Positions 1 to 40,830 of a stretch of DNA of 40,830 nucleotides are shown piece after piece. Made by a program: the position numbers and the translations under genes. A model generated the notes under the pieces. It searched no databases. It was not told the origin of the DNA and saw only the letters and a list, made by a program, of their open reading frames with translations. Position 1 is the first letter of the stretch. Each line of letters opens with the position of its first letter. Location of the stretch: IMG/VR virus record IMGVR_UViG_3300000062_000468; one strand, 5' to 3'. The stretch comes from a virus.

Positions 1-175
1 ATGAAAGGAGACTATATAGCACATTGTCTAGCTATTAGTCAAAATTTCAAAAGACTGATTAATAAAAACACTTACCTATACACTTTTGTTCCTAATGATA
101 AAAGTATATTAGTAAGTGTTTTTATTTATGCAAGAATATAAATATTCAAATAACCAATAGGAGATAATAAATTAA

Positions 176-379
176 ATGAAAATTATAAAAAATAAAAGTA
201 AGAAAATCACAGGTGTTACAAATAGCAAAGAATGGTCACGTCATATATCAGAAGTGTTTTTTAAATATAATTACTCCGAAGATGATATCCTTCAGGCGTT
301 TGACACTTCATTTGAAGAATTGCCAAAAGATATGTTAAAAGAGATATTAAACTTTAATGTCCATTGTATATATGAATAG
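176..379 (+). CDS. Hypothetical protein (67 aa)
   Basis: ORF preceded by a GGGAGA ribosome-binding site; convergent with the late operon; no recognisable motif. Confidence 0.5.
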   Translation: MKIIKNKSKKITGVTNSKEWSRHISEVFFKYNYSEDDILQAFDTSFEELPKDMLKEILNFNVHCIYE

Positions 380-530
380 TGCTACGCAATACATCAAGTC
401 TACGCCTAGCCACTAGCTATAATTAGCTCAAATACAAGCGATAATACACTTAGCCTGGATTTGTGTGCCTAATCGCTTAAATGTCTTAAATCGCTTGCAA
501 AACGATAGTTATATAGGTATCATAAAACGT

Positions 531-567
531 AAAAAAATACCCCACTTCGTAATTGAGGTGGGGTATT
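531..567 (-). terminator. Intrinsic terminator closing the late operon
   Basis: Stem AATACCCCAC/GTGGGGTATT with an A-run at 531-537 (U-tail on the minus strand), directly after the 582-1151 gene. Confidence 0.8.
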
Positions 568-581
568 AAGCTGTAATAAAT

Positions 582-1151
582 TTATTTTGTCTCAGAACAT
601 CCGGCGAAATCTTTATCGTTCCACTTTTTCATATATTCATTTCTAATCATTTCTATAGCAAGTTCAACTTGTCCGTTTTTACGATTGTATTTTTTCAGTA
701 TAGCTTCGTATTGACAATACATATCAAATATATTATCAAACTTTTCTTTACTGGCAGGCTTCCCTTCGAGTAACCTAGCTTCAAAATCTAATATTCTACT
801 TCGGATAGAGTTGATTTCTCTATCAACAAACAGAGAGGTGATGTCGTCAAGTTGGTATTTTAATTTATCATCATGTTTAATACTTTGATTGATACTCTCG
901 TCTAATCGTTCGGATATTTCGGAAACACCAGTTCTAACTTCCTTAATTTCACCCTCTACTTGATTAATTCGTTCAGTTACATCAATACGCCAAAGTTCAT
1001 CCTTTTGGTCGTCCAAAGGTTTTTTTGTGATCCAGTTAACAAACATCTTTATTTCACCTCGTACACTATTGAATAATGTTAATGAAAGCACGATATACAT
1101 GAAAATGTGATAACCATTTAATCCCTCGAAGTATTCTAGTATATTTCTCAT
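582..1151 (-). CDS. Membrane-anchored coiled-coil protein, possible holin/lysis accessory
   Basis: One N-terminal hydrophobic segment (IFMYIVLSLTLF) followed by a coiled coil; last gene of the late operon near the endolysin. Holin role inferred from position only. Confidence 0.4.
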   Translation of the reverse strand: MRNILEYFEGLNGYHIFMYIVLSLTLFNSVRGEIKMFVNWITKKPLDDQKDELWRIDVTERINQVEGEIKEVRTGVSEISERLDESINQSIKHDDKLKYQLDDITSLFVDREINSIRSRILDFEARLLEGKPASKEKFDNIFDMYCQYEAILKKYNRKNGQVELAIEMIRNEYMKKWNDKDFAGCSETK

Positions 1152-1174
1152 AAGTCTTTAATCCCTTCGTTATA

Positions 1175-1576
1175 TTACAATATCGCAATCCAATTCATAA
1201 ACGCATTAAAGCTATTAATGTTATTTACATCTTGGATGAGAAACTGAAACCCAGTTTTAGTTGTTCCATAGATACTTACTGTAGGTTTTATCGTTCCCGA
1301 GCCATCGCCCTGAAATGATGTTATAACTGTCGGTACATCATTAAAAGGAGTATCAAAAGCGATAGCGCCATGTAGCCCCTCTGGATAATATCCATACAAG
1401 TATGCTCGTCCAAATTTGATTGTAGAAAACGCATCCAATTTGTTTTTGTAGAAATCAGAAAAATCGTTTACAGACAGACCTTTGCCGTTTACTTTGTCTA
1501 CTTTATCGCCTAACCCTTTTTTAATGCTACCTATCAATTTCAATAAGCCGTTTTTACCTAATAAATTAAAAATCAT
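1175..1576 (-). CDS. Tail fibre tip protein with H-type-lectin/gp53-like C-terminal domain
   Basis: DKVDKVNGKGLSVNDF fibre motif, then G...IAFDTPFNDVPTVITS...TKTGF...NWIAI pattern. Confidence 0.6.
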   Translation of the reverse strand: MIFNLLGKNGLLKLIGSIKKGLGDKVDKVNGKGLSVNDFSDFYKNKLDAFSTIKFGRAYLYGYYPEGLHGAIAFDTPFNDVPTVITSFQGDGSGTIKPTVSIYGTTKTGFQFLIQDVNNINSFNAFMNWIAIL

Positions 1577-1609
1577 TTTAAATTCTCCTTTCAGATTAAA
1601 ATGAAGAAT

Positions 1610-2149
1610 CTAAGCATTCCACATATCATCAATTTCAGAGGCTGTGATTTCTTCAATTTCAAGTCCAGGTGGAATAACAGAATTACTTAAGAATTCAACC
1701 CAAGTACTTCCGTTATAGCGATAGATTGAACCTTCGTCATTAACAGACACAGCCCAGCCTTCTTCTGCATCGGGATATTCTATAGCTAAATCTGCAAAAG
1801 TAGAGACAGATTCTTTCCAATCGATATCTTTCACAATATTAGCCAGAAGATTATCAATTTCACTCTTAGTATACTTATCGGAATAGTTGATTTTATCATA
1901 ATCCGATACAAAACGATGTGCCATATCTTCTGTAATCATGTCGGCAGGTAATGTTGGTGGAAGTGTGTAGTTATTAGCACCATCTTCAATACCTGTCAGT
2001 TTCGCTTCATGAGCATTTGTAAAATCATTAGTTGACAATCCTTTTCCGGCTTCTGTTGGCTGGAAGCTAGTGAGTAATCCCATAACGAAGCTTTTTGTTT
2101 TTTCTATATTTAAAGCAAGCCCTATGTCAGTTAATACTTTATTTGCCAT
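1610..2149 (-). CDS. Tail fibre/adaptor protein (GKGLSTNDF motif)
   Basis: GKGLSTNDFT..EAKLTGIE.GANNY motif typical of Firmicutes phage fibre proteins; start moved to the ATG behind the GGAG RBS. Confidence 0.6.
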   Translation of the reverse strand: MANKVLTDIGLALNIEKTKSFVMGLLTSFQPTEAGKGLSTNDFTNAHEAKLTGIEDGANNYTLPPTLPADMITEDMAHRFVSDYDKINYSDKYTKSEIDNLLANIVKDIDWKESVSTFADLAIEYPDAEEGWAVSVNDEGSIYRYNGSTWVEFLSNSVIPPGLEIEEITASEIDDMWNA

Positions 2150-2164
2150 AATCATTCTCCTTCT

Positions 2165-2860
2165 TTAATTCCATAAATTTATAATGTCTAAAGCAGACAT
2201 TGTTTCTAGTTCCATATCGGAAATTTTTTCATCAATCTCATCTTTGTTATAAGTGCCTATTTGGACAGTGGTTACATCATGAGGATTTGAAGCATCGTTA
2301 ATATGAATATTTAAATATTCTTTAATAACTCGCCCCATGTTAGCAGATAGGGCAGAAGTAGTATCATGTGAATCTGTGTTATTAACCACTTTAACTGGAA
2401 TACCACCACTGCTTTCTAATGCTGCTAATATATCATCGCGCATTTCTACAACTTCTTCACGCAATTCTTCAATTACACCCCACTCATCAGTAGATGTCAT
2501 ACAAGCATCTGAGTTTATCTTTCTTTTAACCGAAAGCCTAAACTCAAATGAAGTGATTACTTTACCGTCAATCTTGTTGTACAATTCCAATTGGCAATAT
2601 ACAGTTCCAATTTCAGAACTTGTTTGCTCTGTAAGTTGATAAAAAATATTATCATCTTCGTCAATTACGCATGGATTCTTAACTTTAGCACCACTGGGTT
2701 TCTTGGCGCTAAATCTAGCACCAGTGAACTCAGCTTCTAAAATATAATCGCTAGGTAATTCAAATTGGAATATACGTGCATTGTCGTACTGAACAATATC
2801 TATAACTTTTGCATATTGTGTTGATTTATATAATTGAATATTTATAACTTGTACATTCAA
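2165..2860 (-). CDS. BppU-like upper baseplate protein
   Basis: N-terminal 'QYDNAR...F...SAKKPSG...YQLTEQ...G.V.CQLELY' pattern of the BppU/DUF2479 N-domain; TTG start at 2860 behind an AAAGGAGG RBS. Confidence 0.65.
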   Translation of the reverse strand: MNVQVINIQLYKSTQYAKVIDIVQYDNARIFQFELPSDYILEAEFTGARFSAKKPSGAKVKNPCVIDEDDNIFYQLTEQTSSEIGTVYCQLELYNKIDGKVITSFEFRLSVKRKINSDACMTSTDEWGVIEELREEVVEMRDDILAALESSGGIPVKVVNNTDSHDTTSALSANMGRVIKEYLNIHINDASNPHDVTTVQIGTYNKDEIDEKISDMELETMSALDIINLWN

Positions 2861-2887
2861 TGTCAGACCTCCTTTCTCAATTAACAA

Positions 2888-2929
2888 TAGAAGAGTGGCT
2901 TCCGTAATATATAGGAAACCACTCTTCTA
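2888..2929. terminator. Long inverted repeat, probable terminator after the endolysin
   Basis: TAGAAGAGTGG.TTCC / GGAA.CCACTCTTCTA stem. Confidence 0.6.
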
Positions 2930-2957
2930 AAATCAACATGTATATTGTTTAACTAGT

Positions 2958-3947
2958 TTATTTATAACCAACAATCCAAGCACCATCAGCACCAACATAG
3001 TATTGACCAATCCATTTACTAGTAGCCATAGCACCATTGCCTTCTAAGTAATAGTCTTTATCTTTGTGTTTAATCCATTCGTTTGCAACCATATCTCCTT
3101 CTAATCTAAAATAGTACCATTTACCATCAATCATTTGCCAATCCGTTAGCATCTCACCACTATTAAGCTTAAGGTAGTACCATTTATCGTTGATGATTTT
3201 CCAGCCAGTAGCCATAGCACACTCTGTGTCTTCACCTGCTTTGTTTAAATAATACCATTTGCCACTTAACCTAATCCAACCCGTTACAGCATAACCATTT
3301 GAATCAAAATAGTACCACTCGCCACTCAATTTCATCCATTCATTAAAAGGATAGCTCCCATCAGCGTTGCGATACCACCATCCAGTATCATTTTTAACCC
3401 ACTCTGTTGCAGTTGGTGTTTCTGCATGGCTGTACTCAATTGCGCAATAACCATCTATGAGACTATCACTTCTTAAGTATACCTTTTCTTTTACTGTACC
3501 ACCGTTGCGATCGCCATGTTTGGCAGATGTGTTACCTTCGTTTGTATAAATATGTGTAGTAGTCACACCAATAATTCTTGCTATATGACTTTGTTTGAAG
3601 ACTACAAGATATCCGACCTTTGGATTTTTAACATACTTACCCTTTTTTTTAAAAGCATCTCTTGTACTAAAAACATTATATGCCACATAAGAATTTCTGG
3701 TCATACAAAAATTTTCTAATGCCTTTATAACACCAAATTCTTGCATTTCTATCCAGAATTGATATGTCCCGCACCAAGCTTGTCCTTGACACCCCATGAG
3801 CTTTTGACTATTAATGTCTCTAGCATATTTGGTGTAATTATTATAGCCAACATTTGCATTTTTGCTATCTAATTGAGAATTTGATGCTTTTTCCTGATAG
3901 CCGTCTTCCTCTTTAAGCCTTGATAATATTCCGTTTAAATTCCCCAT
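2958..3947 (-). CDS. Endolysin: CHAP (Cys/His) domain plus cell-wall/choline-binding repeats
   Basis: AWCGTY...SHIA...EGNT catalytic motifs; C-terminal GW..I.GKWYYF repeats. Confidence 0.9.
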   Translation of the reverse strand: MGNLNGILSRLKEEDGYQEKASNSQLDSKNANVGYNNYTKYARDINSQKLMGCQGQAWCGTYQFWIEMQEFGVIKALENFCMTRNSYVAYNVFSTRDAFKKKGKYVKNPKVGYLVVFKQSHIARIIGVTTTHIYTNEGNTSAKHGDRNGGTVKEKVYLRSDSLIDGYCAIEYSHAETPTATEWVKNDTGWWYRNADGSYPFNEWMKLSGEWYYFDSNGYAVTGWIRLSGKWYYLNKAGEDTECAMATGWKIINDKWYYLKLNSGEMLTDWQMIDGKWYYFRLEGDMVANEWIKHKDKDYYLEGNGAMATSKWIGQYYVGADGAWIVGYK

Positions 3948-4021
3948 TCATAGTACCTCCATTATTGTTGATGAGTTTTGTTATATTAATTTAAGTTATA
4001 AAAATAGTTCATTCGGACACA

Positions 4022-4062
4022 TAAAAAAGAGTTTCATTCTAATATTGAATTGAAACTCTTTT
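4022..4062 (-). terminator. Intrinsic terminator (possibly bidirectional)
   Basis: AAAAGAGTTTCA/TGAAACTCTTTT stem flanked by A- and T-runs. Confidence 0.7.
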
Positions 4063-4085
4063 GAAGCGTGTATTTAAATAACTAT

Positions 4086-6287
4086 TTAATCAGCAGGATA
4101 AGATATATCGACCCCCACCCATGCGAAGTTCCCTCCAATTGAATTAGCATCGTACATGTTTTTAATCCATTCTAAAATTATTTGACCATCATCATATACA
4201 TACCAACGTGTCATAACTGCACCATTAGCACTACCAGTAAAGACTGAAGTAGCCGAAGGTCTATACCCTACAGGCATACGAAACATTAATTCTTCACCCC
4301 CACTATATCCACTTATCGAGAAGTTACCTTGAATGTGTACAATTCCATTTTGTTTTCTGTATCGCACGGGGCTACCCCAGTGAGGAGTAGATATTTTGGA
4401 ATTTGCAAGACTTGTATGAATGATATTTTGCCACCCACTGTCGAAGAAAATACATGACCAAGGCGACACATGATTATCATGTTGAGTCCGTATCCAAAAA
4501 CCATTATTATAACCTTGTCCCAAAAAGCCAAATGCTGCTATCTGGGTAACACGAGTGTATGTACCAAAAGTTATTACGTTATACCATTCGGCATAGGCTG
4601 CTTGGACGGGTGCATATGGATCATGAATATGCTGATCTTGTACGACAGAAGTTACGGTGAATCTTCTTTCGCCCAACCATTCACTAGGAAGACGAGCAAA
4701 GGTTGATTTTGTTTGGTCTGATTGAAATGTGACATTTAGCTGATGAAAAATAGTGTTAATTTGATTTGTAAAGTGTTCATTAACATTATGAAGATTGTTG
4801 CTGATATTATTTATATTATGTGCATTATTTTGAATGTTCTCCATTACGAGATAATCAGTACCATTTTTTCTAAGTTGAATGTCTGTACCAACTTGCAAAT
4901 TGGCAGTATTTAATTTGCTCCAGTCAGGAACTTTATTTATGGCAACAATACCAACTTCACTTTCGACCATGATGGGAATACCTTGCTCTAATCTAATTTG
5001 ATATATGTTGCTTGAAAAATTATCTTCAACTTTAAAAGCAAAGATATATTCGAAGGAGGTGTCGCATATGGTATAATTGGGAATATCACTGCGTGCATGT
5101 ACTTCCATTCCTTGTTCCCAACTGGATGTGATGGGAGTATGTAATGGAGTCCAGTTATGTTCAGGTGAATCAGCTCTACGGTAACTAGCTTCAACAACTA
5201 ATCTATTATTTAAGTCGCCACTATTATGTCTAAATACTTTAGAACGAGCTAACGCTAAATTCAAAGATATTTCCTGTTCAAAGCCGTTCCATCTAGAGAC
5301 ATTGATGTTATAACGTGGCTCACTATAAGGAATGACATGGTAAAATTTTCGTACTAATCTAGATGTATTATTTCGGGAATCTATGGCTTCAAAATCAACA
5401 ACTAAGTCACCTGTCTCACCAAAAGCACCAAGGTCTAAAACTGGATGGTTGCTATAACCTATGCGACCACTACGTATTTGTATTCCATCGGGAGAATGAA
5501 CAGCATAGTTATACCCTTTAATGGATGCTCCATTTAATGGGATTGCTCGTTTTTCATACGGAATGTCAACTCGCAATCCACCACGGTGTTGTAGTGTATA
5601 TGTACCACTTCCTAATTTGTTTGCTAGACCGGCATCCAAATTATAGTAATTAAAATCAGAAAAAGTAGGATCACTATTTACAACGTAAGCGGTTGTAGAC
5701 ATTCCAGACCTATTGCCGAGTTGAACCCGTAGATAAACATAATTTTCGTTAGGGCAATGAGAATATAAAATATCTGCAAAATTCGACATATCACAAGCAT
5801 ACATATCTTGTCCAGGAGGGATGAAGAAACTAGCAACTGGGATATTAGGGGATGCAATATTAATGCTAACAACATAATCACTATCTTCACCAGGTCGGTC
5901 GTAACCATTATTGGTAAGTACTAATTCTAAATTGCTGTGACTCCTACCAATATTAAAAGATCTAGCCAAAGTTAAAGAAACATCTCTTTTGGTAGTAAAT
6001 GTACGCCTACCAGAATAAACATCACTACTACTATCAGTACCACCTCTGATACAAAATTCAACGGTATAAGTAGTGCCGGGGGTTAATTTGTCAATTGTAA
6101 TTCCACCCATAAGGTCTATCCATTGCCAAGAAATATTGTTATCAGCACCACGATTGGGATATTCGACCCATGACTGTCCATTAATTTGAACCCAAATTCT
6201 ATTAGGATAGTTATTAGTCAGCCATCCAAACTGAACCGCTGTTGTAGTAATTATATCTATATCAAAACTTTTAATATATGTTGCCAA
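4086..6287 (-). CDS. Tail fibre / receptor-binding protein
   Basis: DUF859-like central region (DSRNNTS..PYSEP..DNFS), Asn/His coiled coil, knob-like region and C-terminal DSGW...YRKQNGIVHIQG...P.GYRPS domain; TTG start at 6287 behind GAAGG. Confidence 0.75.
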   Translation of the reverse strand: MATYIKSFDIDIITTTAVQFGWLTNNYPNRIWVQINGQSWVEYPNRGADNNISWQWIDLMGGITIDKLTPGTTYTVEFCIRGGTDSSSDVYSGRRTFTTKRDVSLTLARSFNIGRSHSNLELVLTNNGYDRPGEDSDYVVSINIASPNIPVASFFIPPGQDMYACDMSNFADILYSHCPNENYVYLRVQLGNRSGMSTTAYVVNSDPTFSDFNYYNLDAGLANKLGSGTYTLQHRGGLRVDIPYEKRAIPLNGASIKGYNYAVHSPDGIQIRSGRIGYSNHPVLDLGAFGETGDLVVDFEAIDSRNNTSRLVRKFYHVIPYSEPRYNINVSRWNGFEQEISLNLALARSKVFRHNSGDLNNRLVVEASYRRADSPEHNWTPLHTPITSSWEQGMEVHARSDIPNYTICDTSFEYIFAFKVEDNFSSNIYQIRLEQGIPIMVESEVGIVAINKVPDWSKLNTANLQVGTDIQLRKNGTDYLVMENIQNNAHNINNISNNLHNVNEHFTNQINTIFHQLNVTFQSDQTKSTFARLPSEWLGERRFTVTSVVQDQHIHDPYAPVQAAYAEWYNVITFGTYTRVTQIAAFGFLGQGYNNGFWIRTQHDNHVSPWSCIFFDSGWQNIIHTSLANSKISTPHWGSPVRYRKQNGIVHIQGNFSISGYSGGEELMFRMPVGYRPSATSVFTGSANGAVMTRWYVYDDGQIILEWIKNMYDANSIGGNFAWVGVDISYPAD

Positions 6288-6307
6288 ATTTACACCTTCT
6301 TTCTTAT

Positions 6308-9300
6308 TTACGAGCTGCCACCAGAACGAATATGTGCCAAACATCTATACGTTTGACCATTACTAACAATATCTGTAGGTAAATATTTAATTCCCGTCAG
6401 ATTTCTACCATCGATACCAATTTTGGCAAAATCGACACCATTTTCAACTTGTAAGCGTCTGGTGATGGTCAAGTCATTAGTTAATTGGAATACAGTTTCT
6501 TTGTTATACTCTCCAGCAAACCTATCCTTTGATATTATGGTTCTACGACCATCGCCCCCGTCTATAACCATGCCGTTTGCTGACATAGATACGCTAGTAG
6601 GAACATATTGCTCATCTTTTTCGTATGCTCCACCCATTCCAATTTGTCGAAATAGGGCTTTCCATTCTTTTGAATTCTGCGTAATTAGACTAGAATAGTA
6701 ATTACCATTATTATCTAATTGTTGTACTTGAGTGCTTATGTTATTTAGTTGTACTAATAGTTCAGCACGAGCTGCAGCCGCATGTGTTATTTGGTCATGT
6801 GTGTATATGCTATGCAAATCCAATTGTTGCGAATTCATGGTTACATTGGCTGAAATAGAATCTACATTAGCCCTAAGAGAAGCAATCTTATTATTAACAG
6901 CATTATCACTAATGTTGTATAATTTACCATCGATAGTCTCCATGTATCCGCCTTGGAATTCACTTGTGTATAAAGTTTTCCATATAACTCCATCAATAGA
7001 GACCTGTAATTTGTGGCGATATGATTTTGCAACATCATAGTCATGCCAAATTTGAATTGTATCCACATTTTGATATATTTTACCTAAATCTAATTCTAAA
7101 AAAACCCATGTATTATCAAATGGGACAGGTGTATTAGGTGAAACTAATTCAATATAATTACTAGAGGCGATATCACCATCTGTGTACCAACTTAAATTAG
7201 AGGTTGTTATAAGTACATTACCAACATCATCTTTTGGTATGGGGATTTTACCATGTGAAATATTTTCACCTTCAGCATATATTTGACATTCAACGAAACG
7301 ATTAAAATTATCAAAGTTGTTGCAATTCAGACAATCACGGATATATCTAAATGTTACATCTTGTCGTTTACTTATATTTAATTCGAATTCATCAGCGCGT
7401 TGTTCTAATGAAGATATATTACCTTCGGCATCAGTGAGTTTGATTTCCATTTCGTCAGCTTTGGAAGATATTGTATTAACATTACCATCAATACTACTTA
7501 ACTCTCCACGGATCTCAGTGGCGGTAGTGTTCAATGATGCTATGTCTCCCTCAGTGTTTGCTACTCTAGACTCAACACCTATCAAGTCGGCAGTGAGAGA
7601 GGTTACGTTGCCATTTATATCTGAAACTAAATTTTCTATAGTATCAGCATGTTGGGTAAATGAAGATTCGACACTTTCAATTTGTCCCTCTAAAGTTGTT
7701 TTCGTATCAGATACTAACTGTTGAAAGCCTTCTGTTGTTTGTTCCACAGTAGCAACTCTATCAGTTAATGTTTCAGTTGTGGTTTCAATAGTTCTGACTT
7801 CGGATGAAATTCTATCAACAGTTTGATTAACCTCTGTATATTTCGTATTGATTACTTCTTCAACACCATCAATGGCAGTTATAATATCAGTTTGCCAAAC
7901 TTTATCAGTAATTTGTTGATTGACACCATCGACCATGCTTTCAACACCACTGATACTATCATCTATGTATTTTGTTATTTTTGTACCGTATTGTTGGTCG
8001 CCATCGTATACATTAGTAATACTTATATGTCCGTTTTCATCAGTTTCGATTATTGGAAAGTTTAATTTCCCCCGACTAATAGTATCGTTTTCAATCATAT
8101 TATTTATGATCGTTCCGTTAGGAATGCCAGCTTGTTTAATACCATTTTCATCGAATAGAGCGGTAGTGCCATCTTCACCACGAACAATAAAATTAAAATC
8201 ACCATTCCCATCTTGTCCGATCTGAACACGAACATGACCATCAGAATCATAGAATTGTTGTGTTGAGTCTTTAAATGCGATGGTTGGTTCACCAGTAGTA
8301 GATGATATTAATTTTATGACTTCAGCACTTGCTACATGAGCCATTAAATCCGCAACAGAAATTTTGGCAGCAATTAAATTCTTAATAACGGCACTATCTA
8401 TCTCAGTGTTACCAACCTTAAGATTGTAAATAACACCAGTTTCGGTAACGGAGGTACTAACCACCATATCTCTGATTTTTGCATAAAGAACATCTAAAAT
8501 ATTGATAGTAGCATTATTAGCGTAGATAGTATCTGTAGAAATTAGTCCAGCATAAAGATATTGGAAAAATCCATTTTCTGCCATTAGATCTACGCATTCA
8601 ATTAATCCTTCTTCTGTTATCTTAACATTTCCAGAAGCAGAACCAATCCAGCCACCAACTTGCTGATTAATATTGCTATTTACAGCGTCACGAAAAGTAT
8701 TAGAATTGACTATTTTATTTAGTATGTATCTAAGAGAAGCAGTGCCTATTTCACCAGAATTATTACCAAAGTTATTAGAGCCACCCTGAATTGCATTTTT
8801 ACCAGACTGACTAGCGATATCTAGCAGTTGTGCAAAATCATTTCGTTTTGAAGAAGATTTCACCATATTAGAAAATTCGATAGTTATTTCGTTATCGTAA
8901 GCTACGGGATTATATGTCAATGAAATGAAGCGAAGAGAGGTGTAGTAATTATCACGAATACCTAGTCTTATAAAATCGCCTAGTTCTAAATTTTGAACAT
9001 AGTCTTTATAGTCAAATATTGCAATAAAATTGTCTAATGTAGTAGAACATTTATATTGTGGTTGAGAGGTGGCATCCAAGTCTTCTTCGGCTGCTTGAAG
9101 TAATTTCAATTGTTCATCAATAGCAGTTATTTGATTATCTGATTGGACTAAAAACATATTTGGATTCTGATAATCAGTATCTACATATAGCCTAGATAAA
9201 GACTTTAAATCGTTATCGGTGAATGAATAAGAAACACCATTGTCATCAGTGTAAGACCAAAACTCTTTTTGGACGCTATCATAAATAGCTTTTCTACCCA

Positions 9301-10915
9301 CAGAGAATTGTTCAAGTAAAACTTCGGCACTAGCTACTTCTCCCAAGCGTTTCTCGTGTTCCATAGCACAAGAGTCTACGAAATTGGGATTGATTTGATT
9401 TTCTAACCATAAGAAATCGGCATAACATTTGTCATGATAATCCTTAGAATGTCCATTCGAATCCGTATAAGGTGTGTTATATCCGTTTTTAATATAAGTT
9501 TCACGTTGTCCAGTAAACATCTTCAACTTAGCATCTAATTCATCAGATCCATACAATTTCCAGTTTTCAACTTTGCGATACTCTTCTATGTCGTCTTGTG
9601 TTGTTGCATACTTATTAGAAATTGCGATTTGTAGGTTTGAAATGATATATGTGACGATTTGATAATAGGTATCAGCCAGCTCAGACGACCACAACCGTGT
9701 CCAGTCAACGTTGTCATCAACATCTGTAAATAGAGTTTCAATACCCAATTGCTGTGCTTGATAATCTAATAGCCTAGCTTGTAAATCTTCAAGTGGGAAA
9801 GTAGCCCAGTCAGTTTCAGTATCATCTAATGGAAGCCTGTTCCTTAACTCTGATATAGTTTCAAGCTGAGTATTGTATAAACGGGAAAAAGTAGCATATT
9901 CTATACGTTTAGACAGCATATAGTCATACCACAATTTATATGTGACAATTAAGTTCTCTGATAGATATTTTCTATTCAGATAGAACGAAATGTTTTCAAT
10001 AATATTACTTCCAAAATTCACATATTCAATACCCAATTCATCGCCACCACTAACACGATATCTGGTAAATATGCTCTTGTCATCAACTGATATAACATTG
10101 CTGTTTTCAAGATTTCTGAATCCAACTGTCACATTTGTGTCTTTGCCATAGGTTTCAATTCGATATGCATTGATGAGTCTATCTTTTATATCAAATTCAA
10201 TTATACATTCAAAGAACTTAGCCATGTCTTGAGTGTAAAAAGCATATACACTTTGTGTTGATATATCAAAATAACCAATTTCGTCATGTAATGATACAGA
10301 GTATTTAGTTTCAACACCGCCATCATAAGATTTGTATTCTTTAATACTTGCGTCAACATATCCGATATTCCAACCTTTAATTCCAGCAGCTTTTAATGGA
10401 ATATGCATTAGACTTAAATCGTGGTTTTCGCCATTGTAAAATTTGATTTGGCTCAATGAGTGTTCGATACCAGTGTCGTCAATTTCAACATTGCCATCTA
10501 TCAACATCTCATAGGAATCGGTAGTGCCATAGTTTGTCTTGAATCCAAACAAATCATTGTCGACTAGCTCACAGTCAATTGATTCGGCGTGAATTGTTTT
10601 GCTTTCATTAAAGCCATTATTCGTAGATTCGGGTTCACCCATACGAAACCACCCTATATTATCGACATACAAGTGCATCAAATTTCCAACTAAATCGTAG
10701 CCATTAGCCGGTGTGTTTTGGTCGTCGATACAGATAGTTTCGTCAATTGTAAATTTCAAATCATACATATTATTGACATTGATGGTCAAGGATACGCTTT
10801 CTGGTCGTATACTGTTTAGAGAACAAAGCACATCATCGTCAACATTAGCTAAATAAATATTACTGGGTTCAATTCTATTCAAAGAATCGTATTTTATATT
10901 CATTTTAAACAGCAC
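6308..10915 (-). CDS. Tal-like baseplate hub / central tail spike protein (about 1535 aa)
   Basis: Follows Dit; endopeptidase-like tail region, 'RVQIGQDG.GDF' motif, long coiled coils, discoidin-like domain (ELDLG...IQIWH..Y..KLQVS.DG..W). Confidence 0.7.
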   Translation of the reverse strand: MLFKMNIKYDSLNRIEPSNIYLANVDDDVLCSLNSIRPESVSLTINVNNMYDLKFTIDETICIDDQNTPANGYDLVGNLMHLYVDNIGWFRMGEPESTNNGFNESKTIHAESIDCELVDNDLFGFKTNYGTTDSYEMLIDGNVEIDDTGIEHSLSQIKFYNGENHDLSLMHIPLKAAGIKGWNIGYVDASIKEYKSYDGGVETKYSVSLHDEIGYFDISTQSVYAFYTQDMAKFFECIIEFDIKDRLINAYRIETYGKDTNVTVGFRNLENSNVISVDDKSIFTRYRVSGGDELGIEYVNFGSNIIENISFYLNRKYLSENLIVTYKLWYDYMLSKRIEYATFSRLYNTQLETISELRNRLPLDDTETDWATFPLEDLQARLLDYQAQQLGIETLFTDVDDNVDWTRLWSSELADTYYQIVTYIISNLQIAISNKYATTQDDIEEYRKVENWKLYGSDELDAKLKMFTGQRETYIKNGYNTPYTDSNGHSKDYHDKCYADFLWLENQINPNFVDSCAMEHEKRLGEVASAEVLLEQFSVGRKAIYDSVQKEFWSYTDDNGVSYSFTDNDLKSLSRLYVDTDYQNPNMFLVQSDNQITAIDEQLKLLQAAEEDLDATSQPQYKCSTTLDNFIAIFDYKDYVQNLELGDFIRLGIRDNYYTSLRFISLTYNPVAYDNEITIEFSNMVKSSSKRNDFAQLLDIASQSGKNAIQGGSNNFGNNSGEIGTASLRYILNKIVNSNTFRDAVNSNINQQVGGWIGSASGNVKITEEGLIECVDLMAENGFFQYLYAGLISTDTIYANNATINILDVLYAKIRDMVVSTSVTETGVIYNLKVGNTEIDSAVIKNLIAAKISVADLMAHVASAEVIKLISSTTGEPTIAFKDSTQQFYDSDGHVRVQIGQDGNGDFNFIVRGEDGTTALFDENGIKQAGIPNGTIINNMIENDTISRGKLNFPIIETDENGHISITNVYDGDQQYGTKITKYIDDSISGVESMVDGVNQQITDKVWQTDIITAIDGVEEVINTKYTEVNQTVDRISSEVRTIETTTETLTDRVATVEQTTEGFQQLVSDTKTTLEGQIESVESSFTQHADTIENLVSDINGNVTSLTADLIGVESRVANTEGDIASLNTTATEIRGELSSIDGNVNTISSKADEMEIKLTDAEGNISSLEQRADEFELNISKRQDVTFRYIRDCLNCNNFDNFNRFVECQIYAEGENISHGKIPIPKDDVGNVLITTSNLSWYTDGDIASSNYIELVSPNTPVPFDNTWVFLELDLGKIYQNVDTIQIWHDYDVAKSYRHKLQVSIDGVIWKTLYTSEFQGGYMETIDGKLYNISDNAVNNKIASLRANVDSISANVTMNSQQLDLHSIYTHDQITHAAAARAELLVQLNNISTQVQQLDNNGNYYSSLITQNSKEWKALFRQIGMGGAYEKDEQYVPTSVSMSANGMVIDGGDGRRTIISKDRFAGEYNKETVFQLTNDLTITRRLQVENGVDFAKIGIDGRNLTGIKYLPTDIVSNGQTYRCLAHIRSGGSS

Positions 10916-11990
10916 CTACCTTTCTAAATTCATTTCTCATGATGTTAATATCAGTATGATGTCCATAACATACAATATTGTTGTTGCCATTCAATAATCT
11001 AAACCAATACATATAATCAACATCGCCAACGCCTAATTCGCTGAAAAGTACCATTCTATTCAAATTATCAAATATTTTATGAGTAAGACAGTCGATGGTG
11101 ACAGGTAAATGAGCTTTTAATTCTAGGAACAAAAAACCACCTTCGATTATTTTATAAGCACCTGTAGTATCGTTGTAAAAAGCTATACATTTAAAAGTTG
11201 AACCCCATCTTGACTTCAGATAAACTTGAACGGCTGTATTGTTTGCAATACCTTGGATAGTAGAACCACTATGAACATAGTCAGATGTATAACCATTGTA
11301 TAAGGCATATTCATCAACTTTATCGATTAAGTTATTTAAGGTATTGATGTTAGTTCCAGCCAAAGATATTGCTCCTTCAGCACGGATTGTAGCATCACTT
11401 AAATTACATATAAATATTTCCTCTCTAGTAGTAGACGATAGCCTGAGAGAAGGGTAGCAATAGCCTTCTAATATGTCACTGTCATTGTTAATAGTTGTTG
11501 TGATGTTACCACCTCTGAGTTCTATATTGTTTGTAACATCAGTTTTATAGGCGTATGCAGAGTTGTTGCTAAAAGTCAAGCGCAATCCATGTAGCACATC
11601 ACCGCTTGCTTCTTCTTCTATATTAAATAAACCACAATATTTTAGCTTCTCAAGTTGCGGTTTCTCATAGTCGAATTCTAACCATGTAGGATAGTTATTA
11701 GAGGTAAGCCATTTGGTTAAGTGGCGTAATTCATCACGAGAAATTTCATAATCGTTATAACTATTAATTGAGCATGGATTACGCATTATGTGTATTTCGA
11801 AGGTCAAATTTTCGGCATCCTTAATACCCAAATGATTAGCTATAGGTCTATATTTTGTCTTTTCACCTTGAATATAATCTCTCTTCATTGCCAGCGGGAG
11901 AGTGCTACTTGTGTCAAAATCAACCATGATAAAGTTAAAGCTACTCAGTGTCTTACCTGCATAGGTAAAGTCTTTGCAAATTTTCGACAT
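10905..11990 (-). CDS. Distal tail protein (Dit)
   Basis: Directly after the tape measure; 'DFTYAGK.LSSFN' N-terminus and 'WFRLLNGNN' C-terminus typical of Dit proteins. Confidence 0.75.
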   Translation of the reverse strand: MSKICKDFTYAGKTLSSFNFIMVDFDTSSTLPLAMKRDYIQGEKTKYRPIANHLGIKDAENLTFEIHIMRNPCSINSYNDYEISRDELRHLTKWLTSNNYPTWLEFDYEKPQLEKLKYCGLFNIEEEASGDVLHGLRLTFSNNSAYAYKTDVTNNIELRGGNITTTINNDSDILEGYCYPSLRLSSTTREEIFICNLSDATIRAEGAISLAGTNINTLNNLIDKVDEYALYNGYTSDYVHSGSTIQGIANNTAVQVYLKSRWGSTFKCIAFYNDTTGAYKIIEGGFLFLELKAHLPVTIDCLTHKIFDNLNRMVLFSELGVGDVDYMYWFRLLNGNNNIVCYGHHTDINIMRNEFRKVGAV

Positions 11991-12068
11991 TATTACCTCC
12001 TTTCTTTGTCTACCATTGGTGGCAGAATAATTGCTTTAGTAGGTCTACGGTTTTTGTTTATTCATAAC

Positions 12069-12100
12069 AAAAGAGAGGTGCTTCATTACACACCTCTCTC
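12069..12100 (-). terminator. Intrinsic terminator after the tape measure gene
   Basis: GAGAGGTG/CACCTCTC stem with an A-run on the plus strand. Confidence 0.65.
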
Positions 12101-12121
12101 TAAAACAAATTACATATTTTA

Positions 12122-15100
12122 TTACATTTTTCGCATTTCACCGATTAATAATCTACCCATTTCGTTCACAAGTTTTGGCATATGTTTTCTAGCCTCTTCC
12201 ATAAATCCAGCGTCAACATTACCATTAACTTCAAGTAGATGGTCAAAGTTGAGATTGATACTCTGAACAGTTTTATGATTATTCACATTGTATAATTTCC
12301 CACCACCTAGTCGAGAAGGGTCACTTACAGGATCGAGTTGCGAGAGTTTCCACAAGTTGTCAGTTTGAGCTTTACTAAAGATGGTATCGCCGTCCATCTG
12401 TTTTAACATACCATGTTTAGTCATTAAAACTTCTGAACCCAAGTCAAGCTTGCCAGATTTAGTATCATCAAATAGAGCCAGCTCTTTCCCAGTTTTTCTA
12501 GTACCAGAAGCATATCCTTTAAGCTGAGATAGTTTTAACCATCCTAAGTCACCACTACCCAACTTATTACCAGTACTAATGTGATAGCCATGAGAACCAG
12601 ACATGATTCTAGTGATATGTACTTGACCACCCATGTTTCTAGCACCACTAGCACCAGTTCCTTGAGGGGTGCTATAGTAACGACCACTTGAGAACGTAAC
12701 AGGGTCGCCAACTCTGGCTACACCGTCACCACCACTATTATTAACTGGTATTGGCGCTGGAGTAGAAGGGGTAGTAGGTGCTGGTGGTGGCGGTACTGGT
12801 TTTGGTGTGACATTAACTCCGATACTAACAGACCGATTACTACCATCTGTAGTAGTTACAATAATTTGAGTATAACCAGGACTAATCGCGCGTATAGTAC
12901 CATTTGAACAAGTAGCGACCGACGGGTTACTAGAAGTCCATCTTACTGTTTTATTGTTTGCATCAGAAGGTCGTATATTTATGCCAACAGATGTACTTTG
13001 TCCCTCTTGTAAACTAACAGATGTCTGAGTAGCAGTGAGTTCAGCGACTAAACGATTTGTCACATTTGGAGATTTAGCAATTTCAGATTCTATTGAAGAT
13101 GTATTAACACCAGCAGTGCTAGTGTTTGAAGTATTAATATTATCAATAACGGAGCCAGAAGTGCTTATGCTATTTTGATTTTGGGTGGCGCTAGATGCAA
13201 TATTAGAAGCACCACTTGGAGTTCCAATATTATTAACGATACTGTTAAAATCTTGAGAACCAACAATACCAGTTGAATTGATAATGTTTTTAATAGTTCC
13301 AAATGCATCAGAATAAGAATTGACCATTTTAGCTAGTTGGTTTTGTACAATCTCATTTTGTTTTTCAAGAGAGTGTTGCACATCAAAAGTCAAGTCTTCG
13401 ACAAATCTATTAGCATTGTCCTTCATCTTATCATAACCAGTTTGTTGTGTATCATAAGCATTGTCAGACTTTATTTTATTAAGGTCTTTTTGCGCTTGAT
13501 CTCTCTCAGCAATTAAACGCTTAAGCTCAGCCCTTGATGAATCATTATTTACCCCTTGGAGTGCGTTAATTCTTGCAGAAAGAGAGTTTACATCACGAGA
13601 TTTAGCGTGTACTTTATCAGCAAAATCTTGATACTTTTTCAATTGGGTAAGAGCTTCTTTACGCAAATCAATCGACTTGATTAATGCCTTGTTTTCCAAT
13701 TCAATTTGCTTTAAATACATATCGACTAATTCTTTTTTATAATCGTTCACAGCCAAGGAACTATCTTGAATACCCTTTAGAAATTCACGTTGGCGCTCTG
13801 TGTATTCTGTGGTAGAAATTAGACCTGACTTCAACATAGCATCTAACTTTTTAATACCGGTTGTATAGTCTGCGATTTTTTGCTTTTCGGTAGACATTGC
13901 CTGTCCAATAAGCGCAATATTTGCAAGAGCATCTGAACTCATCTCACCAGACTTGCCAAAGAAACCTTCAACATTAAGAAGTTTTCTGAATGTATCTAAC
14001 TCATCATTGAAGAATGATAAATCATCCATTCTATCATCAAGACCTTTAAATTCAGTTTCAAATACCTTATCTCTTAAAGTTTCAATCTCAATAAACGAAT
14101 CATAAATTTGACTGTCTATATCGGCAATTTCTTTTGCGAGTTGTTGATATCTTTCAGAACTAATAGCATAGATATTCTGTTCGGCTATTTTGTTATTTCG
14201 TAGATTATAATTGGCGCTAATGTTTTTGCTACGCTCATCAATCTGGAGTTGATAATCCTCACGAGTAACATGCTGATTGCGAGCTTCTTTGAGAGAAGTT
14301 CCATTAGATAATCTTTCAATGGCACGACCAAAAGAATCAATACTTTGTTGAATTCTGGTATAGTCAACTTTGCGCAGTTTATCTTGAAATTCAATTAAGG
14401 TAGTATTAACTTCTAGTAATTCTGCTTCGAATTTTCTAACAGTTTCCAAACCTTCAAAGTAGTCAATTTCACCTTGCTTTGTCAAATGTCTATTATCAAT
14501 TAAAGACTGAAATTCTTTTTGATAAGCTGCTAGTTTTTGAACTACCTCTTTCTGGATAGCCAGTTGTTGGTCAACATTGTTTTGTAGAATACTTTTAACA
14601 GTATTAGAAACTGCAGATTCGCCGAGAGCTTCAGATAGTCCAAGTTGTGCATCATTATAATCAACTAGTGCACCTATCGCATTTTGAACTGACTGGTAAA
14701 ATTCATCTACATTTTTCAATCTAGAGACAGCCAGTGACTTTTCTTTGTCTGCAAGTTCGGATACTAAATCTAAAGCTTTTAAGAAATCACTATAATATTT
14801 ATCATAGTGAGAAACTTTAGTTTTTGTGTCTTCATCTAGTTGAGATATATCTAAACTTCCATTTTGTATCTTAGCTTGTAAGTCTGTGCTTAGTCCACTT
14901 TGGTTTGCAAATTCATCAAGATAACTACGATATTGAGATGCCGACCTATTGGCGTTCGCTAACTCTTCTTGTATTTTGGCAATTGCAGTAGAGTTAGCAC
15001 TTTGGATTCCTGCGATTCCAACAGCGCGACTAATTGCATCTTCGGCATGTTTGCTCTCACGAGAATACCTATCCATTTGTATAGATATAAAATCAAAGAC

Positions 15101-18100
15101 ATCTGTTAGTTTTTTTAAGGCATCATCGCTAGCTTTAGCAGCATTATCCGCAGCCTTAGATGTGTTATTAGCTGCTTTAGATGTATTATTCGCAGCTTTT
15201 ACAGCTTGGGAAGAAGTGGTTGTAGATTTCTTAGTAGTTGAGGCGGAAGAGCCGTTTCCTGACAGACCTAGACCGCCAACACCAGTAGAATAATCAGAAC
15301 CTTTAACTGTACCTTCAGCAAACGAAGCACCACCGACAGTATGACCACGACCACCACCGGATTTCACCTTACCATATTTCATTAATTCTTCTGATTGTTT
15401 ACCAGAAAATATAATATCATTTTTTTTCAAGGCAAACATTTCAGCGCCTTGGTCACCCACAGTGAAGAAGCGACCATTTCTCACCACGATTTCAGGCGAC
15501 TGTTCACCTAATAAAGCGGTTTCATTTCTTGAAATACCCCATTGTCCTCCAGCGTAAGCATTTCCGAAACTCGCCCCCATTGCGAACGCCGAACCTTTGA
15601 AACTTGGCACTGTCCCTTGAGCATGAGCTGTTCCATTGGCATGACTACTACCACCTGGGATAGAGCCATTGACTTTCACAGTGTAAGTTACGGTTCTACT
15701 TTCATTTTTGAGAGGATTTACAATATGAGCAGTGTATTGAACATCATATTTCTCGTCTTTAGGTACATTGCCAACTATACTTGCATTATATATGAGCGAC
15801 TTTTCTTCATCTGCGGGAATATCTCCGGCTTTACTAATAACCGCTTCAACGTTTATAGAATTTATTCCAGATAAAACCGCATCTAACTGAGTTCTATCTA
15901 AATTAACACCAGCTTCAACATTTACCTCTGTACCTTGAATCCCAGCAATAGCGGAGTCAAATTCCCCACTGTCTAAACCAAGAGTGCTCATGATGTTTTT
16001 ATCAATATTTGCCATATCCCCGGCTAATGCTTGGACTTTAGATTGGGCTTCAGAGGTATCCACATCGAAACCTGCCGCCTTTTTGCCTTCTAATATATTG
16101 AGAGAAGAGAGAGAGTTTTGAAACTCCATAACTTTAGCTACAGCATTTCCTAATTCGGCATCGATTTCTACAAGTGCACCAACATCTATACTCATTATTG
16201 CAGGGCTAGACATTTTTTCTTTTTGCAGTTGTAGATGTTCGAAAATATTAGTTGCCTCAGTAGCGCCTTCAATCGATAAGTTAACAATACCATCTGAATT
16301 TTTAAAATGTTCTAGTGTATTTGTAGCAGTTTGAATTTCAGCGTCAATTTCATCTACATTGGCTTCGAAATTAATCTCAATAGGTTCTTCGCCAATGTTA
16401 CTGAGTATTTCATTAACTTTGCTTATATACGATTCTAAATCATCAGCAGTAATATTGAATTTCAATTCGCCAGATTCTAAGAAGTCTGCTTGTTGCGCTA
16501 ACAGAAACTCCATAATTTGACTCATAGATTCAAGTCTTTCAGCTTTTACTTCTGGGTCTAGGGTGCTATTATTAACAATATCCATTCCCTGTTGAAGTTT
16601 TTCTAGTTGCTCAGTAGTTTCGATAAAACTAGAATTATTTAATTCAACTGAACCACTTGTGCTAAAATTGGCATTGTTAAGTGCTTCTTTAGCAGCAATA
16701 GCGTTATTTTTTAACTCTTCAAGAGACTGTTTGGGTTGGTCAATATCTATGGATAAACCATAGTCCTTAGTGTTTCTTAAAATAGCTTGGTAAGCTTCAA
16801 CGTCTATCTTTAAGGCATCTGCAATTTCTTTATCACTATATTTACTATCCTTATTAATTTCCCAAGTTCCGTCGCTATTTTGTTTTGCAAACTCTTCATT
16901 GAGTTTTTGCATGTCTTTCAGTGCGGCAGCTGTTCCTTCTATACTATCAGTGAAGTATCGCTTCATCTTAGGGTGAGCTTCTTCGTATGCTTTAACTATT
17001 TCAGGTACAGTGGCATTGCTTAAGTCTTTATGCGACATAAGGTCAACCATAGCCTTGAACTCATTAGTTCCAACTTTTTCTGCCTTATATAATTCTTCAG
17101 CTCGATTCATTCCGCCACGAATAGAGTCATACATATCGCCAGATTCACCACCAGAGGAAGCATTTTGCCATTTATTAAATGCAGAATTTGAAGCTTCGTA
17201 CTGATACTGTAATTCTTTAAGTTGTTCAATTTGAGATTGAATCACACTAACATTATTTAAAGCCGCAGAATCATCTTGTCCGAGATGTCTAGCTTTGGCT
17301 ACATCAGCCATGGCAAGTCCTAATGCTTTTTGTTGGTCTGCCATTTGAGAGAGATAGTCGCTCTTGGTATTAGCATTTTGTTGTCTCTGTAATTCTTGCA
17401 GAGCCTTTTCATTAATACGATAACCATTGGCGGTTTTTTCTAGTGCAGATTGCGCATTGTCTCCGTATAATTCTTTGAAATTCGCAACCGACTCTTGTGA
17501 CATACCCTTTCCAGAATAAGATTCACTCATAAGGGATTGTAATTTCCCAGTATCGTCAATAGCCTTTTGGAGAGAAGAGGTAGTAGCTTCAAACGATTCT
17601 TTTGCTTGTGCTTCAAGAATAGTCATAGCGTCAGCACCACCATCAGCTAATGATTGAAGTTCAATTAATAATTGGTCAGCCTCTATACCAGCTTCTTTAC
17701 ATGCTGCCGTAAAATCAGAGAAGTCGGCTTCTAAGTTTATATCTTCATTGTTACGAAGCTTGTCTACAGCTTTCTGTTGGTCTTCAGCCCATGTGTCATC
17801 TTTGAATATATCGGTGAGAGCTTTACGCTGTTTTTCAAGGTCGGTTATGCCCAAAGCTTTATCAAGCTCAGGAAGTACAATGTCATTAAGCCTCAATGAT
17901 AAATTCTCGTCAATGTCATCATAATCTAATTCAGCCAGTTCAGCTCGTTGCTCGTTGACAAATTTTAACTGTTTAGCTAATTCTTGCTCTTTTTTAATAA
18001 CATCAGCACTATTGCCAGTATGCCTTAAATCTTGTAATTCTTCTTCTAATTTATAAAGTTGTTGAGCAGATATTAATGCTTTTTCCATTGGATCAACCAT

Positions 18101-18820
18101 CATTGCGTCACGCAAATTGTTTTGGAAAAAGCTACTTCCACCAATATTTGCAGACAAGTTGGATAAATTATCATACCAATCAGAAGATATAATGTTTTCT
18201 AAAAAGCCGGATTTTCCAGTGGTAAATCCCTTTGTAGTTAATGCAGCCTCAGCATCGATTTTCGCTGTATTTGCGTCTATTGTGGCTTGTCTTTCTTTTA
18301 GCTGTAGTATACTTTCAAGTTCAGAACGCTGATTTTGAAGTGTTTCAAGTTCTGCTTGGTTAGCAATAGTCATAGGGTTGGCACTGATTTCGCTAATCTT
18401 CTGGTCAATGGTATCTAGTTCAGCTTCTATAGATGCAACTTCGGTTTTACTATCAGCGGCAGTAGCGATACTATTTTTTGCTTTACTCATAGCTTCGGCT
18501 TGGGAAGTATTAAAGTGGTCAACTGCTGCATAAGCTGCACCCACGGCTGCAAGAGTAATGGTGGCAGGGTTAATAAAACTTTTTAGTGTAGCACCTAAAC
18601 CTTTAAATGCCATAGCGTAACCAGTACCAGATTTTTTAACAGCCCCCATGGCATCAATAGCTTCATCTATGTTACCTGTAAAATTACTTATTTCAAAACC
18701 TGCTTTAGCAGCATCTTTTCCGATACCAGCAAATTTTAAATCGTCAGCAATAGCACCGATGCTAAGTCCGTCACTCAATCCTTTATTAATTAAATCAACT
18801 ACTCCAGTTTTTCTTAGTGA
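12122..18820 (-). CDS. Tape measure protein, exon 2 (2232 codons), including an Ig-like (Big_2) and an SH3-like domain
   Basis: Long helical/coiled-coil ORF before Dit with GE..PE and YASGT-type TMP motifs. No Shine-Dalgarno before the ATG at 18823, whose G is the predicted omega-G. The first exon nucleotides UCACUAAGA pair with the intron IGS. Confidence 0.85.
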   Translation of the reverse strand, partial: SLRKTGVVDLINKGLSDGLSIGAIADDLKFAGIGKDAAKAGFEISNFTGNIDEAIDAMGAVKKSGTGYAMAFKGLGATLKSFINPATITLAAVGAAYAAVDHFNTSQAEAMSKAKNSIATAADSKTEVASIEAELDTIDQKISEISANPMTIANQAELETLQNQRSELESILQLKERQATIDANTAKIDAEAALTTKGFTTGKSGFLENIISSDWYDNLSNLSANIGGSSFFQNNLRDAMMVDPMEKALISAQQLYKLEEELQDLRHTGNSADVIKKEQELAKQLKFVNEQRAELAELDYDDIDENLSLRLNDIVLPELDKALGITDLEKQRKALTDIFKDDTWAEDQQKAVDKLRNNEDINLEADFSDFTAACKEAGIEADQLLIELQSLADGGADAMTILEAQAKESFEATTSSLQKAIDDTGKLQSLMSESYSGKGMSQESVANFKELYGDNAQSALEKTANGYRINEKALQELQRQQNANTKSDYLSQMADQQKALGLAMADVAKARHLGQDDSAALNNVSVIQSQIEQLKELQYQYEASNSAFNKWQNASSGGESGDMYDSIRGGMNRAEELYKAEKVGTNEFKAMVDLMSHKDLSNATVPEIVKAYEEAHPKMKRYFTDSIEGTAAALKDMQKLNEEFAKQNSDGTWEINKDSKYSDKEIADALKIDVEAYQAILRNTKDYGLSIDIDQPKQSLEELKNNAIAAKEALNNANFSTSGSVELNNSSFIETTEQLEKLQQGMDIVNNSTLDPEVKAERLESMSQIMEFLLAQQADFLESGELKFNITADDLESYISKVNEILSNIGEEPIEINFEANVDEIDAEIQTATNTLEHFKNSDGIVNLSIEGATEATNIFEHLQLQKEKMSSPAIMSIDVGALVEIDAELGNAVAKVMEFQNSLSSLNILEGKKAAGFDVDTSEAQSKVQALAGDMANIDKNIMSTLGLDSGEFDSAIAGIQGTEVNVEAGVNLDRTQLDAVLSGINSINVEAVISKAGDIPADEEKSLIYNASIVGNVPKDEKYDVQYTAHIVNPLKNESRTVTYTVKVNGSIPGGSSHANGTAHAQGTVPSFKGSAFAMGASFGNAYAGGQWGISRNETALLGEQSPEIVVRNGRFFTVGDQGAEMFALKKNDIIFSGKQSEELMKYGKVKSGGGRGHTVGGASFAEGTVKGSDYSTGVGGLGLSGNGSSASTTKKSTTTSSQAVKAANNTSKAANNTSKAADNAAKASDDALKKLTDVFDFISIQMDRYSRESKHAEDAISRAVGIAGIQSANSTAIAKIQEELANANRSASQYRSYLDEFANQSGLSTDLQAKIQNGSLDISQLDEDTKTKVSHYDKYYSDFLKALDLVSELADKEKSLAVSRLKNVDEFYQSVQNAIGALVDYNDAQLGLSEALGESAVSNTVKSILQNNVDQQLAIQKEVVQKLAAYQKEFQSLIDNRHLTKQGEIDYFEGLETVRKFEAELLEVNTTLIEFQDKLRKVDYTRIQQSIDSFGRAIERLSNGTSLKEARNQHVTREDYQLQIDERSKNISANYNLRNNKIAEQNIYAISSERYQQLAKEIADIDSQIYDSFIEIETLRDKVFETEFKGLDDRMDDLSFFNDELDTFRKLLNVEGFFGKSGEMSSDALANIALIGQAMSTEKQKIADYTTGIKKLDAMLKSGLISTTEYTERQREFLKGIQDSSLAVNDYKKELVDMYLKQIELENKALIKSIDLRKEALTQLKKYQDFADKVHAKSRDVNSLSARINALQGVNNDSSRAELKRLIAERDQAQKDLNKIKSDNAYDTQQTGYDKMKDNANRFVEDLTFDVQHSLEKQNEIVQNQLAKMVNSYSDAFGTIKNIINSTGIVGSQDFNSIVNNIGTPSGASNIASSATQNQNSISTSGSVIDNINTSNTSTAGVNTSSIESEIAKSPNVTNRLVAELTATQTSVSLQEGQSTSVGINIRPSDANNKTVRWTSSNPSVATCSNGTIRAISPGYTQIIVTTTDGSNRSVSIGVNVTPKPVPPPPAPTTPSTPAPIPVNNSGGDGVARVGDPVTFSSGRYYSTPQGTGASGARNMGGQVHITRIMSGSHGYHISTGNKLGSGDLGWLKLSQLKGYASGTRKTGKELALFDDTKSGKLDLGSEVLMTKHGMLKQMDGDTIFSKAQTDNLWKLSQLDPVSDPSRLGGGKLYNVNNHKTVQSINLNFDHLLEVNGNVDAGFMEEARKHMPKLVNEMGRLLIGEMRKM

Positions 18821-18843
18821 CATATGTTATATTCATAAAAATA

Positions 18844-18872
18844 TTGTCGTTTATTTCAATGAATGTTATAAT
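18844..18872 (+). promoter_or_regulatory. sigmaA-type promoter TTGTCG-N17-(TGn)TATAAT
   Basis: 17-nt spacer and extended -10; lies upstream of the 18965 gene. Confidence 0.7.
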
Positions 18873-18964
18873 TAGAGAAAAAATAGAGGGTTGAGCAATG
18901 AAGTTATTAATTATTCATCATAGTGCTGTTACTTATTAAAAAATTTTCGGGAGGGTATAAAATT

Positions 18965-19624
18965 ATGGCTTTAATTAATTGTCCAGAGTGCAACAATCAA
19001 GTTAGCGATACAACGAATAGTTGTATTCATTGTGGTTATTATTTAAGGAGAGGTCAGAAGAAGGAGGAAAAGAACGAACAAAAAATTCATGATAAAAGCA
19101 TAAGAGAATACGACAGTATCACCAAGACTAGTCAATCCAAATTTGATAAGATGTTAAAGGATAACAAAAGAAGTGAGACGTGGAATGTGGTGTGTATTAT
19201 ATCTTGCGTTTTTATGATTATAAGTTTAATTTTACTTGCGATTTATCAAGAAATTGCCAGTTCTTATTATAATAATTACAAACTCACATTAACTATACTT
19301 ATTATTTTAAGTGCAACTTTAACGCTCATGACAATTTTCTCATGGCGGAGTGCTAAAAAAATACGAATAAGAACAGCAGTGAACATAAAAGCACTAAGAG
19401 CCGAACGCATGGCTCAAATATTAAAATTACCACTGACAAAAGATTACATAGAGCAGCTAGAAGAAAAGCGTCAAATGCCGAATTGTCCTAGTTGCGGGGC
19501 ATCTGTAGTTAGTACAGGTCAAAGAGGTTTTTCTGGGGTTGATGGAATGTGGGGTAGTGGTAAAACTACTTGTAGATGCTCAAGATGTGGTTGCAGTTGG
19601 TATCCGATGGATTTAAAAGTGTAA
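18965..19624 (+). CDS. Zinc-ribbon membrane protein (N-terminal CxxC..CxxC, two TM helices, C-terminal zinc ribbon)
   Basis: MALINCPEC...CIHCG, two hydrophobic helices, CPSCG...CSRCGCSW; GGGAGGG RBS before the ATG at 18965. Confidence 0.8.
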   Translation: MALINCPECNNQVSDTTNSCIHCGYYLRRGQKKEEKNEQKIHDKSIREYDSITKTSQSKFDKMLKDNKRSETWNVVCIISCVFMIISLILLAIYQEIASSYYNNYKLTLTILIILSATLTLMTIFSWRSAKKIRIRTAVNIKALRAERMAQILKLPLTKDYIEQLEEKRQMPNCPSCGASVVSTGQRGFSGVDGMWGSGKTTCRCSRCGCSWYPMDLKV

Positions 19625-19684
19625 AAGTTGCGGATATACTTGGTAAAGGATAACTTAGATTTATTACAAGAATAAAGAACTACA

Positions 19685-19722
19685 AACAAAAAGAACATCT
19701 AACTAAAGATGTTCTTTTTGTT
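19685..19722. terminator. Bidirectional intrinsic terminator
   Basis: Perfect 16-bp inverted repeat AACAAAAAGAACATCT/AGATGTTCTTTTTGTT. Confidence 0.8.
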
Positions 19723-19913
19723 AAGATATAAAATACATAAGGCGGGGATATGCTTCCTAATTCAAAATATACATGAACCCACAAGCAATAATTGTTGCAC
19801 AAACCAATTAAAGGTGGGGAAAATATGTAGAAAGGTAAAGAGAGCTTATTCTAAGCTCTCTACATTTGTGAACTATATAGTGTTGTCAGCATTCGACCAA
19901 CAACTTTATTTGT
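19690..19913 (-). ncRNA. Putative structured small RNA (about 220 nt)
   Basis: Bounded by TTGACT-N17-TATAAT (19948-19920) and the 19685-19722 terminator; hairpins such as AGAGAGCUUA/UAAGCUCUCU; no credible ORF. Confidence 0.55.
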
Positions 19914-19919
19914 GAGTTA

Positions 19920-19948
19920 ATTATAACTCACGTATATCTAACAGTCAA
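19920..19948 (-). promoter_or_regulatory. sigmaA-type promoter TTGACT-N17-TATAAT
   Basis: Near-consensus hexamers with a 17-nt spacer. Confidence 0.75.
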
Positions 19949-20095
19949 TACTTTCTTGAGATTTTCTTGCTTTTTCAAGTTCTATTTCTAGTTCTTTAAC
20001 TTTGTCTTGTGCTATATTTCTATCGTTCTTTACACTATTACAATAATCATTTTAATGTTATAATCAGTTTGGATTCTATAGAAGGATGGTGAACT

Positions 20096-20638
20096 ATGAA
20101 AAAGATAACCATGGTAATAATGGTAGCATGCATATTTTTAAGTGGATGCGGTAAGAATTATAAAAACTCAGATGAATATATTCAATATTTAGGAAAAGCT
20201 TATTTAGATGTACCTACAGAATTTGCAGAAAGTCCAGATACTTTATCTGACGAAAGTGGTATAATAGATTTATCGTCTGACGAAGTTGTAAACTTTGAAG
20301 GGTTAAATGGCACTGTAGATTTAAGATATTATAGAGGGGAAGATTTTGCGAATTTTTTAGGTAAAAGACCAAATATTATAACAAATATTGTATGGACTCC
20401 AGATGAAATATCTGTTAAAACATTGGAATATCTAAAGTCGAAATTAGAAAAAACACATGGTAATTATGATGAGTTTCTGGAATATCTAAAAAGAGACAAT
20501 GACAATCAAACAGGGGATCGTTATTATTTTTCATGGTACGATACTGGTAAAGAAGGGATGAATATAGAAATGGCGTATACAGTTAATCCAAACGACACTT
20601 CGGACATTCATGGCATCATAGTGTTTCTTTCAAATTAA
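20096..20638 (+). CDS. Lipoprotein of unknown function
   Basis: MKK plus hydrophobic stretch plus LSGC lipobox. Confidence 0.8.
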   Translation: MKKITMVIMVACIFLSGCGKNYKNSDEYIQYLGKAYLDVPTEFAESPDTLSDESGIIDLSSDEVVNFEGLNGTVDLRYYRGEDFANFLGKRPNIITNIVWTPDEISVKTLEYLKSKLEKTHGNYDEFLEYLKRDNDNQTGDRYYFSWYDTGKEGMNIEMAYTVNPNDTSDIHGIIVFLSN

Positions 20639-20722
20639 GTGTATCAATAACCCTGTCGTTTATTTTGATAAATGTTATAATCAACTGGTATTTTAATATA
20701 TAAGTATGAGAGGGGTAAACAA

Positions 20723-20965
20723 ATGAATAATTCAGTAAAAGAAGAAAAATCAATGATGATTAAGCCATTAACAGTGCTAGGTTTTTTAATTATTGTGTTG
20801 GGTATTATAGGTAGTCTTGGCTTGGGAGATATTATATTAACTATAGCTGGTATAATCAGCTCTGTGGTGTTTGGAATATTAATATTAGGTTTTGCAGAAT
20901 TAATAGAACTCAATTTCAGACAGTGCAAATTGCTAGAAGAGTTGCGTGATAAGAAAACAGAATAA
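20723..20965 (+). CDS. Small two-TM membrane protein
   Basis: Two hydrophobic helices and a charged tail; GAGAGGGG RBS; promoter at 20653-20681. Confidence 0.75.
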   Translation: MNNSVKEEKSMMIKPLTVLGFLIIVLGIIGSLGLGDIILTIAGIISSVVFGILILGFAELIELNFRQCKLLEELRDKKTE

Positions 20966-20978
20966 GAAAGATGCACTG

Positions 20979-21005
20979 AAAAAGACACCCGATAAAGGTG
21001 TCTTT
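20979..21005. terminator. Intrinsic terminator (probably bidirectional)
   Basis: AAAGACACC/GGTGTCTTT stem. Confidence 0.75.
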
Positions 21006-21155
21006 CCCATAATATGATTCGATACTTCACTTCTCGAATACTTCAAGTTCATAAGAACTCACGCTTTAGACCGCTAAATCCTCCACTCAGCATTCGAACG
21101 TCCTCGCAGCGGCGAGCAACGCTGATTTCTCAGTTGATCGTCAAAACCATAGCAC
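20980..21155 (-). ncRNA. Putative structured ncRNA downstream of the DUF3800 gene
   Basis: TTGACA-N17-TATTAT promoter (21189-21161); at least five hairpins including CUGA-GAAA-UCAG and CUCGC/GCGAG; ends at the 20979-21005 terminator. Confidence 0.65.
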
Positions 21156-21214
21156 CCATTATAATACATAAAAAAAATGTTCATGTCAATAGTATGTCCG
21201 GATTTTTATGTATT

Positions 21215-22006
21215 TTAATTAGACATTCTTGGTATAACCTTAATACCATATCTAAAACTACAATCTTCAGTTGTATTACCAGAATAAGCAACTCTTTTTA
21301 TTTCCCTAAGAAATCTATCTTGTCCTGAAAGCAGTTTTAAATTTAAACAATCACGAGCTATAACGGATGGAATAAAATCAGCAAGTTGCAAACAAGAGTT
21401 ATTCTTTTGCTTCGAAATAAAGCGTATAGGCTCTATGAGTCGCTGCACCGCTTCGGCTTTGGTATAGATTGTGCCAATACTCGCTATTTGATAATGTCTC
21501 ATCAACATATGCTTATCCATCGCATCTCTAGACTCATATATAATTTTTCCTTTTGCGTTTTTGGAGTGCAAAAAGTGCGTGAAATTCTCTATTATTATCT
21601 GCATTGATACCAATGATATTTCGTTATGTATATCTTCTGGAAAATGCTCATCAAAAACATCCTTGTTGACAACACAAGCCAGTACATGAATATCATTCTT
21701 CCTAACAACAGTAGCAAGTGAACTATATAATCTTCGCATCACGTTCTTATTATGATAAAAACCTTGATATATTGGGGTGCTCGCCCCTATTCGTTGTTGA
21801 TGATATGCCTATTTTATGTCTTTTTCATGCAATATTATTGATTTTGGGTCTGCGTGAACGCTAGCCCACAAGTTATCTTTTATTTGTTCAATATCCGCCT
21901 TGAGTACAGTTGTCTGTGAATCTTCAATAATAAATCCAGCGATTGCAAAAGTATTTGAGCAGCCATTATCATGAGTCATACTTTCGTCCAAGTATAATGT
22001 GTACAT
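21215..22006 (-). pseudogene. DUF3800 (RNase H-like) protein gene with one in-frame TAG at 21809-21811
   Basis: N-terminal LYLDES and C-terminal LQLADF motifs; ORFs 22006-21809 and 21742-21215 share a frame and the 22 codons between them are open. Confidence 0.8.
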
Positions 22007-22082
22007 ATAATAATACTCCTTAAGTTGATAATATTATTGTACACCATATGAATAAAATCTACAATCGCAATAGTCAATATGA

Positions 22083-22379
22083 TATAATAACACAACAGCC
22101 TATCACGGAATAATCAGTGGAGACTCTGTAATAGGCACAGGCTTCTTGAGTGAATTTAAAGGTGCTTTTAGCGATCTGTTTGGGACAGAATCTAAAGCAT
22201 TTGCGGATAAAATGATTGAAGCTAAGAATGCAGCAAAGCGAAGACTCGTAGAGCAATCTGTATTAGCTGGTGGTAATGCTATTATTGGTGTTGATTTTGA
22301 CTATATTACATTTGCTGGAAATATGTTAGGTGTTAGTGCTAATGGAACTAGTGTGACAATTGAGAAAATGGAAGAGTAG
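22083..22379 (+). pseudogene. YbjQ/UPF0145-family gene, apparently lacking its N-terminus
   Basis: YHGIISGDSVIGTGFLSEF...GGNAIIGVDFDY...VSANGT; similarity runs upstream of the TTG to a TGA with no proper start or RBS. Confidence 0.65.
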
Positions 22380-22387
22380 TATTTAAT

Positions 22388-22687
22388 CTAACGATAGGCG
22401 TAATGTCCTACAATATAATGATGTCCACCAGTTTTCTTAATGAACTTGTAGAATTTAATAGGGTGTAATATATCACGCATGAATCTTTTGTGGTCATATT
22501 TAAAAGATAGTTTGTATTGACGTATATAAGTTTTTATTATCTTCAATGTATATTCAGTCCAAGGAATAGTTCTGAATGAACCAAACTCTTCGGATGTGGT
22601 TATATCTGAATATTTTATACTATTAGGGTTACCAACACCACATGTTTTATCACCTATATAAGCAACAGGTTTATTATTGTTTGACAT
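22388..22687 (-). CDS. Hypothetical protein (99 aa)
   Basis: Strong GGAGGTGA RBS. Confidence 0.6.
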   Translation of the reverse strand: MSNNNKPVAYIGDKTCGVGNPNSIKYSDITTSEEFGSFRTIPWTEYTLKIIKTYIRQYKLSFKYDHKRFMRDILHPIKFYKFIKKTGGHHYIVGHYAYR

Positions 22688-22713
22688 TAAATCACCTCCG
22701 GAGGAATATTATT

Positions 22714-23415
22714 ATGAATAATAATATTGATTTTATTAAAGAAACAACTAGCAATTATGAGCTAGAATATGGTGTAAAAATACCGCCAATAGATATTACA
22801 CCAGAAGATATTGTAAATAACGATGTGGCATATTTTGAGGGTAGAGAATTATACAATGGGATATACAATCTACACGTAGATATATCTAAATTGATGAAAA
22901 GTAGGGATCATGGAGAAGTTATAATATATCACGAACTTACCCATTTGCTAGACTCTCAAAAACTTGTGGATGTGTCAAACTCGTATGAGGATTTTAGAAA
23001 CAAAATTCTTTCTTATTCTGAGTTCCATGCATCAGAGATTGAAATGGCTAAACGCCTTGAAGAAATAAAAGAGTCAGTAAATCGCTACAGCCGCATTCAA
23101 TATGATGGTAGGAAAATTTCAATTGATGATTTTATGAGCAAAACCACAAAGTTTGTTGCTGAAGCTTTCGACAACTTAAATTTTAATAGTGGTTTTGGTT
23201 CACAAATAGTAAGACTGTTTTATCTGTTAGGGTATACGTCGGCGTTAAAGAAGGTGAACTTTCAATACAATCCAGATTTTAGAAAAATAAACCCACTTTA
23301 TCGTCAACATTGTAAAAATCTAAAACAGTTATTACTAACCGATGATGCTTGTGATGTTGATGTTATTGCGTCTGAATTTATGGATATGTTTAACATATTC
23401 GTAACTACGAAATAG
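22714..23415 (+). CDS. Zincin-like metallopeptidase-motif protein (HExxH)
   Basis: YHELTH motif plus downstream SEFHA glutamate; GGAGG RBS before the ATG at 22714. Confidence 0.7.
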   Translation: MNNNIDFIKETTSNYELEYGVKIPPIDITPEDIVNNDVAYFEGRELYNGIYNLHVDISKLMKSRDHGEVIIYHELTHLLDSQKLVDVSNSYEDFRNKILSYSEFHASEIEMAKRLEEIKESVNRYSRIQYDGRKISIDDFMSKTTKFVAEAFDNLNFNSGFGSQIVRLFYLLGYTSALKKVNFQYNPDFRKINPLYRQHCKNLKQLLLTDDACDVDVIASEFMDMFNIFVTTK

Positions 23416-23475
23416 CAGTAGATATGTTAACCATTGTCCGAAGTGTGGTAGGAAGTGGAAGGTTAAGTAATTAAA

Positions 23476-23697
23476 TCAACCTTCTTTATAATCAGGGTCT
23501 AAATATTTTAGTTCGTCGGGAGTAGACATTATGTTTTCCAAGGTATAAGTTGGATATCCGTCACTTATAGAACGGTGCATATTTATTTTAAAAGAATTCC
23601 AATCTTCTTGTAGTTTACCGTCAATGTATATCGAAAACACTTCGCCAGATTCTTTATATTCTTTTGCGGTATTATGTTTAATTAATATTTCTTTCAA
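23476..23697 (-). CDS. Hypothetical protein (73 aa)
   Basis: AAAGGAG RBS with TTG start. Confidence 0.6.
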   Translation of the reverse strand: MKEILIKHNTAKEYKESGEVFSIYIDGKLQEDWNSFKINMHRSISDGYPTYTLENIMSTPDELKYLDPDYKEG

Positions 23698-23733
23698 CTA
23701 AATCAACTCCTTTCAAGAGAGGTAAATAAAATC

Positions 23734-24174
23734 ATGGAAATTAATAACGATTGCATTAGAGATGTTTTAGCACACCTTGTCAATATTCTATATTTAGAAG
23801 TTTGTAGTGATGGTATGCATGGAGAAAATACAAAAACAAATTTATACGAAGTTATCAATCAATTCAAAGGAAAACATGATGAATCGGACGTGTGGTACTC
23901 TGTCGAGATATTAAATGAGATTGGTTACATTCGCATGAAAAACAATAGACCAAAATCCAGAATTATATTAAACCAACAAGAAATCCACCATGTAACCTAC
24001 GCTGGACAACAATTCTATGAACTAACAAAACCAGAAACAATTTGGAAACAAACCAAGGGTGTTCTTACAACAGTTGGTGTTCATACTTTAGAGTTTGTAG
24101 AAAAGATAGCTCATGATATGGCTGTTAAATCTGCCGAGGTTGCGACCAAGATAGCTTTGACAGGACAGGCATAG
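23734..24174 (+). CDS. DUF2513-like winged-helix protein
   Basis: M...DCIRDVL N-terminus and TY.GQQFYE...TIWKQTK motif. Confidence 0.7.
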   Translation: MEINNDCIRDVLAHLVNILYLEVCSDGMHGENTKTNLYEVINQFKGKHDESDVWYSVEILNEIGYIRMKNNRPKSRIILNQQEIHHVTYAGQQFYELTKPETIWKQTKGVLTTVGVHTLEFVEKIAHDMAVKSAEVATKIALTGQA

Positions 24175-24243
24175 TGGTGCTAAATGGAAGCCCGGAAGTA
24201 AAAGGTTGATATGATGAAAGACTTAAGTTGAGAAGATAGGAGA

Positions 24244-24717
24244 GTGGGCAGCATGAACAGTTTAGATATCAGCGATGGTGAAGTTTTACATACTAAGCAT
24301 GGTAAGTTAAAACAAATGAGCGAACCGCTATCACAAATCAAAATAGACCCCATAATTTCACGAGATTATATAAAAGATAATCACGAAAGACAGGGCTTGT
24401 TCGATGTACCCGATTTATCTAGCATTAAGCCTAAGTTGGATGATGAGATATTAGAAGAAACTAAGAAAAACAGGTACGAAAACACTAAAACAAACGCACA
24501 ACTTCAAGTCACCAATCAAATGTTTGACGAATTAAGCCGGACAGTCAAAGAACAATCTGATGAAATATCTCAAATCAAAAAGAAATACAAGAATGAGATT
24601 AAGAGACTCAAAGAAGATGCTAGGTTTGCACAAACTAAAAATTTCATCTCAAATTTGGTTAGCGGTGCAATTGGTGGTATCATTGTATTGGTAATTACTA
24701 AGGTATTAGGTTGGTAA
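24244..24717 (+). CDS. C-terminally membrane-anchored coiled-coil protein with a tape-measure-like N-terminal motif
   Basis: EVLHTKHGKLKQM matches TMP EVLMTKHGMLKQM; C-terminal TM segment LVSGAIGGIIVLVITKVL. Confidence 0.7.
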   Translation: MGSMNSLDISDGEVLHTKHGKLKQMSEPLSQIKIDPIISRDYIKDNHERQGLFDVPDLSSIKPKLDDEILEETKKNRYENTKTNAQLQVTNQMFDELSRTVKEQSDEISQIKKKYKNEIKRLKEDARFAQTKNFISNLVSGAIGGIIVLVITKVLGW

Positions 24718-24799
24718 GAACCCACATTCCTCCACAATAACCAATAACGAAACCGATAACCTGAGCAACAATTTGGTGTATGTCAATATATTTCTTCAT
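24698..24799 (-). CDS. Small hydrophobic peptide (33 aa; MKKYIDIHQIVAQVIGFVIGYCGGMWVLTNLIP)
   Basis: GGAGG RBS, single TM helix; below the ORF-track cutoff. Confidence 0.55.
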   Translation of the reverse strand: MKKYIDIHQIVAQVIGFVIGYCGGMWVLTNLIP

Positions 24800-24840
24800 G
24801 TGTTTCCTCCATTTATTCGTTGTTAATTTGATATATTTGT

Positions 24841-25394
24841 TTATTTTCTCTCTATCGACAAACGCAAGCAACAGTGAGAGAGTAGCACTGTAACTAGCGA
24901 TAAAATTTAAACTACTTAATTAAATAAGTAGACACTTGGACTATACTTTAACAGTCAATAAAATAAGGTTTTTACTGGCTGTGAGGATGGGTAGTCTCTG
25001 AATTTCCATTCTATAAAGTATCCTTATACTATTTTATTAGTTTATGCGATACAACCAGTTTGTCACAAAAGTGGTTTGCTTTTGGGACGAAAAGGGTCGT
25101 CTTAGACTCACTTTGGTTAGAATGTGAACTGCTGATTAAGGCATATTACATATTCGCAATCTATATTTTCAAACCATTGCCGTTTACTGTTGCCAGTTCC
25201 GTTTTGGTTATAGATAACTTCCTATTCCAGCAAAGCAAGATTTTACAACTTGCCAATACTCCTCCGGGTATATTTATAGAACCCCCGTTAATGCAACTTG
25301 TAGACAACACCATATTGTTGTTTCCTTGTTACAAAGTGGACTCACTAAAATCAGATTATATCTGAAAAGTGTAACTCCGTGATTTACTGAGTTA
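24841..25394 (-). ncRNA. Group I ribozyme core (P1-P9)
   Basis: UGCUGG/UCAGCA (P4), CAUUCUA/UAGAAUG (P6a), CAGAGACUA and AAGUAUAGUCC (P7), ACAG.CAGUAAAA/UUUUAUUG.CUGU (P8), CUACUUA/UAAGUAG (P9), GCAA tetraloops in the P5 extension. Confidence 0.9.
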
Positions 25395-27296
25395 ATCCAT
25401 GTTCTTTAAAAAGCTGCCAGTACCAAATATAGCACCGAGTAAACCAAGGCTTCCCGCACCACCACCAAGACCAGCAATGCTAGTTAAAATTCCCAATAAT
25501 GATGTAGCACCATCTATTAAACCTTTAAACATATCAGTGTTTACAAATGTAGTAGAAAATGCTTGCCATTGTGCCTGTAGAGATGCCAGTTTTGCTTCTA
25601 AACTATTCATCCATGTATCTTGCTCGGCTTGAGCGGAACCATCAGATGTTAGAGCGTCTTGATATATCTTATCTATTTGACCATTTTGAAACGCAGAGAT
25701 TATAGCTGCTGTTTGGTTAGCCCGCATTTTGCCGGATACTAATTCAAGTAGTTCAGCCTGCTCTGTTTCTTTAAGATCGCCATAAACAGCAGAAATGTCT
25801 TGGAGAATATCATACACATCTCTAAATTTATTAGGATCATCTTTATCAAAGATATTTACTTTTCCTTTAGTTAAGTTGAGAATTTGAGTTTGCATCTTGC
25901 TAACAGATTCAATACCCTCAGATTCTTCTCCGAGATCCTGAAGTGCCCCGGTCATGCCCCTTAGCCTAAGCATAACTGTACGAAGTCCTTTTCCCATTTC
26001 CTCAGGTGCTTGGGTTATCTCCGAACCACCTACGAGTAATGCATTTGTTTTTTCCATTGAAGTACCAGCAAGAGCAGCGACAGAAGCTACATCTTTTAGA
26101 CCAGCACCAAGACCGGCGGCTGATACAGCGTATTTGTTACTCAAGTTGTTTAACTGGTCAACGATGCCAATTGAATTATTAGATTCAATATTATAAGCCT
26201 TCATAATAGCTGTTAAATCTTGAACGGCAGTTTTATCATCAACATCGCCAACATTGGCATATATTGTACTTACTCTAGCTAAATCTTGCGATTCATTGAG
26301 AGAAAAACCAGTCTTAGCCCACTCAGCAGATTGTGTTATTAAACCAGAAACAGAACGTCCTAATGAAACAGCGTCCTTCTTTGAATTTTCAAAGAATTTT
26401 CCATATTGGTCTTTTGAAGCATCTGTAACCTTATATAAATCTGTCATAGCCGAGTCAACAGCTAAAACTTCTTTTGCCATGCTCTTAGCCATTCTGATGC
26501 CAGCTTGCAATGTAAGATAAGAAGCGGCTAACTTTCCTATGCCAACTATATTACCCTTAATTGATTTATTAACCTCATCAAACTGTTGACTCATTGTTTT
26601 ACCGCTACCCGTTTCTCCAGCGGCTCTTGCGGCGGATTTAATCTCGTCAGCTCTACTATTTAATACTTTCAAATCAACATCGGAGTTTGACTCTCTTTTC
26701 AAAGCGATTATATCTTTTAACTGAGTTTTATATTCTTCACTCAGTCTGATGTTGTTATTTAAAAACACTTCATCCCTGTTGGCAGAGGTAGAACGCTTGT
26801 TTTCAAAAATCTCTTGTTGTGCTATATCTAAATTTTTATAAGATTTAGTTAGCTTGGTTGCATCTTTATTTAACCCATCAAGCGCCGTAGAAGCACCGTC
26901 AGTTTTCACAGTTAAATTTTCATTTAAAGACGCTTGTACTTTTTTCCAATCAGCATCAAGTTCCTTTAGTTCTGACTGGAGTTTATTAATAGAAGCAGTA
27001 TCAGTTTTTGGAGATGCTTGTAAGGTCGCCAATTGTCCTTGTTTAGCCTGAATTGACGCACTTATCTTTTGAAGATTCACCAAATCCTTTTGAGCTGCTT
27101 TTATATTGCTATTATCAACTACAATTTTAGTTCTTATGTCTTTAGGCTTTAATTTATTAATGGCTTCTACAGCTGCCTTGTCTATGTCAAGATTAATTTT
27201 AATACTTTTATCTTTTATAGACTCTATCGTACTTTTTAGCTTATCTAAGCCCTTCATGTCTACATCGACACTAATTTTGGCTCTAAAATCACCCAT
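25395..27296 (-). CDS. Tape measure protein, exon 1 (634 codons; TP901-type core)
   Basis: VDSAMTDLYKVTD, EWAKTGFS, D.LNNLSNKYA and G.GLRTV.LRLRG motifs of the phage tape-measure core; the apparent TAA lies immediately 3' of the predicted 5' splice site. Confidence 0.88.
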
Positions 27297-27449
27297 AGAA
27301 TCACCTTCCTTTCTTAGAATGAGACATTAGAAATGTGTTTATTAAGTAGAAAGACACTGCAGATTTGCAGTGTCAGAAATTATTTTTTTATTCGTTTATA
27401 GTTGCTTGTAATTCATGTTATAATATCACCAGAAAGTGAGGTGATACAT

Positions 27450-27581
27450 ATGCCAACAACAGGACAAAAGCCGGGCGCTGGAACATACACCTGTACTAAT
27501 TGTGGTAAAACTGTAACATTAAATGATGACACAGACACATTAACACCATGCTCTAAATGCCACGGTACAGAATTTGAATAA
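27450..27581 (+). CDS. Small zinc-ribbon protein (43 aa; MPTTGQKPGAGTYTCTNCG...PCSKC)
   Basis: GAGGTGA RBS, TG-TATAAT upstream, two CxxC motifs. Confidence 0.75.
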   Translation: MPTTGQKPGAGTYTCTNCGKTVTLNDDTDTLTPCSKCHGTEFE

Positions 27582-27749
27582 TTAATCATCCAGAGGAAAG
27601 TGTTCGATATTCCAACACTTGCCAAACCACTGCATCCATGTAGAACCGTACTTCTTACCATCCATTGTGTATTTAGTGCGGTAGGGCAGTGGTAATAATT
27701 GCTTTAGTAAAAATTCTATCTTGTTATATACTCTTCTTTTTTGTGTCAT
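27582..27749 (-). CDS. Hypothetical protein (55 aa)
   Basis: GGAGG RBS; MTQKRRVYNK...WMQWFGKCWNIEHFPLDD; its stop abuts the stop of the zinc-ribbon gene. Confidence 0.55.
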   Translation of the reverse strand: MTQKRRVYNKIEFLLKQLLPLPYRTKYTMDGKKYGSTWMQWFGKCWNIEHFPLDD

Positions 27750-27886
27750 AATATTTCCTCCGCTTATCCATAAAATTAGTAATTTATTTCTGTTAATAAG
27801 TTTCTATCCGTTCATTCTTTCAACCATTGTCGTTAAATCAATTATCCCTTATAATATGAATATCAAAATATGAAAGGATATTACTT

Positions 27887-28063
27887 ATGACTGAAAGCGA
27901 AAAGAGAGCGCATGATTTAGCAGTGTTGATGGTTGAATTTAAAGTAGGCATTGGCGACGTTAAACTATCAGTACACGATTCGTACAAAGACACATTTAAA
28001 GAGTACAAACGGGCGTACTCTGCATATCTTCTTGAACTACAGAAGTTGGATAAACAAACATAG
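27887..28063 (+). CDS. Hypothetical protein (58 aa; MTESEKRAHDLAV...)
   Basis: GAAAGGA RBS and TTGTCG-N17-TATAAT promoter (27827-27855). Confidence 0.6.
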   Translation: MTESEKRAHDLAVLMVEFKVGIGDVKLSVHDSYKDTFKEYKRAYSAYLLELQKLDKQT

Positions 28064-28232
28064 TGGTGTTATTACATTTAGCCAGCCCCTTTTGTAGATA
28101 GTATTCTGCATCATGTATGAATACTTCAATTTCACTTACAGTGAAGCCCTCTTTTTCACAATGTTGAAATATTACATCAACGAGGGCTTCTATTTTTTCT
28201 TGTCTTGCTTCTCTATCTAATATGTTTTTCAT
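27996..28232 (-). CDS. Hypothetical protein (78 aa)
   Basis: ORF in the late-operon direction with a GAAGGA RBS. Confidence 0.5.
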   Translation of the reverse strand: MKNILDREARQEKIEALVDVIFQHCEKEGFTVSEIEVFIHDAEYYLQKGLAKCNNTTMFVYPTSVVQEDMQSTPVCTL

Positions 28233-28258
28233 CTTATTTCCTTCATTTATTCTTTATC

Positions 28259-28651
28259 TTAAATCCTACTAGCTACAGCAGAATTTAAAACAGCTTGTAT
28301 CTGAGACTCTGTTCTACTCCAAAAGTCACCAAGACCTAATATTCCAGCACCGCCATTTTCGGCTTGCTCCACAACAGTCGCTTTAGAAAATGTACCAGTA
28401 CCATAACCAGACCCCAAATCTATATAAACTTCGGCAAAAGCACCAGAACCACCACTAGATACACCAGTTCTTTTTCCCGATGTACCTAGATTAAAGGTTC
28501 GTTGATACATAGTAGGGCTTCCGCTACCATAGAAACCGTGTAAAGCATGTTGTAGTACAGTAAATGACTTCTCAGTAGCTTCTTCAACCGCATCCCTAGC
28601 AATTGCTTTAAAGTGCTGTTCGATAGCACCCATACTTGTAAAAACAGGCAT
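28259..28651 (-). CDS. HK97 gp10-like neck/tail completion protein
   Basis: Y....P..YQRT..L motif; position before the tape measure. Confidence 0.5.
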   Translation of the reverse strand: MPVFTSMGAIEQHFKAIARDAVEEATEKSFTVLQHALHGFYGSGSPTMYQRTFNLGTSGKRTGVSSGGSGAFAEVYIDLGSGYGTGTFSKATVVEQAENGGAGILGLGDFWSRTESQIQAVLNSAVASRI

Positions 28652-28662
28652 TTAAATCACCT

Positions 28663-29487
28663 CTATTTCTTGTCCGTAATATTAGTTACTTTTGATTTCT
28701 TAGCAGTGGTTTTCTTCTGGGGTTTCGCATCTGCTAATACATTCTTGACACTCTCTGCTTGTTGTAATTTAGCAAACTCATATTGAGACTCCGTTAAATC
28801 TTTTACTTCTTTCACCAACTGCTGATTGGTTTTTCGTGTCTCATTTTCAATCAGTTTATCACCAATAATACTAGCAATAACATCATTATTAAATGCGAAA
28901 TCAGATTTAGCCATATTCTTCATAACTTGAATTTGTTCTTCTTCACTTAAGACACTATTCATCTTTTCCATGTCCGATGTAAGTTTCGCTATATCCTTCG
29001 TAGCTTTGGTTTCAAGTTTAAGTTTCTCATGCTCCAAAGCAAGAATATCCAATACCTTATCTTCGACAGCAGAATTGCTTTCAGCCTGAACTCGTGCAAC
29101 AGCAATATCTTTCAAGAAGTTTACTTTATCTTGAACCATACCCATGATATATTTCATAAGTTGAACACTTTTGTCTCGCAATTCTCTTTCTTGAAGTTTG
29201 TTGATTCTATCATATTCAATCTCGCTTATTGGAAAGAATTTATCAATTAACTTTTTCAACTCAATATCAGCATCATATAGTTTATAAGGGTCGTCTTCCT
29301 CACCTTCCTCTAGTTCAATACCTTCTAAGAAGTATTTGGTAATTGCACCTATTTGTGCCGGTTTTGCGTAATAAGGAGTATACATACCATCCGTGAAACA
29401 CATATCAGCAATATATTCAATAGCGTTCACTTCATCTTGTAGTGTTATTTGAGTTCTGTCTTTAATTCTCATATTATTTTTTTTCAT
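28663..29487 (-). CDS. Putative tail assembly chaperone / hypothetical protein
   Basis: Position between major tail and tape measure genes; helical; GGAGG RBS. Confidence 0.4.
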   Translation of the reverse strand: MKKNNMRIKDRTQITLQDEVNAIEYIADMCFTDGMYTPYYAKPAQIGAITKYFLEGIELEEGEEDDPYKLYDADIELKKLIDKFFPISEIEYDRINKLQERELRDKSVQLMKYIMGMVQDKVNFLKDIAVARVQAESNSAVEDKVLDILALEHEKLKLETKATKDIAKLTSDMEKMNSVLSEEEQIQVMKNMAKSDFAFNNDVIASIIGDKLIENETRKTNQQLVKEVKDLTESQYEFAKLQQAESVKNVLADAKPQKKTTAKKSKVTNITDKK

Positions 29488-29509
29488 ATATCAAATCCTC
29501 CGTTTATTC

Positions 29510-30043
29510 TTAATACAATCTGGTTTCTTCTAAAAATTTACCAACATCATATCTATGGTTGGTCTTGAGTTTTTTATTGTCAATCTTTGTATACTCACAC
29601 AGCTCAAGTATGTCTTTTTCATTTATTGACTTCTTATCCAATTCACCCGTAACTTTTATAAAGTTCTTAATTGGAATGAAGTATGTATTATTATCTTCAG
29701 AACGGAAATTGATAATCAAGCCAGCAACAATGTCATAGTCGCTCATTGTTGCTAATCCCTGTATCTGATTTTTTTTAATCATAAAACTCTGTTTTTTAGT
29801 TTTATCCTCAAAGTCGCCACGCCAAAACGTTAGTGAACCACCTTGAGTGGTTTTTAATTCTAAAGCATAAGAGTTGTGAGTGTTTTTGTTCCATAAAATA
29901 TAGTCACACTCGTTTTTTGAGGCAAAACGAACACTATCGTTTCCACCCCATGTACCAACAGAGTCTTGTAATCTTTTTACATAACAATGCATTGGTACGC
30001 TGTTCTTGAAGTTATTTTCAAATATTTTTCCGTAATTTTTAAT
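29510..30043 (-). CDS. RecU-like Holliday junction resolvase (PD-(D/E)xK)
   Basis: NYGKIFE N-terminal motif, CDY...ALELKTT...IKKNQI..L; the frame extends upstream of the ATG to an ATT located 6 nt after AAGGCGGTGA. Confidence 0.75.
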   Translation of the reverse strand: MKNYGKIFENNFKNSVPMHCYVKRLQDSVGTWGGNDSVRFASKNECDYILWNKNTHNSYALELKTTQGGSLTFWRGDFEDKTKKQSFMIKKNQIQGLATMSDYDIVAGLIINFRSEDNNTYFIPIKNFIKVTGELDKKSINEKDILELCEYTKIDNKKLKTNHRYDVGKFLEETRLY

Positions 30044-30065
30044 TTCTAATCACCGCCTTATCATC

Positions 30066-30290
30066 TTATAATTCGTAATTACACCATTTGTTATAGACTT
30101 CATAACTTTCATCTTTATCAAAAATGAAAATCAATCCTTCTCTTGGCGCAAATACATAGTCAACGTCTACGGGCAAAACGCCCTTACTTATATATTTTCC
30201 AGCTTGTCTGGTATTGATGATGCGAACTGTATTTTCGTCATCATATTCTGAATTCCTCAGTTTCGAATGTTTAATCATTGTTTCCTCCAT
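30066..30290 (-). CDS. Small conserved-looking phage protein
   Basis: I.N..QA.KYI..GV.PVD...FIF....Y.KW pattern seen in small proteins of SPbeta-like tail regions. Confidence 0.55.
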   Translation of the reverse strand: MEETMIKHSKLRNSEYDDENTVRIINTRQAGKYISKGVLPVDVDYVFAPREGLIFIFDKDESYEVYNKWCNYEL

Positions 30291-30384
30291 TTATTCAATC
30301 TAGACATAGGTAAATTCGTAAAAAAATACCTATGCCAACAAATTTGTTAATTAGCATAGGTATCATCGTAAGATGTCACAAACA

Positions 30385-30696
30385 CTAATCAACTTCATTT
30401 TCATCATATTTTTTATAGCCTTTATATTTCTTTTTCCTTGGTTTGATAGTCTCAAATGCCGGCTCTTCAACAACAGGCGTTTCCTCAACGTCAATCGCAG
30501 TAGGTTTAACTTCTGCAATAACAGTTTCTACCTTAACGCCGTCTTTATCTCTCGAATCTGTGATTTCTCCCCAATACTTAACAGCACACGCAGGAGTACA
30601 ACCAACGGCTTTCCAATTGGAATCACCAAACATGGTACTATTACAAGGCACAAAGGGTTTACCACAACCCTTACATGGTATAGTCTTCTTTTGCAT
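30385..30696 (-). CDS. Cys-motif hypothetical protein
   Basis: C..CGK.F.PC...W..V.C...C; AGAGG RBS. Confidence 0.65.
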   Translation of the reverse strand: MQKKTIPCKGCGKPFVPCNSTMFGDSNWKAVGCTPACAVKYWGEITDSRDKDGVKVETVIAEVKPTAIDVEETPVVEEPAFETIKPRKKKYKGYKKYDENEVD

Positions 30697-30764
30697 ATAA
30701 TAGTCCTCTCTAAATAATAAGCCCAGTAGAACTTAATCTACCGAGCCTAATATCATAACAATGA

Positions 30765-31538
30765 TTATTCAAAAACAATCATATCCCACAATGCGTTACT
30801 TCCAGTACAACCACCAGCCATAGCTTCAAATTCAAAAGCTTGAGTAGATGGATCACCGCCAAAAGTAAGGTCAAATGTACCACTGAAGTCAGCTCTTGGG
30901 ATTTGGAACTGAACGTGATATTGATTCTTACAAGAATCTTCTGCTGTACAATCAATGTACAATTGAAGTGTCTTACTGTATTTGTCAGATTCATTTGAGA
31001 TTTTAGCAGCGTCAACCATTGCATCGTAAAATACAACAACTTCAGTTCCTTCGTCTACCGATGTATCAAACGTAACAGTCGTTCCACTAACCTCATATAC
31101 TCCAGCCGCAGCGGTAGCGCCTTGAGTCAACACTTCACCAAGAGAACCATCTACATTTTTGTAATAAATAAATGGGATTTCGTTACCTAAGACACCCACT
31201 GGTGTTTGTGATACAGTAATAGTGTTACTAGCATCAACGCTCTTGATATCTGTGATACGAACTTTTTGCTGTACACCTTCAGTTACTTCAGAACCTAACA
31301 TAGATGCCAAAGCACCACCAACGATAAATCCGTTAGTACCACTACCTGTCACAGCCTTGTTTTTCTTCAACGAACTGATTTTACGTCCACCTCTACCAGT
31401 GATATCAACTTTCTCTTCTGATTGAGAGAGAGTAGTATCTTGAACTTCATCTAAAATGAACTCAAGCGCACCAGTGTTGTTTAACGCAATAATTTGATCT
31501 ACTTGTGTTATAGATAATTTACTTACATTAACTGCCAT
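30765..31538 (-). CDS. Major tail protein
   Basis: Beta-rich, acidic 257-aa protein; 'ITGRGG', 'F.LTFGGDP..Q.FEFE'; strong RBS; synteny. Confidence 0.75.
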   Translation of the reverse strand: MAVNVSKLSITQVDQIIALNNTGALEFILDEVQDTTLSQSEEKVDITGRGGRKISSLKKNKAVTGSGTNGFIVGGALASMLGSEVTEGVQQKVRITDIKSVDASNTITVSQTPVGVLGNEIPFIYYKNVDGSLGEVLTQGATAAAGVYEVSGTTVTFDTSVDEGTEVVVFYDAMVDAAKISNESDKYSKTLQLYIDCTAEDSCKNQYHVQFQIPRADFSGTFDLTFGGDPSTQAFEFEAMAGGCTGSNALWDMIVFE

Positions 31539-31566
31539 TTTATTTCCTCCTCTATTTTTGCATATT

Positions 31567-31594
31567 AAAAAAAGACTTCCGATTTGGAAGTCTT
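31567..31594 (-). terminator. Intrinsic terminator
   Basis: AAGACTTCC/GGAAGTCTT stem with a U-tail on the minus strand. Confidence 0.7.
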
Positions 31595-31601
31595 AGTTGC
31601 A

Positions 31602-32345
31602 TTATTTTGTTTGAACAAAAGATAGTCCTGATTTGTCAGCCATCTTACTAGCATCTACAGTTGCGCTGTAAACACCATTCATTAGGTTATCAAAATCTAT
31701 CTTGTGTTTAATTTGTTTATAAGTTTGATAAAACATGTATATAGACATGTCTAAAAATTGCTCATAGTTATACTTACACTCTGACGTATTAACCAATGCA
31801 ATTACCAAGTTTTCTATATAAGGCTTAAATGGTTCACCTTTACTTCGTCTTAACCGATTTTGTTGTTGTCTACGGTTTTTGTCAATCAGATAGCGCTTAC
31901 CAGATTCATTACCAGAAGTCCTAATATCTTTTTCTAATAGATTTATAGTACAAACAACTTCTGAGATTTGCTCGTATATAAGTTCATCTATTTTGAAATC
32001 ACCATAAGGGTCGCAAAGCACAGGCTTTCCATTTTCTTGATTTACATACTTTCCCACATTACCAACATCCAGTTCACCAAAAAGTAATTCGTAATCTTTG
32101 TCTTCATCGTTAAATATCAAATCAGAAAGCATTAAGAATAAGTCGTAGTGGGTTATTTCTGTGAAGTCAATACCTTGGTCGTCTAATTGAACCATATATG
32201 CATATGGACTGGCAGTTAGCCTAGAAACTAAACTATGATACGCTTCTTCGTCTTTCATGATTTCCTTTAGTTTTGGAATTCTAATTTTCACATAGGGAGT
32301 AATCGGAACTTCTTTTGTGAAAAGTAAACTTTTCTTATTTTCCAT
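31602..32345 (-). CDS. Virion morphogenesis protein (hypothetical)
   Basis: Coupled to 32335-32811, directly before the major tail gene. Confidence 0.5.
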   Translation of the reverse strand: MENKKSLLFTKEVPITPYVKIRIPKLKEIMKDEEAYHSLVSRLTASPYAYMVQLDDQGIDFTEITHYDLFLMLSDLIFNDEDKDYELLFGELDVGNVGKYVNQENGKPVLCDPYGDFKIDELIYEQISEVVCTINLLEKDIRTSGNESGKRYLIDKNRRQQQNRLRRSKGEPFKPYIENLVIALVNTSECKYNYEQFLDMSIYMFYQTYKQIKHKIDFDNLMNGVYSATVDASKMADKSGLSFVQTK

Positions 32346-32811
32346 ATTTGAAACCTTTAGTAAAATCTTTAACTGTAAAAGTTACAGACCTACCCCTAAT
32401 ATCTTTGGTGGGGCAGTAAGGTCTATTTTCTAAAATACCCATAGCGCCAATGCCAAGAACCTTATTATCTGTGAATAATTCATCAATCCTACAAATAACA
32501 CAGTCGTACCAAAGTCCATTGTCCGTTTTTACTACATCATCATTACATATGACAAAAAACCAAACCGTAATATTAGTAAATACTTTATTTCTATAATCAA
32601 TACTTGCCTGTATATCAAAATTAATATATCTAGTGGCATCTTTAAGAGTGTCTGGTATCCATTCATGGGGAAACATTTGCTTATAATGCAAATCCTCTCT
32701 AGCCTTATCAATAGTAGACCCCATTAGTTCAACCAATTCCCTATCTTTGAGCATTGTAGATGTGATTTTATTTTTAAACTCAATCATATAATCACTATTT
32801 GACATTCCCAT
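32335..32811 (-). CDS. Putative tail terminator protein
   Basis: Size, synteny and alpha/beta pattern. Confidence 0.45.
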   Translation of the reverse strand: MGMSNSDYMIEFKNKITSTMLKDRELVELMGSTIDKAREDLHYKQMFPHEWIPDTLKDATRYINFDIQASIDYRNKVFTNITVWFFVICNDDVVKTDNGLWYDCVICRIDELFTDNKVLGIGAMGILENRPYCPTKDIRGRSVTFTVKDFTKGFKYGK

Positions 32812-32825
32812 AAAATCACCTCCTT

Positions 32826-33827
32826 CTAGTAGAATCCGCTGATGGTAATAACCATTTCAGACGAAAACTCACCATCTACAAGTATTTGCAGAGTTATTGT
32901 TTTACCAATAAAATTGTCATCATCTGTATATAGAACAACGGTTTTACCTTGTATTTGCACATGTAATTCACTTAGAACATCCGAAGTTATATCCCAATCG
33001 AAATTAGGATTTAATATCTCATTACCATCAGCATCTTTAAATACAACTGTGTAAGTCTGCATCATATCTAAGTACAGTTTTCGTGAACCAGATATTTCAG
33101 ATAGGGTAGTAGAGACACTAGGTTTTTGTGCTTCAGGTTCGAAGTAATCTGCAATCCAAACATCTTCACCATCTACATTAACTAGCCTGTCAGCATCAGC
33201 ATTGAACTTATCCTCCAACAGTGAAATATCCACAATACCATTACCAAAAGACCTAGACGAACTATCATTTTGAGTTATCTTGAATGGCGTTGGTTTTTCC
33301 ATATTTCTACATAAAAAAACACGCTGGGGAGTACCTAGCATGATAGTGTGTAAATTATATGGTAAGGCTATTTTGTGTTGAGCTGAACCAAATGTATATT
33401 TGTTACCATTCATGGTTGTTTCGCCACTATTGTACTGAGTTGCGTTTAAGTCAACTCCCCAATAGCGAACAATTTCACCACTTGGTAATTGCCAAGATAA
33501 ATTCCAATTACATTGCTCCATGAAACCATCTACATATACTTCATCATCGTAATCTGCCTTTGTAATTAACCAACGAGTGTTAGCCCAATCAACATAAGTT
33601 CCTGTTTCGAATTTCTCATCAGGAAGTGATTTTATGATTTTTTGATATTGATGATTTCCGGAATCTACAACTAAGTTGCAGTTTCTACCATCTAACTTGA
33701 CTTCCTTGCAAGAAGGAGAGTTTAGAGCTTTTTCTCGTAATTTACGTTTGGTTTGATTTATAATTCTATCTCGCTTAGAGTAACCATGAAGGTTCATCTT
33801 GCTGTCATAATTTGTCCAATATTCCAT
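32826..33827 (-). CDS. Putative head closure / head-tail joining protein
   Basis: G.YVDW...WLI...G.ME.CN..L.W pattern; synteny after the adaptor. Confidence 0.5.
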   Translation of the reverse strand: MEYWTNYDSKMNLHGYSKRDRIINQTKRKLREKALNSPSCKEVKLDGRNCNLVVDSGNHQYQKIIKSLPDEKFETGTYVDWANTRWLITKADYDDEVYVDGFMEQCNWNLSWQLPSGEIVRYWGVDLNATQYNSGETTMNGNKYTFGSAQHKIALPYNLHTIMLGTPQRVFLCRNMEKPTPFKITQNDSSSRSFGNGIVDISLLEDKFNADADRLVNVDGEDVWIADYFEPEAQKPSVSTTLSEISGSRKLYLDMMQTYTVVFKDADGNEILNPNFDWDITSDVLSELHVQIQGKTVVLYTDDDNFIGKTITLQILVDGEFSSEMVITISGFY

Positions 33828-33831
33828 AACA

Positions 33832-34119
33832 TCACCTCGTCTCTAAGGTTTCAGCTAAGTCCGAAAGAGTAGCAGTAGATTTAAAAACCTCACGCCTACA
33901 TTGCTTTGTACTAAAAACATTTTTCTGAAAATAGTATATTGAATTAACAACACTTAAATATTCTTGACTTACTTTAAGTTCAGGATATGTTTCCATAGCG
34001 CCTACCAATTGTATAATCAAACTATCTATGTATTCAGATAAACCTTCATTAGATTCTTCCTTCAAAGGTAAAATCTTAAACACCTTATTAACAGCAGACC
34101 TTAAATATTTACTTACCAT
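33832..34119 (-). CDS. Hypothetical virion protein
   Basis: GGAGG RBS before the ATG at 34119; overlaps the stop of the upstream gene. Confidence 0.55.
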   Translation of the reverse strand: MVSKYLRSAVNKVFKILPLKEESNEGLSEYIDSLIIQLVGAMETYPELKVSQEYLSVVNSIYYFQKNVFSTKQCRREVFKSTATLSDLAETLETR

Positions 34120-34576
34120 ATGAAAAGTCCTCCTGCTTCTTATGCTCAAAACTATATTCGTTTATCAGCTTCCGCACATTTCTTTGATAAAAGTCTAAAG
34201 TTTCACGAGTCTGCTTTAGTAGGTTAGCAGGGCTATATAGCTTGAAATCTGGCGTGTTTAAAATGTTTTCCAAATTATCTCCAAATGCAACTTTAGGTTT
34301 TAACCATTCGACAACCATACACTCAGAAAGAATATTTAAAACTTGAAAGTCTAATTCTTCTTTAAATTCAAGCACTTGTCCGCAACAGTTGTGTTCGATA
34401 TCTAATGATACTATTGTTAAATCTTGCAAACAATCTGGTCTAAACTCTACACATGCAGCCCTCAAATATAATTCAATAGTTCTATTTCTAACTTCGTTAT
34501 CCATAACTGTAAAATTAAAGTCGCTAATTTTATTTAGAAATAACTCGTAAACTTCTGAACATTTGGTGTTAGGCAT
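34109..34576 (-). CDS. Putative head-tail adaptor
   Basis: T...EVYELFL.KI.D...DFK.YS.ANLL pattern; two genes after the MCP. Confidence 0.55.
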   Translation of the reverse strand: MPNTKCSEVYELFLNKISDFNFTVMDNEVRNRTIELYLRAACVEFRPDCLQDLTIVSLDIEHNCCGQVLEFKEELDFQVLNILSECMVVEWLKPKVAFGDNLENILNTPDFKLYSPANLLKQTRETLDFYQRNVRKLINEYSFEHKKQEDFSYGK

Positions 34577-34587
34577 AGTAACACCTC

Positions 34588-35175
34588 CTAGTTATCGAAG
34601 CTTAGTTTGATATCTAATCCTGTTGCATTTTCGATGGCTTTTATAATTCTTATATCGTACAGCTCTCCGGTGGCAGCCATTTCGTTAGCTCGAATTACAA
34701 TATTTTCTCTAACACCTTCTGGCATTTTGCGAAGTTTATCCTCGATTTCTGAAGGTTTTAATTCAAAAACAGAGCCAATATTTGATGGATTAAATGTTTC
34801 GGTATAATATCTGTCAATATTTAAAGCCTTATTGAGTTCGTATTCTGTAATACCTTCCAAGTCTGCACTTGGGTCTTCAACTCCAACTACAGCAATCCAA
34901 TTATCCTCGAAAAATTTGCGTTGAGTTGCTTTCATAGCGGTGATATCAGAAACCCGTAATACTTGTTCTTCTCCACAATGACTCCAAAAATACTTATCGC
35001 CAGTTTTTTCATTAACATAGGTCAAACGCCCATAATAACAACTAACTACCTTAAGACTTACGTCTTGATTTAGCTTGTAAACTTTCTTTGTGGCTACTTT
35101 TTTAATTTCTGGTTTTATAACTTCTTTTACGACATCTGGTTTCTTAACGTCTTTTTTGGCTTTTGTATTTGCCAT
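34588..35175 (-). CDS. Hypothetical protein following the major capsid gene
   Basis: AAGGAGG RBS; synteny. Confidence 0.6.
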   Translation of the reverse strand: MANTKAKKDVKKPDVVKEVIKPEIKKVATKKVYKLNQDVSLKVVSCYYGRLTYVNEKTGDKYFWSHCGEEQVLRVSDITAMKATQRKFFEDNWIAVVGVEDPSADLEGITEYELNKALNIDRYYTETFNPSNIGSVFELKPSEIEDKLRKMPEGVRENIVIRANEMAATGELYDIRIIKAIENATGLDIKLSFDN

Positions 35176-35196
35176 TTTAGTATCCTCCTTTTATCC

Positions 35197-35223
35197 AAAA
35201 GAGCAGAGGATTAACCTCTGCTC
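35197..35223 (-). terminator. Intrinsic terminator after the major capsid gene
   Basis: GAGCAGAGG/CCTCTGCTC stem with a U-tail. Confidence 0.75.
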
Positions 35224-35241
35224 GAAATGTACTTTGTTAAA

Positions 35242-36243
35242 TTATGCTGTTTTCATAACTCCAATTTTTTCATTGAAGCATAGACCAACACCAAACTCCT
35301 GTCCATACAAGTAATTTTGTGTAAAGTCTGCTGTGTTGACAGCTTCTTTAACTTGGATGATACCTTCACCAACATTAACAACTTTAATTGGTTTATCATC
35401 AGATGCAAGAATATAAATCTTATCATCATCTAACAAAAAGTTATCAGTACCAACTTCATGACGTTGAGGAACAACAATCATATCAGTACCGTTAAACTTA
35501 CCATAGTATCCCATGTTATACATGTCTGTATCGCCTTCACGTGACCGAACAGCAGTGGTAACTTTTCTTAAAGCCTTTCTTGTACCATAAATCACAGCTC
35601 TGCGCTTAGTGCTAATTTCAACATGTTCAACTAGCTCTAGTAATTCATCTTCTGTGTATGTTCCTGCTGGTACATAAGTGCTGTTAAGACCATGTGACGT
35701 TGCAGAAATACTTGCGAAAGCGTTATAAACATCCTCTTTCAATTTTTCTGCCATAGCTGTGGCTACCTTCTGAACAAAGGTATCGAAATCAACTCTACCA
35801 GCCATAAGTCTTTTAGCTTCTTCATATACTTTGATAACCTTTAGTGAAGTAGCAACATTATATTTCTCCATTTCACCTAGTCTTTGTCTACGAACGCCTG
35901 TAACACCATAAGAACCATCTGCAACGATGAATTCAGACTTGTTTTCAGTCCAGAAGTCAATATCATCACCTAATTCAAGGTTGCGATATTCAACCATATT
36001 AAAGAAAAATTCATCTCCCATAAGTCCTTCGTGAACAATTGCTGGAATGAGAGCTTCGATGATCTCAAAAATCTCATTACCTCTATGGAATGTCTTCAGA
36101 CTTAATTCTTTTTTACCACCATTTAACTCAATCAATTGTGCAACAAGTGCTTCTGAATTTTTACTTGCATCTGCAAAATTAGAAGCAACTCGTCCATAAA
36201 TCATATCCGTTGCAAGTTTAATTACTTTTACTCTATCTGCCAT
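35242..36243 (-). CDS. Major capsid protein
   Basis: 333 aa, strong RBS, follows the protease/scaffold and decoration genes, followed by a terminator. Confidence 0.8.
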   Translation of the reverse strand: MADRVKVIKLATDMIYGRVASNFADASKNSEALVAQLIELNGGKKELSLKTFHRGNEIFEIIEALIPAIVHEGLMGDEFFFNMVEYRNLELGDDIDFWTENKSEFIVADGSYGVTGVRRQRLGEMEKYNVATSLKVIKVYEEAKRLMAGRVDFDTFVQKVATAMAEKLKEDVYNAFASISATSHGLNSTYVPAGTYTEDELLELVEHVEISTKRRAVIYGTRKALRKVTTAVRSREGDTDMYNMGYYGKFNGTDMIVVPQRHEVGTDNFLLDDDKIYILASDDKPIKVVNVGEGIIQVKEAVNTADFTQNYLYGQEFGVGLCFNEKIGVMKTA

Positions 36244-36267
36244 TATTTATCCCTCCTGTAGTTTTTC

Positions 36268-36732
36268 TTATAAAAATTGAACGCCATATTTACCGTTGTA
36301 CAAATCAACAATTTTTCCAACAGCATTAGCATCAGTAGCAGCAGGTTTAAGCTTTGTGCTACCACCTTCGATTTCAACAAATTCACCAACTACTGGAGTA
36401 CCACCAAAAGCTTCTTCGGTTAGTCCCACATAATTAGTCTTTTCTAACATATCCCCGTCCATTGGTTGACCAACTTCGTTATAAAAATCAGAAATATTTT
36501 TCTTTCTTTCGTCAGCCATTACTTCAGGTGTGCCTAAAATAACAATCTCGTCTAATTTAGTTGAGGCTGTTGGAATAGAATAATCATATAATTCCCTTTC
36601 CCCTGGAAGTTTATCTCCCAATACCACAATGTTTCCGTTATCAATATCTGCTTTGCATTTTAGAGAAACTCTTTTTGAGCCATCCCATTCCGCAGCTACT
36701 CGTTCTCTCGTAATTACTGCATGTTTTGCCAT
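36268..36732 (-). CDS. Putative capsid decoration protein
   Basis: IDNGNIV.LG motif; lies between scaffold and MCP; AGGAGG RBS before the ATG at 36732. Confidence 0.6.
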   Translation of the reverse strand: MAKHAVITRERVAAEWDGSKRVSLKCKADIDNGNIVVLGDKLPGERELYDYSIPTASTKLDEIVILGTPEVMADERKKNISDFYNEVGQPMDGDMLEKTNYVGLTEEAFGGTPVVGEFVEIEGGSTKLKPAATDANAVGKIVDLYNGKYGVQFL

Positions 36733-36792
36733 AATGTATTTCCTCCTATTATTTGTTTGTATAAAAATAGAACGCATTGTGCGTCCTTGGTT

Positions 36793-38118
36793 TTAGGCTT
36801 CATATTTTTTTGATAAAATCCCACCGTATCCGTCATCCTGTTTATCTTCTTTCATATCTACAGGTAATTTGACGCTGTTGAATTTTTCTGTTTTCTTGGC
36901 TGAGAAGTTGGTATTTTGTCTACCGATGATGCTGTAGCACTTATCCTCAATTTCTTCAATAGACAATTCAGAACAGTTTTCACGTAATTGTTTGAATTCT
37001 TCAACATCACCAAGTTTTGAATTGAATTGTTCAAATACCTCTGATTCAGCCAAAGCTCTTTGTGCTGCTAACGCTTTAGTTTTGAATGTACGCAACTCAT
37101 CAACTTCTTCATTTGGTGTAGAATGTGTTTCTTTATATGTCTCATACTCTTGTTTTAATAAAGAGTATTCGTCAGTCTCATCAGTAGTTTCTTCGTCTGT
37201 TTCAACTTCTTCGACTTTAGTTTCGTCAACTTCTGCTTCATTAGTCTCTGTTTTTTCAACTTCCTCTACTTCAACAGTTTCTTCTTCTGGTGTTTCATCG
37301 GCATTAGATTCTTCTACTTCAGTTTCAGAAACTTCTTCTACAGCAGACTCTTCAAATTTTTCATCCTTTTTCAAGTCAGTTCCTCCTTTCGCAGATTTAT
37401 CTATATCATCAACCTTTTTATTAGATTGCTGATTTAAAAGTAAAGCCACCTTTTCTTTCATTTCGCTTAGTTCCACAGCAAATTTATTTAACGAAAATTC
37501 CTCTGCTACAGGAGCGACATTTGAACTTATAAAACATGGCTCTGTGTGTTCCTCTGGATTATCAGATTTACCCAATAAACATAGTGCTGAATATGTCCAA
37601 TCTAACAATTCCATATAGTTACTATCTTCTTCATAAGGGCGATAGTTGCCATTTTCCATATTCAATTCCATTGATTGATTAAACCAAACATCTTCTGAAT
37701 AAATAGCTTCTTTTAATTCTGGATATCTCGTTGTCCACAAATAAACATTTGCGGTAAGATATTCAACATCAGTACCATATTCATTTACAGTTTCATATTC
37801 AAAACTGTTATCAATAACTACACCAAAAGGTACAGTTAAATCTTTAAATTCCCAATCGTCAGTTATTTCAAAATCATGTCCACCAACATATCGTGTACCA
37901 TCTTCTTTTTCAATTAGATGAGCAACAACAGGGCAGTAGGGCAGTTTAACCAATGCTTTTTCAACACTTTCTTTACTCATATATGTAAAGTTACGGTTTT
38001 TACCTATACCTTGAACGTAAACTTTACAAAGAGTAAATTCCTCGTTTACAGCTCGTATTGGTTTGATTTTTGCACTAAACTGAATGGAAGTATATTTTTT
38101 GTCTAACTTCTTTGGCAT
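36793..38118 (-). CDS. Prohead protease with acidic scaffold-like C-terminus
   Basis: G.NRN, GGHD, PFG, QSME and ALCLLG...PCF motifs followed by an E-rich linker and coiled coil; start at 38118 behind AAGGAGG. Confidence 0.75.
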   Translation of the reverse strand: MPKKLDKKYTSIQFSAKIKPIRAVNEEFTLCKVYVQGIGKNRNFTYMSKESVEKALVKLPYCPVVAHLIEKEDGTRYVGGHDFEITDDWEFKDLTVPFGVVIDNSFEYETVNEYGTDVEYLTANVYLWTTRYPELKEAIYSEDVWFNQSMELNMENGNYRPYEEDSNYMELLDWTYSALCLLGKSDNPEEHTEPCFISSNVAPVAEEFSLNKFAVELSEMKEKVALLLNQQSNKKVDDIDKSAKGGTDLKKDEKFEESAVEEVSETEVEESNADETPEEETVEVEEVEKTETNEAEVDETKVEEVETDEETTDETDEYSLLKQEYETYKETHSTPNEEVDELRTFKTKALAAQRALAESEVFEQFNSKLGDVEEFKQLRENCSELSIEEIEDKCYSIIGRQNTNFSAKKTEKFNSVKLPVDMKEDKQDDGYGGILSKKYEA

Positions 38119-38162
38119 TACAACCTCCTTTTCTTGCAATAAAATAGACCTTGTGAAAGGTC

Positions 38163-38363
38163 TTAGAATAGCAACTTATTACTGTATGTATATTTCTTTT
38201 TATCAATATTTGAAAAGTTGAAAGCTAGTTCACTGATTGGTTCGTTTAGAAAAATGATTAGTCCATTGGATTCGCCAACTTGCTTATAATATTTTCTTAA
38301 CGATTCAGAAAGCTTTTCATCTCTGCAATAAATAAACTTTTTATCATCCATTTTATCATCCAC
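38163..38363 (-). CDS. Small hypothetical protein
   Basis: KFIYC...NKLLF; lies between portal and protease. Confidence 0.55.
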   Translation of the reverse strand: MDDKMDDKKFIYCRDEKLSESLRKYYKQVGESNGLIIFLNEPISELAFNFSNIDKKKYTYSNKLLF

Positions 38364-39923
38364 CTATTCTATTACTTTCTCACTGGTCTGGTCTTTATCT
38401 CGTGTGTTATTTCCTTCGTCAGTCAAATCATCATCGCCTTTTTGTGGTCTGCCTCCAATGTCGGTAAGCTTTCCACTAGCTGTATGACTAGAAGCCAGAG
38501 GAATCATTCGAGATGCTAAGTCCAAAATATCATTCTCTAGGAATAGAAGAGAGTTGAAATCACTAACGCTATATCCAAATATAGAAGCTATCGCCAATCT
38601 CACAGGAACACCATATGTCCCACTCTTGATGAGATTATCTAGGAAATCAAATTGATTAAAAGTTGTGGCATCCATAATTTGAATTTTGAATTTATAAGTT
38701 CCTGATAATCGTTTCAACTTATAATTCAACCACCTTTCAAATTGTCGGAATAATTTAAACACAAATTCTTCATCTGTTTTGATTGAATTATTAACAACAC
38801 TAGCTCCAGATTTATCGCTAGAAAATAGAAGATAGTTAACGCCAGTTTCAGCCCAAAATGTATTTTCTGCTTCAGCAACCTTATTAGTTGCAGCTTGACC
38901 TGCTTGTTCAAATTTATGCTCGGATATTTCCATAGGAGTAAGAGCCAAACCAATATTTTCGGGTAAGTTTTGTCCCATTTGTTCATAATAATATTTAGCG
39001 TCAGTTTTAGAAATTTTGTAAGTGCCATCTTCATTTAATGGTATTCTTAGAGATAAGAGTTTATAATTCCCCAATTCTTCACCAGTCTTTTTTAAATCTT
39101 TATAATCTTCTAAATCGAACAATGCACCCAACACACCTACAAAGGGTGGGATAGGATAATCAACTTCTTCATTAAGTTTGATGCAAATGGACTTTTCGCT
39201 TGATAATTCTTGCCATCTGCCAGCTCGTTTGTTTACATAGTCAGTATGCTTTTGCTTGAATTCAACACCCCACGAATCTAACAAATCTTCTTTTCTATCA
39301 AAGTAACTAAAATCAAAAGAGAATTGATAAACACCATCTTCGATAGACGTAATAATACATTTGTCATAAGGTAGCTTTTTGATAAAATAAGAATCCTTGG
39401 TTGAATATTCATAGCCGAAAAACACATCTTCTATAAAAATAGTTGTCATCCCTTTACCTAATTCGTGTCGGACATTCATATTATCAACAGTGTCATTTGC
39501 TTTTTGATACAGTTTTTTGAATTTATCTACGTCAATCATGGAGGTATCCATGTTTAATTTAGATGGAATTACAATATGAGCGAAGAGTGCCATATCTGCA
39601 AAATACTTAATCAATCGCCTATAGTGATTAGATGAATTATATAAATATTGAGAAGCCTCTATTAATTTGAGGTAGTTTTTTTCTGGTGATTCCAACCACG
39701 AAACAACTTCACTTTTCTTGAACTTTTTCTTCATCTGAGTAATAAGATTGTTATTCTCTAAATCGCGAAGTATAATCTTAGCAGTATTCATATAAGCAAC
39801 AGCACTTTTTAACATTTGACTATTATCTTCTTGTGGTTTTTGTACAACAGTCTGTTGAACAGCGGGTGTTGCTGTATTATTGGTCGTTCTCTTTTTATTA
39901 CGCCGTCTTTTATTAGACATCAT
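38364..39923 (-). CDS. Portal protein
   Basis: 519 aa directly after the terminase; C-terminal PL.SSHT.SG...GGRP tail typical of SPbeta-like portals. Confidence 0.8.
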   Translation of the reverse strand: MMSNKRRRNKKRTTNNTATPAVQQTVVQKPQEDNSQMLKSAVAYMNTAKIILRDLENNNLITQMKKKFKKSEVVSWLESPEKNYLKLIEASQYLYNSSNHYRRLIKYFADMALFAHIVIPSKLNMDTSMIDVDKFKKLYQKANDTVDNMNVRHELGKGMTTIFIEDVFFGYEYSTKDSYFIKKLPYDKCIITSIEDGVYQFSFDFSYFDRKEDLLDSWGVEFKQKHTDYVNKRAGRWQELSSEKSICIKLNEEVDYPIPPFVGVLGALFDLEDYKDLKKTGEELGNYKLLSLRIPLNEDGTYKISKTDAKYYYEQMGQNLPENIGLALTPMEISEHKFEQAGQAATNKVAEAENTFWAETGVNYLLFSSDKSGASVVNNSIKTDEEFVFKLFRQFERWLNYKLKRLSGTYKFKIQIMDATTFNQFDFLDNLIKSGTYGVPVRLAIASIFGYSVSDFNSLLFLENDILDLASRMIPLASSHTASGKLTDIGGRPQKGDDDLTDEGNNTRDKDQTSEKVIE

Positions 39924-40829
39924 CTACCTCCCTTCTCTGTATATTTTTGGTTTGCGGAAATGAAATACTTCCTTTATCAAATCATCTCCTCGTGGTTTTC
40001 TTAACTTCAATTCTAGTTGACTTTGAACATAATAATTGTATGCAACACTGGAAACACGGTCTTTTCGCATTCCAGCCTTTTCAAATACTTTTACATTTGT
40101 ACCATCAGTTTTGTATTCTAAGTTTATTAACTCATTCACCAAAAGAGTTGTGTGAATATATGGGAGTACTAATTTTGTCTTAAAAGACATGTCCATATTT
40201 TTATAACCACGAATGCTACCAAGAATTTCTTCGGCATCAAACTCGTGAATTAACAAATTAATCTTATTCTGTTTAAACGCTTCACGTAATGACAGATATA
40301 TAGCTGTGTTGAATGCTTGAGTTGCTTTTATAGCCCAGATTACTTTTGGAGCATCCAGTTCTTTACATCTAGTAGCATAATCCTTGTTATTAATACAATT
40401 TAATGCAGAGTACGTTTCATTAGTTAACGGGTCATAAATATCTCTAATTAATGCATCAAATACTCCAGTTCCTATTCCGTTAACATCCAATGCAATATCC
40501 GTACAGTGGAACTGCTCGTATAAACGCCTAACAATTAATGCCAAATCATCAGTGGTTAATCCCTCATGATTTTCTGTATAGATAAGATTTCCCACATACT
40601 TTTGACTACTGGTCGGAATACAACTATTGATAAAGATAGAACTAGCGTCGTTGTTTTTCCCGGCTAGAAGAGCAACGTCTACAGAAATTATGCGTTTTTC
40701 ATTTCGTGATAATTCTGGAATTTTAAAATCTTTAGGGCTAATGGCATTGCTAATATTATCCGGATATATACATTTTTTTAATCTGCGATTTTTAGAAATA
40801 TCATCGTATGAGAAGAAAGACCCATCTTT
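39924..40829 (-). CDS. Terminase large subunit, C-terminal nuclease domain (5'-truncated by the window)
   Basis: Frame open to the window edge; ISVDVA...NDAS, LDVNGIG and RKDRVSS RNase H-like motifs. Confidence 0.85.
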   Translation of the reverse strand, partial: KDGSFFSYDDISKNRRLKKCIYPDNISNAISPKDFKIPELSRNEKRIISVDVALLAGKNNDASSIFINSCIPTSSQKYVGNLIYTENHEGLTTDDLALIVRRLYEQFHCTDIALDVNGIGTGVFDALIRDIYDPLTNETYSALNCINNKDYATRCKELDAPKVIWAIKATQAFNTAIYLSLREAFKQNKINLLIHEFDAEEILGSIRGYKNMDMSFKTKLVLPYIHTTLLVNELINLEYKTDGTNVKVFEKAGMRKDRVSSVAYNYYVQSQLELKLRKPRGDDLIKEVFHFRKPKIYREGR

Positions 40830-40830
40830 A

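Follow-up and report, generated by a model that had tools for sequence, protein, structure and literature searches.

Group I introns in phage tape-measure genes have been described in Bacillus cereus-group prophages, where TMP-IVS1, TMP-IVS2 and TMP-IVS3 lie in frame, begin with a stop codon, pair different ribozyme cores with one insertion site, and hold either a homing endonuclease or nothing (PMC2504315). A remote 3' splice site is known from the IStrons CdISt1 and BcISt1, elements of ~1.9 kb in which a 5' ribozyme core is followed by extra DNA past the P9 subdomains, including IS200/IS605 or IS607 transposase genes; splicing of BcISt1 has been tested in vivo (PMC4227781). Many genes reside inside the giant ND5-717 intron of hexacoral mitochondria, which raises the same question of cis- versus trans-splicing; an insertion in P8 splits its core, and it is removed by back-splicing from a permuted precursor (PMC6545197). 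In phage SPbeta, late genes form one long operon that crosses antisense genes and stem-loops (PMC5467207), and the tape-measure gene yomI is annotated as a single continuous gene.

Here we describe an intron in an SPbeta-like gut phage (IMG/VR record IMGVR_UViG_3300000062_000468; the window is the whole stretch of 40,830 nucleotides that was analysed) that shares the Yon/Yom gene order with SPbeta and, unlike it, has a split tape-measure gene. As in TMP-IVS1/2/3, the group I intron (6,574 nt) is in frame with a stop codon at its start, and cores differ at one site; unlike them, it holds a swappable cargo of several genes, encoded on both strands, and has a docking module at its distant 3' end. 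It differs from the IStrons in that its site is fixed in one gene while the cargo varies, and no transposase was recognised. Unlike in ND5-717, the core is intact through P9.1, and the 3' end alone is displaced. Our search of the intron literature, which was incomplete, returned no description of either this layout or the docking contact. The region under study is the 3' part of the intron (Table 1).

Table 1. Predicted features of the split tape-measure locus (window coordinates; a dot marks features not assigned to one strand)
Feature	Position	Strand	Remarks
Tape-measure exon 1	25395..27296	-	634 aa, PhageMin_Tail domain
Group I intron	18821..25394	-	6,574 nt; omega-G is the final base, 18821
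Internal guide sequence	25337..25350	-	P1 with 25399-25394; P10 with 18820-18812
Catalytic core P3-P8	24938..25264	-	helices and motifs located
P9.0 5' strand	24932..24937	-	partner 18827-18822
P9 and P9.1 hairpins	24863..24931	-	folding
Docking strand UUGUCG	24856..24861	-	core side of long-range contact, after P9.1
13-bp helix, 5' arm	24842..24854	-	may also pair locally with the P9.1 loop
Cargo	18886..24841	.	~10 genes on both strands; ~6 kb unrelated to tape measure
Terminator-like hairpin	20979..21005	-	-18.3 kcal/mol
Third intron-strand terminator	19839..19861	-	missing from the initial annotation
Bidirectional terminator	19685..19722	.	-19.6 kcal/mol; closes plus-strand gene 18923-19624
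13-bp helix, 3' arm	18873..18885	-	complementary to leader of antisense transcript; absent in L001/L002
Antisense sigmaA-type promoter	18844..18872	+	TTGTCG, 17 nt, TG-TATAAT
Terminal hairpin	18830..18865	-	just 5' of omega-G; 8-nt loop 18851-18844
Tape-measure exon 2	12122..18820	-	2,232 aa, Big_2 domain
Swappable module	17860..20047	.	zinc-ribbon gene, promoter, 3' splice site, exon-2 start

Excising the intron in silico yields a stop-free tape-measure frame of 2,866 aa, and the predicted exon-exon junction lines up with uninterrupted homologues. The last base of exon 1, at the 5' splice site, is a U, and homologues stop at the identical codon, at which 98 loci are split versus 59 that are continuous (71 distinct cores). 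Gene callers report exon 2 as a separate gene; the intron would account for the annotation of such tape-measure genes as two genes. A terminal omega-G, P10, P9.0 and restoration of the host frame all point to membership among the group I introns.

P1 has a U.G pair at the splice site, and P10 comprises 9 bp and covaries with the start of exon 2 among relatives whose introns range from 0.7 to 8.2 kb. The P, Q, R and S elements and the G-binding G-C pair can be located in the P3-P7 core, with P4 at 25233-25228/25134-25129, P7, which includes the G-binding pair, at 24998-24992/24943-24938, and P8 at 24982-24951; P3 has only five clean pairs, and an extra hairpin is inserted ahead of P4. An imperfect P9.0 following P7 had been suggested in the initial annotation of this DNA, and it proves real, with a single A.A mismatch and a cognate test z of -4.5. 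The Rfam group I model RF00028 missed this intron as well as those in the tape-measure genes of seven relatives; large insertions and the displacement of the 3' end are the probable cause. The intron is predicted to self-splice in a guanosine-dependent manner.

The initial annotation proposed that a long-range helix of 13 bp (one G.U) plus 6 bp clamps the cargo loop. The sequences it quoted and both pairings are present where it placed them (24854-24842 with 18885-18873, and 24861-24856 with 18849-18844), and pairing does bridge the cargo; the arms, however, are not one helix, and the 13-bp arm finds no support as the clamp. The 6-bp partner, CGACAA, sits in the loop of the terminal hairpin. 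Because this 6-nt 3' arm falls within the 8-nt loop, the pairing is a loop-strand, pseudoknot-type contact and does not extend the 13-bp helix coaxially. The loop contact was found again in very divergent relatives (39 introns of 0.7-8.2 kb). When loops were permuted among families, which is the non-circular test, cognate pairing of the loop with the post-P7 region reached -6.35 kcal/mol against -3.38 +/- 0.49 for shuffled partners (z -6.1), and cognate beat shuffled in 13 of 14 core families. Control permutations against cargo and exon gave z values of +0.3 and +1.0, and the core region before S showed a mild signal as well (z -2.8). The covariation check that the initial annotation had called for is borne out for the loop contact and for P9.0, and fails for the region equivalent to the 13-bp arm (z +0.8 and +0.4). 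A short RNA pairing appears to bring the far end of the intron to the catalytic core. The window's own contact is weak (-5.4 kcal/mol, only within the best 29% of non-cognate cores). Variable docking positions show several pair types in a pair table that is hand-anchored, with L180 off by three bases, and illustrative only. Docking is not universal: a clear terminal hairpin is missing from five loci (L019, L021, L071, L113 and L181). L071 belongs to a prophage of Lacrimispora sp. HJ-01, and another relative, L068, to one of Roseburia sp. 1XD42-69; both are cultured.

Two phages 99.9% identical to that of the window (L001 and L002) carry an exchanged 3' splice module, with 975 different bases in place of the swappable module. 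The exchange takes in the first ~320 codons of exon 2, whose start is 44% identical, and removes the 13-bp arm. P10, P9.0, the terminal hairpin and the 6-bp loop contact are all retained, with one G-C pair of the contact changed to G.U and, in L001, compensating changes in the hairpin stem. Nature has thus provided a ready-made experiment in near-identical phages that differ in their 3' modules.

Cargo genes are mostly antisense with promoters of their own. They encode DUF2513, a YbjQ fragment, DUF3800 (with one in-frame TAG), lipoprotein-like and membrane proteins, and a zinc-ribbon membrane protein; cargo of relatives includes PemK, NYN, ToxN and Abi_2 proteins. Pfam recognised no homing endonuclease among the window cargo proteins scanned and ten first-cargo frames of relatives, and no transposase domain in the former, so that the IS200/IS605 or IS607 transposase gene that marks an IStron after P9.2 was not found; PADLOC gave no convincing match on the window cargo. 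Defence-type and membrane cargo would use an essential virion gene as a protected site of insertion. The -35 box of the antisense promoter coincides with the docking loop, here and in many relatives; 69% of loci have a strong antisense promoter where the intron ends, compared with 5% of random windows. In this phage, transcription from the promoter is predicted to begin near 18879, outside the terminal hairpin.

In this phage a 13-bp helix is able to form, and comparison among relatives marks it as an optional accessory. That it is instead an essential clamp, as first read, gains something from 18885 being the sole 13/13 partner on the entire minus strand (40.8 kb), from its collinearity with the 6-bp contact, from a stability of -14.0 kcal/mol that beats every sampled cargo window, and from the separate recurrence of its arms, since L083 has a 5' arm that lacks its partner and L169 has a 3' arm. 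At least 13 contiguous pairs arise by chance in 0.6% of random 40x80-nt window pairs; the duplex energy is ordinary, being equalled by 21% of random pairs. Against an essential role, the helix is lost in L001/L002 while their core is identical, no compensatory change was seen, cognate specificity among families is absent, and the start of the antisense transcript would overlap it. We consider such a role very unlikely. We also rejected a DNA-level inverted repeat (transposon end or inversion site), since the 5' arm belongs to the conserved core (L083) and L001 has lost the 3' arm with cargo orientation unchanged, and a sense promoter in the 5' arm, which lacks a correctly spaced -10.

The two minus-strand terminators named in the initial annotation both fold stably, and a third was added here. 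Intron-strand terminators occur in 32 of 39 cargos and are denser there than in exon 2 (~93 in 118 kb versus 24 in 140 kb), as might be expected under true trans-splicing, in which a 5' half ending at a cargo terminator is joined through the long-range helix to a 3' half from an internal promoter; group I introns that splice in trans or by back-splicing do occur naturally in mitochondria (PMC6545197). The intron halves here are collinear on one strand. A scan (which phage-polymerase promoters would escape), however, found no conserved strong intron-strand sigmaA promoter beyond the final terminator. The 862 nt that follow this terminator in the window lie inside an antisense gene, with a top promoter match scoring 9, and the strong minus-strand promoters at 21189 and 19948 each meet a terminator ahead of the 3' splice site. 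The best handle for joining in trans, the 13-bp arm, is moreover dispensable, and we regard trans-splicing as improbable. Since the scan gave no conserved promoter from which a separate 3' half could arise, cis-splicing with read-through is more likely. Read-through has a precedent in YonO, which transcribes the late genes of SPbeta in a single operon with little pausing, although terminators lay outside the tests of that study (PMC5467207); the operon crosses annotated stem-loops of the same strand. YonO homologues are present in three of eight related records and were undetected in three records at least 90% complete. Alternatively, a single precursor could be cut in the cargo loop before splicing, perhaps by RNase III acting on antisense duplexes or by RNases that the cargo encodes, with docking, P9.0 and P10 holding the halves for two-piece splicing. 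Mainly antisense cargo with its own promoters, the PemK, NYN, ToxN and Abi_2 proteins of relatives and the conservation of docking would suit this reading, but 6-9 bp plus P9.0 are weak for a two-molecule complex and introns of 0.7-0.9 kb share the identical architecture; we judge it unlikely. The least probable reading dispenses with splicing: two separate polypeptides would be made, with an AUG overlapping omega-G, and the 3' features would reflect the antisense promoter only. An in-frame ATG at 18823-18821 and the calling of exon 2 as its own gene fit this view, and the -35 box would explain the invariant CAA of the loop. No ribosome-binding site precedes that ATG, however, many relatives have TCG, ACG, CAG or TAG directly before exon 2, and a promoter fails to explain why both the core-side bases and the internal guide sequence follow the 3' end.

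We therefore favour, as the probable mode, cis self-splicing of a read-through precursor aided by the docking loop. Comparison of the loci gives frame restoration, P1, P10, P7, P9.0, partner-specific docking, overlap with the promoter and loss of the 13-bp arm; that splicing takes place, requires docking and proceeds by read-through is what we infer. Accessory ('moron') genes would be housed in the loop after P9.1 of an intron splitting an essential tape-measure gene, and the late-operon precursor would be a single RNA reading through the cargo terminators. The 5' core would fold first; the distant 3' end would form a compact module, in which a hairpin with a 6-9-nt loop docks on the single strand just past P9.1 and is followed by P9.0, omega-G and P10. 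Docking would bring the 3' splice site to the core irrespective of cargo length, and self-splicing would then join the exons into one 2,866-aa frame. On the opposite strand the same DNA would drive the last cargo gene as its sigmaA promoter, making the gene expressible in the lysogen.

Docking would give a concrete answer to how a ribozyme locates its 3' splice site over distances of up to 8 kb, and the hairpin could help to engineer self-splicing or RNA-circularising constructs with large inserts. We more doubtfully suggest that this dual-coded promoter/docking hairpin is a portable 3' splice module, shared by a family of phage group I introns and permitting splicing across, or between pieces of, arbitrary multi-kb cargo, even in precursors terminated or cut inside it. 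If true, a phage would naturally carry out group I splicing on a split precursor, and would have a system for exchanging accessory genes along with a variable part of the tape measure. Cultured phages include distant relatives only, and in DNA pattern scans of viral contigs the window's core and arm had 0 and 5 matches, respectively.

The late-gene region of this SPbeta-like phage, which lies on the minus strand, encodes members of the YonD, YonB, YomX, YomW, YomV and YomU families, and the named relatives of the window are mainly from Lachnospiraceae and other Clostridia. Its tape-measure gene is divided into two frames by about ten cargo genes, and excision of 25394-18821 (6,574 nt) in silico restores a single 2,866-aa frame with no stop. 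Sequence comparison supports a real long-range pairing between the intron core and the distant 3' splice site, and indicates that the conserved putative clamp is a 6-bp contact with a hairpin loop, not the adjoining 13-bp helix.

Tape-measure gene and intron-end features in the window
Feature	Coordinates	Strand	Description
Tape-measure frame 1	27296-25392	-	634 aa
Tape-measure frame 2	18823-12122	-	2,233 aa
Antisense promoter	18844-18872	+	TTGTCG-17-TG-TATAAT
6-bp loop contact	24861-24856 with 18849-18844	-	
13-bp helix	24854-24842 with 18885-18873	-	one G.U

The initial annotation had drawn both pairings as one long-range helix closing the cargo. The sequences it quoted are all in place and both pairings exist, but the geometry differs: the 6-nt 3' arm is located in the loop of a hairpin at 18865-18830, so the structure resolves into a 13-bp helix and a separate loop-strand contact. 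Among random pairs of short segments, 0.6% contain a run of 13 or more base pairs, and the sole perfect partner of the 13-nt 5' arm on the minus strand is the one at 18885; the duplex energy is ordinary, and the loop contact is weak when the window is taken alone. The two arms of the longer helix each recur singly in related phage loci (5' arm in L083, 3' arm in L169), which suggests that it may be an inherited accessory, and no compensatory change supporting it was found. The P9.1 loop CUCUC (24885-24877) can also pair locally with GAGAG of the 13-nt arm (24853-24848), in the window and L083 alike, and could form a competing pseudoknot.

Two related loci, L001 and L002, provide a natural experiment. 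From exon 1 on, across most of the cargo, they match the window at 99.9% and 99.2% identity, respectively; the match breaks off at 20047, within a promoter motif, and resumes at 17860, and the replaced stretch has a different 3' splice site and a different exon-2 start (protein 44% identical). P10 and the P9.0 strand are retained; the 13-nt 3' arm is gone, the best residual pairing (-5.1 kcal/mol) resembling 40% of cargo background, and so are the two downstream terminators. The terminal hairpin is stronger than that of the window, its stem changes compensating, and the loop, now UGACAA, retains its match to the core strand, one pair having become a G.U. The first ~320 exon-2 codons are swapped along with the last cargo gene (window 17860-18820 versus L001 17283-18225); accessory membrane genes may travel with a matching tape-measure segment, possibly in connection with superinfection exclusion.

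Covariation was assessed by pairing the automatically predicted terminal-hairpin loop of each locus with the 150 nt after P7, grouping cores into 14 families and permuting the families; 37 loci had a loop, 17 of them from one family. Cognate loops pair at a mean of -6.35 kcal/mol versus -3.38 +/- 0.49 when permuted (z -6.1), a value reached in 0 of 20,000 permutations, and cognate exceeds non-cognate pairing in 13 of 14 families. Control pairings with cargo or exon sequence were null (z +0.3 and +1.0), and the core upstream of S gave a mild signal (z -2.8). The proposed P9.0 pairing passes the same test (z -4.5). Covariation of the arms, as anticipated for the original helix, thus holds for the loop contact and fails for the region with the 13-nt arm (z +0.8 and +0.4), which, like its loss from L001 and L002, speaks against the longer helix as the clamp. 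In hand-anchored examples UUG/CAA is invariant and the following positions alternate among U-A, G-C, C-G and A-U. A clear terminal hairpin is absent in several loci; in L019, L021, L071 and L113 none was found, and there the -35 box of the antisense promoter spans the 3' splice junction instead.

The invariant loop CAA complements the TTG of a -35 box. In 69% of loci, versus 5% of random windows, the end of the intron carries a strong antisense promoter, whose -35 falls, by automatic call, within the predicted hairpin loop in 14 of the 39 loci and overlaps the splice junction in others; an antisense frame, frequently for a zinc-ribbon protein, begins at most 150 nt from omega-G in 37 of 39. 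Such a promoter would account for the fixed bases of the loop, not for a core strand that tracks the variable ones. Antisense transcription probably starts near 18879, which would overlap part of the 13-nt arm and leave the hairpin free. A second antisense promoter (TTGTCG-17-TATAAT, 27827-27855, plus strand) lies upstream of the tape-measure gene.

Whether the halves splice in cis or in trans had been left open in view of two cargo terminators. Both fold well, a third lies at 19861-19839, and terminators stand between both strong minus-strand promoters and the 3' end; across relatives, terminator-like hairpins occur on the intron strand in 32 of 39 cargos, at a density far above that of exon 2. 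These interruptions would favour true trans-splicing, but the best intron-strand promoter past the last terminator is mostly mediocre and has no fixed position. We regard both trans-splicing and completion on a nicked precursor as unlikely, the former slightly more so. Cis-splicing with terminator read-through is the probable course, and we infer a read-through agent; YonO homologues occur in three of eight related records and were not found in three near-complete ones. Separately, in the record of locus L031 a YonO-like polymerase gene lies in two pieces (L195 and L197) with ~1 kb between them, and an intron may interrupt it.

Exon-1 homologues share the same final codon; the retrieved loci comprise 98 interrupted at this codon and 59 continuous ones, with 71 distinct intron starts, and junctions spliced in silico align with continuous homologous proteins. 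Intron length is 722-8,208 nt (median 3,194; 39 loci with both ends assigned), and the guide sequence follows the first exon-2 bases, both highly variable between loci. The Rfam group I model gave no score for the window intron and likewise missed same-site introns in seven relatives; three ordinary group I introns at L048 16276-19839, located in genes that follow the tape-measure gene, do score. Parts of this layout recur in known tape-measure introns (PMC2504315), in IStrons (PMC4227781) and in the ND5-717 intron with its many genes (PMC6545197); the available portions of their descriptions mention no docking hairpin that overlaps a promoter together with a variable cargo of several genes after P9.1. 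In L070 (offsets 1124 and 5383 relative to the 5' splice site), L020 and L083, at least two long frames showing P10-like complementarity follow downstream; they may reflect additional introns, frameshifts or the use of alternative 3' splice sites. In L056, L058, L064-L066, L084, L085 and L139 the exon-1 match itself breaks ~160 or 235 residues after the alignment begins, which suggests that the gene has more introns upstream.

Among the cargo proteins of relatives are DUF3800, PemK, ToxN, GmrSD, Abi_2, NYN and antirepressor proteins. The window's DUF3800 gene (21215-22006, minus strand) is broken by one in-frame TAG (21811-21809), as in L001 and L002; L170 and L185 have intact forms of 242-243 aa. 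It is followed by the strong promoter at 21189, which together with a terminator would delimit a ~180-nt non-coding RNA (~21155-20979, minus strand) with no Rfam match. A near-consensus promoter followed by two terminators at 19948-19685 (minus strand), missing in L001 and L002, may specify a candidate small RNA of ~75 or 230 nt.
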